From Trueperaceae bacterium (GTDB taxonomy: Bacteria; Deinococcota; Deinococci; Deinococcales; Trueperaceae): a DNA stretch of 64,000 nucleotides. The DNA lies in the NCBI GenBank assembly GCA_965213925.1, contig OZ243927.1, positions 2,016,001 through 2,080,000 of the forward strand, written 5' to 3'. A model generated the notes under the pieces. It made no database searches. It was not told the DNA's origin and saw only the letters and a program-made list of their open reading frames with translations. The translations under genes and the position numbers were made by a program. Positions 1 to 64,000 of the stretch are shown here, piece after piece; position 1 is the stretch's first letter; every line of letters begins with the position of its first letter.

Positions 1-519
1 GGGCGCTTGCAGCTCGGTCAATCGCTCTCGGGCGCGGACAGTTTGGCGGGCACCGTCGCGGAGAGCGCGTTGGACACCGCCGTGGACTTTCTCTTCCTAT
101 CCGAGCTGCAGAGCGCACTCGGTGACGCGCTCGGCGTCGGGCTTTTCGAAATCCGCACGAGCGCCATCAGCTCACTTCTGGACCGCTCCGAAGACGACCC
201 CTTCGGCGTGTCGCTGCGCGTCGGTGGCTATATCGGCGACGACCTCTTCGCCAGCTTAGAGGTCGGCCGCTTCGACGACCCCGACGGCGACTACGCGCTC
301 TCCAACGAATTTTCGCTCCGCTACGACCTAGCGCCCTTAGAACTCAACTTCTCGGGCGAGGTCAACTTCTTGGACAACCCCGCCCTGACCGCCGTAACCG
401 AGTTCGACTTCTCGCTCGGCTACGCCGTGACGCCCCTCATCAGCTTGGAAGCCGGCTTAGGCGCGTCGGGTTTTACGCAGAGCACGAGTGCGCGTTTGGG
501 CGTGAGTTTTACGTGGTAG
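1..519 (+). CDS. C-terminal part of a large envelope protein, probably TamB/DUF490-like (5' truncated by window edge)
   Basis: Open frame from window start to TAG at 517-519; amphipathic beta-strand pattern ending in aromatic residue (LGVSFTW). Confidence 0.55.
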   Translation, partial: GRLQLGQSLSGADSLAGTVAESALDTAVDFLFLSELQSALGDALGVGLFEIRTSAISSLLDRSEDDPFGVSLRVGGYIGDDLFASLEVGRFDDPDGDYALSNEFSLRYDLAPLELNFSGEVNFLDNPALTAVTEFDFSLGYAVTPLISLEAGLGASGFTQSTSARLGVSFTW

Positions 520-585
520 ATAGAATGACCGGCTAAGTTGTTTAGAAGTTTTTAGCCGTGAGAAGCTATACTTGTTAGACTCACG

Positions 586-1602
586 CTACGTATCCTGCCA
601 GGGTTTGAGAATGATTTTCCCTGTCGTTTCCCTCGCCTCGAGCATCCTATGGGCCTGCGCTGCCTCAGCCAAAGGCAGTACGTGGTCAACTGCGACCTTC
701 ACCTGACCAGAGGCAACATAGCCGATTATATCCACCATTGCTTGCGCCGCCATTTCGGGGCGCATTCCGAACCACAAACCAAGATTGAAAACGTGAATAG
801 CTTGGTTAAGCGACGGATTGTAAAAGAAGCGCTCAACGGCTCGAGCGTCAAAGGTTAGTGGCTGTCCACTCGCCATACCGTAGACGACACAGCGCCCAAA
901 CGGAGCGAGGCAGCGTAAACCTTGAGTGAATGTCTCACCGCCGCTCATCTCCAAAGTAATGTCCACCCCTCTACCATCGGTGAGGTCAAGGACGCGCTCG
1001 GACCAGTCCGGTTGGGTGTAATCAATGGCGTGGTCTGCGCCCAACTCGAGCACCTTGTCCCCCTTTGCCACCGAGCTACTTGCGCCAATAACTGTCTTCG
1101 CACCAAGAATTTTTGCCAGTTGTACAGCGCAACTCCCTACGCCCCCGGCTGCGCCTTGAACGAGTACGCTTTCACCGGGTTGTAAACGCGCTGTTTCTCT
1201 AAGTAGCATCAGCGCTGTTGTCCCCGCTATAGGTAGAGCCGCCGCTTGATCCACGCTTACCCCCGGTGGAATAGGAATCACCCTATTCGCCGGGCTGAGC
1301 GCATACTGCGCGTAACCGTTGGAGCCAGACCCGACCAGCGCGAAGACGGGCGTACCTATGGGTGGACCGCCCACACCTTCACCAAGTGCTGCAACGACGC
1401 CCGCCACTTCACCGCCAGGGATAAACGGAAGAGGGGTTGGAAAAGGGTAGATGGCTTTGCTGCGCCGTAAAGCGTCCGAGTAATTCACCGAGGCCGACTC
1501 GACTTTGATGAGCACCTCACCTGCGCTGGGGTATAGATCGTCTACGGTTTCATAGTTGAGGACAGCCGGCGTTCCGTACTCATAGATTTGGACAGCTTTC
1601 AT
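586..1602 (-). CDS. NADPH:quinone oxidoreductase (MDR/zeta-crystallin family)
   Basis: MKAV start, PFIPGGEVAG, VLVQGAAGGVG nucleotide-binding motif, GKIIL C-terminus; AGGAGG RBS. Confidence 0.92.
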   Translation of the reverse strand: MKAVQIYEYGTPAVLNYETVDDLYPSAGEVLIKVESASVNYSDALRRSKAIYPFPTPLPFIPGGEVAGVVAALGEGVGGPPIGTPVFALVGSGSNGYAQYALSPANRVIPIPPGVSVDQAAALPIAGTTALMLLRETARLQPGESVLVQGAAGGVGSCAVQLAKILGAKTVIGASSSVAKGDKVLELGADHAIDYTQPDWSERVLDLTDGRGVDITLEMSGGETFTQGLRCLAPFGRCVVYGMASGQPLTFDARAVERFFYNPSLNQAIHVFNLGLWFGMRPEMAAQAMVDIIGYVASGQVKVAVDHVLPLAEAAQAHRMLEARETTGKIILKPWQDT

Positions 1603-1744
1603 TGTAAGCCTCCTTGGAGTGCTGACTTAGCAGAGGATTTGGCTAAGTACCTAAGCGTACTCTACCTAATTGTTTTTTGCAAGTAATAACTTGTTAATTA
1701 AAATACAACAGTAAAAATAAGCAATTCAACTTAGAATGGCAGCT

Positions 1745-2401
1745 ATGTCAGACAAGTCTTACAACCAATACTGCGCAGTGGCTCACGCGCTCGACCACGT
1801 TGGTGAACGTTGGACACTCTTAGTTGTGCGAAACCTGCTCATCGCGCCCCAACGTTTCAGCGATTTACGAACCAGTCTGCCTGGTATCAGCACCAATGTT
1901 TTAACGGACCGCTTAAAAGGTTTGGAGAAGCGTGGTGTCGTGACGACGCGCTATTTACCGCCACCGGCGGCGTCTACGGTATATGAACTCACTGAGCGCG
2001 GCTACGGTTTAACTGAACCACTCGCCGCCCTCGCACAGTGGGGAAGCGCGACCTTAGGTGCGCCCCAAGAAGGTCAGAGCGTCGTGATAGAGGGTGTTTG
2101 TTTCATGATTCAGGGGGTCTTCTGGCGCGAAGATGATTTGGATGTTGACTTAGGGTGCAATATTCACGTTCGAGATGAGCATTTTGAGCAAACCTTCGGT
2201 GTAACGCTGTCGGCGGGCGGAGTCGAGATGGCAAGTGAACTCAGCGAAGCTGACGTTGACATGTACGTGGCGCTAGAACCTCTGAATATATTGAGCGCTC
2301 ATCGGCAGAGGCTACAAGCGATGGTTGCGTCCGGTGTAGTGAGACTTGACGGGAATAAGAAGGATATAAACATATTGCACCGTTGGATAGATGGCAGCTA
2401 A
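1745..2401 (+). CDS. HxlR-family winged-helix regulator with C-terminal SCP2-like domain
   Basis: YNQYCAVAHALDHVGERWTLLVVR, RFSDLR, YELTERG; divergent from the oxidoreductase; start chosen 7 nt after TAGAAT. Confidence 0.88.
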   Translation: MSDKSYNQYCAVAHALDHVGERWTLLVVRNLLIAPQRFSDLRTSLPGISTNVLTDRLKGLEKRGVVTTRYLPPPAASTVYELTERGYGLTEPLAALAQWGSATLGAPQEGQSVVIEGVCFMIQGVFWREDDLDVDLGCNIHVRDEHFEQTFGVTLSAGGVEMASELSEADVDMYVALEPLNILSAHRQRLQAMVASGVVRLDGNKKDINILHRWIDGS

Positions 2402-2820
2402 ACTGTTTGACCTGTCGGTATTTTTCAGAGATAACCCTTAAACGTCCTGTGCGTCCTCCAGCGGTAACAGCGCTATCACGAAGAGATACTGCGCGTCTTT
2501 GCTACTAGCCTCTAAGCTTCCCCCGCGTCTCAAGAGGTCTTGCAGGTCAGCTGAGCGCGTCGTCTCTACGGAGCTTCGTCGTCATATCCGCGTAGGTAAT
2601 AGGCAAACCCGCTGAGGTAAGCTCCGGCAAAAGGTCACTCGTGCAGAACGCGCCGCCGCTGCGAAAGATGTGATGTCCATAGTGCTCACTTTCCTCGAGG
2701 GCGTCCGCGTGAGCGCGCAAGAGGTTGGCGAAGAGGGGCGCGGCTTGCCCCTTCCTGACACGATTTCAGGTACATTGGATTTAGGTAGGCTTAACCTCTT
2801 GACGAGAGAAGGAGCGAGAG

Positions 2821-4866
2821 ATGGACAAAGAGAAACTGAAATGGCTTATGGGTGCTGCGCTATGCTGCGCCGTTTTGATGTCTTGGGTAGGGGCGCAAGC
2901 GCAGGAAACCGGCGGTGCGACGGGTGGCGTGACGGGCGGTGCGACAGGCGGTATGACGGAAGACGCAGCGGGAACCACCACCAAGCTGCGCCTCTTGGAA
3001 ACCACCGACATCCACACCAACATCGTCCCCTACGACTACTACCGCGACGAGCCCACCGACGAGTTCGGCTTAGCGAAAACCGCCACGCTTATCAAGGCGG
3101 CGAAGGGAGAGATAAACAACGTCCTCCTGTTCGACAACGGCGACCTCATTCAAGGGAGCCCACTGGGAGACTTCAAAGCGCGCACCGAGCCCCTGAAAGA
3201 AGGCGAAGTGCACCCGGTCTACAAGGCGATGAACCTCCTGGACTACGACGCGGGCAACATCGGCAACCACGAATTCAACTACGGCTTGAAGTTTTTAGAC
3301 CTCAGTCTGGAGGGCGCGAACTTTCCCTACGTCAACGCGAACGTTTACGTGGACGACGGCGACGACAACCCCGACAACGACGAGAACCGCTATACGCCCT
3401 ACCTCATCCTGGACAAGACCGTTACGGACGAGAGCGGTGCGGAACACGAGTTGCAAGTCGGCGTCATCGGCTTCGTGCCGCCGCAGATCATGGAGTGGGA
3501 CCGGAGCCACTTGCTAGGCGAGGTCGTGGCCAAAGACATCGTGGAAACTGCGGAGAAATTCGTCCCGCAAATGCTCGAAGAGGGCGCAGACCTAGTCGTC
3601 GCCATTCCGCATTCGGGCTTCGGTCCCACCGAGCAGCAGGGGATGGAGGAGAACGCCTCGTACCTGCTCAGCCGGGTGGAAGGCGTCGACGCCATCTTGT
3701 TCGGGCACTCGCATACGGTCTTCCCCTCCGAAGCGTTCTCGGACGAGCCGAATGTGGATTTGGAGAAGGGCACTATCAACGGCGTGCCCGCTGTAATGCC
3801 CGGTTTTTGGGGCGACCATCTAGGCGTCATCGACTTGACCTTAGAGGTCTCGGACGACGAATGGACCGTAGTGGATTCTCAAGTCGAAGCCAGACCCATC
3901 TACGACTCGGAGAACGACGCGCCCTTAGTCGAAGCGGACCAGGAGATTTTGGACGCTGTCGCGCAGGAGCACGAGGGCACGCTCACCTATGTGCGCGGCA
4001 GCGTCGCCCAGACGAGTGCGCCCATCACCTCTTACTTCGCGCTCGTCAAGGACGACCCGTCGGTGCAGATCGTTAACCAGGCACAGACGTGGTACACCGA
4101 GCGGGCGGTGCAGGGGACCGAACTCGAGGGACTCCCCGTCCTCTCCGCCGCCGCGCCCTTCAAAGCAGGCGGACGCGCCGGACCGAACTACTACACCGAC
4201 ATTGCCGAGGGCACGCTAGCGGTGAAAAACGTCGCGGACCTCTACATCTATCCGAATACGCTGAAAGTGGTGAGGCTGAATGGCGACCAGGTTAAAGAGT
4301 GGCTCGAGATGTCCGCCGGGCAGTTCAACCAGATTGCGCCGGACGCTACTGACCAATCCTTGTTAAACGAAGACTTCCCCTCCTATAACTTCGACGTCAT
4401 TGACGGCGTGACTTACGAAATCGACGTGACCCAGCCGCCGCGCTACGACGCGGAAGGGCTGCTCGTGAACGAGGACGGGGGCCGCATCGTCAATCTGCAA
4501 TACAACGGCGAGCCCGTCACCGCCGATCAAGAATTCTTAGTCGCCACCAACAACTACCGCGCCTCGGGCGGCGGCAACTTCCCGAACTTAGACGGCACGA
4601 CCATCGTCATCGACTCGCCCGACGAGAACCGCCAGGTCATCATCAACTACCTGACCGAACAGGAGACGGTGAACCCCTCAGCGGACGAGAACTGGGAGTT
4701 CGCGCCCGTCGAGAAAGAGGTCAGCGCGACCTTTCCGGGAGGACCGGACGCGCAAAAGTATCTGGAAGAGGTGCAGAGCGACGACGAGACCATCGAATAC
4801 GTCGGCGCTGCGGAGGACGGCTTCGCACTCTACGAGTTGACGCTGAAGCCGAGTTCGGCGCAGTAA
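2821..4866 (+). CDS. cpdB: Secreted bifunctional 2',3'-cyclic-nucleotide 2'-phosphodiesterase/3'-nucleotidase
   Basis: Signal peptide; ETTDIH, DNGDLIQG, GNHEFNYG, GHSH metallophosphoesterase motifs; SAAAPFKAGGR, YIYPNTL, ATNNYRA. Confidence 0.95.
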   Translation: MDKEKLKWLMGAALCCAVLMSWVGAQAQETGGATGGVTGGATGGMTEDAAGTTTKLRLLETTDIHTNIVPYDYYRDEPTDEFGLAKTATLIKAAKGEINNVLLFDNGDLIQGSPLGDFKARTEPLKEGEVHPVYKAMNLLDYDAGNIGNHEFNYGLKFLDLSLEGANFPYVNANVYVDDGDDNPDNDENRYTPYLILDKTVTDESGAEHELQVGVIGFVPPQIMEWDRSHLLGEVVAKDIVETAEKFVPQMLEEGADLVVAIPHSGFGPTEQQGMEENASYLLSRVEGVDAILFGHSHTVFPSEAFSDEPNVDLEKGTINGVPAVMPGFWGDHLGVIDLTLEVSDDEWTVVDSQVEARPIYDSENDAPLVEADQEILDAVAQEHEGTLTYVRGSVAQTSAPITSYFALVKDDPSVQIVNQAQTWYTERAVQGTELEGLPVLSAAAPFKAGGRAGPNYYTDIAEGTLAVKNVADLYIYPNTLKVVRLNGDQVKEWLEMSAGQFNQIAPDATDQSLLNEDFPSYNFDVIDGVTYEIDVTQPPRYDAEGLLVNEDGGRIVNLQYNGEPVTADQEFLVATNNYRASGGGNFPNLDGTTIVIDSPDENRQVIINYLTEQETVNPSADENWEFAPVEKEVSATFPGGPDAQKYLEEVQSDDETIEYVGAAEDGFALYELTLKPSSAQ

Positions 4867-4874
4867 ACAGTGAA

Positions 4875-4902
4875 GTAGGGGCGATTCGTGAATCGCCCCT
4901 AC
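4875..4902. repeat. GTAG-type REP-like palindrome
   Basis: GTAGGGGCGATTC-GT-GAATCGCCCCTAC between convergent genes; near-identical copy at 58220-58247. Confidence 0.8.
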
Positions 4903-4947
4903 GCCGCACACTCCCTCCCGTATATACGACGCAGCGCTTTACTCTAC

Positions 4948-5970
4948 CTACGCGCTCAACACCCGCCTAACCGCCTCTAACACCCGCCTCGCGTCCGGGC
5001 GGTAGTGATGTTCGATGGACGAAAAGGGCGGATAGGGTGCGTCCCAACCCGCAACGCGCACGACGGGAGCCTCGAGCGAGTAGATCGCCTCCTCCGCAAT
5101 CCGCGCCGCGACCTCTGCGCCGAACCCGCTGGTTCTCGCCGCCTCGTAAACGACCACCACCCGACCCGTTTTTTGCACTGACTGGATGACGGTTTCGCTA
5201 TCAAAAGGGGTGAGGGTCTCTAAGTCGACGATCTCGAGTTCGACCCCTTCTCTCGAAGCGACATCCGCCGCCTTCTGACAGATTTCGATCATCCCGCCGT
5301 AGCCGATGAGCGTGGCGGCGTCGCCCTCACGTGCGACTCGAGCCTTGCCGAGTTCGTGTGTGTAGTAGCCCTCTGGCACCTCTTCCTTTGACGAGCGGTA
5401 GAGCTTGATCGCCTCTAAAAAGAACACCGGGTCGGGGTCGTTGATCGCAGCTAAGAGCAGTCCTTTGGCGCGTGCAGGCGACGAGGGAATCACCACCTTC
5501 ACGCCCGGAACGTGCGTTAAAATCGCCTCGGGCGAGTCGGCGTGTTGCTCGGGCGTATGCACGCCGCCGCCATAGGGCGCGCGAATCACCATCGGGATGG
5601 AAAAGCGCCCCCGCGTGCGGTGGCGGTAGCGCCCTAAGTGCGACAAGATTTGGTCGAGGGCGGGGTAGAGAAAGCCTGCAAACTGCATCTCGGCGACGGG
5701 TCTCAGCCCTGCGAGCCCTAAACCGATGCCGAAGCCCGCGATGCCCGCTTCGGCAAGAGGTGTGTCGAACACGCGCCCCTCGCCGTATTTGGTTTGTAAG
5801 TTGTCCGTCGCCCGAAACACGCCGCCCATCGTGCCGACATCTTCGCCGAAGACGAGGACGTTGTCATCCCTCGAGAGCGCCACGTCAAGCGCGTTATTGA
5901 TGGCTTGCACCATGTTCATCTGCTTCGTTGTTTGCTCGCTTCGGCTCACCTCTTTATTGAGCGTTTGCAC
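4948..5970 (-). CDS. pdhB: 2-oxoacid dehydrogenase E1 beta subunit (substrate not resolvable)
   Basis: [40 protein letters not shown]. Confidence 0.92.
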
Positions 5971-7000
5971 GTGCGCCCTCCCTCAGCGTCTCCCACGCCC
6001 GCCGCTGGTCGGGGCTCATCGTCTCGAAGACGTGTTCGACGATCTCTTGGGGCTGTGGCGTCGGTGCGTCGTCCGCTTTCTGTACGGCGACGGCGAGTTC
6101 TTCTTTGAGGTCCGCTAAGAGGGCGTCCTCTTGTTCGTCGTCCCACAAGTCTAAATCTTGAAGCGCAGTGCGCATCCGTTTGATGGGCTCTCTCCCCATC
6201 CACACCTCGGTGTCCGCGTCGTCGCGGTAGCGGCTCGGGTCGTCCGAGGTCGTGTGCGGCGCGACGCGGTAGGTCATCGCCTCGATGAGGGTCGGTCCGC
6301 CGCCGTCTCGCGCCCGCTTGACCGCCTCTCTCGCCGTGTGCCACACCGCCACGAGGTCGTTGCCGTCCACGATAACGCCGGGCATGTCGTAGCCTTTCGC
6401 GCGGTAGGCGATCTGTTTGACCTTCATCTGCTTGGCGGTCGGCACGCTGATCGCCCAGCCGTTATTCTGCACGACGAACACGACGGGCGCGTCAAAGACC
6501 GAGGCGAAGTTGAGCGCCTCGTGAAAGTCGCCCTCGGAGGTGCCGCCGTCGCCGATAAAGGTCGCCGTCACGCTGTCTTCGCCCTTATATCGGCTCGCGT
6601 GCGCGACGCCCACCGCCTGCGGAAGTTGCGTGGCGATGGGGATGTAAAAGGGCAGGACGCGCAACCCGTCAGGGAAGCGCCAGCCGACGGGGTGCGCCCG
6701 CCAGAAGAGGATAAGCATGTGCATGGGCAGCCCGTGTACGAGCGCGGCGGCGCTCTCGCGGTAGCTCGGCACGAGCCAGTCGTCCTCCCTGAGCGCGAGC
6801 GCGACGCCGACTTGGGCGGCTTCTTGACCCCGGTAGGGCGGATAGACGCCTAACCTGCCCTGACGCTGCAACACCTCGGCGCGTTCGTCGAAGAAGCGGG
6901 TGCGGCGCAGGGCGCGGTAGCCTTTAATTAGCTCGTTACTTTCAAGAGGGATATCTCGTAAAGGTTTGCCGTGTTCGTCCAGATAGCGGATGATCTCCAT
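5954..7000 (-). CDS. pdhA: 2-oxoacid dehydrogenase E1 alpha subunit
   Basis: [12 protein letters not shown]...NN TPP-binding motif, [25 protein letters not shown] before ATG 7000. Confidence 0.92.
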
Positions 7001-7207
7001 TCGGTCTCCTGTCCGGGTAGGGTGTGGGACGCTCGAGCCTGGTGTGCTCCGTAGGGGCGTCTCCACGGGGGTTCTGGTTGGTCATCTCCATCAATTTACC
7101 ACTCGTGGGGGCGCTTTTAACTGGTTTTAGCACGTCACACAACAACGAACTCGCTCAGATGAAACCCCGTCTACGGTCTTTTCGCGTTATGAGGCGTAAA
7201 CTAGAGC

Positions 7208-7615
7208 ATGATTCAAGATATCGACAAAGTACAGAAGTCCGAAAGCGAATGGCGCGACGACCTCACCCCCGAGCAGTTTCACGTGCTGCGCGAAGAGGGG
7301 ACGGAAAGGGCAGGGACGAGCCCTTTAGACAAGGAGAAGCGCGAGGGCACCTTTGTTTGCGCGGGGTGCGGTCTGGAACTCTTCACGAGCGAGATGAAGT
7401 TCGACTCGGGGACGGGTTGGCCGAGCTTTTATAACTTTATAGGCGGTCACCTAGAAACCAAAACCGATTTCAAACTCATCTGGCCGCGGACGGAATATCA
7501 CTGTGCACGCTGCGGTGGACATCAAGGGCACGTCTTTAATGACGGACCGCAGCCGACGGGGAAGCGCTACTGCAACAACGGGGTGGCGCTGGAGTTCGTG
7601 CCCGAAAGCATTTAG
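7208..7615 (+). CDS. msrB: Peptide-methionine (R)-S-oxide reductase
   Basis: GTERA, CAGC, KFDSGTGWPSF, CARCGGHQGHVF, RYCNNG. Confidence 0.97.
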   Translation: MIQDIDKVQKSESEWRDDLTPEQFHVLREEGTERAGTSPLDKEKREGTFVCAGCGLELFTSEMKFDSGTGWPSFYNFIGGHLETKTDFKLIWPRTEYHCARCGGHQGHVFNDGPQPTGKRYCNNGVALEFVPESI

Positions 7616-7752
7616 ATTTGTAGCGCTTTGGAAATCTATGTGAAAGCTCTTCGAGCTTGGTCGACTAAAAATCTGCAAAATACCGAATGCAAGCGCCTAG
7701 TAGCCCAACTGAGCTTTGACACAGATACTCAGCAGCTACAAAGGATGCTCGG

Positions 7753-7781
7753 CTGAGAGGACGATGTTCTCTCAGTTTTTT
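7753..7781 (+). terminator. Intrinsic terminator downstream of msrB
   Basis: CTGAGAGGAC-GAT-GTTCTCTCAG hairpin followed by T-tract. Confidence 0.7.
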
Positions 7782-7902
7782 AGTGACCTTCGGCTCGAGC
7801 CTCCGAACGCAAAAGTTTTATACGGGTTCCGGTTGAACACTGCATAAACTTATGGCGAGTCTCTTCCGTTCACAACCGAAATTCGTATTTTTCCAACTCG
7901 TT

Positions 7903-8084
7903 AAGGAGCCATCAGCCGCTAGCGGGAGCGAACTAGCCCCGAAGGGGCGCTCTTTGCCCGTTCTAGGGTCCACGCGACTGCGTATCATGCCGTTGTGACG
8001 TCGCTCGTACGGGCTATTCGTTGATGCTACCACCGGCTGATGGCTCTTTCACTCGGGGCAATTCCCAAAGGAATTACCCCGAAA
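7903..8084. ncRNA. Unidentified structured element (candidate ncRNA, 6S-like fold)
   Basis: 13-bp perfect inverted repeat 7906-7918/8034-8046 enclosing nested stems, plus adjacent hairpin 8053-8082; no credible ORF. Confidence 0.5.
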
Positions 8085-8153
8085 CGGTATGACACAACAA
8101 ATTTCAGCTCTGATCCAGCTAAGAGGTGCTGACGTGGGGATATAATGGTTTTA

Positions 8154-9275
8154 GTGCTCTTGCGAACCTCTTTTTATCTTCTTTTAGTGGGTCTGCTCTT
8201 TGTCTCGGCTGCGCAGGCACAGATCGTCGTGCCCGAATTCAGTACGCGCGGCGACGTGCCTAGCGAGGTCACGGCGCGCTTTTTAGACGCCTTTCGGCAG
8301 CAGCTCGCCGCCCGCACCGAGTTGGAGGTCTCGGCGGGCAGCATCTTCGCGCCGCCGCCTAAAGGGGGCGTGGACCCCGAAGTTGCGCGGGCGGTAGCGA
8401 GCTTAGCGGACAACCGTTACGGGCTCACGGGCGAGATCATCGCCTCGCCTGGCGTCATCAGCGAGGAGACGCCCTATACAATCAACCTCTTGGTCGTTGA
8501 CGCGCAGACTGGACGAACCTCAGACCTCATCAGCGAACCGCTCAGTACGAGAGATTATCTGGGCGCGGTCGCCGAACTCACGAGCGCGGTGAGCGCCTTT
8601 ATCAACCCGGCGAACCCGCTCTCGAGCGGCTCGGCGAGCCTCTTCATCTCCTCGCAGCCGCGTCAGGCGCAGATTCGCATCGACGGCGCGTACGTCGGCA
8701 GCACCTCGGAAGTCGGGCTCATCTCGCTCGCGCCGGGACGCTACAGCGTCGAATTGCGCAAGGCGGGCTTCGTGCCCGAATTGGAGACGGTGGTGCTCGA
8801 GGTCGACCACACCGAATTCATCAATTTCGAGCTGATGCCGATCCGTAGCGGCAGCGTTCAGGTAACGAGCACGCCCGTCGCCGAGGTTTTTGTAGACGAC
8901 ACGCCCGTCGGCACGACGCCCCTCACGGTGAGCGCGGAGCCCGGCGTGCGCACGCTCCGCTTGGAGCGCCCCGGTTTCGTGCCCGAAACGCAAGCGGTGC
9001 GCGTACGCAACTTTTTCGTGAGCCGCGTCTCGGCGACTTTAGAGCCGCGCTCGGGCACGCTCCTCTACTGGACGCCGCCTGCTGGTTTTTCCGTGGCGAT
9101 AGACAGCGAACCCAGAGAGCGCGGCTTCGTCTCCGAACTGTCGCCGGGTCCGCACCGCGTCGAGCTGAGGCGCGGCGTCAACACGATCCGCTTTACACTA
9201 GACGTGCCGGAAACGGGCGTCTATGAGATCGACTTTCAGACGCGCTCACTCGTGCCGTTAGAAGAGGAACGCTGA
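8154..9275 (+). CDS. Secreted PEGA-domain protein
   Basis: Signal peptide (AQAQ); repeated PEGA motifs (ISSQPRQAQIRIDG, VTSTPVAEVFVDD..VGTTP); GTG start 7 nt after TATAAT. Confidence 0.85.
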   Translation: MLLRTSFYLLLVGLLFVSAAQAQIVVPEFSTRGDVPSEVTARFLDAFRQQLAARTELEVSAGSIFAPPPKGGVDPEVARAVASLADNRYGLTGEIIASPGVISEETPYTINLLVVDAQTGRTSDLISEPLSTRDYLGAVAELTSAVSAFINPANPLSSGSASLFISSQPRQAQIRIDGAYVGSTSEVGLISLAPGRYSVELRKAGFVPELETVVLEVDHTEFINFELMPIRSGSVQVTSTPVAEVFVDDTPVGTTPLTVSAEPGVRTLRLERPGFVPETQAVRVRNFFVSRVSATLEPRSGTLLYWTPPAGFSVAIDSEPRERGFVSELSPGPHRVELRRGVNTIRFTLDVPETGVYEIDFQTRSLVPLEEER

Positions 9276-9307
9276 GCGCACATGCGTAAAACTAGACCGT
9301 CAGATTT

Positions 9308-9335
9308 TAGACGCTAAGCGCGTGCTTAGCGTCTA
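9308..9335. terminator. Perfect 12-bp hairpin after the PEGA gene
   Basis: TAGACGCTAAGC-GCGT-GCTTAGCGTCTA. Confidence 0.55.
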
Positions 9336-9403
9336 GCTCTCCTTTAGACCAACTTCGCCTGAGTGTTCGAGCGCTGCTGGACCGATAGGTTAGACTGTCC
9401 CCC

Positions 9404-9884
9404 ATGCCCGAGACTCCCTTCGAAGACTCGATAGAAAGCTTTATCTCGCAGTGGAAGCCCTACGCCGCGAGCGTGACCCTCTTCTCGCGCACCGAGGGCA
9501 ACCCGCTTTTGGAGTGCGGCGCGGCGGGCAAAATCTTCCACGTGTTAGAGCGCACGGGTCCCTACGGCGTCGTGCCGGGAAATGCCAAAGTCATCGTCAA
9601 CGCGATGACCGAAGCAGGTCGAGAAAGCCGCCGAGCTGCGTAAGCGCCTGGAAGTCACCGGGCTCAGCAAGGTTCACGCTAGGGGTCCGGTCTTGTTGCG
9701 TCAACAGCGCACCGTCGTGGTGGACGCGGGCGTGCCTTTAATCGTGAGCGTCTTTGCCGGCTTGCCCGACGACGTGGCGGCGGGGGACTGGCTCGAGTTC
9801 GACTCCTTGCCCCCCTTGCACGGTTTCGTAACGGAGGCGGCGCAACGTCCTTTTGTGAGCGCGCAGGGGGAAGAGGGACTGTGA
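9404..9884 (+). pseudogene. Hypothetical protein split by a single-base frameshift near 9612 (pseudogene or sequencing error)
   Basis: Removing one A from ACC GAA GCA G joins ORF 9404.. to the frame ending 9884 (..NAMTEQVEKAAELRKRLEVTG..VVDAGVPL). Confidence 0.65.
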
Positions 9885-9887
9885 GAC

Positions 9888-9950
9888 AGCAATGAGTAGC
9901 GAGCAGCGAGCAAAAACCTAATTTACGCTTATTGCTCGTTCCTCATTGCT
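9888..9950. repeat. Heptamer-based hairpin element (AGCAATGAG / CTCATTGCT)
   Basis: Inverted repeat 9888-9896/9942-9950 with degenerate 7-nt units; same arms at 38286-38418. Confidence 0.6.
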
Positions 9951-10012
9951 TCTAACCTCTGCGTAAGCTGCTCCTCAATATCAAACCAGAAGAGAGCGGT
10001 AAGCTGTCCCCT

Positions 10013-10936
10013 ATGGATTTACCCGCTGTTCCTAAGGGCGTAGCCAGGGCTTTTACCCCCGCCCACGTTGAGTTGCCTCTACCCGAGGAGCACCGCTTCC
10101 CCATCTCAAAATACGCTAGGCTCGCAGAGAGGTTGCGCGAGCTGGGGTGGCAGGTCGATAACGCGCCGAGTGCACCTTTAGAAGACTTGGGGCGCGTTCA
10201 CACGGAAGCGTATCTTCACGCGCTTAAAACCTGCACTTTAGACCGCAAAGCCGAACGCAAGCTGGGCTTTCCGCAGTCGGCGGCGCTGTGGCAGCGCTCC
10301 TTGCACAGCGTCGGCGGCACGCTCGCGGCGTTTCACGACGCCTTAGCGCGCGGCTACGGCGTCAACCTAGCGGGCGGCACGCACCACGCCTATCCGGGTC
10401 ACGGCGAGGGGTTTTGCGTTTTCAACGATTACGCCGTTGCGATTCGCCGCGCCTTTCACTACGGGCTCGCGAAAAAGTTCTTCATCGTCGACTTAGACGT
10501 GCATCAGGGCAACGGCACGGCGAAGATATTCGAGGACGACGACAGGGTCTTCACCTTGAGCGTGCACGGCGCACGCAACTATCCCTTTCAGAAGGAGCGG
10601 AGCGACCGCGATATTCCTTTAGCTGACGGGATAGAAGATGAAGAATACTTAGCACTCATTCGCGCCGAACTCCCGCCCCTCATGCGAGAGATTAAGCCGG
10701 ACGTAGTGCTTTATATCGGCGGCGTGGACGTATTAGCGAGCGACCGCTTCGGACGAATGGCGCTGACGCGTGAGGGCGTACGCCAGCGTGACCGTTTCGT
10801 CTTTGACCTTTGTCGCACTGCAGACGTGCCGCTCGTCTACACGATGGGCGGCGGCTACCAAAAAGACATTGAAGTGACGCTCGCGGGGCACATAGCGGGG
10901 CTGGGGGAGCTTAAAGAGGTTTTCGTCAGCGGCTAG
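10013..10936 (+). CDS. Histone deacetylase-family Zn hydrolase
   Basis: HRFP, GGTHHA, GFCVFND, DLDVHQGNGT, GGGY. Confidence 0.95.
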   Translation: MDLPAVPKGVARAFTPAHVELPLPEEHRFPISKYARLAERLRELGWQVDNAPSAPLEDLGRVHTEAYLHALKTCTLDRKAERKLGFPQSAALWQRSLHSVGGTLAAFHDALARGYGVNLAGGTHHAYPGHGEGFCVFNDYAVAIRRAFHYGLAKKFFIVDLDVHQGNGTAKIFEDDDRVFTLSVHGARNYPFQKERSDRDIPLADGIEDEEYLALIRAELPPLMREIKPDVVLYIGGVDVLASDRFGRMALTREGVRQRDRFVFDLCRTADVPLVYTMGGGYQKDIEVTLAGHIAGLGELKEVFVSG

Positions 10937-11877
10937 CTATTCGCGTTATAGGTTAAAAACATCTCCGCTTCCTCTTCGCCGTAGTCCATCAGCTCGCGAA
11001 TGAACCCCGGACGGCGGTCGAGCTTGCTGGCGTAGTCGAGGTCGCGGGTCATGATGATGCGCCTGATTTTGGTAGGGGTATAGGTGTCGCTTTCCAGTGC
11101 GCCGTCCCTAAGAAACCGGTTGATACGCTCGATGAACATTACGTCGCGCTCTAGGGATAAGTTTCCGGTGAGTTCGTTGTGTCTGTCGGTGATCTCTTCG
11201 AAGGTGCGCGGCAATTCGGTGCGGACTTTAGGGTTGATCTGCACGACCCAGATTTCGTCAATGCGAGTTTGCGCGAGGCTCAGCAGCGGCGGATTTTCCG
11301 AAAAGAGCCCGTCCCAGTAGTACGCTTCGCCGAGCTGAACGGCTTGAAAGAGGCTGGGGATGGCGGCGGAGGCGAGAAGTGCTTGGGTCGATACTTCCGT
11401 GTTTTCGAACACCTTAAAGTCACCGCTCAACACGTTGACTGCGCTGACGAAAAGCTGTGGACTGTTTGAGTTGAATGTTCGCGCAATTCTCTCCGGCTCA
11501 AAGAGCGCCGTGACCTCTCGCTGCAGTTCGCGCTGCGCCCAATCGACGGGCGAACTGTTCGGGTTGACGCCCGGCAAGCTGCCCCGCTTGCCCGCCCTCA
11601 CCGCGTGGACGACGACGTTATTGAGCCAGACCTCTTGCAGCGAATCGGCTAAGTTACGCGCCCAAAACCGCTCCAAAGCCGCCGTACCGCCCTCCAAAAT
11701 GAGCCCTTGCCACGCGAGCGCCGCGCAGATCGCGCCGCCCGAGGTGCCGCTCAGCGCGGCGACTTCGAAGGGTCTATCCGAGGGCTCATCACGCAGAAGT
11801 CGTTTCAGGACGCCCGCCGTGAACGCGGTGTGGCTGCCGCCGCCTTGACACGCGATAGCGATGCGAGGCTCTGTCAT
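10933..11877 (-). CDS. Patatin-like phospholipase
   Basis: QGGGSHTAF, GTSGG nucleophile elbow, WDG. Confidence 0.92.
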   Translation of the reverse strand: MTEPRIAIACQGGGSHTAFTAGVLKRLLRDEPSDRPFEVAALSGTSGGAICAALAWQGLILEGGTAALERFWARNLADSLQEVWLNNVVVHAVRAGKRGSLPGVNPNSSPVDWAQRELQREVTALFEPERIARTFNSNSPQLFVSAVNVLSGDFKVFENTEVSTQALLASAAIPSLFQAVQLGEAYYWDGLFSENPPLLSLAQTRIDEIWVVQINPKVRTELPRTFEEITDRHNELTGNLSLERDVMFIERINRFLRDGALESDTYTPTKIRRIIMTRDLDYASKLDRRPGFIRELMDYGEEEAEMFLTYNANS

Positions 11878-12077
11878 CGGGTTGCATTATGGCGTATGCG
11901 CTGGGTAGGCGCAAGCCTACTTGCCAAAAGTTTATACGAGCGTCTATAAACCGGGCAACGGCGGCGCGCTCAGCGCGACGAGGTAGGTGCCTCCCTCTGA
12001 CGGTGCGGCGGCGAGTAGGAGCGTATATGTTCACAACCCTTTGCCTGAGCGCTCGCGTTTTGTTACACTTAACGCTT

Positions 12078-13487
12078 ATGACCTTAGCCGCCCCCAAGCC
12101 CGCTCTAACTGACGCACCCTATACTGCGACGATTTCGCAGGTCAGTCCTGACTCGCCTGCGGACGCGGCGGGCGTGCAAGCGGGCTGGGAGTTGGTGCAG
12201 GTCAACGGCGTCTTTATCCCGGACATTTTAGCGTACCGCCGCGAGTTAGAGCGCGGCGTGGCGACCTTAAAGGTGCGTGACCCGCTTTTAGGGGACGAGT
12301 TGGATTTCACCGTGGAGTGGGAAGACCCTGGGCTCGAGTTCTCTGAGGTCATCTTCGACGGGCTCAAGCTCTGCGCCAACAAGTGCGAGTTCTGCTACGT
12401 CCACCAGATGCCCAAAGGTTTCCGCAAGTCGCTCTACGTCATGGACGACGACTTTCGCACCTCTTTTTTATACGGCTCGTTCGTCACGCTGACCAACCTC
12501 ACCGACGCGGATATAGGGCGCATCGTGAACGAGCACCTGAGCCCCATGTACGTCTCGGTGCACACGACCAACGAGGATTTGCGCAAGGACATGATGAAGT
12601 GGTGGCGCTTGAAGGTTAAGGACGAGCGTGCGACGAAGATTCGCGATATGCTCAGGCGGCTGGAGAGCATCGACCTCTACACGCAGATGGTCTTACTACC
12701 CGGACGCAACGACGGCGAGCATTTAGACGAGACACTCGAGTTTCTAGCCTCACAAGACAACGTGATGGCGGCGGCGTGCGTGCCCGTCGGTCTGACCGAC
12801 CACCGCACGAACTTGCCCGACTTACGCACCTTCACGAAAGAAGAGGCGCGGGACGCGCTGCGCCGCGTTCACGCCTTCCAAAAGCGGATGCTAGCCGAGC
12901 GCGGCACCCGCTTCATCTTCCCGAGCGACGAGTTTTACCTCTTGGCGGATGAGCCCTTACCTGATGAAGAGGCGTACGAAGGCTTTCCGATGTTGGAAAA
13001 CGGCGTCGGCATGGTGCAGGACTTCTTGAGCGAGCCGCCAGCGCGGTTACCCGTACGTCTGCCGCAGCCTAAAAAGGTCATCTTGGCGACGGGCAAACTG
13101 TTCGCGCCCGTTTTAGAGCGTGCCGTAGAACCTTTGCGAGAGGTCGAGGGGTTAGACCTCGAGGTCCGCGCCCTCAAGAACCGCACCTTCGGCGAAGTGA
13201 CGACCGTCGCTGGGCTCCTAGCCGGACGCGACTTCCTCACGCAGATTGCGCCCGGCGAAGCCGACCTCTTGCTCGTCTCGCCGAACGTGTTCAAGTACGG
13301 CACCGAGACGATGTTAGATGAGCGCACGCTAGATGATTTGCGCAGTGAGTTAAAGATGGCGGTCGAAGTGGGCGGTACGAACCTGCGCGAGTTAGCCGAG
13401 GTGATTTTCAGCGGGGTGGGGGAGAGGCACATGCCGCAGTTCGGCTTTTCGACCCACGCGGTGAAAGAGGCGGCGAAGCAGCACTGA
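12078..13487 (+). CDS. PDZ plus radical SAM-like DUF512 protein
   Basis: N-terminal PDZ (SPADAAG), CANKCEFC motif, DDDFRTSFLYGSFVTLTN, LENGVG; start 8 nt after TACACT. Confidence 0.9.
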   Translation: MTLAAPKPALTDAPYTATISQVSPDSPADAAGVQAGWELVQVNGVFIPDILAYRRELERGVATLKVRDPLLGDELDFTVEWEDPGLEFSEVIFDGLKLCANKCEFCYVHQMPKGFRKSLYVMDDDFRTSFLYGSFVTLTNLTDADIGRIVNEHLSPMYVSVHTTNEDLRKDMMKWWRLKVKDERATKIRDMLRRLESIDLYTQMVLLPGRNDGEHLDETLEFLASQDNVMAAACVPVGLTDHRTNLPDLRTFTKEEARDALRRVHAFQKRMLAERGTRFIFPSDEFYLLADEPLPDEEAYEGFPMLENGVGMVQDFLSEPPARLPVRLPQPKKVILATGKLFAPVLERAVEPLREVEGLDLEVRALKNRTFGEVTTVAGLLAGRDFLTQIAPGEADLLLVSPNVFKYGTETMLDERTLDDLRSELKMAVEVGGTNLRELAEVIFSGVGERHMPQFGFSTHAVKEAAKQH

Positions 13488-13563
13488 CTCGAGACTTCCT
13501 TTACATTCTCCTTACCGCTCGTATGTAAAAATCGGGAATGCAGAGGTCAAGAGGTTTTCAAAG

Positions 13564-13878
13564 GTGACAGTTTCCCTTCTCATCCTATTCTGCACGGCGG
13601 TGTGCGTATTGGTGACGTTGCAGATGCAAGACGAACCGGATTTGTCCGAGGACGTGCCCAAAGTTTCAACTCGGTTTCTTGTTCTGCTCGGCGGATTTGT
13701 GGTTTTAGCGGCGTTCGTCGCTTTCCCCTCTAATCCGGCAGAGTGGTCGCTCGGCAACGTCGTGCTCTTTCTCGCGGAGCACACGCTCAATCCGCTGCGG
13801 ATTTTAGGTATCTTAATACTGGGCGGCGCAATTTTCTATTCGGCGGTGTGGGCGTTATACCTTCAGCGGCGGCGTTAG
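13564..13878 (+). CDS. Small membrane protein
   Basis: Three hydrophobic segments; fills the intergenic space. Confidence 0.55.
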   Translation: MTVSLLILFCTAVCVLVTLQMQDEPDLSEDVPKVSTRFLVLLGGFVVLAAFVAFPSNPAEWSLGNVVLFLAEHTLNPLRILGILILGGAIFYSAVWALYLQRRR

Positions 13879-13967
13879 TGGCATTTTTAATGTCTACAGC
13901 GCCTTTCGCAGTGAAAACGCTGTAGGCACAATTTGAACGAAGAAACGCCGTGCTACACTCTGCAACT

Positions 13968-14750
13968 ATGGGCGGGAAACGTTTGGCAAGATGTAAAAAG
14001 GGGTGGCTGAGCGGTGTCAGTTTGGCTGCTCTACTTCTCGCTGCACTCCTACTCGGCTTTACCTGGCGCGACGTGCCCGGTTCTGGCTTAGCGCAGGAGA
14101 CGCTGCAATCCGCGTGGCAAGGTGCCATCAACGCGGCTAGGGGTCCGGTGCGCGTCGGCATCCAAGTCGGACACGAGGACGTGGCGGCGCATCCCGACGA
14201 ACTCGCCCGGCTGAGATTCAATACGGGCGGACATGCGAACGGGCTCGATGAGGTCGACCTCAACCGCGCGGTGGCTGAAGCGTTGAAGGACCGGCTCGAG
14301 GCGTACGGCGTCACCGTCGACCTGCTCAGCGCCACGCCGCCGCCAGGCTACTACGCGGACCTCTTCCTCTCGCTCCACGCCGACAGCGTCGAAGACCCCG
14401 CCCGGCGCGGCTACAAGTCCGCCTATTTCGACCCTGAGCGCAACCCTTTAGAGCCTCGCCTCAAGGCGTATATCGACCGCGCCTACCTGAGCGCGTCGGA
14501 CTTTCCGGATGACCACCACAACACGACGCAGAACATGCACCGCTACTACGCCTTTAACACCTGGCGCTACCGCCACAGCGTCCATCCGGGCACGCCCGCG
14601 CTTCTCGTGGAGATGGGCTACTTGAGCAGTGACGCGGACATGGCATTTCTGAATCGTCCGGAGCAACCCGCGGCGGCGCTTACTGCGGGCATTTTAGCGT
14701 TCCTTCAAGCGCAGGGGCGTTTGCCTGTCGAGCTTGTCGAAGTCGAATAG
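13968..14750 (+). CDS. N-acetylmuramoyl-L-alanine amidase (Amidase_3)
   Basis: N-terminal anchor; IQVGH, E..LN, FLSLHAD, LVEMGYLS Zn-binding motifs. Confidence 0.88.
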   Translation: MGGKRLARCKKGWLSGVSLAALLLAALLLGFTWRDVPGSGLAQETLQSAWQGAINAARGPVRVGIQVGHEDVAAHPDELARLRFNTGGHANGLDEVDLNRAVAEALKDRLEAYGVTVDLLSATPPPGYYADLFLSLHADSVEDPARRGYKSAYFDPERNPLEPRLKAYIDRAYLSASDFPDDHHNTTQNMHRYYAFNTWRYRHSVHPGTPALLVEMGYLSSDADMAFLNRPEQPAAALTAGILAFLQAQGRLPVELVEVE

Positions 14751-14767
14751 CGTTAAGAGGTCTAGCG

Positions 14768-15613
14768 CTACTGCCAGACCTCTTTATAGTCCTGAGCGAA
14801 GCGCCCCAGCGAGGTAGGCGCGCGCCCCATCACGCGCTCGAACGTATCTGTAACCTCTGCGGTGTAGCCTGCTCGCACGGCTCCGTAAAGCTCGGTCATC
14901 AGCTCTAAGTATTCCCCCGGCATCCCTGCTCCTTGCATACGCGCCTGAAAGGTCTCCTTGGAGAGCGGTTCGTAGCGAACGGGTTTGCCTACCGCTTGGG
15001 CGATGACCTTAGCGACCTCATGGCGGTCGTAGGCGCGTGCGCCCGTCAGCGCGTACGCCTGCTCGTCGTGACCCTCTTCCGTGAGCGCTTTGACCCCTAC
15101 AGCGGCGATGTCTCGCGTGTCGATAAAGCTCGTTTTCGCGTCGCCTGCGGGCTCGGCGATAACACCTCTTTCGCGAATCCCTTGGGCGCTCGTCGTGCTG
15201 AAGTTCTGCATGAACCAGTTCGGGCGCAGGTGCGTCCAACTCAGCCCCGACGCCTCGAGGTGCTGCTCGATCTGCCGCAGCGGGTTGTCGCTCCCCTCGA
15301 CGCCCATCGCGGAGAGCCGCACGACGCGCTCTACGCCTGCGTTTTTCGCGAGGTCGACCACGCGGTTCATCTCAGCCACGTTGCCGTCGCCAGGTGACGC
15401 GAGGTAGAGCGCCTGGACCTCGTTAAGTGCAGCGCGAACGCTTTCCTCGTCGGTGAAGTCGAAGGGAACGATGTCTACACGGGGTGTACCGGAGAACGCC
15501 CTCTGAGCTTTCTCGACTGTGTGCGCAGCGAGGCGCACCTCTCGGTTTTGGGCGATGAGCTGCTTAGTGACCTCTCTGCCGACTTTACCATTCGGGGTGG
15601 TGACTAAAATCAT
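14768..15613 (-). CDS. NmrA-like atypical SDR oxidoreductase
   Basis: MILVTTPNGKVG, LRPNWFMQN, IDTRDIA. Confidence 0.9.
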   Translation of the reverse strand: MILVTTPNGKVGREVTKQLIAQNREVRLAAHTVEKAQRAFSGTPRVDIVPFDFTDEESVRAALNEVQALYLASPGDGNVAEMNRVVDLAKNAGVERVVRLSAMGVEGSDNPLRQIEQHLEASGLSWTHLRPNWFMQNFSTTSAQGIRERGVIAEPAGDAKTSFIDTRDIAAVGVKALTEEGHDEQAYALTGARAYDRHEVAKVIAQAVGKPVRYEPLSKETFQARMQGAGMPGEYLELMTELYGAVRAGYTAEVTDTFERVMGRAPTSLGRFAQDYKEVWQ

Positions 15614-15725
15614 GATTCTCTCCTCTCTCTTTGCGCGTTGAAAGGCAGCATAGCGCCTTGCAATCCAAAAAGGAAGTACCTACCATTTAGTGCGTTAGTG
15701 TGTCTGGATATGCTATACCTTAGAG

Positions 15726-16118
15726 ATGAACCCTTCGCTCTGCCAAGAGAAGCCATCCGACAGGACGCCCAACGTGCTCAGTCAGCACTGCCCCTCAAAC
15801 AGCGTGCTCAAAATGGTGGCGGGCAAGTGGCGGGTGCTCGTCCTCTACGCGCTTAGAGGTGAGAAGCGCCGCTACAGCGACCTGCAGCGTTCGGTCGGCG
15901 GCATTTCTCAGAAGATGCTCACGCAGACGTTGCGCGACCTAGAGCGCAACGGCTTAGTTGAGCGCACCGTCTATCCGGTCGTGCCGCCTCACACCGAATA
16001 CGCACTCACCCCGCTCGGTGAGAGCTTAGAAGAGGTCGTGCACGGTTTGGGCACGTGGGCGCAGGACCATATGGAAGCGGTGTTAGGGGCGAGAGAGGCG
16101 TATGACGAGAAAAAGTAG
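15726..16118 (+). CDS. HxlR-family regulator
   Basis: CP...GKW, ISQKMLTQTLRDLERNGLV, PPHTEYALT; divergent from the NmrA-like gene. Confidence 0.93.
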   Translation: MNPSLCQEKPSDRTPNVLSQHCPSNSVLKMVAGKWRVLVLYALRGEKRRYSDLQRSVGGISQKMLTQTLRDLERNGLVERTVYPVVPPHTEYALTPLGESLEEVVHGLGTWAQDHMEAVLGAREAYDEKK

Positions 16119-16155
16119 CGAACCCCGACCAGAATCAACGAGCGTGTCTAAGACG

Positions 16156-16449
16156 CTACCGCTCGAGCAGGCGCACCTCTCGCGCCGTGACGTTTCTCCC
16201 CTCGAGCGAGCCGCGAATATAGAGGGTGTTCCCTACGGCGATATTCCCTAGGGTCAGCGCGTCGCCGCGCTTCGACACGACGCGCGTCTCCTCCGACGCC
16301 GCGACGCGGAGCGCGCCGCCGCGCTCACTCTGCACCTCGAGCGGTTGCGCTGAGATGACCGTCGCGGTAAACGCCGTGTCGGGGATGCAGTCCGCGGCGG
16401 GCGCGCAGGCGGCGAGTAGGGAGAGAAGGATAAAATATAGAAGCTTCAT
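16156..16449 (-). CDS. Small lipoprotein, OB-fold/DUF5666-like
   Basis: Lipobox LAAC; start 7 nt after TATAGT. Confidence 0.7.
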   Translation of the reverse strand: MKLLYFILLSLLAACAPAADCIPDTAFTATVISAQPLEVQSERGGALRVAASEETRVVSKRGDALTLGNIAVGNTLYIRGSLEGRNVTAREVRLLER

Positions 16450-16672
16450 TACGCACACTATAGCCTAACGGCACCGGGCGTTGCAGCGAAGCTGTAGGGA
16501 GCAAAAATCGACTCGCGCCGGTCAGGACTGAGCACGCGTCTGTCCCCTTTACTACCTTGTCGCTACGCTACACCTCCAGGCGTAGCCGCGTGACATGCTG
16601 AAGTGTTGTGAAGACGCGCCGCTGGGGGCTCCTGGGGGGCGGCGGACAGACGGAACGCTCGAGGAGACGCAC

Positions 16673-17647
16673 ATGGCAGTTAAAGACTTTAGCCCTGAAG
16701 AAGAGTCCAAAGACGAAATCGAAGCCACTGACTATCAGGAAAATGCCCCTTCCGTTAAGGACGCGCCCGCCTCGGGACAGGCGGTGCGCGACAGGTTCGG
16801 CTTCGATGAGATTTTCAAGCGCGTTTTAGCTACCGCGGACCACGAACTTTCGCGCCCGCTGGCGCTGCTTTTCTGGAGCGGGTTTGCGGGCGGCGGTACG
16901 CTGGGTTTCAGTCTGCTCGCTAAAGCGGCGATGGACGCGAGTACGGGCAGCGAGATGCTCGGCAACCTCGTCTATCCCATCGGCTTTATCTTTTTGATTA
17001 TCGGGCGCTATCAACTTTTTACTGAGAACACGCTGACACCCGTCGCTTTAGTTTTTACCCGCCTGGCGAGTTTAAGAGATTTGGGGCGAATTTGGGGCAC
17101 CGTCTTTCTCGCTAACATTCTGGGTGCGATGGCGATCGCGCTGCTCTTCGCTACCACGCCCCTTCTCAACGTCGAAGCGGCGGAGGCCGCGCGGGGCTAT
17201 GCCGAACACCTCATGGAAGTGTCTTGGTCGGCAGCCTTTTTCAAGGCGATCGTGGCGGGTTGGATTCTAGCCGGGCTCGTTTGGCTCGTTCACGCCGTGC
17301 CGGACAGTATCTCGCGTGTCCTGCTCATCTGGTTCCTCATGTTCGTCCAGGTGTTCGCCGCCCCCTTCCACTGCATCGTTGGCTCGGTCGAGGTGCTTTA
17401 CCTCGTCTTTTCGAGCGGCGTACATGTCGGCGAATATCTAGGCCAGTTTCTGTTGCCCGTGACGCTCGGTAACACGGTAGGCGGGGTCGTTGCCGTCGCC
17501 TTACTCAACTACGCGCAGTTCGGCGCGGACAAAGAGGGCAGCCCCTTCGCGGAGCGCGGCGAACGGCTCTCCTGGGACGAGTGGTTCTTCGCGAAAACGC
17601 ACCGGACGCCCTCAAAGCCCTTCGGCGGTCTGGGTAAAGGCGACTGA
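16673..17647 (+). CDS. Formate/nitrite transporter family channel
   Basis: YQLFTENT, HCIVGS, LGNTVGG; GAGGAG RBS. Confidence 0.92.
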   Translation: MAVKDFSPEEESKDEIEATDYQENAPSVKDAPASGQAVRDRFGFDEIFKRVLATADHELSRPLALLFWSGFAGGGTLGFSLLAKAAMDASTGSEMLGNLVYPIGFIFLIIGRYQLFTENTLTPVALVFTRLASLRDLGRIWGTVFLANILGAMAIALLFATTPLLNVEAAEAARGYAEHLMEVSWSAAFFKAIVAGWILAGLVWLVHAVPDSISRVLLIWFLMFVQVFAAPFHCIVGSVEVLYLVFSSGVHVGEYLGQFLLPVTLGNTVGGVVAVALLNYAQFGADKEGSPFAERGERLSWDEWFFAKTHRTPSKPFGGLGKGD

Positions 17648-17694
17648 CCGGCACCACTACACGCTAAACGCAGCCTATTTCGTACAATGAGGTT

Positions 17695-18522
17695 ATGTCC
17701 GAACTCTCTGCGCCCGACTTCATAGCGATGTGGCGCTTCGAGCCCATCCCCATCGCCCTGACCTTTGTCGCGCTGCTTTTTTACACGTTGGGGACGGGTC
17801 CGCTACGCTCCCGCTTCTTTCCCGGTCGTCCTTATCCCGCGACCAAAGCGGCGCTCTTCTACCTCGCTTTGACGGTACTCACGCTCGTCTTCGTGTCGCC
17901 GCTCCACACGCTAGGCGAGTTCTACCTCTTGAGCGCGCACATGGCAACGATGATGGTCGTGATCTTCGTGGTCGCGCCGCTCTTCTTGCTCGGCATTCCG
18001 GGCTGGTTGATCGCGCCCTTGGCGCTGCATCCGGTGATCAAACCCATCTTGCGCTTTTTGACGCGGCCCGTTGTCAACGTGATTCACTTCAACGCCGCTT
18101 TTCTCCTTATCCACCTGCCCTTCGTGCTCAAGCCGCTGATGTTTTCGGCCGACGCGCTGCACTACTACACCTACTTCGCTATTTTCGGCTCGGCCGTGCT
18201 GATGTGGTGGCCGCTCATGAACCCTTTGCCTCACGATTTGCCCAACCCGACCTACAAAACGCAGATGATCTACCTGCTCGTGCTCATCACGGCGCATAAC
18301 CCTTTCTCGAGCGTCTTCTCGTTTTACCCCGGTATCATCTACCCTTGGTATCAAGAGGTGCCCAGAGTCTTTAACCTGAGCGCCCTGCAAGACCAACAGC
18401 TCGCCGGGGTGATCATGGGAACGATTTACATCACGGTCATGCTCATCGCGCTCGCGGCGGTGTTCGTACGTTGGTTTAGCGAGGGGGAGACGCGGAGTCA
18501 GCCGTTCGCCGATTTAGCTTGA
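17695..18522 (+). CDS. ctaG: Cytochrome c oxidase assembly factor (Caa3_CtaG family)
   Basis: SPL..LGE.YLLSAHM, APLFLLGIP, WWPL, DQQLAGVIM. Confidence 0.85.
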   Translation: MSELSAPDFIAMWRFEPIPIALTFVALLFYTLGTGPLRSRFFPGRPYPATKAALFYLALTVLTLVFVSPLHTLGEFYLLSAHMATMMVVIFVVAPLFLLGIPGWLIAPLALHPVIKPILRFLTRPVVNVIHFNAAFLLIHLPFVLKPLMFSADALHYYTYFAIFGSAVLMWWPLMNPLPHDLPNPTYKTQMIYLLVLITAHNPFSSVFSFYPGIIYPWYQEVPRVFNLSALQDQQLAGVIMGTIYITVMLIALAAVFVRWFSEGETRSQPFADLA

Positions 18523-18646
18523 GAAACGTAGCGGACGCGTAAACATCATCGTCGGGGCGCTTTTCAGCAGGGATCAGGGCTAGGCGCATTCACCTATTGA
18601 CTTGCCACAACGCCGCTATGCGCCTATAAGCGTTACACTTTCCTTT

Positions 18647-19555
18647 ATGTTAGATGACCTCAGCAGACTCACCGCCGCCGATGAGCGCGGCTTTTTAGCA
18701 CGTTTAGCCGCGCTTCCCGGTTCTTACGACGGTCCTGATGGGCTCCGCGCCGAACCCTACGGTCTCATCAGTTTCGGTGAAGCGAGCGCTTTGAGCATTG
18801 CGCTGCGGCGTTGGGTAGACGCCCCTTTAGTCGTCTCCGGCACACAATTTATGCTCGCGTCGGGCTTCGACTACGGCGAACTCGGGGCGCTTAAGGTCAG
18901 CCTCGAGCTGTCCGACGTCTCCGTCGTCACGCTCGGTCATGAGGCGTACGGGCCAGACTTCCGCGTCGAACCAGGCGTGCTGAGCCCCTACACGTACGCG
19001 AGCTACCTCGCCCACGCCACCGGGCACAGCGAAGCGTTGGCGCGAGCTGAAGCGGTCATGGCGACGCTGCGCGACGGGCTCCGACCCGAAGTCGAGACCG
19101 AGCGTAATCCCGCTAAGATGCTCGCCTGGGCGCTCTGGAACCGCGTCCCTCTTCTCATCGCACCCAAAGGTGACGCGGGCGTGCTTACTCTCTTGCAGCG
19201 CGTCTTCGCGCGGGTCGGCAAATCGCTTAGCGTGAACGCCGGGGAACACCCTTTGGAGTTCTTAGCAGGCGCGTTCGAGGGGCGGCACAGTCTCGCGGAT
19301 GACGTCGTCGGTGTTGTGGTAGGTGCAGAAGACGAGGAGATTGGCTTAGCGAAAGAGGTGCTGGACACGCGGGCGGCGCAACTTGAATCTCTGAGCATCC
19401 CTTTCGGTGGTGTCAGTGAGCCGCTCGCTGACCCTGGGGCTAGGGCTTTAGTCTTTTGGTACATAAGCCTGTGGGTCGCGGCGTACTTGGCATTTCTCCA
19501 TGAGCAGAGCCCGGAAGATAGCCAAGTCTACGAAGCGTTACAAAAGGTTCAGTAA
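18647..19555 (+). CDS. SIS-domain protein, PGI/PMI-like (degenerate)
   Basis: NPAKMLAWALWNRVP typical of the bifunctional PGI/PMI C-domain; start 7 nt after TACACT. Confidence 0.65.
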   Translation: MLDDLSRLTAADERGFLARLAALPGSYDGPDGLRAEPYGLISFGEASALSIALRRWVDAPLVVSGTQFMLASGFDYGELGALKVSLELSDVSVVTLGHEAYGPDFRVEPGVLSPYTYASYLAHATGHSEALARAEAVMATLRDGLRPEVETERNPAKMLAWALWNRVPLLIAPKGDAGVLTLLQRVFARVGKSLSVNAGEHPLEFLAGAFEGRHSLADDVVGVVVGAEDEEIGLAKEVLDTRAAQLESLSIPFGGVSEPLADPGARALVFWYISLWVAAYLAFLHEQSPEDSQVYEALQKVQ

Positions 19556-19571
19556 AGAGTAGAAAACAAAG

Positions 19572-19607
19572 AAGAAGTGCTTAGCGGCGATATGCTAAGC
19601 ACTTCTT
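19572..19607. terminator. Hairpin between convergent genes, probable bidirectional terminator
   Basis: 14-bp perfect IR AAGAAGTGCTTAGC / GCTAAGCACTTCTT. Confidence 0.7.
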
Positions 19608-19621
19608 ACGGCGTCGGTGCG

Positions 19622-20725
19622 TTAGTCTTGCTCGAAGCGGATATTCATCTCATCTTCCATGCCGAACGCTTGCATCTTTTCGCGGTCCGCGAGCAGCTCG
19701 ATCTGGTCGCCGGCTTCGACCCTCGCGTGCGGGTCCACGCGGGCGACGAGGTTCTGGTCGCCGTCTACCGAGGCGATGATCTGCGTTTCTGCGCCCAAAG
19801 GCTCGACGACTTCGACCGTCGCTTTGATGATGTTGTTCTCTTCGGGAATCTCGGTGAGTCCGCGGACACCCAAGTCCTCGGGGCGGATGCCGAAGTAGAC
19901 CTTTTTGCCGTCGTGCTTCTTGACTTTACGGAGCAGCTCGTCGTCGGGCTTGACGCTAAAGCTGTTGCTCTGAATCATGCCGTCTTTGACCGAACCTACT
20001 AAGAAGTTCATAGCGGGCGAGCCCATGAAACCGGCGACAAACTTGTTGACGGGCTTTTCGTAGAGGTTGATGGGCGTGTCGACCTGCTGGATAAAGCCGT
20101 CTTTCATGACCACGATGCGCGTGCCCATCGTCATCGCTTCGACCTGGTCGTGCGTGACGTAGATCGTCGTGACGCCTAAGCGCTTATGCAGCTTCGAGAT
20201 CGAGGCGCGCATCTCGACGCGGAGCTTCGCGTCCAAGTTGGACAGCGGCTCGTCCATCAAGAAGACCTTCGGCTCGCGCACGATGGCGCGGCCCAGGGCG
20301 ACGCGCTGGCGCTGCCCGCCGGAGAGTTCTTTAGGGCGGCGGTCTAAGAGGTGCTCGATCTGCAAAATTTGCGCGGCTTCTTTGACGCGCGTTTCGATCT
20401 CGTCTTTGGGCGTTTTGCGCAGACGAAGACCGAACGACATGTTCTGGCGCACGTCCATGTGGGGGTACAAGGCGTAGTTCTGGAAAACCATCGCGATGTC
20501 GCGGTCTTTGGGCGGCACGTCGTTGACGACCTTGTCGCCGATGCGGAGCGTGCCCTCGCTGATCTCCTCGAGCCCAGCGATCATCCGCAGCGTCGTCGTT
20601 TTGCCGCAGCCTGACGGACCTACGAAGACCATGAACTCCTCGTCTTGAATGTGCAAGTCGAACTCTTGAACCGCCGTCACCGGACCGAACCGCTTGTAGA
20701 CGTTATCCAGCACTACCTCTGCCAT
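19622..20725 (-). CDS. Stand-alone sugar ABC ATPase (MalK/MsmX/UgpC type)
   Basis: GPSGCGKTT, LSGGQRQR, DEPLSNLDAKLR, TOBE C-terminus; GGAGG RBS. Confidence 0.95.
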   Translation of the reverse strand: MAEVVLDNVYKRFGPVTAVQEFDLHIQDEEFMVFVGPSGCGKTTTLRMIAGLEEISEGTLRIGDKVVNDVPPKDRDIAMVFQNYALYPHMDVRQNMSFGLRLRKTPKDEIETRVKEAAQILQIEHLLDRRPKELSGGQRQRVALGRAIVREPKVFLMDEPLSNLDAKLRVEMRASISKLHKRLGVTTIYVTHDQVEAMTMGTRIVVMKDGFIQQVDTPINLYEKPVNKFVAGFMGSPAMNFLVGSVKDGMIQSNSFSVKPDDELLRKVKKHDGKKVYFGIRPEDLGVRGLTEIPEENNIIKATVEVVEPLGAETQIIASVDGDQNLVARVDPHARVEAGDQIELLADREKMQAFGMEDEMNIRFEQD

Positions 20726-20825
20726 ACCAGCCTCCTTAGGGTCTTCTCTTCCTAATCTTATTGTGTCATTCACAGTGCGTGTGATGTTTTACTCTAACAC
20801 AGTTGGGCGAAGAAGAGAAGGGGGC

Positions 20826-21746
20826 TCACATCCGTGTCGTACCCGTTATCCATTCGCGCCACGAGAGCTTGTCGCCGCGTTCGGAAAACTGCCCCTTGTC
20901 CTCGCCGAACTGCATGTAGTTCAAAAACGCGACAAACACAACGCCGCCTAGCGTGTTGCCGAGCACGACGGGGACGAGAAAGCGGAAGAGGTAGTCGCCC
21001 AAGCTCGCGCCGCCCTTAAACATCAAGAAAAGCACCTCGACGGAGCCGACGATGCAGTGGAAGAGGTCCGCTGAGACCTGCAGGTAGATTAAAAGCCAGA
21101 TGAGGACGACCCTCGAGAGCGTGTCCCGCGCCGCGTGAACGAGCCAGACGATGCCCGCCAGAAGCCACCCCGCCAGGATCGCCTTATAGAAAGCGTCCCA
21201 CCAGCCCTCGCTGATGAGGTGTTCGCCAAAGCCTATGGCGGCTTGCGTCGCTTCGGGCGTGAGCACGCCCGTGTAGGCGAGCAGCATCGCAAAAAGCGCC
21301 GCCCCTATGATATTCGCGACCAAAACGGTGCCCCAGATGCGCAAGAGGTCGGGCAGGCTTGCCAAGCGCGTTAAGACGAGCGCCACGGGCGTCAGCGTGT
21401 TCTCCGTAAAGAGCTGGTAGCGCCCTAAAATAAGAAAGATAAAGCCCACCGGGTAGAGCAAGTTGGCGACCAAGCCGCTGCTATCGAAGGGGGCTAGGGC
21501 GGTAAAAACAGCCCGCGCCAAGATGCAGAGCCCCAACACGAGCCCCGCTGTGAGCCCGCTCCAAAAGAGCAGGCTGTTCGAGCGCCCCAGTTCCTCGTCG
21601 GCGGTGGCTAAGACGCGCCTATAGATTTCGTCCAGGTTGAAAAAGTCGGGCACGGCGTCCGCTTCGGCGGGCGCGTCCTGAACGGAATGCGGCACCTCGC
21701 CGGGCGGCACCTCTTGGGCGTCTAACGTCTCGTTGACCTCAGCCAT
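20826..21746 (-). CDS. Formate/nitrite transporter family channel (paralog)
   Basis: YQLFTENT, HCIVGS, LGNTLGG. Confidence 0.92.
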   Translation of the reverse strand: MAEVNETLDAQEVPPGEVPHSVQDAPAEADAVPDFFNLDEIYRRVLATADEELGRSNSLLFWSGLTAGLVLGLCILARAVFTALAPFDSSGLVANLLYPVGFIFLILGRYQLFTENTLTPVALVLTRLASLPDLLRIWGTVLVANIIGAALFAMLLAYTGVLTPEATQAAIGFGEHLISEGWWDAFYKAILAGWLLAGIVWLVHAARDTLSRVVLIWLLIYLQVSADLFHCIVGSVEVLFLMFKGGASLGDYLFRFLVPVVLGNTLGGVVFVAFLNYMQFGEDKGQFSERGDKLSWREWITGTTRM

Positions 21747-21917
21747 GAAACCCCTCTCGGTTGCTTCTGGATTGCCTCTCAGTTGCTCGGTGATTTTACC
21801 CTAATGTCGTCACCGCAAGTTTTTCGGAAAGCCGGTCCTATCGGTGCGCTCGAGCGTTTGCACGACTATTCGAAAGGTGAACCTCAACCGCTGCATTGAC
21901 GCTTCAGTAGCGCTCAC

Positions 21918-22104
21918 TACTCTGTCAACTAAAAGATGAGTGATGTCATTCTGAACGCAACGAAGTGGAGTGAAAGAATCTCGTCTTTCATTCCCAACCA
22001 GCCGAGATTGCAAGACGAGACCCTTACGCCTTCGCCGAAGCTTCGCTCTACTTCGTGAACAGGGTGACATCAGTAAGAAGTATCAATACTTAGTTGACAG
22101 TGTA
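21918..22104. mobile_element. MITE-like palindromic element, copy 1
   Basis: Terminal IR CTGTCAACTAA 21922-21932 / TTAGTTGACAG 22090-22100; inner ATGTCATTCTGAAC...CAGGGTGACAT; homologous to 28127-28360 and 47546-47673. Confidence 0.75.
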
Positions 22105-22255
22105 CTCACACGCTGCACAAGTATAAAAGTCTACACGCGCTCCGTTATTCGCGGCTTTACAATTGGCGAGGGATGAGGTAAGTGTTACTACTGCGCCAAC
22201 ATTGAGGCTTTTCTCTTCACTGCGCCTAACTTTATTGATGATACTAGGGAACGAT

Positions 22256-23842
22256 ATGGACAGCGTTCTGTCACAACGTAGCGAGCAAACCTCCGCGCCA
22301 GACCGTGTGCGGCGGGCGCGTATCTTGATCGTCGACGACCAGAACATCAACCTCGTTCTCTTGACGAAACTCTTAGAGCGTGCTGGCTACAGCGAGATCA
22401 AAACGCTCGACGACCCGCGTACCGTCCTCTCTGAAATCGCTAGCTTCAGACCTGACGCTATCCTCCTGGACGTGCAGATGCCGCATATGAGCGGCTTGGA
22501 GGTGCTCGAGACCCTCCGCGCCCAAGGAGACCCCGACGACTACGTCCCCGTCATCATGCTGAGCGCCAATCCGAGCCAAGCGTTTAGGGAGCGCGCCCTA
22601 GAGGGAGGAGCCACCGACTTTTTGCCGCGCCCCTTCGACGCCAGCGAACTCAAGCTCAAACTGCGCAACGCGCTCCATATCCGCGCGCTCCACCAGCAGC
22701 TGCGCGCGCAGAATGCGGTGCTCGCCGAGCAGGTCGAAGCGCGCACGAAAAGGTTAAAAGAGCGCGAAGCTGAGGCTCTTTTGCACGCCGAGCGTATCCA
22801 AAAGCTCGCCGACCTGTCGGTCCAACTAGAGGTCCTGAGTGACCCCCACGCCGTCGCCCGCATGGGGTTACAGACCTTCATGTCGCTGTGGGATTTTGAC
22901 CTAGGCGTCCTATACAAAGCGGAAAGCGATCTCTTGACGCCGATGCTCACGGTAGGAAAAGCGCCGCCACAAGCATCGTACGTGCTCAAGGAGATTGACG
23001 TTGGCGGTACTGGCGAGCTGCATAGGCGCGTCATAAGTCAGGGTAAGCCCGTATTCGTTGCCGACTACAGCACCTGGGAACACGCGACGCCCAGGCTGAG
23101 CGCCACAGGTTTGCGCACGGTGATCGCGTTAGCGCTCAAGGTGAACGGCGCGATATACGCGGCGATGTATATCGGCAAGTTTGGCGGCGTCGCCGAAGTG
23201 GACGAAAACGCGCACAACGTCCTCCAAGCGATTCAGCGCCGCGTCGAGCGGGCGTTAGAGCGCATCGAACTCCTGGAGAACTTGCGCGACACCCGCGAAG
23301 ACGCCCTGCGCGTGGTCGGCTTGACCTTGGAATACCGCGACTACGAGACGAAGGGGCACACCGACCGCGTGACGGACCTCGCGCGGCGTTTGGGCGACGC
23401 GGTCGGACTCGACCAGACCCAGCGCGAGCACCTCTTATGGGGCAGCTACCTCCACGACACGGGCAAGATCGCCATCCCCGACCAGATTTTGCTCAAACCC
23501 GGCAAGCTCACGGACGAAGAGTTCGACTTTATCAAAACGCACGTGACGATGGGCGCGGATATGCTCAGCAACCTCGCCTTTTTGCCGCCTGAAGTGCTAG
23601 GCATCGTCAAGCACCACCACGAACGCTGGGACGGACGCGGCTACCCCGACGGGCTCGCGGGCGAAGCGATTCCTCTTCTAGCGCGCATCTTCTCCATCGC
23701 CGACGTGTACGACGCATTGACGAGCGAGCGCCCCTATAAAAAAGCCTGGACGCACGAGGACGCCATTGCAGAACTCGAGCGGCAGGGCGGGGCGCAGTTC
23801 GACCTCACGCTCATCGACGCTTTCGTCGCCCTGTTCGAGTAA
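22256..23842 (+). CDS. Response regulator REC-GAF-HD-GYP cyclic-dinucleotide phosphodiesterase
   Basis: ILIVDD, LLDVQMP; HDTGK, HHERWDGRGYPDGL, ADVYDALTSERPYK. Confidence 0.93.
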   Translation: MDSVLSQRSEQTSAPDRVRRARILIVDDQNINLVLLTKLLERAGYSEIKTLDDPRTVLSEIASFRPDAILLDVQMPHMSGLEVLETLRAQGDPDDYVPVIMLSANPSQAFRERALEGGATDFLPRPFDASELKLKLRNALHIRALHQQLRAQNAVLAEQVEARTKRLKEREAEALLHAERIQKLADLSVQLEVLSDPHAVARMGLQTFMSLWDFDLGVLYKAESDLLTPMLTVGKAPPQASYVLKEIDVGGTGELHRRVISQGKPVFVADYSTWEHATPRLSATGLRTVIALALKVNGAIYAAMYIGKFGGVAEVDENAHNVLQAIQRRVERALERIELLENLRDTREDALRVVGLTLEYRDYETKGHTDRVTDLARRLGDAVGLDQTQREHLLWGSYLHDTGKIAIPDQILLKPGKLTDEEFDFIKTHVTMGADMLSNLAFLPPEVLGIVKHHHERWDGRGYPDGLAGEAIPLLARIFSIADVYDALTSERPYKKAWTHEDAIAELERQGGAQFDLTLIDAFVALFE

Positions 23843-23879
23843 CCTCTACTCACCTTTCGTCAGTGCTACACTCTCCCTC

Positions 23880-24038
23880 ATGAGCCGCAAAGGGTACGAG
23901 TTTTTTGACGACGAACAGGTTTTGGAGACCTACACGTCGCGCAGGAACCTGCCGACGAGCCCGAACGAAACCATCGAATACCCTATCTTCCGGGAGCTGA
24001 TAGGGGAAGTCGGGGGCTTAGATGTCCTTGATTTTTGA
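23880..24038 (+). pseudogene. Truncated 5' duplicate (52 codons) of the methyltransferase at 27392
   Basis: Near-identical to 27392-27547; stops just before the GxG SAM motif. Confidence 0.88.
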
Positions 24039-24112
24039 GGTTGATAGAGATGGAAGAGGGGAAGGAATAGTAGATAGAAGTACTACCCTCAGTTAGCTGA
24101 ACTCTATTTAGC

Positions 24113-24502
24113 CTATTTTTGGTATTGCCGGAGCAGATATAAGGGTAGAACCCCAACTACCAACCACCCTATAGAAATCCAGACAGCAGGGCTAATAGAC
24201 CAAGAATTAAGTATTTCGTAGACCGGCAACCAAACGAGAGATAAGAGAATGTAACTGCAAGCTAGATATCTCTTATCTCCGTGATCCTTCAGTTTGATCT
24301 TATTTGTACGGTTTGCATAGATTAAGAAGATCAACGCTAAGGTAAACACTGTGAGATTTTCGGAGAAAGTTTCGCCAGAAACCCAGCCCGCTAGAAATGA
24401 GCAGATGAAGAGAACGAAAATCCATGACCACCAATATTTAGTCTCCAAGAGGAAGACGCTTAGAGGTAGACCTAAAAGAAGGAAGGGGAAAATCATCACC
24501 AT
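24113..24502 (-). CDS. Small 4-TM membrane protein (possible immunity protein)
   Basis: Four hydrophobic helices, AT-rich, directly downstream of the large lipoprotein gene. Confidence 0.65.
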   Translation of the reverse strand: MVMIFPFLLLGLPLSVFLLETKYWWSWIFVLFICSFLAGWVSGETFSENLTVFTLALIFLIYANRTNKIKLKDHGDKRYLACSYILLSLVWLPVYEILNSWSISPAVWISIGWLVVGVLPLYLLRQYQK

Positions 24503-24569
24503 AATCAATATTAATGCTTGAAACTAGAAGACCACCAGTGGCGGTAGCCTTCTATCTTTCTACTTAGTA

Positions 24570-26396
24570 TCACCGCTTAGCGCGTTCGCTACTTAGCCTG
24601 CTGTTTGTTCGGTTGATACTCGTTTGCAACTGATCGTTCCTAATTTCCAAATCAGTAATCTCCCGTCCCAGTGAAGTTTGATCGGCAATAGCTTGGTTAT
24701 AACCGTCATAGAATACGTCGCGAGTAGTTTCAGCCTCTTCCAATGCTTGCTCAGCGCTCCGTACTTGCTGCCTGGTTTCTGGCACAATGAATAGATTTAG
24801 GTCTTGCTTACGTCCATAATCATCCGAGTATTGTCTAAGGTAGTCGCTTATACCTGCTGCTGTAGTGGGTGTGCTGCCGGGCGCGGTGACGATTGCAACT
24901 CCTGTACCAACTGCCCTCGCAAACCCCTCAGCAGCGACCTTGAAGGGGGCAATTTTCTCCTCTAATCGCTGTTGCTCCGCCTCATAGTTCGCAAGGTCTG
25001 ACTCTAGCTGCTCGAGATTTTGCTCTTTATCAGCAACGTTCTGAAGGACCCTCTCCTCATTAGCGTCGTAGGAATCGACAAGCTCATTTACAGCTTGCAA
25101 CTCCTCTCGCTTTTCCCCTAACTCAGTGACGACCTCTTCCTGCTCCTCGAGAAGTGCGTCTAGCTCTTCCTCGAGGTTCGCAACGAGTGCAGCGTCGTAA
25201 TTGTCTTCCTCTTCTTCGTCAGAATCACTTCCATCAGGGGGACCATCATCGTCTTCTTCTGGTTCTTCGGGGTCTTCCTCCGGTTCTTCGGGGTCTGGCT
25301 CAGGTTCAGGCTCGGGCTCAGGTTCAGGTTCAGGCTCGGGCTCAGGTGGCGGATCAGGATCATCCCCGGATGAAGGGTTACAGTTGTACGCACACTCAAG
25401 GTCTCCCTGCGGAGTCAGCACTTCCTCGCCTTGAGTGGTAGAAGAACTTTCAGGAGGTAGAGAGGAGATATTTAGCATCTCCTCTAACGTAGCTAAACCC
25501 TGTGAAAATCCAGCGGATACCACTTCCGGTTCGGGGCCACCTGTCAAGTATCCCTCCGCTGCATAAGCGACGGTTTCTCGAGCGAAGATGAGATTAACGG
25601 TTGAGACTTTAAGGCGGTCACCTTTGCAAACGCCAAGCGTATCTCCATGATTTTTCGTGTGCGCTCCGATTGCCGAGAATCCTACAAAAATTGTGTGGGC
25701 GTTTGCAGGATTACCAGGTGGGACGTGGCAGACAGGAAATTTTGAGGAATCATACTTGACAATATTTGCGCCGAGCATTCCTTCGTTACCTAAGATAAAC
25801 TGAGTCAGAATCGCATCGGTTCTTGTAGGAACCTGAACAATGTCAGTATCTTCGTTTTGAACGACAGCAGCATTCTTCCAATCTAATTCGTAGCTAGAGG
25901 CGCGTAAAGCGTCAATCGCAACTTGGGCGTCTTCGCTTTCTTTGATCTGCTGCTCTAACTCCGTAAGAGCAGGAGCGTCATAGAACACTTCAAACTGTGC
26001 AGTTTCATCTAGATATTTCCCGCTTTTCGTTTTGGCTGCCGTGCCCACTTTAGCGATATACTGTGCTCCGGGGCGGGGTTGTACATCGGGACGGAAGTCG
26101 AAAGTCTTGTCATCGTCGCTCCAATTCACCTCTGGATCGATTTGAACCTCTTCCCCCTCCGCAGTCCTCACCTCTAAAGAGGTTTCTACGGAGCGTCGGT
26201 CCATCGGCTCCGTGAAAGAAAATGTAAGCCAGAAGTTGTTGTCGCGCTGAAAAGTCCTTGTTGTTACTTCTACAGAAGAAATGACATCGCTTTGTGTGGT
26301 GACACTAGTTGCATTGGAAGAAGATACGGAACGGTTGCTGCACGCACTTAACACAAGTATAGATGCAAAGATTAGCGTGAACCTGAGTGTTTTCAT
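24570..26396 (-). CDS. Large lipoprotein: Ig-like (Big_5-type) domain, CHxPPGN motif, Pro-Glu/acidic linker, C-terminal coiled coil
   Basis: Lipobox LSAC; FTEPMDRRSVE..W..D..F.P...L/Y Ig-like pattern; PEPEPE tract; heptad-rich tail. Confidence 0.75.
   Translation of the reverse strand: MKTLRFTLIFASILVLSACSNRSVSSSNATSVTTQSDVISSVEVTTRTFQRDNNFWLTFSFTEPMDRRSVETSLEVRTAEGEEVQIDPEVNWSDDDKTFDFRPDVQPRPGAQYIAKVGTAAKTKSGKYLDETAQFEVFYDAPALTELEQQIKESEDAQVAIDALRASSYELDWKNAAVVQNEDTDIVQVPTRTDAILTQFILGNEGMLGANIVKYDSSKFPVCHVPPGNPANAHTIFVGFSAIGAHTKNHGDTLGVCKGDRLKVSTVNLIFARETVAYAAEGYLTGGPEPEVVSAGFSQGLATLEEMLNISSLPPESSSTTQGEEVLTPQGDLECAYNCNPSSGDDPDPPPEPEPEPEPEPEPEPEPDPEEPEEDPEEPEEDDDGPPDGSDSDEEEEDNYDAALVANLEEELDALLEEQEEVVTELGEKREELQAVNELVDSYDANEERVLQNVADKEQNLEQLESDLANYEAEQQRLEEKIAPFKVAAEGFARAVGTGVAIVTAPGSTPTTAAGISDYLRQYSDDYGRKQDLNLFIVPETRQQVRSAEQALEEAETTRDVFYDGYNQAIADQTSLGREITDLEIRNDQLQTSINRTNSRLSSERAKR
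25261..25346. repeat. Coding tandem repeats (6-bp units encoding Pro-Glu; duplicated DPEEP)
   Basis: GG(C/T)TC(A/G) units 25297-25346; GGTTCTTCGGGGTCT at 25261 and 25282. Confidence 0.85.
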
Positions 26397-26461
26397 CTTT
26401 AGTTTGTCTGCTCCCGTCCTCTTTTTGGACTTCCTACGGTTCTTGGCTGTTCGTTTAGGAT

Positions 26462-27241
26462 TCAATTCTGGTCTCCACTAGAAGGTGGCTGATGGAGAGA
26501 TACAGGTCGAAGAGATGTTTGAGAACTGGACAGAGAAAAGTTCTGAGCCATGTATGAAGAGTTGAACGCGCCCTCAGGTAGCATTACAGGCCCTTCTACG
26601 AAATCGACAGGGAGAGCCTGAATCCCAACGATGTACTCTTTGCCGTTGATTAGAGAAATATCATCGAACATGTAGGTTGTCGTATTGGTGTAGCCCTTGC
26701 GCACTCCGCGCTTGAGCGTGCCATCTGTAGCAAAAATGTCTAGGAAGTAAGAGTTTGCTCCCTCTGCTGGCTTCCAGGTGACGTCAACTCGGGAATCCGT
26801 CGCATTGATAGCAATATCTGTCGGTGGAGGTAAAATCTGTTGTGCATCGACGGAAACATTGGCGGAATAGGGAACACCATTTACCGTCGTTTCGAATGAA
26901 TAGACTCCTGTGACAAGAGGAAGGTCGTTACCTTCGTTGTCAGAAATTAAGTTGCGCCAACTCCAATGATCGCCTGCTCGATTGAAGCTCGATATTGTGG
27001 TTAGACTCTTGTCGTTGTTCCACCCTTCAGGACCGCTGACTGTTACCTCGATGTCTCCTGTTGAGCCTTCCTCGAGGTCAAAGGTATAGAGTGTAGAGAG
27101 ACCAACACCACCGGGATAGTCCATCGTTCCCGCAGCCACTTGAAAAGCAGCTTTGCTATCGGGTGTTTCAGAGCCTGTGCTACAAGCAGTGAGAAGGGTT
27201 ATAAGGAAAGCGGTTATGAGAATACTTCTTAATCCTTTCAT
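26462..27241 (-). CDS. Lipoprotein with fibronectin type III-like C-terminal domain
   Basis: Lipobox LTAC; PPTDI...VTWKPAEGANSY..Y.VGIQA. Confidence 0.75.
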   Translation of the reverse strand: MKGLRSILITAFLITLLTACSTGSETPDSKAAFQVAAGTMDYPGGVGLSTLYTFDLEEGSTGDIEVTVSGPEGWNNDKSLTTISSFNRAGDHWSWRNLISDNEGNDLPLVTGVYSFETTVNGVPYSANVSVDAQQILPPPTDIAINATDSRVDVTWKPAEGANSYFLDIFATDGTLKRGVRKGYTNTTTYMFDDISLINGKEYIVGIQALPVDFVEGPVMLPEGAFNSSYMAQNFSLSSSQTSLRPVSLHQPPSSGDQN

Positions 27242-27391
27242 AACCAAAAAAATACCGTTCTTATCGCCTTCACTATCACAGAAAACTCACAAAAAGGCTG
27301 GAGTGACCAATCTCACTCCTTTGCCTTTCTCAGTAACGTGGAATTGAGTAGAATTCGTGTAAGCTTGCTTGGCTGGTGCTACACTCTTTTC

Positions 27392-28126
27392 ATGAGCCGC
27401 AAAGGGTACGAGTTTTTTGACGACGAACAGGTTTTGGAGACCTACACGTCGCGTAGGAATCTGCCGACGAGTCCGAACGAGACCATCGAATACCCTATCT
27501 TCCGGGAGCTGATCGGCGAGGCTCGAGGCTTAGACGTGCTCGACTTAGGCTGCGGCGAGGCGGCGTTCGGTCGCGAACTGCTAGACAAGGGGATAAGGTC
27601 GTATGTGGGGCTCGAGGCGTCCGAGAAGATGGCGAACGTGGCAGAGGAAAGGTTGGAAGGTCTCAATGCTAGCGTCGTACGCTCAACCATCGAAGCGTAC
27701 GACTTCGCGCCGACCTCTTTCGACCTCGTGATGTCGCAACTCGTTTTTCACTACGTCGCCGACCTCTCGGCGACATTTAGATGTGTGTTCGAAACGCTCA
27801 AGCCGGGTGGCAGGTTCATCTTTTCCGTAGAACACCCCGTCATCACCTCTTCCTCGCAGAGTTTGAAAATGTCCGAGCGGCGCACCGCTTGGCTCGTGGA
27901 CGACTACTTCAGGACGGGCGAGCGCACCCACTCCTGGATGGGCGGCGAGGTGACCAAGTACCACCGCACCGTCGAGGACTATTTCGCCAGCTTACAAGCG
28001 GTCGGCTTCACGGTCGAGCGCCTGCGCGAGTCGCGCCCCGAGCGGGAGCGCAGTGTCGATGAAGAGGAATACAGGCGGCGCTTGCGGATTCCTCTTTTCA
28101 TCTTCTTCTCCGCGCGTAAAGGTTAG
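27392..28126 (+). CDS. Class I SAM-dependent methyltransferase
   Basis: VLDLGCG, FDLV.S.LVFHYV, LKPGGRFIFSVEHP, YHRTVEDY. Confidence 0.93.
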   Translation: MSRKGYEFFDDEQVLETYTSRRNLPTSPNETIEYPIFRELIGEARGLDVLDLGCGEAAFGRELLDKGIRSYVGLEASEKMANVAEERLEGLNASVVRSTIEAYDFAPTSFDLVMSQLVFHYVADLSATFRCVFETLKPGGRFIFSVEHPVITSSSQSLKMSERRTAWLVDDYFRTGERTHSWMGGEVTKYHRTVEDYFASLQAVGFTVERLRESRPERERSVDEEEYRRRLRIPLFIFFSARKG

Positions 28127-28360
28127 TACAGTGTCAACTAAACAATGAACCATGTCATTCTGAACGTAGCCCTACGGCGAGCGTAGGATAGACTCCGCGG
28201 AGTGAAAGAATCTCGTCTTCCATTCCCAACCAGCCGAGATTGCGAGTTACAAAGTTTTGGCGGTAGCCAAACGAGACCCTTACGCCTTCGCCGAAGCTTC
28301 GCTCTACTTCGTGAACAGGGTGACATCAGTAATAAGTAGCAATACTTCGTTTACAGTGCA
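28127..28360. mobile_element. MITE-like palindromic element, copy 2 (with two internal insertions)
   Basis: Shares long near-identical blocks with copy 1; degenerate terminal IR; begins immediately after the methyltransferase stop. Confidence 0.75.
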
Positions 28361-28370
28361 ATTAGCGCGC

Positions 28371-29807
28371 CTAAGAGTTTCGGTAACGCGCTAACGCCTC
28401 CTGGTAACGCTCGGTTTCTTTGGGCTCAAACCGCGCTGACACGTTCGTCTCACCGAGTTCGAACGCCGACGTAATGTGACCCGTACCCTGCAACGCTAGC
28501 AGCGCCGCGCCGTACGCCGCGCCCTGGTTCTGCTCAGGCTTAGAGAGCGGCAAACCCAGCACGTCCGCGACCATCTGCAACCAGAAGTCAGAGCGTGCAC
28601 CGCCGCCGGTCGCCAACGCCTCGTCCAGTTGCGCGAGGGGCGACATCACCTCCAGGCAGTCTTTCAAGCTAAACGCGACGCCCTCTAAAACTGCGCGCAC
28701 GACGTCCGCCTGTGTCGTCGCCAAGCTGAGCCCCGTCCAGGAGCCGCGCAAATCCGGGTTCATGTGCGGCGTGCGTTCGCCCGCTAGGTACGGCTTAAAG
28801 GTCACGCCGTTCGCACCGGGCTCACTCTCTTCGGCGAGCGTGATGAGGTCGCTGAAACTTCTATCCGAAGCGAACGTACGCTTATACCAGTCCAAGCTGC
28901 CCGCCGCCGCGAGCGTCACGCCTAAGAGGTTGTAGCCGCCGTCGGCGTGGCAGAAGAGGTGGACGCGCCCCTCGGGGTCGGGCTGCGGCGCTCCGAGCGG
29001 TGCGAACAGCACGCCCGACGTGCCCAAGCTCACGCTGCCGCGCCTCAAGTTGTGCGCCCCGAGCCCTAACCCCGTTGCCGCCGCCGCGTTGTCCCCTGCG
29101 CCCGCGACCACGGGCAAGCCCGCGGGCAAGCCCGTCTCGTCCGCGACCTCTCGAGTGAGCTTTCCGACGACCTCGTGCGAGGCGATGACGGGGGGAAAGA
29201 GGTCCGGCGAGAGGTCTAGCGCGCCCAAAATCTCCTCGTCCCAGGTTTTGGACGCCAGGTGAAAAAGGTTCGTCCCCGAAGCGTCCGAGGGCTCCGCCGC
29301 CATCTCGCCGGTGAGGACGTAACCGAGGTAGTCTTTGGGCAGAAGGACGTGCTCCGTTTTCGCGAAATTCTCCGGCTCTTCTCGCCTCATCCAGACGAGT
29401 TTAGGAAGCTGAAAGCCGGTGACAGCCGGATTGCCCGTGCGCTGGATGAGGGTATCTCTGGCGACCTTCTCTTCGATCTCTTCGACTGCTCCGCCCGTGC
29501 GTTGGTCGTTCCACAGAATCGCCGGGCGTACGGCGTCGCCGTGCTTGTCCAGCGCGACCATGCCGTGCATCTGCCCCGAGAGCCCGAGCGCGGTGACGTC
29601 GTGATGCTCGAGCTTGCCCGCAATCTCACGGAGTGCCGCGACCATCCCTTCGGTCCAATCACTCGGCTTTTGCTCCGTCCAACCGGGTTGGGGCGTGAGC
29701 AGCGGATAGCTCGCCGTCGCTTCGGCTAAGAGGTCGCCTCCCTCGTCCACGGCGACCACCCGCACGCCGCTCGTGCCGCCATCTAACCCCAAGGCAACGG
29801 GTGCCAC
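28371..29807 (-). CDS. xylB: Xylulokinase
   Basis: [40 protein letters not shown]; downstream of xylA. Confidence 0.95.
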
Positions 29808-30970
29808 TAGCGCACTCCTAAGAGGAGGTCGGTGGTGAGCTGGTCTAAGTGCTCGAGCCCCGGACCTCTCGTTCTCAAAGTCTGGAGGTCGAAGCTCTGC
29901 GCTTTAAGTTGCTGAGCACGTTCTGCTGAGTAGGCTTGGGAAAGGGACTCGAGGCTTTCATCTTCGACCTTATACCGCGCCAACGCCGCCTGAATCTCCT
30001 CGTCCTCACCGAACCTCTGTGCCTTTTCCTTCAAGATGAGGTACGTCCTCATACATCCCCTCGCGAACGCCCACACCCCCGCTTCGTCCTCGGTTCGGAG
30101 CGCGTGCGCGTCGAAGTGGCGCGGTCCCGCGTAGCCCGAATCTTCCAAGAGCTTCACGGTAAAAAACGCACCCTTCACGTTCTCCGCCCCGAAGCGCAAG
30201 TCCTGGTCGAAGCGGCTCATCTTCTGGTCGTTTAGGTCGATGTGAAAGAGCTTATCCGCGTCGATAGCTTGCGCGACCGCGTGCACGAAGTTAAGCCCTG
30301 CCATCGTCTCGTGCGCGAACTCGGGGTTCACGCCGACCATCTCGTGATGGTCCAGAGTCGCGATGAAGCCGAGCATACTGCCTACCGTCGGGAGGTAGAG
30401 GTCCGCCCTCGGTTCGTTCGGTTTAGGCTCCAGGGCGAAGCGCAAACTGTAGCCCTGGTCTTTGACGTACTCACATAAGAAGTTGAGGCACTCCCGAAAC
30501 CGTGCCAAACCCTCCAGAGGGTTGCCCGTCGCGTCCACCTCCGAGCCTTCGCGCCCGCCCCAGAAGACGTACGTCTTTGCGCCCAGCTCCACACCTAAGT
30601 CGATCGCCTGCATCGTCTTTTGCAGCGCGTACGCCCGGACCCTCGCGTCCGCCGAGGTGAACGCGCCGTCCTTGAAGACGGGGTCGGCGAAGAGGTTCGT
30701 AGTCGCCATCGGCACGACTAAGCCGTGGTCGTCCAGGGCTCCTTTGAATTCTTTGACGATCGCGCCTCGCTCTGAGGCGGAAGCGTCCGCCGGGACGAGG
30801 TCGTTGTCGTGCAAGTTCACGCCCCACGCGCCCAACTCGCCGAGCTTCTGCACGATGTAGGTGGGGTCTAGCGCCTCCCTCGTCGGCTCGCCGAAAGGGT
30901 CACGTCCGGGGTTGCCCACCGTCCATAAGCCGAAGGTGAAACGGTCGTCTTTCGTGGGTTCGTATGCCAT
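29807..30970 (-). CDS. xylA: Xylose isomerase (class I, Thermus/Streptomyces type)
   Basis: [47 protein letters not shown]. Confidence 0.97.
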
Positions 30971-31088
30971 AGCGTCCCTTCTAAGAACAAGTGCGTGAGG
31001 ACTTGAAGCGCTGCGCCTCGAGCCAAAAGGACGACCCTCGCCCGCCAACCTCTTGCACCTCATCTGGTGCTCTAACTTCTACCATGTT

Positions 31089-31535
31089 TTAGCGCGATTT
31101 CTGCGACGTTTTCGCTACGTCCCAACGCTCTTGCAACCGCTCGAAGCCCGCCTCGAGCCTCTTCCTCTCCAAAACAACCTGCGTCGTCGTCCCCTCGCCA
31201 ACCCTATCGCCGAGTTCATTAAACGCTTCGCAACTCGCATAAACGCGGTTTTTCTCGGTGCGGAGGTACCTAGCCTCGAGCCGCACCTCCATCCCCGGCA
31301 GCGCCGAAGCGAGATGCTTTATGGACACTTCAAAGCCGACGCCCTCCTCAAAAGGTTCTAAAAAGGGGAGGATGATCTTTCTCGAGACCAGTTCCATGTG
31401 TTTGGTCAGCCAGTAGGTCGCGTAGACCGGATGGAGCTTGCCGAGTTCGGGTTCAGCTTGCTCGAAGTCTACGGTCATCGCTTCAGAAACGGTGAGGGCG
31501 TGCGTAGCGGTGGTGCCTTCAGGAATCGGTTTCAT
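31089..31535 (-). CDS. Hotdog-fold thioesterase (FlK-like)
   Basis: HPVYAT..L..HME, EGVG..V..KHLA. Confidence 0.85.
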   Translation of the reverse strand: MKPIPEGTTATHALTVSEAMTVDFEQAEPELGKLHPVYATYWLTKHMELVSRKIILPFLEPFEEGVGFEVSIKHLASALPGMEVRLEARYLRTEKNRVYASCEAFNELGDRVGEGTTTQVVLERKRLEAGFERLQERWDVAKTSQKSR

Positions 31536-32136
31536 CAGGCTCGACCTCTTGCTCAGCTTGTTCGAAGTCAACCTTATCGTAAACCTTTTCCAATAGAAGC
31601 TCACAACGGATACTCGGAAAAGAAATCATAGAGTCTAAAGCTGAAAGCTCACTAAACATCCAGCGTTCGTCCTCCTGCCTTTCGAAAACCTCTACAAGGG
31701 GTTCGTGCTGAGAGACGAGGACATAGGTTTGCAGCGAGTTAAGCGTGCGGTAGCGCCTGAACTCTTCACCTCTGCCGTAGTTCTTTGTAGACGGCGACAA
31801 AATTTCGACGACAAACGTTGGATTGACGAGCGTGTCGCGCGTGCCGCTTACGAACTCGGCTTCGCCGCAAACGATGACGACATCGGGATAGAAATAGCGC
31901 GTGGACTTGGCAAGTTGAACGCGCATGTCGCCGGGGTAAAGTTTGCAAGGCTTCCCTACGAGTTGCGACCCTAGAGCGATAGTTAAATTTGTGGTGACGA
32001 GGTTGTGCGGCTCGCTCGCGCCAGCGAACGCGAAAATCTCACCGTCTACGAATTCGCTTTTATATTCGGCTTGGCGTTCTAGCTCGAAATACTCCTCTGC
32101 GGTGTAACGCTTTTTATCCTTAGCCGGTAGAGCCAT
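31519..32136 (-). CDS. Uma2-family putative PD-(D/E)XK endonuclease, copy 3
   Basis: SEFVDGEIFA, YPDV, VEILSPST, YVLVSQ. Confidence 0.93.
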   Translation of the reverse strand: MALPAKDKKRYTAEEYFELERQAEYKSEFVDGEIFAFAGASEPHNLVTTNLTIALGSQLVGKPCKLYPGDMRVQLAKSTRYFYPDVVIVCGEAEFVSGTRDTLVNPTFVVEILSPSTKNYGRGEEFRRYRTLNSLQTYVLVSQHEPLVEVFERQEDERWMFSELSALDSMISFPSIRCELLLEKVYDKVDFEQAEQEVEPDETDS

Positions 32137-32139
32137 AGC

Positions 32140-32754
32140 CTAACGGTTCCTCTCGTCGTTCTTTTTGACCTCTTGCGCACGCTGCTCAAAGTTAATCCTG
32201 TCGTAAACCTCTCTAAGCTGGAGGTCGCAGCCGATAGCGGGAAGTGGGACACTCAAGTCCAAACCCTCATACTCACCAAGCAGCCAGCGCCCGTCTTTTT
32301 GCCGCTCGAACACCTCTATAAGAGGTTGGTGCTGAGCGATGAGCATGTAGGTTTGCAGTGAGTCAATCGTACGGTACTGCTTGAACTTTTCGCCTCGGTC
32401 ATAGCTTTCGGTGGAAGAGGACAAGACCTCAATCACGAGTGTCGGGTTCGTCAATGTATCCTCCACTTGACCTGCAAATTGGGGTTCGCCGCACGTCACG
32501 ACGACATCAGGGTAGAAGTAGCGTGTGGACTTTGCGAGTTGAACACGCATATCACCGGGATACGCTTCGCACGTTTGCGCGAGCTGCCGCCTGAGTTCTG
32601 CGCCGCAATTCAGCACGATGAGATTGTGTACCCGAGTTGCCCCGGCGAGCGCGAAAATCTCACCGTCTACGAATTCACTTTTATATTCGGCTTGACGCTC
32701 CAGCTCGAGATACTCCTGCGCCGTATAGCGTTTGTCCTTGATGGGAAGGGCCAT
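32140..32754 (-). CDS. Uma2-family putative endonuclease, copy 2
   Basis: SEFVDGEIFA, YPDV, IEVLSSSTESYDRGEK. Confidence 0.93.
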   Translation of the reverse strand: MALPIKDKRYTAQEYLELERQAEYKSEFVDGEIFALAGATRVHNLIVLNCGAELRRQLAQTCEAYPGDMRVQLAKSTRYFYPDVVVTCGEPQFAGQVEDTLTNPTLVIEVLSSSTESYDRGEKFKQYRTIDSLQTYMLIAQHQPLIEVFERQKDGRWLLGEYEGLDLSVPLPAIGCDLQLREVYDRINFEQRAQEVKKNDERNR

Positions 32755-32756
32755 AT

Positions 32757-33344
32757 CTAAAGGTTCTCCTCAGTTTCAAGGTTGATCCTGTCGTAGACCT
32801 CGCGCAGTGAGAGGTCGCAGCCGACGGTCGGAAGAGAGACACTCGCGTTTAGCCCTCTATGGGCATTAAACCTCCAACTTTCGTCCTCTTGCCGCTCGAA
32901 GACCTCCATAAGAGGTTTGTCTTGCGAGATGAGCACGTACGTTTGTAGCGAGCTTAACTGGCGGTAGCTTGCAAACTTCTCCCCCCTATCATAGCCTTCG
33001 GTAGAAGGGGAAAGAATTTCAATAATCAGCGTTGGATTGGTCAGCGTGTCGCGTTTCTCGTCTATAAACTCAGCATCGCCGCAAACCACCAAAACATCAG
33101 GATAGGTGTAGCGCCTGGACTCGGATTGCACGCGCATGTCGCTCGAGTAGAGCTTGCAAGGTTTGCCTTTGAGCTGCTGCCTCAACTCGCCCGTGCAGTT
33201 CGTGGAGATGAGGTTATGCGGCTCGCTCGCGCCAGCCAGCGCGAAAATTTCACCGTTCACAAACTCGCTCTTGTACTCGGCTTGGCGCTCTAGCTCGAGA
33301 TATTCCTCCGCCGTGTAGCGCTTGTCCTTAACAGGTAGAGCCAT
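32757..33344 (-). CDS. Uma2-family putative endonuclease, copy 1
   Basis: SEFVNGEIFA, YPDV, IEILSPSTEGYDRGEK. Confidence 0.93.
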   Translation of the reverse strand: MALPVKDKRYTAEEYLELERQAEYKSEFVNGEIFALAGASEPHNLISTNCTGELRQQLKGKPCKLYSSDMRVQSESRRYTYPDVLVVCGDAEFIDEKRDTLTNPTLIIEILSPSTEGYDRGEKFASYRQLSSLQTYVLISQDKPLMEVFERQEDESWRFNAHRGLNASVSLPTVGCDLSLREVYDRINLETEENL

Positions 33345-33352
33345 ACTCTATC

Positions 33353-34690
33353 TTAAAGGTTTCTTTCATCCACAATCCGCCGCAACTTCCCGCCCGCACT
33401 CCTGGGCGCACTCCCCGGCGCTAAGAGGTTGACCTTGACGGTGACGCCCACCGTGTCTTTGATTTTATGCTGCACCTTGTTCCGTAAGTCGCTCAGGTAT
33501 TGGTCGGTCTCGAGCAACTCTTCAGACAAGACCTCTTGACCCAAACGGTAGAAGGCGTCTTGGGCTAGCTCGAGCCTCAGCTCGCAGGTGTCGAGGGTGC
33601 CTTGCCGCTCCAAAGCAAGTTGGTAATGCATCGCCACATCGGGGATGCGCTGCAAGACCTCTTCGATCTGCGTCGGATAGAGGTTCACGCCGCGCACGAT
33701 GATCATGTCGTCGCTGCGCCCTTTGATCATCCCCATGCGCGCGTGCGTCCGCCCGGACGCGCCGACCTCGCGCCGCAGATTCGTAATGTCGCCCGTCCAG
33801 TAGCGCAGCAGCGGGAGTGCCTCTTTCGTCAGCGTGGTGATAACCAAAACGCCGTCTTCGCCCTCGCGGGCAGGCTCGCCTGTCTCCGGGTTCAAGATTT
33901 CAGGATAAAAGTGGTCCTCCCAGATGTAGGAGCCCGCTTGCTCGTTCACGTCCTCGTTCGAAACGCCGGGTCCGATGATTTCGGAAAGTCCATAGATGTT
34001 CGTCGCCTTGACGCCCAAGCCCGCCTCCACGTCGGCGCGAATGGCGTCCGTCCAGGGCTCGGCACCTAGAACGGCGACCTCTAAACTCGTCTCTTCGGGC
34101 GCGATACCTTTCTCCCGCATCGCCTCGGCTAAGGTCTGCGCGTAAGAGGGCGTACACGAGATAACCTTAGGTTGCAAATCCTGAATCAGCGTCACTTGCC
34201 GCTCGGTCATCCCGCCCGAGACCGGAATCACGGTGAGCCCCAACCGCTCGCCGCCGTAATGCAGCCCCAAGCCGCCCGTGAAGAGCCCGTAGCCGTACGC
34301 ATTGTGAAAGACCATGCCCGGCTCTGCGCCCGCCGCCGCCAAGCACCGCGCGTTGACTTCGGCGAAGGTCTCGATATCTTTTTTCGTGTAGCCCACGATG
34401 GTCGGTCTGCCCGTTGTGCCGCTGCTGGCGTGGATGCGGGCGACCTCTTCCATTGGCACGGCGAAAAGTCCTGTCGGGTAGTGGTCGCGTAGGTCGGTCT
34501 TTTTAGTGATGGGAAGTTTGGTGATATCGTCAATGCTCTTGATGTCGCCTGGCTTAAGACCTCTTTCGTCCAGCGCGCTTTTGTAGAAGGGGACGCGCTC
34601 GTAGACGTAGTGAACCAGGTTGTTAAGGCGTTCGGTTTGCAGGTTGCGGAGTTCGCTTTGGGGGAGGGTCTCGAGGTCGGGTTGAAACAT
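33353..34690 (-). CDS. paaK: Phenylacetate-CoA ligase
   Basis: IHASSGTTGRP, YGYGLFTGGLGLHYG, YGLSEIIGPGV, GRSDDMIIVRGVN. Confidence 0.95.
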   Translation of the reverse strand: MFQPDLETLPQSELRNLQTERLNNLVHYVYERVPFYKSALDERGLKPGDIKSIDDITKLPITKKTDLRDHYPTGLFAVPMEEVARIHASSGTTGRPTIVGYTKKDIETFAEVNARCLAAAGAEPGMVFHNAYGYGLFTGGLGLHYGGERLGLTVIPVSGGMTERQVTLIQDLQPKVISCTPSYAQTLAEAMREKGIAPEETSLEVAVLGAEPWTDAIRADVEAGLGVKATNIYGLSEIIGPGVSNEDVNEQAGSYIWEDHFYPEILNPETGEPAREGEDGVLVITTLTKEALPLLRYWTGDITNLRREVGASGRTHARMGMIKGRSDDMIIVRGVNLYPTQIEEVLQRIPDVAMHYQLALERQGTLDTCELRLELAQDAFYRLGQEVLSEELLETDQYLSDLRNKVQHKIKDTVGVTVKVNLLAPGSAPRSAGGKLRRIVDERNL

Positions 34691-34692
34691 GG

Positions 34693-35115
34693 TTACGCTC
34701 CTACAGGTCGAGAAGTCAAAATTTGCAAGAGGTCGGCGAAGAAAGGCTCGAGCCCCTCAACATCATCGTAAAAAACAACTTCCTCGGAAATACCTCCCAG
34801 CGTTTCCGAAATATCACGTCCCTGTTTCGCTATCGTCACCACCGGGATTCCTTTTGCGTAAGCATATCCCGCTTCGATGCCAAGACCCACCCCTTTTTGG
34901 CTCAATTCGGTAACGACGAGGTCGCAACTGTCTATCATCTCAAACGTCTTTTGCATGAGGTCTCGAGCCTTCAAACGAACCGCGCCCCACTGCTCCAAGT
35001 CTCGAGCCACACAAGAGGTTGTTACACCACACCGAGCGAGCACCTCAGAAATCTCTTCAATGACCTCTCGGTTGCGGTTATCGGCGTGGTACTTGATGCC
35101 CAAATACGCCCTCAC
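34693..35115 (-). CDS. Nucleoside 2-deoxyribosyltransferase-like protein
   Basis: IDSCDLVV, GVGLGIEAGYAYAKGIPV; GTGA overlap with the upstream stop. Confidence 0.8.
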   Translation of the reverse strand: MRAYLGIKYHADNRNREVIEEISEVLARCGVTTSCVARDLEQWGAVRLKARDLMQKTFEMIDSCDLVVTELSQKGVGLGIEAGYAYAKGIPVVTIAKQGRDISETLGGISEEVVFYDDVEGLEPFFADLLQILTSRPVGA

Positions 35116-35468
35116 AGCGGCACAATCTGCACGGCGACAGCTCTCCACCTTTTGCCGCGCTTAGCGTAGATACGGGTGAAGCGTTGCTGAATGAAATCAC
35201 CCGCTGTCTTAACCGTGACTTGCCCAGTCGTAACCGCCGTATCGTCGAAGAGGTACACCGTTCCCTCTTCGAAGGTGCTTTCGACCTCTTCGGGAGGCGG
35301 CGCTTGACGCTGAGACTCTAAAAGCATCTCTTTCGTGATGACTTCATGCGCAGGCGTTAAACCTGCCCAATCGTCTGCTAACACCTCGTTCAGCGCTTCT
35401 AAGTCTCGAGTTCGGTATGCCGCGTTCCAAGCACGGTCGAGCTGCTTAACCGCTCCTTCGTCGCTCAC
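35112..35468 (-). CDS. NTF2-like DUF4440 protein
   Basis: W..AY...D..AL..VLADD, DTAV.TG, FTRIY.K...W. Confidence 0.85.
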   Translation of the reverse strand: MSDEGAVKQLDRAWNAAYRTRDLEALNEVLADDWAGLTPAHEVITKEMLLESQRQAPPPEEVESTFEEGTVYLFDDTAVTTGQVTVKTAGDFIQQRFTRIYAKRGKRWRAVAVQIVPL

Positions 35469-35484
35469 CGCTCACCTCATTTCA

Positions 35485-35498
35485 CGAACAAACGTTCG
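35485..35498. promoter_or_regulatory. PaaR-like (TetR) operator
   Basis: CGAACAAACGTTCG, one mismatch to the recalled Thermus PaaR consensus CNAACGNNCGTTNG, just downstream of the paaK operon promoter. Confidence 0.65.
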
Positions 35499-35513
35499 TT
35501 TTGTGCGGGTGTC

Positions 35514-35543
35514 ATTGTATGCGGAGGCGTGCGGCCTTGTCAA
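35514..35543 (-). promoter_or_regulatory. Sigma-70 promoter of the paaK operon
   Basis: TTGACA (35543-35538) - 18 nt - TACAAT (35519-35514). Confidence 0.7.
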
Positions 35544-36073
35544 AGTGGTGTAGCAAAGAAAATCGCACGGGGCACGAAAGGCCAGACGTGGCGCGATCAG
35601 CCTCGAGCATGAGGTGGGCGAATATAGGTTGCTCGGTGAGAACGCTCGAAGCTACAGTGGACCTAAAATTAGACTTTATCCGAGCGTGTGGTATAACCTT
35701 GTGTAGGTCACTCGCCACTTTGGTGTTACACACCTTCGCCTGTTCCTGTTAGACCCCTCTTGTAAAACTGGTGAAGCGTAACGGCAAGCCTTTTGTACCC
35801 TTGGTGCTCTGGGTTTAAGTAACGGGTCTTGTAGGATTTTGATTTCATTGAGCTTGTATCGCGTTTACGGAAGTTTTGGCAACGCCGAAGGGATCATCAC
35901 CGAACGTGCGTACTCGACAATGTTCCATTTAGTGAGATTGGTTCAAACTAGATGATACCTACTAACCTCCGCCGTTCATCAAACTCGGGTTTTCCCTCAA
36001 CCTGCGTGCTGTACACGTAATACGAAGAGCGCGAGTATACAACCGTCCAGAGGGACAAAACTAAGGGGTAGAA

Positions 36074-37693
36074 ATGGCAGATAATAAAAAGAGTCGTGAG
36101 GATGTAGAGACTAGAGTCGGCGAAAGGAACATTCAGCGCTGGGGTTTGGATATGCACAACCCGGTGTTTTTCACCTCGAGCGGGTTCATCATCGTCCTGC
36201 TCGTCCTGACGCTTCTGTACCAAGAAAGCGCCGCGAGCGCCTTTAGCGCGGTGCAAGCCTTTGTCTCGGACAAGTTCGGCTGGCTGCTGATCATCACCGT
36301 CAACCTCTTGCTCGTCTACTCGGCCTTCTTGGCGTTTGGGCGTTTCAGCAAGATACGCATCGGCGGTAAGGACGCAAGACCGGAGTTCTCGACGCTTTCT
36401 TGGTTCGCGATGCTTTTCAGCGCGGGTATGGGCATCGGGGTTATCTACTGGAGCGTGGCGGAGCCCATCACGCACTTCTCGAACACGCCCTTTTTAGCCC
36501 AGTCGGGCACGGAGGACGCCGCACAAGTCGGCATGGTCACAGCCTTTCTCCACTGGGGCTTTCACGCTTGGGCGGTCTACGCGGTCGTAGGCTTAGCCCT
36601 CGCCTTTTTCGCCTACAACTGGGGCTTGCCCTTGACGGTTCGCTCGCTCTTCTATCCGCTTTTAGGCGAACGCATCTACGGCTGGATTGGCGACGTGGTG
36701 GACACCATCGCGGTGCTCGCGACGATGTTCGGCATCACCACCGTGCTGGGGCTCGGGGCGGGGCAGATCAGCGCGGGCATGAACTACCTCTTCGACACGC
36801 CCGACACCATCGTCGTCGAGGTCAGCGTCATCGCCTTTATTACAAGTATTGCGACGATGTCGGTGGTGGCGGGCTTGGACGGCGGCGTAAAGCGGCTCAG
36901 CGACATGAACATCGTCATTGCGGCGCTGCTGCTCGTGTTCATCATGATCGTTGGTCCAACGATTTTCATCCTCAACGGATTTATCCAAAACGTCGGCTTC
37001 TACCTGCAAAACTTCATGTTTTTAGGAACCTGGGGCGAAGCGTACGAGGGCGGCACTTGGCAGAATAGCTGGACGGTCTTCTACTGGGCGTGGTGGGTCT
37101 CCTGGGCACCTTTTGTCGGCATCTTCATCGCCCGCATCTCGAAGGGACGCACCGTCAGGGAGTTTATGTTGGGCGTGGTGCTCGTGCCGAGTATCGTGTG
37201 CTTCTTCTGGTTCTCAGCCTTCGGCGGGACGGCGCTCTATCAGGCGCTTAACGGTGTCGGCAATATCGTCAGCGCGGTGGACGCAAACTTCGCCACGGCG
37301 TTTTTCGTCATGGTCTCGGAGCTTCCCCTGAGCGGGGTCATCTCGTTCATCGCCGTGGTGCTGATTTTCACCTTTTTCGTGACCTCGTCGGACTCGGGCT
37401 CGCTGGTCATCGACAGCATCACCGCTGGCGGCAAAGACGACGCGCCCGTCGCGCAGCGCATCTTCTGGGCTGTCACCGAGGGCGTCGTCGCCGCCGTGCT
37501 GCTCATCGGCGGCGGGCTCACCGCGCTGCAAACGGCAGTAATCGCGCTCGGCTTGCCCTTCGCCATCGTGATTCTCTTCGTGTGCTATAGCCTCTACAAG
37601 GGCTTGCAGGCGGAGTATCGCGACGAGGTGGTGCCGCGCGAGGAGGCGAAGGAAGAAAGGGGCGGGCAGACCGAAGCGGTGCCTGCGGATTGA
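36074..37693 (+). CDS. BCCT-family (betaine/choline/carnitine) transporter
   Basis: SWFAMLFSAGMGIG, HWGFHAW, WTVFYWAWWVSWAPFVGIFIARIS.GRT. Confidence 0.96.
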   Translation: MADNKKSREDVETRVGERNIQRWGLDMHNPVFFTSSGFIIVLLVLTLLYQESAASAFSAVQAFVSDKFGWLLIITVNLLLVYSAFLAFGRFSKIRIGGKDARPEFSTLSWFAMLFSAGMGIGVIYWSVAEPITHFSNTPFLAQSGTEDAAQVGMVTAFLHWGFHAWAVYAVVGLALAFFAYNWGLPLTVRSLFYPLLGERIYGWIGDVVDTIAVLATMFGITTVLGLGAGQISAGMNYLFDTPDTIVVEVSVIAFITSIATMSVVAGLDGGVKRLSDMNIVIAALLLVFIMIVGPTIFILNGFIQNVGFYLQNFMFLGTWGEAYEGGTWQNSWTVFYWAWWVSWAPFVGIFIARISKGRTVREFMLGVVLVPSIVCFFWFSAFGGTALYQALNGVGNIVSAVDANFATAFFVMVSELPLSGVISFIAVVLIFTFFVTSSDSGSLVIDSITAGGKDDAPVAQRIFWAVTEGVVAAVLLIGGGLTALQTAVIALGLPFAIVILFVCYSLYKGLQAEYRDEVVPREEAKEERGGQTEAVPAD

Positions 37694-37713
37694 GCGAAGA
37701 GGTCTAGGCGCGT

Positions 37714-38268
37714 TTAGTATTTAGTAGCAGCGCGGAGGACCTCCAATACGAACCTCACATCCCCTAGCGCCCGGTGGCTCTGGTGCATCTCCAAGAGGTG
37801 CGCCAGCCCCTCTTGCCCCACCGCCTTATGCAGCCCGGTGCGCTTCGCCCCCTTGAGCCGCGCGTACATCTGCATGGCGCAGGCGAACAAAATCTTCGGA
37901 TGTGTCACGTTCCAAGCGGCGCTCGTCTGCTCCAACATGCGGGCGTCGAAGGGGGCGTTCCAGGTTAAGACGGTGGCTTTGTCGGTCAGGTCTACGAGTT
38001 GCGGGAGTATCTGGGGCCACGTCGGTTGATCTTCTAATGCGGCTAACGAAATCCCGTGAACCCGCCTCGCGTGCGGGTTCATGTAAGAGGTGCGCGGACG
38101 CACGAGCGTGTCTAAGAGCACCTCACCCTTCGTGTTGATGACGCTCACCTCGATGACCTCAGCATTTTTAAGTCCGGTCGTCTCGGTATCTAAGATGAGC
38201 ACGTCCTCTCGCTCTAAGAGGTTGGCGACTTTCGTGCGGAGCTGAGCGGGTCCTGCAGTGCGGGTCAC
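37714..38268 (-). CDS. DEDDh 3'-5' exonuclease
   Basis: ILDTETTGL, WNAPFD, HRALGD. Confidence 0.9.
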   Translation of the reverse strand: MTRTAGPAQLRTKVANLLEREDVLILDTETTGLKNAEVIEVSVINTKGEVLLDTLVRPRTSYMNPHARRVHGISLAALEDQPTWPQILPQLVDLTDKATVLTWNAPFDARMLEQTSAAWNVTHPKILFACAMQMYARLKGAKRTGLHKAVGQEGLAHLLEMHQSHRALGDVRFVLEVLRAATKY

Positions 38269-38285
38269 AGGGAAGTATAACTTAG

Positions 38286-38418
38286 GAGCAATGAGTTAAA
38301 AGCAATCCAGTCGAGCTGGTTATGTAATCCAGTCAAGCTGGACGAACGGTCTTGCGAAGCAAACGAACGGTGAGCGGTGAGTGAAAGACGCTGGTTGTCC
38401 ACTTTCAACTCATTGCTC
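38286..38418. repeat. Heptamer-based inverted-repeat element with internal tandem 16-bp repeat
   Basis: 16/17-bp IR 38286-38302/38402-38418; AATCCAGTC(G/A)AGCTGG at 38304 and 38326. Confidence 0.65.
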
Positions 38419-39891
38419 ATCGCTCATTGCTAACATTTCCTCAATCTGCTCCGCTAGATAAAGTTTCGCCAGCGTCTGCGGCTCTGAAAGAGGTAAGCCG
38501 ATAAGCGTTTCAATCCGCCCGAGGCGGTAGCGCAGCGTATTGACGTGGATGTGAAGCTCCGCTGCTAGACTTATCATGTCATCAGGTGAGCGTAAGTAGG
38601 CGTGCAAAGTGCGCCTTAGTTTTCCGCTCGAGTCTCCCGCTCTAAGCGTGCCGACAAGCTCGGCATGGAGTGCTCGTAAGCTCTCCTCAGATTGTCTCTG
38701 CAAGAGTAGCGTCACCGGCTCGAGATGAGTAGAACTTCGTCCGCCTCGCACCTCCCTTACTGACTGCGCCGCTAAACGCGCCTGCCGCAACGCTGTTTTA
38801 ACCTCTTGGTGGCTCGTTATCGCCGCGCTCACGCCGAGTTGAAACGGTTCATCCGTCGCGTTTCGAAGGGCTTTAAGAAGGGGTCCGAGCTGCGCGTCGG
38901 GGTCTCGCCCACTAAAGACCCACACGACCTCTTCACCTCTGGTTGTAGACAGCATAGGCAAGCCGAGCGTCCCGAAGAACTCGTCACCCGCCCCTCTTAG
39001 GCGCTCCAGAATAGGGTAGCGTTGTTTACTCCTTATACGTCTGAGGCTTGAAACGGCAACGAGATAGGACCCCTCGAGCCCCGCCTCTTTCAACCTCTCT
39101 ACCAGATCCGCATTCGCTCCGCTACTCAGCCACTCGTTGAGTAGAAGACTCTTGTTGGACCCTACCTTTTGCACCTCTAGTTCTCGCTGCGCGGCTGCTA
39201 AACGTAGCAGGCTCCGGGCAAGCTCCAAAAGGGGCAACCAAGCGCTACCGACCTCTTGCGCCACTAGGACCGAGCGCAGCCGCCCGCCCTGTTCAACGCG
39301 AAAGGTGAGATAGCCGCCGTCACCTCTTTGCAGCAGACCTTCCGGGAGGGATTCTAACGACCCCTCCGCCCGCCGCCAACCTCTTGGACCTGAGCGGGCC
39401 AACAATGAACCCCAGGGGGTGAGAAGGGCAAACGAGCCGCCGCTCATGATGGCGAGACGTTCCAGCAGATCGCGTTCAGGTTTGGGGCTTTCTAGGGCGT
39501 CTAAGAGATAACTCTGGAGGCTCGAGCCCACCTCCAAGCTTCCCAAGTTCTCCTGTGCGAGAAGTCTGAGCGCCGCTTCTTCGACCCTGGCTAGGTTGAC
39601 GTGGGGCGGCGCGGTGAAAAGCGCGACGTCCAGTGCTGAGGCTTTCGCTAATATTTCGGGCGGTAGAGTCCGGTGCTTCGGCGTAAGCGCGTAGCCGACA
39701 GCGCTCGGAACGGGATGAAAGAGGTGGGCAGGCTCAAGCGGCACCTCACCCAACCGTAAATCACCCTCACTTAGCCAAGCGCGGTGACGCGGCAGCGCAA
39801 CGTTTCGCACCGTTTGAAAAGTAACGTCACCTTTTCCGCCGTGAAGCGTTAAAGCTAGTTCTGAAACGTTCAATAAATCTGCCAAACGCAT
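38410..39891 (-). CDS. PucR/CdaR-family transcriptional regulator
   Basis: C-terminal L..TL.AYL...A..LHIHVNTLRYRL; divergent from the hpa operon. Confidence 0.88.
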   Translation of the reverse strand: MRLADLLNVSELALTLHGGKGDVTFQTVRNVALPRHRAWLSEGDLRLGEVPLEPAHLFHPVPSAVGYALTPKHRTLPPEILAKASALDVALFTAPPHVNLARVEEAALRLLAQENLGSLEVGSSLQSYLLDALESPKPERDLLERLAIMSGGSFALLTPWGSLLARSGPRGWRRAEGSLESLPEGLLQRGDGGYLTFRVEQGGRLRSVLVAQEVGSAWLPLLELARSLLRLAAAQRELEVQKVGSNKSLLLNEWLSSGANADLVERLKEAGLEGSYLVAVSSLRRIRSKQRYPILERLRGAGDEFFGTLGLPMLSTTRGEEVVWVFSGRDPDAQLGPLLKALRNATDEPFQLGVSAAITSHQEVKTALRQARLAAQSVREVRGGRSSTHLEPVTLLLQRQSEESLRALHAELVGTLRAGDSSGKLRRTLHAYLRSPDDMISLAAELHIHVNTLRYRLGRIETLIGLPLSEPQTLAKLYLAEQIEEMLAMSDEQ

Positions 39892-40032
39892 AACGTCCTA
39901 GAGAGTCCACTTTGGTATCTCCTACAACTATAACAGAAATATTAGTCGTTTTCGACAATTGCGTTAAGCGTCAGCGCCCTCTATTGTCAGAGAAAGCCGC
40001 TGAGACTTATCATCGTTGTGCTAGGAGGCACA

Positions 40033-40539
40033 ATGCCATCAATTAAATCAGTCAACCCATCCGAGTTCCGCAATACCTTAGGGCGCTTTGGCACGGGTGT
40101 CACCGTCGTGACCGTGCAGCAGGGCGAAGAGGTGAGAGGCATCACCGTCAACGCGTTCATGTCGGTGTCGTTAGAGCCGCCCCTCGTTTTGGTTTCTATC
40201 GACAAAAACGCCAACAGCCACGCCCTCTTAGCCGAGAGCGAGCGCTACGGCGTGAGTATTTTGAGCGAGCACCAAGAGGCGATGAGCAACCTCTTTGCGG
40301 GACGTTTTGATAAGAGCATCGAGGTGCATTACGAATACGTGGACGGCTTTCCGCTGATTCACGGCGCGTTGGCGCATCTGGTGTGCCGCGTGTCAGAGGC
40401 GCACGAGGCGGGCGACCACACGCTCTATATTGGTCAAGTCGAGTATTTGAGCTATCAGAACGGTAAGCCGCTGCTCTATTTCGGCGGACGCTACGGACGG
40501 TTGGAGGTTCCTGCTCGAGAACCCATTCTGGACGGTTAA
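40033..40539 (+). CDS. hpaC: Flavin reductase component of 4-hydroxyphenylacetate 3-monooxygenase
   Basis: FRNTLGRFGTGVTVV, SVSLEPPLVL, AGDHTLYIG; context with hpaB. Confidence 0.88.
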   Translation: MPSIKSVNPSEFRNTLGRFGTGVTVVTVQQGEEVRGITVNAFMSVSLEPPLVLVSIDKNANSHALLAESERYGVSILSEHQEAMSNLFAGRFDKSIEVHYEYVDGFPLIHGALAHLVCRVSEAHEAGDHTLYIGQVEYLSYQNGKPLLYFGGRYGRLEVPAREPILDG

Positions 40540-40556
40540 AAAAGTTAGGAGAGGTT

Positions 40557-41468
40557 ATGCAACCCTTGAAAGGTTCGATTGTCCCCTTACCCACGCCCTT
40601 CACGGGCAGCGACGCCAAGGTTGATGAGGCAGCCTTAAAAGAGATTATCGAGTTTCAACTCCGCGAAGGCTCACACGGTTTAGGCGTCACGGGTACGACG
40701 GGTGAACCCTCCTCGCTTAGCCTAGACGAGCGCAAGTACGTTGCGGAGTTCGTGTACAAAGAGGTCAACGGGCGCGTGCCAGTCATGCCGGGGACGGGGA
40801 CGAACAATCTGGATGAGACCTTAGACCTCTCTAGACACGCCGAGTCTATCGGTGCAGACGCCGTGCTCGTCATCAGCCCCTACTACATCAAACCGAACCA
40901 AAACAGCCTCTTCGCGTATTTTAAGCGCGTCGCTGAGAGCGTGCCGAATACGCCCGTCGTCCTCTACAACATCCCCGGACGCACAGCGGTCAACATCGAA
41001 CCGAAAACGATTGGACGACTCCGCGAAGCCTGCAAAAACATCGTCGGCGTGAAGCACGCGACGAAAAACTTAGACGACGTTTCTTACACCTTCGTTCATG
41101 CGGGTCACGACTTTGGCGTCTACTGCGGCATGGAGACGATGACCTATCCGATGCTCACCTTAGGCGGCTCCGGTCATGTGAGCGCGACGGGCGTGGTTGC
41201 GCCGCGTGAGGTTGCCGAGATGTATAACCGGGCGGCTGCAGGGGATTGGAACGGGGCGCGGGAGTTGCACTATAGGATGCTCGAGCTAAACGACATGCTC
41301 TTCATCGAAGTGAACCCCGTACCGCTTAAAACTGCGCTATCCATGATGGGCTTGTGCGAAAAACAGTGGCGCTTACCGCTCGGTCCGATGATGCCCGAGA
41401 ACGAGGTCAAGCTTAAAGAAACATTGAAGAAGTATGGGATTTTCGAGCGGGTGGGGGTGAGTGCGTGA
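40557..41468 (+). CDS. hpaI: DapA-like 2,4-dihydroxyhept-2-ene-1,7-dioate aldolase
   Basis: GTTGEP, YNIPGRT, VGVK class I aldolase motifs; hpa context. Confidence 0.82.
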   Translation: MQPLKGSIVPLPTPFTGSDAKVDEAALKEIIEFQLREGSHGLGVTGTTGEPSSLSLDERKYVAEFVYKEVNGRVPVMPGTGTNNLDETLDLSRHAESIGADAVLVISPYYIKPNQNSLFAYFKRVAESVPNTPVVLYNIPGRTAVNIEPKTIGRLREACKNIVGVKHATKNLDDVSYTFVHAGHDFGVYCGMETMTYPMLTLGGSGHVSATGVVAPREVAEMYNRAAAGDWNGARELHYRMLELNDMLFIEVNPVPLKTALSMMGLCEKQWRLPLGPMMPENEVKLKETLKKYGIFERVGVSA

Positions 41469-42247
41469 AACACGCCAGAGTCATCGCTGATGGACATTAC
41501 GAAGACGTTCTCATCGAGGGGAACCAAGTCGTCACCGCGTCGGGTCAGCGCTATAAACAGAATGAGGTGACGTGGCTCCCGCCCGTCGAACCGGGTACGA
41601 TCCTCGCGCTCGCGCTCAATTACGGCGACCACGCTACCGAACTCGACTTAGAGCGCCCCGAAGTCCCCGCCCTCTTCCCCAAACTCCGCAACGCACTCAC
41701 GGGTCACTTGGGTAATATCGTCAGACCGCACGGTATCGAATACATGCACTACGAGAACGAACTCGCCATCATCATCGGCAGACCGGCGCGGCGGGTGAGG
41801 GCAGAGAACGCTTTGGATTACGTCAAAGGTTACACGATTGCGAATGATTTAGTCGTGCGCGACTTCGTCATCAACCACTTTCGCCCGCCGATCAAGCCCA
41901 AGAACTTCGATACCTTTTTGCCACTGGGTCCGTGGTGGGTGGACGCCGAAGATATTCCCGACCCGCATGACTTAAAGCTCACGACGCATGTGAATGGCGA
42001 ACTGCGACAAGAGGGCACGACAGGGGACATGCTTTACAGAATCCCTGAAATCATCGAATACGTCTCCGAATTTATGACTTTGCAGGAGAACGACCTCATC
42101 TTGACGGGGACGCCCAAAGGGATTTCTCACGTGCATCCGGGGGATGAGATTCGTTGTGAGATTGAAAACGTGGGGGTTTTGGAAAACAAGGTGGTTGAGG
42201 AGAGGCTCGAGGCTGCCGGTCCCAAGAAAAGAGAGGTGAGCGCGTGA
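41465..42247 (+). CDS. hpaG: Fumarylacetoacetate hydrolase-family isomerase/decarboxylase (HpaG C-terminal type)
   Basis: ALNY.DH, MHYENEL, GYTIAND, TGTPKG. Confidence 0.8.
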   Translation: MKHARVIADGHYEDVLIEGNQVVTASGQRYKQNEVTWLPPVEPGTILALALNYGDHATELDLERPEVPALFPKLRNALTGHLGNIVRPHGIEYMHYENELAIIIGRPARRVRAENALDYVKGYTIANDLVVRDFVINHFRPPIKPKNFDTFLPLGPWWVDAEDIPDPHDLKLTTHVNGELRQEGTTGDMLYRIPEIIEYVSEFMTLQENDLILTGTPKGISHVHPGDEIRCEIENVGVLENKVVEERLEAAGPKKREVSA

Positions 42248-43776
42248 GCGGCGCAGTTCCAGTTTTTAGCGAAAGCGCCACCAATCAAGAAAAGGTTGAA
42301 CCATTTCGCCAAAAGGTTGCTGAAAGAGGTATCAAACACCTCATCAACGGCGAATGGGTTGCGTCGGCGTCGGGTGAGACCTTCGAAACACTGAGTCCGA
42401 TTGACAACAGCGTGATTGCTGAGGTTGCCTCGGGCAATGCAGAAGATATCGACAAAGCCGCGAAAGCCGCCGCCGAAGCCTTCAAAACCTGGCGCAACAT
42501 CAACCCGAAAGAACGCAAACGCCTCCTCCACCGCGTCGCCGACCTCATCGAAGACCGCGCTGAAGAAATCGCCCTCTTAGAAGTTCTCGACACCGGGCAG
42601 ACGATTCGCTTCATGAGCAAAGCAGCGACTAGAGCCGCCCAAAACTTTCGCTTCTTCGCGGACAGGTGTGAGCGCGCGAGGGATGGCTCGAGCCTCCCCA
42701 CAGATGAACACCTCAACTACACCATCCGCCAACCTATCGGTCCGGTGGGCATCATCACCCCCTGGAACACGCCCTTCATGCTCTCGACGTGGAAGATGGC
42801 TCCCGCGCTCGCCGCAGGCTGCACTGTCGTTCACAAACCCGCCGAGTGGAGTCCGGTTACGGCGTCGCTGCTCTCTGAGATTATCCATGAAGCAGGCGTC
42901 CCCGAGGGCGTCGTCAACCTCGTCAACGGCTACGGCGAAACCGCAGGCAAGGCGCTGACCGAGCACCCCGACATCAAGGCGGTGGCGTTCGTCGGTGAGT
43001 CGGTCACAGGTAGCCACATCATGGCGCAGGGCGCGGCGACTTTGAAGCGGGTGCATTTCGAGCTGGGCGGGAAAAATCCCGTCGTGGTATTTGACGATGC
43101 AGATTTAGAACGCGCTTTAGACGCCGCGATGTTTATGATCTACAGCTTGAACGGGGAGAGGTGTACCTCTTCAAGTCGCCTTTTGGTCCAAGAGAGCGTG
43201 TACGACGATTTCACCGCCAAACTCGCCGAACGCGCCAAGAACATCACCGTCGGCGACCCCTTCGACCCCGCGACGGACATCGGTCCACTCATCCACCCTA
43301 AGCATTTGGAAAAGGTCATGAGCTATATGGATTTAGCTCGAGATGAAGGCGCAACCGTCGCGGCTGGCGGTGAAAACGTTGAGGGTAACTTGGTAAACGC
43401 TACCCTTTTTACAGGTGCAAGAAACGACATGCGCGTCGCCCAAGAGGAGATTTTCGGTCCCGTTCTCACGGCGATACCTTTTAAGGACGAAGCGGAAGCC
43501 TTAGAGATTGCCAACGGTGTGCGCTACGGGCTCGCGGCGTACCTCTGGACGAAGGACGTGACCCGCGCTCACCGCTTCGCGCAGAGCCTGGACGCGGGCA
43601 TGGTCTGGGTCAACTCGCAGAACGTCCGCCATTTGCCCACGCCCTTCGGCGGGATGAAGGCGTCAGGCGTGGGGCGTGATGGGGGGGACTACTCATTCGA
43701 CTTCTACATGGAGACGAAGAATATCGCGGTGGCGTTGGGGGAACACCGTATTCCCAAATTGGGAAGTGGCGAGTAG
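42244..43776 (+). CDS. hpaE: 5-carboxymethyl-2-hydroxymuconate semialdehyde dehydrogenase
   Basis: ITPWNTPFMLSTWK, FELGGKNP, SLNGERCTSSSR, EEIFGPV. Confidence 0.93.
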   Translation: MSGAVPVFSESATNQEKVEPFRQKVAERGIKHLINGEWVASASGETFETLSPIDNSVIAEVASGNAEDIDKAAKAAAEAFKTWRNINPKERKRLLHRVADLIEDRAEEIALLEVLDTGQTIRFMSKAATRAAQNFRFFADRCERARDGSSLPTDEHLNYTIRQPIGPVGIITPWNTPFMLSTWKMAPALAAGCTVVHKPAEWSPVTASLLSEIIHEAGVPEGVVNLVNGYGETAGKALTEHPDIKAVAFVGESVTGSHIMAQGAATLKRVHFELGGKNPVVVFDDADLERALDAAMFMIYSLNGERCTSSSRLLVQESVYDDFTAKLAERAKNITVGDPFDPATDIGPLIHPKHLEKVMSYMDLARDEGATVAAGGENVEGNLVNATLFTGARNDMRVAQEEIFGPVLTAIPFKDEAEALEIANGVRYGLAAYLWTKDVTRAHRFAQSLDAGMVWVNSQNVRHLPTPFGGMKASGVGRDGGDYSFDFYMETKNIAVALGEHRIPKLGSGE

Positions 43777-43795
43777 TGAATGAAGATTTTATAGA

Positions 43796-43850
43796 GGAAA
43801 GGACTGAGAAAAAAGAGGAAAGTTTTATCTTCTACTTTCTCTCAGTCCTT
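43796..43850. repeat. Hairpin element AAGGACTGAG / CTCAGTCCTT, copy A
   Basis: Homologous to 60773-60826. Confidence 0.7.
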
Positions 43851-43909
43851 AGTTCTTCTGTGCGAAAACTACGTAACAGTCCTTTTAACTTCTCCGAAGG
43901 AGGTGATTT

Positions 43910-44176
43910 ATGGGAAGAGTGATTGAGTTGGAACTCGAGACCGATGAAAACGGTGAACTTCATTTGACGAGAGAGCAGCTAGGCAGCATTGGGGCTCATC
44001 AGAACGTGAAGGTGAGACTCGAGAAAGGATCGAAGCCTGCGTGGGGACCGAGGTGGGCGAACATGACGCCGGAAGAACGGGCAAAGGATTTTGAAGCGTG
44101 GGCGAGGCGCTTTAGAGATGATGATGCACCCGCTCTTTCGGACTGGGCAGTCAGTAGAGATTCCATTTACGACTAA
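43910..44176 (+). CDS. Putative antitoxin (AbrB-like N-terminus)
   Basis: 88 aa; C-terminal LSD.A.SR.SIY; coupled (TAATG) to the PIN gene; AGGAGG RBS. Confidence 0.75.
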   Translation: MGRVIELELETDENGELHLTREQLGSIGAHQNVKVRLEKGSKPAWGPRWANMTPEERAKDFEAWARRFRDDDAPALSDWAVSRDSIYD

Positions 44177-44622
44177 TGGTACTTCTTGATACCAATATCT
44201 GCTTGCGCTTAGCGAACGCTAACGCACCTCAACATGCGCTGGTATCTGGAGCAGTTAAAACGCTCTTTAGTCAAGGAAATGAGCTTGTGGTTGTGCCACA
44301 AAATTTCTACGAATTCTGGTCAGTCGTGACGCGCCCTTCGAGCAGTAACGGTTTCGGTTGGGACGTTTCACGGGCAGAACAGGCAGTTGAGATGCTGCGC
44401 TCACGCTTCGCACTGCTCAACGATGCGCCCGATCTACTTGAGAACTGGCTCGAGCTTGTCACCCGCTATGACGTCAAAGGCAAACAAGTCCACGACGCCC
44501 GCCTAGTCGCCGCGATGCAAGCGCATAAAATAAAGAACCTCTTGACGCTGAATATCAAAGACTTTGAGCGCTATTCGGAGATTGAGGCGGTTCATCCAAA
44601 AGGAGTGGTTGGCAGTGAGTAG
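44176..44622 (+). CDS. vapC: VapC-family PIN-domain toxin
   Basis: LLDTN, EFW.V.TR, VHDARLVAAM, LLTLN..DF. Confidence 0.9.
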   Translation: MVLLDTNICLRLANANAPQHALVSGAVKTLFSQGNELVVVPQNFYEFWSVVTRPSSSNGFGWDVSRAEQAVEMLRSRFALLNDAPDLLENWLELVTRYDVKGKQVHDARLVAAMQAHKIKNLLTLNIKDFERYSEIEAVHPKGVVGSE

Positions 44623-44995
44623 CGCCTATCCGAAGAAAGAAGTTTGGGATAAAGTCATGAGTCGTTACAAAGAACTTATTGAAGAGCATGGTTTGACGTA
44701 CTTTGCTCCGTTTCTAAGCGTTCTCGAGCAACTTGCTCAATCGGAATACGGCAAGATACTTCATCCAACTATAGCTATGCATACTTTTGTGATTGCTTCT
44801 ACGCCTCACTACCCCGAGCGTCTGCATAAACCTTTCATCGTTCTAGCTCCAAAGAAGGATGATGTTGAAGTGACTCTAGGACCATCGCTTGAAGACTACG
44901 ACCGCCGTTTCTCCTTTTCGTACGACACAGTTTTCGAAGAGATTCAACCACTGTTGCTAAGCCTATTAGGTTACACATCCGTTCACGAGTCTTAG
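44615..44995 (+). CDS. Hypothetical protein, AT-rich
   Basis: 126 aa ORF overlapping the vapC stop, with AGGAG upstream; no recognisable catalytic motif. Confidence 0.6.
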
Positions 44996-45011
44996 TCGAA
45001 AGGAGCCCCAC

Positions 45012-46496
45012 ATGCCCGCACGCACCGGCAAACAATTCCTAGAAGGTCTCAAACGAAATCCACCGAATATCTACATTGACGGTGAGAAAATAGAAGACCC
45101 CACCACGCACGTCTACACCAAAAACGCCGCTGCCAGCATCGCCAAGCTCTACGACTTGCAGCATGAGCCTAAGTTGCGCGACACAATGACCTATGAAAGC
45201 CCGACGACAGGCGACAGGGTTGGGCTGAGCTTTTTGGAGCCTAAGTCGAGGGAGGACTTAGAGCGCCGCGCCAAGATGCACAAGGTTTGGGCGGACGCCT
45301 CTTTAGGTTTCATCGGACGCGCCCCCGACTACATGAACGTCAACTTGATGGCGGCGGCGAAGGCGGCGCAGTACTTCGACCAGGGCGACCCGCGCTTTGG
45401 CGAGAATATGAAATCCTACTATGAGTACGTCCGCGAAAACGACCTCTGCTTGACGCACGCCTTGACCAACCCGCAGGTGAACCGAGAGGCGAGAGCCGAC
45501 CAGCACGACGATCCTTACATCGCGTTGGGACTTGTCAAAGAGACGGATGAAGGCATCATCGTGCGCGGAGCGCGGATGATGGCGACGCTGCCCATCGCCG
45601 ATGAAATCCTCATCTTCCCCTCGACGGTTCTCAAGGAGCAAGAGGAGCTGACGCGCTATGCTCTAGCCTTCGCCGTGCCGACGAATACGCCAGGACTATC
45701 GTTTCAATGCCGCGAGCCTTTAGACATCGGGCGGAGTCACGAAGACCATCCGCTCGGCTCCCGCTTCGACGAACTCGACGCGATGGTCATCTTCGACGAC
45801 GTGCTCGTCCCCTGGGATAGAGTGTTTATCATCAACGATGTGAAGCTCGCCAACCGCGCCTACGGCACGACGGGCGCGGTCTACCATATGGCGCATCAAG
45901 TCGTGAACGTCAAAATCGCCAAGACGGAGGCGTTTTTGGGCGTGGCGCAGTCCATCGTGGACATGATCGGCTCGGCTCGGTTTCAGCACGTGCAGCAGAA
46001 GGTGGCGGAAATCATCATCAACTTAGAGGTGATGAAAGCGCTTAAAATCGCCAGCGAGCAGGGCGCGATGTTAGACGAATACGGCACGATGACGCCCGCT
46101 AAGGGACCCTTAAACGCCGCCCGCAACCTCTACCCGCAGCTCTACCCGCGCATGGCGGAGGTGATTCAACTCCTCAGCGCCTCGGGCATCATCATGATTC
46201 CGACTGAAAATGACCGCAAGGGACCGATGGGCGACACAATCGCTAAGTTTTTGCAGGCTCGAGGTGCGAATAGCGACGAGCGCATCAAGCTCTACCGCCT
46301 CGCGTGGGACATGACCATCTCGAGCTTCGGCGCACGCCAAAACTTGTACGAAAAGTTCTTCTTCGGCGACCCGGTGAGGACGCAGTGTGCGCTGTACGAG
46401 AACTACGACAAGGAGCCCTATGTGGAGAGGATAAAAGCGTTTTTGGAGCGGAGTGACGAAGCGGTGAATGAGCCAGTGGAGGTGAGTAGTCAGTAG
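45012..46496 (+). CDS. hpaB: 4-hydroxyphenylacetate 3-monooxygenase, oxygenase component
   Basis: [43 protein letters not shown]. Confidence 0.95.
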
Positions 46497-46544
46497 TCAG
46501 CATGTGAGCAAACTACTGACTACTGAATGCTGATCCCTGACTAC
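46486..46544. repeat. Heptamer hairpin (AGTAGTC x2 / CTACTGA x2)
   Basis: Tandem 7-mers followed by their reverse complements between hpaB and hpaD. Confidence 0.65.
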
Positions 46545-46555
46545 CCAGGAGTTTT

Positions 46556-47542
46556 ATGCCCATAACCTCAGCCAACGCCAACCCGCCTTTCAACCTCATC
46601 CGCCTCAGTCACCTAGAACTCGGTGTGACGGATTTGGAGCGCTCTAAAGCCTTCTACATCGACGCCCTCGGACTGATTGAAACGGAAGCAACGAGCACCT
46701 CTCTCTACTTGCGGGGGCTCGAGGAGCGCAATCACCACTCCATCATCCTGACGAAGACCGACACGCCCGTATGCCGCCGCCTCGCTTATAAAGTCGGTTC
46801 CGAAGAGGATTTGGACAGAGCCGAAGTGTTCTTTCGGGAGAGAGGTTTAGAGCCGCAGTGGGTTGAGCGACATGCGCAAGGGCGAACGCTCGCGGTGCGG
46901 GACCCGTTTGGGGTTCCTTTAGAGTTCTACTACCGAATGACGCAAGTTGAACGCCGACTCCAGTATTACGGCGAATACCAGGGCGCACAAATTATGAGGA
47001 TTGACCACTTCAACCTCTTCGCTTCAGATTTGCAGGGTACGCACGACTTCTACGCGGGCGAGTTGGGCTTTCGCACCACGGAGTACACCGAAACCGAAGG
47101 CAATGACCCCAAGCTGTGGGCGGTCTGGATGCACCGAAAAGGAAACGTTCACGACTTAGCTTTAACAAATGGGCGTGGACCCCGCTTGCATCACATTGGC
47201 GTGTGGGTTCCCACCGCTATGAATATCATTCATTGCTGCGATGTGCTCGCGACGACGGGGTACGTGAACGCCTTAGAGCGCGGTCCCGGACGGCACGGCA
47301 TCTCGAACGCCTTTTTTCTCTACATCCGCGACCCTGATGGGCACCGCACCGAGTTATTCACCAGCGACTACCTCACCGTAGACCCCGACTTCGAGCCGAT
47401 TCGCTGGACCTTGAACGACCCGCAACGGCAGACCTTGTGGGGTGCGCCTGCGCCGAAAACGTGGTTTGAGGAGGGGACGCCGTTTGAAGAGGTGGAGGTG
47501 AAAGAGCCGGTGTTAGAAGAGCGTCCGGTAGTGGCGGTCTGA
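46556..47542 (+). CDS. hpaD: 3,4-dihydroxyphenylacetate 2,3-dioxygenase (VOC type)
   Basis: RIDHFN, HRKGNVHDLA, ERGPGRHGISNAFFLY.RDPDGHR.E. Confidence 0.95.
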   Translation: MPITSANANPPFNLIRLSHLELGVTDLERSKAFYIDALGLIETEATSTSLYLRGLEERNHHSIILTKTDTPVCRRLAYKVGSEEDLDRAEVFFRERGLEPQWVERHAQGRTLAVRDPFGVPLEFYYRMTQVERRLQYYGEYQGAQIMRIDHFNLFASDLQGTHDFYAGELGFRTTEYTETEGNDPKLWAVWMHRKGNVHDLALTNGRGPRLHHIGVWVPTAMNIIHCCDVLATTGYVNALERGPGRHGISNAFFLYIRDPDGHRTELFTSDYLTVDPDFEPIRWTLNDPQRQTLWGAPAPKTWFEEGTPFEEVEVKEPVLEERPVVAV

Positions 47543-47545
47543 TTG

Positions 47546-47673
47546 ACGTCACTCTGAACGCAACCCTTCGGCAAGCTCAGGACAGGCTCCGTGGAGTGAA
47601 GAATCTCTGCATTCGCCTTCTCCTCCAGTGGGGAATGAAAGACGAGACCCTTCACGTTCGTTCAGGGTGACAT
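47546..47673. repeat. Core of the MITE-like palindrome, copy 3 (no outer TIR)
   Basis: GTCACTCTGAACG...GTGAAGAATCTC...GACGAGACCCTT...TTCAGGGTGAC. Confidence 0.75.
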
Positions 47674-47732
47674 CAAATGGGTGATAGGCGAGAGGTGGGT
47701 CATTCTCAATCTTCACTCAACCGCTCACTCTC

Positions 47733-47761
47733 TTGCGAACGAACGTTAGGTTGGGTATGCT
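47733..47761 (+). promoter_or_regulatory. Sigma-70 promoter overlapped by a PaaR-like operator (47736-47749)
   Basis: TTGCGA-17 nt-TATGCT; CGAACGAACGTTAG matches CNAACGNNCGTTNG exactly. Confidence 0.7.
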
Positions 47762-47842
47762 TACGGAGTATAGAAAAATGTAGAAGGCTGCGCTCCGAAC
47801 GCTTTTTGTCGTAATTCCAGCGTGGTCTAAGGAGGATGAGAT

Positions 47843-49030
47843 ATGAACATCGGCAAAGTCTCTCTCACGGTAATGCTCACGACTTGCTTGATGCTAGGTG
47901 CTGCTTTCGCCCAAACCATCCGCATCGGCGCAGTCGCTTCAGCAACGGGTCCGGCTTCAGCGCTCGGCGAGCCCGAAGCGAACACTTTTCGGCTTTTGCA
48001 ACAGCAACTCAACGACGCGGGCGGCATCGCGGGCTTTCCCGTCGAAATCATCTTTTTAGACGACGCCACCGAGACCTCCCAAGCCGTGACGAATGTCCGC
48101 CGCCTCATCAGTGAGGAAGAGGTCCACGCGGTGATTTGCTGCACGATTACGGCGAACTCGCTCGCGATTATCGACACCGTTCAAGAGGCTGAGGTTCCTA
48201 CCGTTTCGATGGCGGCGTCTGCCTCGATCATCGAGCCCGTCGAAGAGCGTTACTGGGTCTTCAAGACGCCGCAGACAGACCGCTTGATGATTGAAGGCAT
48301 CGTCGAAGATATTCAGGCGCAGGGGTTTGAGAGCGTTGCCTTTATGGGTTTGGATGACGCTTACGGCGAGGGCGGCTTGACGGAGTTTCAAGCACTTGCT
48401 GAAGAGGCGGGCATCACGATTCCTACCGTCGAGCGGCACGGACGCAACGATACGAACGTGACGCCGCAAGCGTTGCGTGTCGTCTCGCGTCAGCCTGATG
48501 CCGTGCTCGTCTGGGGCGTCGTTCGTGATTCCGCTCTAGTCGTCAATGCACTTCGTGACAGAGGCTACGAAGGACAGATTTATGTGAGTCACGGGACGGG
48601 CAACCCCGAGTTTTTACAGCTCGGCGGTGACGCGATTGAGGGAACCCTTCTTCCCATCGGTCCGATGATCGTGGCGGAGCAGCTTCCTGATGACAGCGAG
48701 ATTAAGCCGGTGGCGCTCGAGTACATCACCGCCTACGAAGCTGAATACGGCGACGGCACCGCGAGCACCTTCGGCGGTCACGCCCAAGACGCCGTGAAAC
48801 TTTTAGAACTCGCTATAACCCAAGTCGTCGAAGAGGGCGCAGACTTGAGCGATTTAGACGCCGCCCGCACCGCGATTCGCGACGCTTTAGAAGCGGCTGA
48901 ACCTTACACTGGAATAGGCGGTGTCTTCGACTACACCGCTGAAGACCACTTAGGTCTCGATGAGCGTGCTTTAGTTCTTGTCGAGATTCGAGATAATACT
49001 TGGACGCTCGCCGAACAAGAAGCTGAGTGA
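47843..49030 (+). CDS. Liv-type ABC substrate-binding protein (probably aromatic acid)
   Basis: Signal peptide, IRIGAV.S.TGPASALG, WVFKTPQ, TFGGH. Confidence 0.9.
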   Translation: MNIGKVSLTVMLTTCLMLGAAFAQTIRIGAVASATGPASALGEPEANTFRLLQQQLNDAGGIAGFPVEIIFLDDATETSQAVTNVRRLISEEEVHAVICCTITANSLAIIDTVQEAEVPTVSMAASASIIEPVEERYWVFKTPQTDRLMIEGIVEDIQAQGFESVAFMGLDDAYGEGGLTEFQALAEEAGITIPTVERHGRNDTNVTPQALRVVSRQPDAVLVWGVVRDSALVVNALRDRGYEGQIYVSHGTGNPEFLQLGGDAIEGTLLPIGPMIVAEQLPDDSEIKPVALEYITAYEAEYGDGTASTFGGHAQDAVKLLELAITQVVEEGADLSDLDAARTAIRDALEAAEPYTGIGGVFDYTAEDHLGLDERALVLVEIRDNTWTLAEQEAE

Positions 49031-49098
49031 ACCTGAGGGGTGGCTTCGGCTGCCCTTTCTTCTAAATAACATCTTCGTAGGTGAGGTAAAACGAACAC

Positions 49099-49560
49099 GT
49101 GTTTTATTTGGAGCTTCCTCCCGAAATGATGACCGTCTACGATGAGGATTATTATTCAGGAAAGATTCGTATAGAAAATTTCCAGGAGACCTTTCTGGCT
49201 TCTTCTACGTTTTGGAAAATTGAGGACTACCACCGACAGTGGATAGAAGCCTTACGCAATATACAAGAAGGGTCTCTTCGGGAGGCACTCATCACTTCGA
49301 TGTACGACCCCGCCAACGCCCACTTTTTCGACTGGTGGTTACTCTATAGAGAGAAAGACTCGATATGCGTACAAAACCAAATTTTTATGTTTGGCGAGAG
49401 CTTGCTAAACCTCGAGGAGGTAAAGTACCGAGATTTGAGAAGAGAGATTCCCCTACGCGAAGTACATGATGAAGATGGAAAGCTGATTTCTGAATGGACG
49501 ACGAGCGTGAATTCGGTGTCCAACTTCTACAGGCAGCTAATGCGAGATAGGGAAGGTTGA
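49099..49560 (+). CDS. cdiI: Orphan CdiI-like immunity protein (Enterobacter cloacae CdiI type)
   Basis: W.I.DY..QW...L, SMYDP, W.LY.E....VQN, HDEDG..ISEW.T..NSV..FY resemble the recalled CdiI-ECL sequence. Confidence 0.7.
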   Translation: MFYLELPPEMMTVYDEDYYSGKIRIENFQETFLASSTFWKIEDYHRQWIEALRNIQEGSLREALITSMYDPANAHFFDWWLLYREKDSICVQNQIFMFGESLLNLEEVKYRDLRREIPLREVHDEDGKLISEWTTSVNSVSNFYRQLMRDREG

Positions 49561-50612
49561 GCGCTTTGTTCGAACCCTCGATTATTTTAACGCTTCTCTT
49601 CGATGGACTTACCAACGGCGCAATTTACGCTTTCATGGCGCTAGGTATCGTCGTGCTCTACTCCGTGACGAGCGTGATCAACGTTGCACAAGGAGAATTT
49701 GTGATGCTCTCAGCGCTGACCGTCGCAAGTTTCCAAGCGGCGCAGGTGCCGGGGACGCTCTATCTCGTTGTAGCGGGGCTCGTAGCGTGGGCGCTCTTTG
49801 AGGCGGTTGGTGCACTTTTGGAGCGGCGCTATTTGCAGGCGCTGGTTCGCGCCGTTGTCCCCTTACTCGCTGCAGCGGGTATCTATTTCGTCATCACGCT
49901 GGCGGTTTCGGCAGGGCTCAACTACTGGCTACAAATCCTGCTTGCAGTGGCGCTTACAACACTTCTCGGACCTCTTTGCTACCGGCTTATCGTGCAACCT
50001 CTTCCCAGGGCTTCCGTCTTGGTCTTCCTCATCCTCACCATCGGCTTGCACCTCGCGCTGACGGGCTTAGGGCTCGCCTTTTGGGGACCCAACGCTTACG
50101 ACATCCCTCCCTTTCAAGAGGGCGGCACGCTGCTCGGACCCGTCTTTGTAAGCTACCAGAGTTTGTGGGTGCTCGCGGTGGCTGCGCTGATGATGACACT
50201 TCTTTATCTCTTTTTTAGCCGCAGCATCTACGGCAAGGCGCTCCGGGCAGCGGCGGTGAACCGTTTGGGGGCGCGGCTCGTCGGGGTGAGCGCGGTGCAA
50301 GCGGGGAGCCTGAGCTTTACGATTTCGGTCTTTTTGAGCGCGGTGGCAGGCGTGCTGATTACGCCGATTACGAAGATGGTGTATGACTTCGGGTTTTTGC
50401 TCGGGCTCAAAGGATTCGTCGGCGCAGTGATTGGCGGACTCGTCAATCCAGCAGTGGCCGCGTTAGGCGCTTTGTTCGTCGGAGTGGCGGAGCAGTTTAG
50501 CGCGTTTTATATCTCCTCAGCGTATAAAGATGTTCTCGTCTTCCTCTTGATTATTCCAGTTCTCTTAGTCCGCTCCTTGCAGCACCAAGACTTCGAGGAG
50601 CACGTGGACTGA
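49557..50612 (+). CDS. Liv-type ABC permease (LivH-like)
   Basis: DGLTNGAIYA, INVAQGEFVM, GKALRA, LKGFVGAVIGG. Confidence 0.92.
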   Translation: MSALFEPSIILTLLFDGLTNGAIYAFMALGIVVLYSVTSVINVAQGEFVMLSALTVASFQAAQVPGTLYLVVAGLVAWALFEAVGALLERRYLQALVRAVVPLLAAAGIYFVITLAVSAGLNYWLQILLAVALTTLLGPLCYRLIVQPLPRASVLVFLILTIGLHLALTGLGLAFWGPNAYDIPPFQEGGTLLGPVFVSYQSLWVLAVAALMMTLLYLFFSRSIYGKALRAAAVNRLGARLVGVSAVQAGSLSFTISVFLSAVAGVLITPITKMVYDFGFLLGLKGFVGAVIGGLVNPAVAALGALFVGVAEQFSAFYISSAYKDVLVFLLIIPVLLVRSLQHQDFEEHVD

Positions 50613-52501
50613 TGGCTCGCGAAGAGGTCAGGGCGGGGCGTGTACCCGAGACAGAGAGGTTGGACCCGAAGCGTTCAACCTCTTTACCGCGTCTTGCAAG
50701 GGTTCCCTGGCGGCTCGGCTTGCTCGCGGCGTTCCTCGTCTTTTTAGCGGTTGCGCCCTGGATTCTTTCACCCTTTTACGTCACGCTCCTCAACTTCATC
50801 GGCATGTACAGCATGGTGGTGATGGGGCTCGTCTTACTCACTGGGTATGCGGGGCTCGCGTCTTTGGGGCAAGCGGCGTTCATGGGCGTCGGGGCGTACG
50901 CGGCGGCAATTCTCTCGAGTCGCTTCGGCTTAAACCCCTGGCTCGGCATCCTGAGCGGCGTCGTCTTATCCTCACTCGTCGCGTGGCTTATCGGGCTCAT
51001 CACCTTGCGGCTCAAAGGGCACTTCTTGGCGCTCGCCACGCTCGCTTGGGGCATTGTCATCACCGGGATTTTGCGCAACTGGATTGAGGTCACAGGTGGC
51101 AACACGGGCTACGGCATCGGCGCGGCGCAGCGGATTCCGGCTTTGAGCGTGTTCGGCTTCTCGTTCCGCGACGAGCGGTTTTACTACTACCTCGTGTGGG
51201 GCTGTGCGCTGCTCGTGCTTGTCCTGTCGCTCAATTTGATGCGCTCACGCACCGGACGCGCCATCAAGTCGCTCCGCACGGGCGCGGTGGCGGCGGCGTC
51301 TTTTGGCGTGGACGTGGCGCAGCTCAAGATGCTCTCATTCGTGCTGGCGGCGGCGTTTGCGGCGCTTGCGGGCGGGCTCTTCGCGCACCTCTTCCGCTTC
51401 GTCAGCCCGAACCCGTTTGACCTCAATCAGTCGATCGACTTTTTGATCATGGCTGTCGTGGGTGGGCTCAGCAGTTTGTGGGGGGCGATTTTTGGGGCGG
51501 GGCTCTTCGTCGTGTTCGAAGAGGTGTTGCAAGAGACCTTGCCACAACTCATCGGGCGAAGTGGTAATTACGAGATTATCGCGTTTGGCTTCGTGCTGAT
51601 TTTGGTGTTGCACCGGGCGCGGCGCGGGCTGTTACCTCTGCTAAACGGCTTTTTGCCGACGCCGCCACCCGAGCCTGTTCGTAAGGCGGAGCCGTTACCT
51701 TCTCGCAAGAAAACCTCGAGCCAACAGCGTCAGCAAGGGGTGCGAGAGCCGCTTTTAGAACTCTCCAACGTCTCTAAAGTCTTTGGGGGTCTGAGAGCGG
51801 TAGACACCCTCTCGTTCAGGTTAGAACAAGGCGCAATCTTGGGGCTCATCGGTCCGAACGGGGCGGGCAAGACGACAGTGTTCAACCTCATCACAGGCGT
51901 ATTGCAACCTTCTGAGGGCGAGATTCGCTTTGGTGCTCAGAAGATAAGCCATTTGCCGCCCCACAAAATCGCCCGGCGGGGGCTCGCTCGCACCTTTCAG
52001 CATCTCAACCTCATCAGCAACATGAGTCTTTTAGAAAATGTTGCGCTGGGCGGCTACACGCGCACCTCTTCGAACTTTGTGCAGGGAATGTTAGGGCTCG
52101 AGCGCCGTGAAAATGCCCGAACGAGAGCAGAGGCGCTGCGGCAGTTGGAGCGCGTCGGTCTAGCAGAGAACGCCTTCGACACCGCCGGCAGTTTACCTCT
52201 TGGCAAACAGCGGCTTTTAGAGGTTGCGCGGGCGCTCATGGCGGACCCCGAACTCCTACTTTTGGATGAACCCGCCGCCGGGCTCCGCAAACACGAAAAA
52301 ACGGAGCTGATGACGCTCATCCGCAAGCTGCAAAACGAGGGCATCACCGTGCTCATCGTCGAGCACGATATGGATTTGGTGATGGCGTTAGCCGAGCGCA
52401 TTGTAGTGATGAACTACGGAACGAAGCTCGCCGAGGGAACGCCCGCCGAGGTGCGGCGCGACCCGCAAGTGCTGGAGGCGTATTTAGGAGCGGATGCGTG
52501 A
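50612..52501 (+). CDS. Fused LivM permease / LivG ATPase
   Basis: GYAG.ASLGQAAF; GPNGAGKTT, LLLDEPAAG, IVEHDM. Confidence 0.93.
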   Translation: MAREEVRAGRVPETERLDPKRSTSLPRLARVPWRLGLLAAFLVFLAVAPWILSPFYVTLLNFIGMYSMVVMGLVLLTGYAGLASLGQAAFMGVGAYAAAILSSRFGLNPWLGILSGVVLSSLVAWLIGLITLRLKGHFLALATLAWGIVITGILRNWIEVTGGNTGYGIGAAQRIPALSVFGFSFRDERFYYYLVWGCALLVLVLSLNLMRSRTGRAIKSLRTGAVAAASFGVDVAQLKMLSFVLAAAFAALAGGLFAHLFRFVSPNPFDLNQSIDFLIMAVVGGLSSLWGAIFGAGLFVVFEEVLQETLPQLIGRSGNYEIIAFGFVLILVLHRARRGLLPLLNGFLPTPPPEPVRKAEPLPSRKKTSSQQRQQGVREPLLELSNVSKVFGGLRAVDTLSFRLEQGAILGLIGPNGAGKTTVFNLITGVLQPSEGEIRFGAQKISHLPPHKIARRGLARTFQHLNLISNMSLLENVALGGYTRTSSNFVQGMLGLERRENARTRAEALRQLERVGLAENAFDTAGSLPLGKQRLLEVARALMADPELLLLDEPAAGLRKHEKTELMTLIRKLQNEGITVLIVEHDMDLVMALAERIVVMNYGTKLAEGTPAEVRRDPQVLEAYLGADA

Positions 52502-53244
52502 GCCGTCAGCGGGAACCTCGAGCCGACGCTGTTTTAGAGGTTGATGACCTGAGCGTTCGTTACGGCGGCGTACAGGCGCTCTCCAACGTCTCGCTAAGTG
52601 TGAAAAAGGGCGAACTCGTGACCGTCATCGGCGCGAACGGGGCGGGGAAGACGAGCCTTTTGAACGCGGTGATGGGCATTGTTCCTAAGCACGAGGGTCA
52701 CGTCACCTACGCGGGTGAAGACATCAGCCGCGCTGTACCCGAAGGCTTGGTGGAAAAAGGCATTACCCTCGTTCCCGAGCGGCGCGAACTCTTCGCGGCG
52801 CTATCCGTCGAGGATAATTTGCGTTTGGGTGCGTTCCACCGTTTTCGCAAGCGCGATAAAGATATTAAAGGAGATTTGGCGCAGGTCTACGACACCTTCC
52901 CGCGCCTTGCGGAGCGCAAAAAACAGCTCGCCGGGACGATGTCGGGCGGCGAACAGCAGATGCTCGCGGTCGGGCGAGCGGTGATGAGTCGGCCGCAGCT
53001 TCTCCTCCTGGACGAGCCGAGCTTGGGGCTCGCGCCCCTCATCGTCAAAGAGATTTTCCGGGTCGTTGAAGAACTAAAAGCTGGGGGCGTTACCGTTTTA
53101 CTCATCGAACAAAACGCGAAAGCGGCGCTGAGGTTAGCGGATTATGGGTACTTGCTCGAGACCGGCGAGGTCGTCCTCGGCGCGCCCGCCGCTGAACTCG
53201 CGAACCACGAGCGGGTGGCGGAGGCGTACCTCGGTCTGTCGTGA
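52498..53244 (+). CDS. Liv-type ABC ATPase (LivF-like)
   Basis: GANGAGKT, MSGGEQQM, LDEPSLGLAP. Confidence 0.94.
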   Translation: MSRQREPRADAVLEVDDLSVRYGGVQALSNVSLSVKKGELVTVIGANGAGKTSLLNAVMGIVPKHEGHVTYAGEDISRAVPEGLVEKGITLVPERRELFAALSVEDNLRLGAFHRFRKRDKDIKGDLAQVYDTFPRLAERKKQLAGTMSGGEQQMLAVGRAVMSRPQLLLLDEPSLGLAPLIVKEIFRVVEELKAGGVTVLLIEQNAKAALRLADYGYLLETGEVVLGAPAAELANHERVAEAYLGLS

Positions 53245-53309
53245 GCACAAGTCTAGCGCTGCCTAGCTCATATTTGCGTCCCTCGGCGCGTTCCGTTTAT
53301 CATCTAAAG

Positions 53310-53465
53310 ATGTCTGTAGAGCTTATTTTATGGTTTGTAGGCTGCTTGGTGTTTCTACTGCTCCTCTTTGTGGCGCGTCCTTACATCTTGCAAAATCACG
53401 ATGACGACGAGCTAGAAACGCGCGACGAACCCTACGAGCGCGACTCAGCCGATACGCCATCCTAG
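53310..53465 (+). CDS. Small single-TM protein
   Basis: 51 aa, one TM plus acidic tail; ATG 6 nt after TATCAT. Confidence 0.5.
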   Translation: MSVELILWFVGCLVFLLLLFVARPYILQNHDDDELETRDEPYERDSADTPS

Positions 53466-53939
53466 CGCCCTGAAGTCGGCTCCTTCGCGGATAGACTGGG
53501 GCAAATCCGCCAGCGTCATCGCCGTTTGCGCGGCGACCGTCCCGCCTGGCAGGGTCAACTCGCCGACCGCTTTGCCGAGGCGTCCGCGCAGCCTTAAGGC
53601 GCGTCCGGTAAGGCGCAGCGGGGTGTCCGTCGGAACGGGATGGCGGAACTTGACCTCGAGCTTGACCGAGACCATGAAGCGGTGGTGGTCGCCGATCATC
53701 GCGACGCGCCCCACGCACTCGTCGAGCATCGCCGTGACGATGCCGCCGTGGACTAAACCGGGGTAGCTCCCGTAAAACTCAGGCACGGAGGTTTCCGCGT
53801 AGACCTCGTCTATGCCGTTGTCGAAAAAGGTCATCCGGAGACCTACCGGGTTGTGCCGCCCGCAGATAAAACAGGTGTCGGAGTTGGGTTGTTGGAAGGG
53901 GTGTTCACGTTGCGATTCTGCGTGGAGGCGTCCAGACAT
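53445..53939 (-). CDS. PaaI-like hotdog thioesterase
   Basis: CFICG..NPVGL, YPGLVHGGIV..MLDE. Confidence 0.88.
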   Translation of the reverse strand: MSGRLHAESQREHPFQQPNSDTCFICGRHNPVGLRMTFFDNGIDEVYAETSVPEFYGSYPGLVHGGIVTAMLDECVGRVAMIGDHHRFMVSVKLEVKFRHPVPTDTPLRLTGRALRLRGRLGKAVGELTLPGGTVAAQTAMTLADLPQSIREGADFRALGWRIG

Positions 53940-54057
53940 AGCCTCTAACCTAACCTAAAATGAGGCGCGGCGAGAAGGGTTAGCCGACTTCGTAGCGATA
54001 ACTGTAAAGAAGCGCGCAGAGGGTGAAGAAGTTTCTCGCTGAAATACTGACGTACGT

Positions 54058-55620
54058 TTACTCCCACTCGATGGTCCCCGGCGGCTTGCTCGTAATATCG
54101 AACACCACGCGGTTCACCTCCGGAACGCTGTTCACGATGCGGTTGGAGACGGTCGCTAAGAAGTCGTGCGGCAGGCGTGTCCAGTCGGCGGTCATGCCGT
54201 CAGAACTTGAGACCGCTCTAAGCGCCACTGTGTTCGCGTAGGTGCGTCCGTCGCCCATCACTCCAACCGAGCGAATCGGCGTCAAGACCGCCAAAGCTTG
54301 CCACGTTTCGTCGTAAAGCCCGAATTCGTGTAAGCCGCTGATAAAGATGTCGTCCACGCGCCGCAAGACCTCTAAGCGCTCCTTTGTGACCTCGCCGATG
54401 CAGCGAATCGCCAAGCCGGGACCGGGAAAGGGGTGGCGTCCCGAGAGGTGCGGCGGCAGCCCGAGGACGCCCGCGAGTTCGCGCACCTCATCTTTGAAGA
54501 GCGTGCGGAAAGGTTCCAAGAGCTTGAAGTTCAGCTCTTTGGGCAAGCCGCCGACGTTGTGGTGGCTTTTGATGTTCGCCGCGCCGCCTGCGCTTCCTTG
54601 TTTATTGTGTCCCCCTGCTGACTCGATCACATCGGGGTAGAGCGTCCCCTGCGCCAAAAAGGTCAGCTCGCCCTGCGCCGCCTGCTTCTTCGCTTCGGCG
54701 CTAAAGACTTCGATGAATTCACGTCCGATGATCTTGCGCTTCTGTTCAGGGTCGGTGACGCCTCCGAGTGCGTCTAAAAACCGCTCCGACGCCTCTACGA
54801 CCGTTAGGTTGACGCCCAAACTGCGTAGCGCCGTCTCTACCTCTTCCGCTTCGCCCACGCGCAAAAGCCCGTGGTCGACGAAAACAGCCGCAAGCTGGTC
54901 GCCGATGGCTCGGTTTAAGAGGAGACCTAAGGTGCTCGAGTCGACCCCGCCCGAAATCCCCAAAAGCACGCGCTCGCTTCCGACTTCCTCGCGCACGGCT
55001 TGGATCATAGTTTCTAAGATGCTTTCCGGTGTCCAGTCTCTAGGGACGCCCGTTTTGCGCACGAAATTTTCCAACAAAAGGTCGCCTTTCGGCGTATGGC
55101 GCACCTCCGGGTGAAACTGGATGCCGTAAAGACGCCGCGACGGGTTTTCCATCGCCGCGACGGGCGTGTCGCTCGTGCTCGCGACCCCCTCGAAACCCGG
55201 CGGCAGTTCGCTCACCGAGTCGCCGTGGCTCATCCAGGCGACGAAGTCGCCCTCGATACCCTTAAAGAGGTCGCCGCGATAACGCTCTAACGTCGCCTTG
55301 CCGTACTCGCGCACCGAACTCGGCGTAACCGCGCCGCCGGTCTCTTTCGCGACGAGCTGCATCCCGTAGCAGATGGCAAGTATAGGCAAGTCCGCCTCTA
55401 AAAGCCCGGCGGGAAGCCCCGGCGCGCCGGAGTCGTAAACGCTATTCGGACCGCCCGAGAGGATGACGCCTTTGGGGTTGTGCGTCTGAATCGTCTCTAA
55501 GAAGGTTCGCGCGCTTAAAATGACCGAATAGACGTTCAGTTCGCGCAGCCGCCGCGCGATGAGCCGCGTGTACTGCGAGCCGTAGTCGAGGACGATGATG
55601 CTGGAGGGGGTGCTTGCCAT
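54058..55620 (-). CDS. guaA: GMP synthase (glutamine-hydrolysing)
   Basis: [43 protein letters not shown]. Confidence 0.98.
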
Positions 55621-55678
55621 GCGGCTTACTATAACGTCTCGGGTGGTGAGGCGTCAGAGTGAAGTCGAGCACGTTTGG

Positions 55679-57058
55679 TTACTCAGCGCTCTTCGCGGTA
55701 GGCACGTCCAACCAAGGAACGCTAAAAGTTACGGTGCGCTCTTCGGGCACGCGCACCTCTTGAACGTCGGAAAGCCGCCCGTCCACCTGCGCCTGGAGCC
55801 GCCACAGCCCCGTCCGGTCGAGCACGGCGGAGCCCGGCACGACGCTCACGGGGCGCGCCAAGGGCAAAGAAGACCCTGCCGGGCTCTCGACGACGAACAG
55901 TTCAGCTTGCACGTTCGCCGGGATGACCTCGACGCGGATGAGGTAGCTGCCACTTTGAGTTTGACCTGTGCCGGTGACGATGCTTGCGAACGTCGTCAGC
56001 GCCGCGCCTGCGCCCGCCGTTACCCTTTCGCCCAGCCCCGCCCCCGCCGCGCGGCCCAGCGCCTCGCTCACGGACGCGCTGAGCGTATCTCGGTTAAAGA
56101 GCGCGAGCGCGCCGAGGACCAAAAGACCGATGAGTAGGGCGATGAGTAGGACCGTGCGGCGTCCCCTAGCGCCCCTGCGCGGCGGTCGTTCGTCGATCTC
56201 GCCGCCGAATCCGAAGAGGTCGTCATCACCTGCGACGTCAGAAGTTTGGTGTGCAGCTTGATTTGTCCCTGCCGCGTCGCCTTGCGGCGCACCCCGTTCG
56301 CGCTTCGTCCCGCTCGAGGCGGACGTATAGGCGGATACGAAGGGGTTACGCGCAAACGTCTTCTCTTTCGGCTCGGCGAAGTCCAAGTTGTCGAAAGGGG
56401 ACGCCTCCGCCGCTTCCGCCGCAGGCTCACCGGGCTGGACGATCTGCTTATAGATCGTTTCGGCGTTCGGTCTATACTTAGGGTCAGCGTTCAGGCACGC
56501 GGTGATCATCTCGCTCAGTTCACCGGGAAGATGCCGCCCCGCTAAAAACTGCACGGTGCGCGCCCACGAGAAGACGTCGGCTGGAGCCGACGCGCCGCCG
56601 ATGCGTTCGGGCGCACTGAATTCCGAGCCAGCGTCCCAGGTGGTCCAAGGGACGCCGTACCCTTCCACCATCACGTGATCGTTCGCCTTCAAAAAACGCT
56701 TGGGGCGCAAATCGCCGTGGACGACACTCGTTCTAGCTGCGTCATAAAGCGCCGTCGCGCTGTCACGCAGCAGCCCCGCGACCTCATGCGCTCCGACGCT
56801 TTCGCTTAGGGGCTCATACCCCTTCGCGTACGCGACGACGAGTTGCCCGCGCCCGCTCTCTACCGTCGAGGTCAGAATGGTCGGGATCGCCTCAGACTTT
56901 AGCTCGCCGACTTTCGCCGTGGGTCTGCCCGCGAACCTGTAAATTAGTACGGGCAGCCCCGTCAGCGGGTCTAAACCGTGAAAGGTCTTGACCGCCTCGT
57001 GGTCGGCGAAGAGCCGCTGCGGTTGATAGCGCGCGACCTGGGTCATAGACACGTCCAT
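55679..57058 (-). CDS. Membrane protein with degenerate Ser/Thr kinase-like domain
   Basis: VHGDLRP, FSAPE, ADVFSW, DPKYRP kinase landmarks; one TM; beta-rich extracellular end. Confidence 0.75.
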   Translation of the reverse strand: MDVSMTQVARYQPQRLFADHEAVKTFHGLDPLTGLPVLIYRFAGRPTAKVGELKSEAIPTILTSTVESGRGQLVVAYAKGYEPLSESVGAHEVAGLLRDSATALYDAARTSVVHGDLRPKRFLKANDHVMVEGYGVPWTTWDAGSEFSAPERIGGASAPADVFSWARTVQFLAGRHLPGELSEMITACLNADPKYRPNAETIYKQIVQPGEPAAEAAEASPFDNLDFAEPKEKTFARNPFVSAYTSASSGTKRERGAPQGDAAGTNQAAHQTSDVAGDDDLFGFGGEIDERPPRRGARGRRTVLLIALLIGLLVLGALALFNRDTLSASVSEALGRAAGAGLGERVTAGAGAALTTFASIVTGTGQTQSGSYLIRVEVIPANVQAELFVVESPAGSSLPLARPVSVVPGSAVLDRTGLWRLQAQVDGRLSDVQEVRVPEERTVTFSVPWLDVPTAKSAE

Positions 57059-57300
57059 GATGTGTAAAATTGATGCACGCTTAAAGTATACCCGGAAAAG
57101 GGTGAAGATTTTTATAGACGCGCCGTTTTGAGGTTCTGTGGACGAGTTTGGACGGTTGAGGGGGTGAGAATTGAGAAGGGAAAATTAAAAGGCGCAGTCT
57201 CTTGTTCTTCTCTCTACCTCAGCTTCTGTGTTCAGCTTTTGTCCCGTACTTGGGTTTTCGGCGCAAAGCGTGGGACGCCGGGACAACGCGAGTGCAGGCG

Positions 57301-58143
57301 CTACATCCACCTTTTGCGCCGCTTATACGATTTAATGTTCTTAAACGACTTGCGAGTTTCTCCTTCACCCATCCCCATGTAGAACTCTTTCACGTCGGGG
57401 TTGTTTTTAAGCTGCGCCGCGCTGCCCTCTAACACGATGCGCCCTCCCTCCATGACGTAACCATAGTCAGCGATGCCTAGAGCGACGTTCGCGTTCTGCT
57501 CCACGACTAAAATCGTCGTGCCCGCTTCATTGACCTTTTTGATGCGTTCGAAAATGTCTTTGACCAAGAGCGGCGCAAGTCCTAAACTCGGCTCGTCTAA
57601 AAGGAGCAGCTTGGGCGCAGCCATCAGCGCTCGCCCGATCGCGATCATCTGCTGCTCGCCGCCGCTCGTATAGCCCGCTTGCCGGGCGCGCAAGTCATAA
57701 AGGCGCGGGAAAATCTCGTAGATGTGCGCTAGCTCCTCTTTGATCTTCACATCGCGCCGCGTAATCGAGCCGACCCGCAAGTTCTCCTCCACCGAGAGGT
57801 GCTTAAAGACGCGTCGCCCCTCGGGAACCTGCACGACGCCCTTCTTAACGATGCGTTGTCCCGTGAGGTGATGCGTTTCGTCGCCTTCAAACGTGATGTA
57901 GCCCTCGCGCACCTCGCCGTTTTCAGGCTTTAAGAGACCGGAAATCGCGCGGAGCGTGGTGGTTTTGCCTGCGCCGTTCGTGCCTAAAAGCGCGACGACC
58001 TTACCTCTCGGTACCGCAATAGAGACGCCGCGCAGGACCTGGACGATGTCGTGATAGACGACCTCGATGTTGTTCACAAAGAGCTGAATTTCGCCTAAGT
58101 CTTGGGGGCGCGTAGGGGCGCGGCTCTCTACAGCTTCGGTCAT
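57301..58143 (-). CDS. Liv-type ABC ATPase (LivF-like)
   Basis: GTNGAGKTT, SGGEQQM, C-terminal YKRRKRW. Confidence 0.93.
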   Translation of the reverse strand: MTEAVESRAPTRPQDLGEIQLFVNNIEVVYHDIVQVLRGVSIAVPRGKVVALLGTNGAGKTTTLRAISGLLKPENGEVREGYITFEGDETHHLTGQRIVKKGVVQVPEGRRVFKHLSVEENLRVGSITRRDVKIKEELAHIYEIFPRLYDLRARQAGYTSGGEQQMIAIGRALMAAPKLLLLDEPSLGLAPLLVKDIFERIKKVNEAGTTILVVEQNANVALGIADYGYVMEGGRIVLEGSAAQLKNNPDVKEFYMGMGEGETRKSFKNIKSYKRRKRWM

Positions 58144-58219
58144 AAAAATCCAATCAAGATAGGCAGTTCGTTGAGTTAATTCAAGCGTCATATTCAAATA
58201 CATGCGAATCTGACGCGGC

Positions 58220-58247
58220 GTAGGGGTGATTCATGAATCACCCCTAC
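58220..58247. repeat. GTAG-type REP-like palindrome
   Basis: GTAGGGGTGATTCATGAATCACCCCTAC, perfect palindrome. Confidence 0.8.
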
Positions 58248-58254
58248 ATCACGT

Positions 58255-59463
58255 TTAATTCGACGAGCGAATCTCCGAGAAGGTTTCAGATTGATACGGC
58301 TCGGTCATCGGCACGAATTCGCCGTCTTCGACCTGTAAGAGACGCAGGGCGTCCACACCGACGTGGTCATCTTCGGCGAAAGAGACGGGGGAAACGCCGA
58401 AGCCAGAATCATACGCGCCTTCGGCTTCGTCGTTCATCGCCAGCAGTTCCTCGTAGATCGTCTGCGAGTCCACCTCGTCGCCGCGTTCAGCAACGCGCCG
58501 CGCCGCTTCGATATAGATGGCGGCTTGCATCAAGCCCGTCGTGTAGTTTACGTCCTGAATGGACTCCTCGCTGCGTCCGTAGCGCTCGCCGATCTCGCGC
58601 TGGAGCTGCATCCCTGGAGTGTCTTCGCTTTCTAACTGAAAGCTCGTCGCCCACAAAAATCCCTCGGCTGCCCCCCCTGCCAAGCTCGTCAAGGTGGAGC
58701 CGCCCGTGTAGTGTGCCCCTAAAAAGGTCATCGAGTCCAATAGCCCTAACGCCTGCGCCGAATTGAGCATCGCCGCGACGGGAGACTGCACCGTCTGACT
58801 GATCACGTACTCGACGCCGCCCGCGTTCCACCGTTGCAACGTCGCGGTGTAGTCCGTACCTTCGCCGTGCTCTTGCACGCCGACGATTTCAATGCCTAGG
58901 GTCTCCGCCGCCGCCTGCGCGTCCTCGACGGGCGCGCGCCCGAAGGGGCTGGGATGCGCGAGGATCGCGACTCTAGGCGGTCCGTCGCCCTCGTGGTTCT
59001 CCGCAATCCAGTCCATCAGCGCGACGACCTGTTCGCTATACGAGGTGATCGGCAAGAAGTTGTAGGCGTTGTCGGGCGGGTTGATCACGCCGATATGGAG
59101 GCTCGCCGAGATCATCGGCATCTCTTCTTCCACAGCGTTGAGTTTAAGCTGCAAAGTCGCGCCCGTCGCATACGAGATAAAGGCGTCCATGTCTTCGTCT
59201 AGGTACGACTCGAAGTTGCGGAGCGTATTGTCGTTATTGTAACCGTCGTCGTTGACTAGACATTCGACCGTCGCGTCGGGGATGAGGTTCTCTTCGTTGG
59301 CGTAGCGGCAGTAGTCCTGTACCGCCTCGAAGACGAAGCGCCCGGCGTCCGAGGTGGGCCCGGTGACTGCGCCCGACCAACCGATGACGACCTCGTTCTG
59401 GGCGTGGCTCAGCCCGAGCAGGGCGCAGAGGAGGGTGAGTAGGGCTAGTTTAGCTCGTTTCAT
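58255..59463 (-). CDS. Liv-type ABC substrate-binding protein
   Basis: Signal peptide, GAVTGPTS, SPFGRAP; AAGGAG RBS. Confidence 0.9.
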   Translation of the reverse strand: MKRAKLALLTLLCALLGLSHAQNEVVIGWSGAVTGPTSDAGRFVFEAVQDYCRYANEENLIPDATVECLVNDDGYNNDNTLRNFESYLDEDMDAFISYATGATLQLKLNAVEEEMPMISASLHIGVINPPDNAYNFLPITSYSEQVVALMDWIAENHEGDGPPRVAILAHPSPFGRAPVEDAQAAAETLGIEIVGVQEHGEGTDYTATLQRWNAGGVEYVISQTVQSPVAAMLNSAQALGLLDSMTFLGAHYTGGSTLTSLAGGAAEGFLWATSFQLESEDTPGMQLQREIGERYGRSEESIQDVNYTTGLMQAAIYIEAARRVAERGDEVDSQTIYEELLAMNDEAEGAYDSGFGVSPVSFAEDDHVGVDALRLLQVEDGEFVPMTEPYQSETFSEIRSSN

Positions 59464-59631
59464 TCTGTCTCCTTGTGGATAGAAAAGATGAATGACAGTG
59501 TGCAGCATGGTCTCTTTGAATACCTCTTTTAGTCGATAGCTCGAGCCACCTCCTCTAAAGGCTCCACAACGACTTGCAAGTCTCGACGTGCAGAGCGACC
59601 TCTTTGTTTTTAGTCCAGAAAGAGCATACCA

Positions 59632-60744
59632 TTAAAATTTGAAAGGCCACCGCTTGAAGTATTGACGAACAAGCCGCCACCAATTTGCCAGACCTCTCGG
59701 CTCGAAGATCAAAAACAGCACGATGATGAGCCCGAACACGGTAGGTCTCATCGCCGTGGTCACGTCGATGTTGCTGGGGAAAATCTGACCCAAGAGGCTC
59801 GAGAACTCCTCCACCCAAGGATCCAAAAAGAGAATGAAGGCAGGTCCGATGAGCGACCCCACCATCGTCCCTAACCCGCCCACAATCGCCATCGCTAAGA
59901 AGTCAATCGAGATACCGAGCGTAAACGACTCGACGATAGCGCTGCCGTTATAGAGCGTAAAGAGCGCGCCCGCCACACCCGCATAAAACCCGGCGATCGC
60001 AAACGCCATCACCTTTGTGCGCCCCGGCGCGATCCCCATCGCGTCCGCCGCCCGGTCGTTGTCGCGCACCGCGATGAGCGAACGCCCAAATTTACTTCGT
60101 AAAAGGTTACGCATACAAATCGCCATGAGCACCACTACGGCGAGCGCGAAGTAGTAGAAAAAAGGACCGATCGTAGACGAGCCGCTGATGCGCTCCCCGA
60201 AAAAGTCGATGCGCGGAATGCGGATGCTGCCCCCCTGATTGAGCCAGGGCGAATGTCCCACCGTCCAGGTAAAGATAATCTGGAAGGCGAGCGTCGAAAT
60301 CGCTAGGTAGAGATGCTTGAGCCGCAAACTCGGCAGCCCGACGAACGCGCCGAAGCCCGCCGCTACGAAGCCGCACATTGGTAAGAGCAGAATCACGTAC
60401 CAAAAGGGAATCGCGTCCTCAAAACCTAAAAGCGGCACCGCCAAATCTCGCGTCACCGTAATTGCCGTGTACGCCCCCACCCCCATAAACGCCGCTTGCC
60501 CGATCGAAATCTGCCCCGCGTACCCCGTCACCAAATTAAGCCCCATCACCGCCACCATGTATATAAGCGCCAAGTCGAAGAGCCGGAAGAGCGAACGTGA
60601 CATAAAAGGGAGTTGCGGCAAGATAAGGAGCGCGATGAGGAAAACGACTAAAGACGCCTCTTCGCTGTAAGTGGCAAAAATCGTCTGGTCTTCTTTGTAG
60701 CTTCTCCGGTAATTACCTGACTGGAACCAGCGATTAACGGCCAT
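59632..60744 (-). CDS. Liv-type ABC permease (LivM-like)
   Basis: GYAGQISIGQAAF, LYLAISTLA, AVRDND.AA, FEPRGL. Confidence 0.92.
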   Translation of the reverse strand: MAVNRWFQSGNYRRSYKEDQTIFATYSEEASLVVFLIALLILPQLPFMSRSLFRLFDLALIYMVAVMGLNLVTGYAGQISIGQAAFMGVGAYTAITVTRDLAVPLLGFEDAIPFWYVILLLPMCGFVAAGFGAFVGLPSLRLKHLYLAISTLAFQIIFTWTVGHSPWLNQGGSIRIPRIDFFGERISGSSTIGPFFYYFALAVVVLMAICMRNLLRSKFGRSLIAVRDNDRAADAMGIAPGRTKVMAFAIAGFYAGVAGALFTLYNGSAIVESFTLGISIDFLAMAIVGGLGTMVGSLIGPAFILFLDPWVEEFSSLLGQIFPSNIDVTTAMRPTVFGLIIVLFLIFEPRGLANWWRLVRQYFKRWPFKF

Positions 60745-60772
60745 GACGCGCTCCGCAGGGGCAGGACTGAGG

Positions 60773-60826
60773 GGAAAGGACTGAGGTGAAAGAGGAAAGT
60801 TTTTTCTCTTTTCCCTCAGTCCTTTC
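60773..60826. repeat. Hairpin element AAGGACTGAG / CTCAGTCCTT, copy B
   Basis: Homologous to 43796-43850; lies between the livH-like and livM-like genes. Confidence 0.7.
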
Positions 60827-60836
60827 AACTTGCTTT

Positions 60837-61730
60837 TTATACACGTTCAATCTCCACCGTTCCAAAGAGCCCATAAGGTTTGATCAGCAAAATGATAATG
60901 AGGAGAACAAAGGGGACGACTTCACCCGTGCCGCCGCCGGGGACAAAGGGGTCTAGGTAGCCCGACGCTAAGACCTCCGTCACGCCGATGAGGACGCCGC
61001 CCACCACTGCGCCCGTGACCGAGTCGAGACCGCCCAAGATGACAGCAGGAAAGACGCGCAGACCGATGGCGGTGAGACCGGCGAACTCGAGCCCGTACAG
61101 CCCCCCCACCACGAAGCCCGCCGCCGTCGCGCTAATCCCTGCCGCCGCCCACGCCAGCGCAAAGACCCGCTCGATTGAAACGCCGACGCTCAGCGCCGCC
61201 AACTGGTCATCCGCCACCGCCCGCATCGAAATACCCAGCGTGCTGCGCGTGAAAAACCAACTCAGCGCGAGGATAAAAACGAGCGTGAGACCGATGGCGA
61301 TGGCTTGCTCCCAGCGGAGGATGATACCGCCAAAGGTGATGGGCGTATTCGGCAAGAAGCTCGGAAACCGCGCCGTGAGCGTGCCGAAGGGCGTGAAGTA
61401 GACAAGCCCCGAGAGCAAACTCGCCAAACCAATCGTCACCATGATGACGCTGATAATCGGCTCGCCGATCATCGGGCGCAAGAAGAGGCGTTCGATACCC
61501 TGCCCGACGAAGTACATGAGGACCATCGCCCCGACGAACGACACCCAGATAGGGACGCCCGCCCACACGGTTAGACCGTAAATAATAAAGGTACCAATCG
61601 CAATCAGCTCGCCGTGCGCGAAGTTGATGACGCGGCTCGCTTTGTAGATGAGGACGAAGCCTAAAGCGGCGAGGGCGTAGATGCAGCCGACAGCGATACC
61701 TGTCACGATGAGTTGAAGAAAGTAGGTCAC
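60837..61730 (-). CDS. Liv-type ABC permease (LivH-like)
   Basis: GCIYALAALGF, INFAHG, FPAVILGGLDS, KPYGLFG. Confidence 0.93.
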   Translation of the reverse strand: MTYFLQLIVTGIAVGCIYALAALGFVLIYKASRVINFAHGELIAIGTFIIYGLTVWAGVPIWVSFVGAMVLMYFVGQGIERLFLRPMIGEPIISVIMVTIGLASLLSGLVYFTPFGTLTARFPSFLPNTPITFGGIILRWEQAIAIGLTLVFILALSWFFTRSTLGISMRAVADDQLAALSVGVSIERVFALAWAAAGISATAAGFVVGGLYGLEFAGLTAIGLRVFPAVILGGLDSVTGAVVGGVLIGVTEVLASGYLDPFVPGGGTGEVVPFVLLIIILLIKPYGLFGTVEIERV

Positions 61731-62128
61731 CCACCGACCTCTTTCACAACCTCTCGTTTAGGCGAAGGTCCGAAGCGGTTCTCACCCTCCGACCCCGCTA
61801 AACAGCCCGTTTCAACGAACGCCCAAATGCCGCCGATAAGAGGTACGAAGTTGATTAAGTACCACCACCCCGACTTCCCTCTGTCGTGCCAGCGCTTCAC
61901 CTGCGTGGCGATGCCGGGCCATAGAAGCGCGAGGCTCCAGGCAATCGCGAGCCAATCCATAGGACCGCTAGGGCTGGTTTGGTCCGCGCCGCTCGCAAGA
62001 AATCCGATAAGCAGGGAGATACCGAGCGCAGGCAACAGAAAGTTGAGCCAGTACTGCTTGCGGCTGATGCGTCCTTGCAAGGAGAACAAAAACCACTGCC
62101 AATCCATTTCGTTCACCCGGTTATTCAC
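61727..62128 (-). CDS. DUF805 membrane protein
   Basis: FS.QGRISRKQYW, VKRWHDRGKSGWW, G.NRFGP. Confidence 0.9.
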   Translation of the reverse strand: MNNRVNEMDWQWFLFSLQGRISRKQYWLNFLLPALGISLLIGFLASGADQTSPSGPMDWLAIAWSLALLWPGIATQVKRWHDRGKSGWWYLINFVPLIGGIWAFVETGCLAGSEGENRFGPSPKREVVKEVGG

Positions 62129-64000
62129 TGTGCTCCCCTCGCAGCCTCACGCTTGCGCGGCTCACCTGCCGAAGCCTCTAAAATTCGCACGTCCGTCTCC
62201 ACCTCGTTCACTTGTCCATCCTGATAGCGAAACTCCGCCTTGATGCTGACCTCTTCTAATTCCGGCTGATAGAGCGCCCCTAAAATCTTCCCGTAGCGCT
62301 CCCCGACGAACCCTCGGCGCACCTTGCCCGTGCGCGTAAGCTCTTCGTCGTCGGCGTCCAAAAGTTTATAAAGGAGTACGAAGCGGTGAATGCGCTCCTC
62401 CTCGTTCAAATCTTCGTTGACGCTGTTGACTTCGCTCAAGATAAGCTTGGCAACTTCGGGCTGCTGTGACAAATCCATATAGGTCGTGTAGGAAAGCCCC
62501 TTGTCCTCCGCCCATTTACCCACCGTCATCGGGTCGATGTTGACTAAAGCGGTGATAAAGGGTTTGTCGTCGCCGTACACAACCGCCTCTTTAATGAACG
62601 GGCTAAATTTGAGCTTATTCTCGATGAACTGCGGGCTGAACATGTGCCCGCTGCCCGTGTGCATCACATCACCCACGCGGTCAATGATGACTAAGTGGCC
62701 GTCCTCATCCAAGTAGCCCGCGTCGCCCGAGCGAAACCAGCCGCCTTCTGCCAAGACCTCTTCGAAATCTTCATCGCGTTCGTAGTAGCCGTGACAGACG
62801 CCGTCGCACCGCGTCAAGACCTCACCGTCGTCCGAAATTTTCACCTCGACGCCGGGGAGCGGCAAGCCCACCGTGTCGTGCTTCACGTCACCGTCGCGCT
62901 GAACGTACGCCAAGCCGGAGGTCTCGGTTTGCCCATACACCTGCTTGAGGTTGATGCCCATCCCCTGAAAGAACTTAAAGGTATCAGGTCCTAACGCCGC
63001 GCCGCCCGTATAGGCGCGTTTGAGGCGCAGGAAACCGAGCTGGTCTTTCATCGGGCGAAAGAGCGCGAAGTGGGCGAAGCGGTAGCCGATTCGGAGCCCC
63101 AGCGGTAACGACTCGCCGCGCATCCGGTAGTCGGCGGCGCGGCGTCCTATGTTCATGAGCTTCTTGTACGCCCAGCGGTTGAAGGGGTAAGACTCGTCCA
63201 TCTTGACCCAAATGTTCGACTGAACGCCCTCCCACACGCGAGGCGCACCGAGCATCATGTGGGGTCCGATCTCTTTAAGGTCGTCCATCGCCGTCTCGCT
63301 CGACTCGGGGAAGTTGACCACCATGCCCGTTAAGAGTGGCACAGCGAGCGCGAAGACCTGCTCGACGATCCAGGCGAAAGGAAGATACGAGACGTAGTCG
63401 TCGCCCTCGGCGATGGGGTCAATCTGGTGGAGCGCGTGCGCCATCGCTAGGTAGTTGCGGTGGCTGAGCATGGCGGCTTTAGGGCGTCCGGTGGTGCCTG
63501 AGGTCGCGGAGAGGTGGCAGATGTCGTCCGGTGCACCTTGCGCGACGTGCTCCGCGAAGAGGGTAGGCTCGCGCTGGTGGAAGGACTCGCCCACCTCCAG
63601 GAGCCGCTCCCAGCTCATAAACCAGTCGTCCTCTAAGTAAGGGCGCATCCCCTTCTCGTCTTCGAAGATGACCTTTCTGATGTTCGGCAGCTCATCTCGC
63701 AATGCTAAGACCTTATCGACTTGCTCTTGGTCTTCGGCTAGAACGAGGCTGGCTTCGCTGTACTCCAAGAGATACTTCACCTCGTCACGACCCGACGACT
63801 GGTAAATCCCAATGGTCATCGCGCCTAGGCTCTGCGCCGCGAGTTCTGTGATGGTCCATTCGGGAATATTGTCGGCGATGACGGCGATTCTGTCGCCTGG
63901 TGTAACGCCTAGTGAGAGCAGCCCTAGAGCGGCGTTGCGGACGTTGGTCTCGAGCCCCCGCCACGTCAACTCGTTCCAAATCCCGTAATCCTTCTTGCGA
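62125..64000 (-). CDS. Long-chain acyl-CoA synthetase (5' end beyond window)
   Basis: TSGTTGRPK, SYLPFAW, YGQTE, SGDAG, ELTRTGKVRR. Confidence 0.93.
   Translation of the reverse strand, partial: RKKDYGIWNELTWRGLETNVRNAALGLLSLGVTPGDRIAVIADNIPEWTITELAAQSLGAMTIGIYQSSGRDEVKYLLEYSEASLVLAEDQEQVDKVLALRDELPNIRKVIFEDEKGMRPYLEDDWFMSWERLLEVGESFHQREPTLFAEHVAQGAPDDICHLSATSGTTGRPKAAMLSHRNYLAMAHALHQIDPIAEGDDYVSYLPFAWIVEQVFALAVPLLTGMVVNFPESSETAMDDLKEIGPHMMLGAPRVWEGVQSNIWVKMDESYPFNRWAYKKLMNIGRRAADYRMRGESLPLGLRIGYRFAHFALFRPMKDQLGFLRLKRAYTGGAALGPDTFKFFQGMGINLKQVYGQTETSGLAYVQRDGDVKHDTVGLPLPGVEVKISDDGEVLTRCDGVCHGYYERDEDFEEVLAEGGWFRSGDAGYLDEDGHLVIIDRVGDVMHTGSGHMFSPQFIENKLKFSPFIKEAVVYGDDKPFITALVNIDPMTVGKWAEDKGLSYTTYMDLSQQPEVAKLILSEVNSVNEDLNEEERIHRFVLLYKLLDADDEELTRTGKVRRGFVGERYGKILGALYQPELEEVSIKAEFRYQDGQVNEVETDVRILEASAGEPRKREAARGAQ

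Follow-up and report, generated by a model that had tools for sequence, protein, structure and literature searches.

The spacer between msrB and a gene for a PEGA-domain protein in a Trueperaceae bacterium contains a strongly folded stretch of DNA, which raises the question of whether it is the gene of a structured RNA or a piece of mobile DNA. The initial annotation of the window (the whole stretch of 64,000 nucleotides that was analysed) had favoured a 6S-like RNA transcribed from the minus strand, with a non-autonomous element as the fallback reading. We compared the locus with the rest of the window's own 4.75-Mb genome (G000), with the other two genomes of the same genus (G001 and G002) and with genomes sampled across the family, order and class, among them G206, a member of the family Trueperaceae from outside the genus; individual fetched loci are denoted by L-numbers. 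In our judgement the element is very likely mobile DNA and not an RNA gene, namely one copy from a family of small, non-coding mosaic repeats that is confined to a single genus and has three nested layers. The fallback reading is upheld by dispersed copies and a polymorphic site.

The features first seen at the locus were confirmed. The perfect 13-bp inverted repeat at 7906–7918 and 8034–8046 extends to 19 nt at 89% complementarity (two mismatches), the side hairpin GCCCC-GAA-GGGGC was found, and the inner pair GCCCGT (7956–7961)/ACGGGC (8009–8014) forms in the predicted minus-strand fold. The second hairpin, at 8053–8082, has 13 nt per arm, which are 92% complementary with one mismatch; at the place of this C-A mismatch most other copies of the repeat read GGGGTAATTCC, and judging from these copies the mismatch looks like a substitution private to the window copy. 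The surroundings were also described correctly. On the msrB side (SelR domain) a terminator-like hairpin with a T-run, downstream of the gene at 7751–7777 on the plus strand, ends the upstream transcription unit, and on the other side the gene for the PEGA-domain protein has its own TATAAT (8141–8146, plus strand), which abuts the gene start (ATG at 8145 or in-frame GTG at 8154). Both signals lie outside the repeat, and the region of about 7610–7825, including the 205 bp from msrB to the repeat (7616–7820), is single-copy in G000. Placed between the msrB terminator and the PEGA promoter, the window copy is probably neutral there. We also observed that the TATAAT overlaps the ATG at 8145 and lies 8 nt upstream of the GTG at 8154, and that G001 has the same TATAAT-8 nt-GTG layout without any repeat; the layout in the two genomes suggests that the PEGA mRNA may be leaderless or nearly so. 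A search for related loci seeded with the PEGA protein gave no match.

In order to find out how the element is distributed, we searched for its copies. A 201-nt query yielded 21 matches in G000 and a longer query 22 BLAST segments. In all, the genome holds three near-full copies, two of them at C1:2381534–2381724 (90% identity) and C1:3172615–3172783 (89%), and about 20 fragments that cover different parts of the query. The count of genomic copies, proposed in the initial annotation as a check that would point to a MITE if many dispersed copies were found, therefore came out positive. Searches with a 281-nt composite query retrieved matches in three of 31 related genomes, all of one genus (29, 28 and 34 matches), and in none of the 28 genomes belonging to other genera of the family and order. 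In a class-wide sample three of 201 genomes matched, and the sole one outside the genus, G206, matched over 43 nt that correspond to the innermost layer alone (the mini-element described below); the composite itself was found in no genome outside the genus among the 201. Plasmid records gave no match. The site is polymorphic as well: the orthologous msrB-PEGA spacer of G001 is only ~60 bp long, contains the TATAAT and lacks the repeat, homology to the window resuming at ~8093, while in G002 a different gene lies upstream at the PEGA locus. The reverse case is provided by a full composite of G001 (L010), the flanks of which map to C1:386298–388002 of G000, where the repeat is absent. Literature searches on repeats of Truepera or Trueperaceae, on nested bacterial MITEs and on MITEs in transposase genes found no account of these elements.

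The outermost layer is a MITE-like element of 269 bp (7821–8089, plus strand) with the ends TACGGGTTCCGG and CCCCGAAACGGTA, delimited by family comparison and by the resumption of the native spacer at ~8093 relative to G001. It consists of a left hairpin (7821–7887, plus strand), with a conserved stem and a variable apical part, so that the arm-to-arm distance ranges from 29 to 155 nt among copies; a conserved linker (7888–7903, plus strand) with a family consensus of about TTTCTACTCG, directly after which the central module stands; and a right hairpin (8050–8089, plus strand), recognised by self-complementarity and family comparison, which ends in the right terminal repeat, an inverted copy of the left end. 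The terminal inverted repeats are 12 nt long, and outer elements without the central module measure 86–185 bp. A profile built from 16 copies found in G000 23 full matches without the central piece, 11 left-only and 17 right-only matches. At least 34 outer-type loci are present in this genome, and all 34 examined are intergenic.

A motif scan returned 27 rows, in which the flanks are mostly T-N-A on both sides. After subtraction of two rows without a left arm and three of one compound locus, the N was alike on both sides in 11 of the 22 usable copies against 5.5 expected (binomial P about 0.01), a pattern that fits a 3-bp target duplication that later decays; the flanks of the window copy differ, TTA on the left (7818–7820) and TGA on the right (8090–8092). 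In G000 additional subfamilies of the outer element, whose ends are of the TACGAATTCCGATTGATTC type, were noticed at C1:1107344–1107520, C1:4454540–4454600 and elsewhere, so the superfamily is larger than the 34 tabulated loci. The same genome has solo near-perfect palindromes made of two right-hairpin ends, without linker or left hairpin, at C1:2430869–2430918 and C1:4129358–4129391, which may be minimal forms or remnants.

The central module (7904–8049, 146 nt) is the part that had been taken for a 6S-like element, and comparison with empty outer elements shows it to be an insertion. In these, as at C1:3560830–3560975 and C1:1521395–1521530 of G000, the sequence ...CTCGTTA is joined straight to CACTCGGGG..., that is, linker to right hairpin, and the 146 nt are thus an insert without duplicated bases. 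The module is bounded by its own terminal inverted repeat, the 13-bp closing stem, with a 5' arm at 7906–7918 and a 3' arm at 8034–8046 (13 of 13 bases complementary). Inside it, comparison of modules distinguishes a 24-nt cassette, 'piece X', of which the 5' half (7919–7929) and the 3' half (7967–7979) are split by the mini-element, and a core (7980–8033) common to a short subfamily and containing the conserved CTATTCGTTGATG, which is the sequence described as the unpaired minus-strand bubble of the putative RNA. A regular-expression search for complementary ends found 14 intact modules of 74–141 nt in G000, the window copy being the longest.

Of 18 modules inspected, 16 have at least one outer-element motif (the linker or the start of the right hairpin) beside them; by an internal motif, eight of these 16 are forward and three reverse, and five lack the motif. 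The modules at this fixed site belong to four sequence subfamilies and occur in both orientations, and no target duplication was seen for the central module. The other two of the 18 modules are surrounded by unrelated DNA; one of these interrupts an IS3-type orfB between ...VMDA and LSKRIVG.... The inner parts come and go as well: piece X is unsplit in the modules at C1:4282046 and C1:1226290 and absent at C1:3874074, as it is in the shortest modules, the module copy at C1:1241598–1241650 is without the mini-element, and piece X is also found within long (59–61 nt) forms of the mini-element (L196, L113). The region C1:1240800–1243200 of G000 (L105) is a degenerate IS3-type element, present in a single copy in the genome, that has received at least three small-repeat insertions: a mini-element after YGSPRVH, a 77–79-nt module that separates VMDA from LSKRIVG, and an incomplete module at the edge.

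The innermost layer is a double-hairpin mini-element of 37 nt (7930–7966), composed of the side hairpin GCCCC-GAA-GGGGC and the tail CTTTGCCCGTTCTAG. It has two GC hairpins of 4–5 bp, with CTAG before the first and after the second, and occurs in lengths of 37/38, 41 or 59/61 nt. What had been described as the 3' bubble hairpin of a 6S-like RNA is this mini-element, an optional insert that other modules lack. Its 16-nt tail, with one mismatch allowed, was found 10 times in G000, 14 in G001, five in G002, 24 in G206 and twice in G226, the other 56 genomes of the family sample being at the control level (0–1). In a public one-genome-per-species collection an exact 17-mer occurred 47 times; the full element was present with 11 of these, all in records titled Truepera or Trueperaceae, and the remaining occurrences look like chance. 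On this evidence the mini-element appears to be restricted to Trueperaceae. The near-identical 37-mer recurs in at least six genomes, at more than 20 places whose flanks are unrelated, and no duplicated bases were visible beside the mini-elements in the copies compared.

Outside MITE modules, which hold its other copies, the mini-element lies in transposase genes at 19 of 23 distinct sites, counted after copies with common flanks had been collapsed and taken from match lists, not as a random sample; the four without a transposase assignment are L197 (= L206), L198 (= L199), L205 and L201. The motif search found no mini-element in L203. Among 18 ORF pieces around mini-elements, 14 match transposase-type Pfam domains: Transposase_mut, DDE_Tnp_IS1595, rve with Mu-transpos_C_2, rve, DDE_Tnp_1_assoc, DDE_Tnp_1, rve_2, DDE_3 (four pieces), HTH_21 (two pieces) and the helix-turn-helix part of an insertion sequence (IS) of G206. 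By Pfam domain the hosts are of at least seven kinds (IS3, IS630, IS5/IS4, IS256, IS1595, IS21-like and ISAs1-associated); four sites (L132, L187, an IS630-like gene of G000 and C6:920) were assigned by motif reading alone. The mini-element always shifts the reading frame and is found in both orientations relative to the ORF. In three different IS3-type orfB genes it occupies a homologous site, after YG(S/A)PR(V/I)(H/Y). Two genes were seen to carry two mini-elements each, namely an IS630-type gene (L188; G002 C2:1265816 and 1266414), where they are about 600 bp apart and in opposite orientation, and an rve/Mu-type gene (L112; G206 C4:155559 and 156882), where they are about 1.3 kb apart and in the same orientation. 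We tentatively propose, as a possibility that we hold to be less probable than not, that the mini-element is an independently mobile element of Trueperaceae that inserts without target duplication and whose presence in other mobile DNA reflects either homing or selective retention. If this is true, it would bespeak one of three things: transposon targeting, an insert neutralised in DNA, in RNA or during translation, or a brake on transposition.

One host has multiplied. An IS630-type element of 1116 bp in G206 (L135:1321–2436) is present in about 20 copies of 99–100% identity, of which 18 are complete or almost complete and the others are fragments. Every copy spanning the insert site contains the mini-element, an insert-free copy being absent from that genome, and it therefore seems that the IS multiplied after gaining the insert. 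Within the DDE_3 domain the insert separates ...AVPTRW from SHGRLNLIGAL, with a stop codon after the junction. In a related IS630-type gene of G199 TRWSSKGRLNLIG is unbroken at that place; this gene has its own mini-element elsewhere, and excising exactly 37 nt closes its frame. A search of 60 other genomes of the family with the G206 IS retrieved matches to its 37–42-nt insert only, and no DNA homologue of the element itself. The transposase of this IS is split three ways: an A6G run separates the helix-turn-helix ORF from the segment carrying the DE motif, and the mini-element makes the second break. The IS may have spread by mobilisation in trans, by occasional precise excision, or by frameshifting or bypass. 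Translational bypass of the mini-element was considered and set aside as speculation, no consistent rule emerging across cases: in G206 the frame before the insert is offset from the one after it by a net 38 nt, and one CGC...CGC codon pair could serve as take-off and landing site; in the IS3 case no matched pair of take-off and landing codons was found, and the G199 gene needs the loss of exactly 37 nt.

With the layers in view, the RNA readings can be weighed. In the 201-nt stretch the plus strand folds at -93.3 kcal/mol (z -5.54) and the minus strand at -90.2 kcal/mol (z -5.38), with 0 of 200 shuffles as good for either strand, and the minus-strand fold does have the closing stem, the unpaired AUCAACGAAUA, the side hairpin and the inner stem of a 6S-like layout. 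A 6S or 6S-like RNA that sequesters RNA polymerase would be expected to show just such a closing stem, asymmetric internal loop and inner stem, and its role would be vacant in G000, where RF00013 gave nothing across the whole 4.75 Mb at E up to 10 while control genomes responded. The layout is all that stands of this claim, and we give a promoter-mimic RNA gene scarcely any probability. The unpaired AUCAACGAAUA corresponds to the core motif that is conserved in the central module, the hairpin opposite it is the optional 37-nt insert, the element is multi-copy and modular, and the orthologous site of G001 is without it. No known RNA family matches: Rfam models at gathering score found nothing in the whole 64-kb window, and a permissive scan of 7600–8200 gave only snoRNA-type and tiny hairpin matches (E 2.6 or worse), which we treat as chance. 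The strong predicted fold is explained by the stacked inverted repeats of the nested layers.

A broader possibility is that the copies are functional structured RNAs or control elements at the RNA level, such as 3'-UTR stabilisers, terminators or multi-copy sRNAs, as has been proposed for REP, ERIC and Correia sequences. The initial annotation had expected the RNA idea to fail if homologs showed no covariation, and it is not on this ground that we reject it, since the closing stem covaries: across 20 modules 235 of 260 cells are Watson-Crick, seven are G-T and 18 other, position 10 being A-T in ten modules and G-C in ten, and position 12 being C-G in 12, A-T in four and T-A in two. These were 20 of 21 modules picked by context (16 from G000, four from G001 and one from G002), with the arms located allowing up to four mismatches, which favours pairing somewhat. 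Such covariation is as would be expected of a hairpin-dependent mobile element and would also fit a structured RNA; the REP literature, in the part considered here, infers transcription from similar evidence (PMC3733652). A further point for RNA-level control is the enrichment of copies between convergent genes (12 of 34 versus 16% genome-wide, P = 0.005). Gene context here was derived from a home-made ORF picker based on codon usage and not from a validated annotator (3824 genes, 82% coding); none of the 34 copies in G000 overlaps a predicted gene. Against such a role, copies take no consistent orientation relative to their neighbours, 21 being in the same and 18 in the opposite direction as the gene with the abutting 3' end, and 16 and 13, respectively, relative to the gene with the abutting 5' end. 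Over 24 composites the strand-to-strand difference in fold energy averages 0.7 +/- 7.8 kcal/mol (p = 0.65) and G-U pairs number 99 of 1360 on one strand versus 107 of 1352 on the other, the module occurs either way round, no T-run was found 3' of the repeat hairpins in the window, and the window copy is preceded by a separate terminator and followed by a separate promoter. A search of 7400–8400 found no promoter-like site. The RNA reading is rejected on account of the equal folding of the strands, the either-way module, the orientation and placement relative to neighbours and the lack of a promoter-like site; RNA-level elements strike us as improbable, albeit less so than a 6S RNA. Between these two in probability, and still very unlikely, falls a third possibility, in which the inner layers are not independently mobile and the empty outer elements are precise deletions from an ancestral long palindrome, made mosaic by recombination between copies. 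Long palindromes are prone to deletion, and the nearly constant site of the module, with an outer motif beside 16 of 18 copies, would be in keeping with this. However, four module subfamilies share that site in both orientations, two modules lie in unrelated DNA, one of them within the IS3 orfB, and the more than 20 mini-element sites, spread over at least six genomes, have unrelated flanks.

We therefore return to mobile DNA, and to what might move it. No autonomous IS with the ends of the outer element was found in G000: pairs of outer-type ends 0.5–3.5 kb apart were mostly noise, and the four best candidates contain ordinary genes or unconnected small repeats between their ends, and no transposase ORF. 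The genome has three groups of IS with a DDE_Tnp_1 domain (IS5/IS4-type, 881–995 bp), which were rejected as partners of the outer element as their ends do not resemble the MITE ends. Searches of G000 for the Y1/RAYT transposase (PF01797) and for the TnpB domain (PF07282) gave no matches, on the basis of which an IS200/IS605, RAYT or TnpB origin was dismissed; the usual hairpin-dependent enzymes are thus missing for the two inner layers. In the family, Y1 genes are present in 22 of 61 genomes and in neither G000 nor G002, the Y1-rich genomes G184 (46 genes) and G107 (11 genes) are without the mini-element motif, and around the Y1 genes inspected in G107, G226 and G217 the motif was not found to a distance of about 1.5 kb. 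The sole Y1_Tnp-like match of G001 is weak (E 5e-14; C4:3786234–3786551) and lies within an open frame of 1322 aa, which is unusual for a Y1 transposase. The attC sites of integrons have the consensus cores RYYYAAC and GTTRRRY, and in a by-eye comparison with these cores the ends of the elements did not fit, so this candidate was discarded too.

In the mobile-DNA scenario that we prefer, an outer MITE-like element, bounded by terminal inverted repeats of 12 nt and flanked by T-N-A, would have landed in the msrB-PEGA spacer, most likely moved in trans by cut-and-paste of the DDE type with a 3-bp duplication, in the manner of IS5/PIF-Harbinger-type transposition, the enzyme being a presumed one. 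A module of 74–146 nt occupies the fixed site between linker and right hairpin, in either orientation and without target duplication, and inside the module is the 37-nt double-hairpin mini-element, again without target duplication. A putative recombinase most likely recognises the inner layers as single-stranded DNA folded into hairpins, in the course of replication or repair; the stems kept by compensatory changes and the equal folding of both strands point to this.

The composite can be compared with several known systems. Like the bacterial MITEs Correia/NEMIS, ERIC and Nezha, it is small, non-coding, dispersed and intergenic, has terminal inverted repeats and, in the outer layer, T-N-A flanks that would fit a short target duplication, and its long and short forms are told apart by internal inserts; unlike them, it has no cognate IS that we could find, its inner layers lack target duplication and its nesting is three deep. 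The SNRs of Deinococcus radiodurans, as far as the consulted parts of the sources describe them, are interspersed repeats of 60–215 bp with a mosaic structure, of at least nine types and 295 copies, with none in D. geothermalis (PMC1978522), and the copy number of SNR4 differs between strains (PMC11276467). Set against these SNR descriptions alone, our repeats are alike in belonging to the same phylum, in being mosaic, small and non-coding, and in being present or absent between relatives; the composite itself occurs in no genome outside its genus among 201 of the class. REP/BIME sequences have a GTAG or CGTC tag beside a palindrome of 20–40 bp and, according to the portion of the account considered, are also found inside other palindromes and ORFs (PMC3733652). 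To the same extent, the inner layers resemble REP, BIME and REPIN elements (RAYT) in their short GC-rich hairpins beside a fixed tetranucleotide, compensatory stems, mosaic clusters, lack of target duplication and nesting in palindromes, whereas the tag of the mini-element is CTAG on both hairpins, not GTAG or CGTC, and neither G000 nor G002 has a RAYT. The likeness to 6S RNA (RF00013) is limited to an outline of closing stem, internal loop and inner stem in about 145 nt; the element differs from it in having no model match, many copies, no synteny and no strand preference. Finally, the mini-element is similar to the Rickettsia palindromic elements, mitochondrial 'byp' and the T4 gene 60 gap as a short GC-rich hairpin insert within an ORF, but differs from them in that it always shifts the frame and resides mainly in transposase genes; matched take-off and landing codons were not found for it.

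At the window locus these results remove a false lead, in that there is no new 6S-type RNA for Deinococcota here. Instead, a genus of Trueperaceae carries a mosaic repeat family of its own, which bears comparison with the SNRs of D. radiodurans, long left unexplained. Its layers are separable, as empty, half-filled and filled copies all exist, and inner layers that lack target duplication in a genome without the usual hairpin-dependent transposases suggest an unknown mobilising activity. The bias of the mini-element to transposase genes and its persistence in a recently multiplied IS would, if the pattern holds, bear on how transposition is restrained by bacteria or by the transposons themselves.
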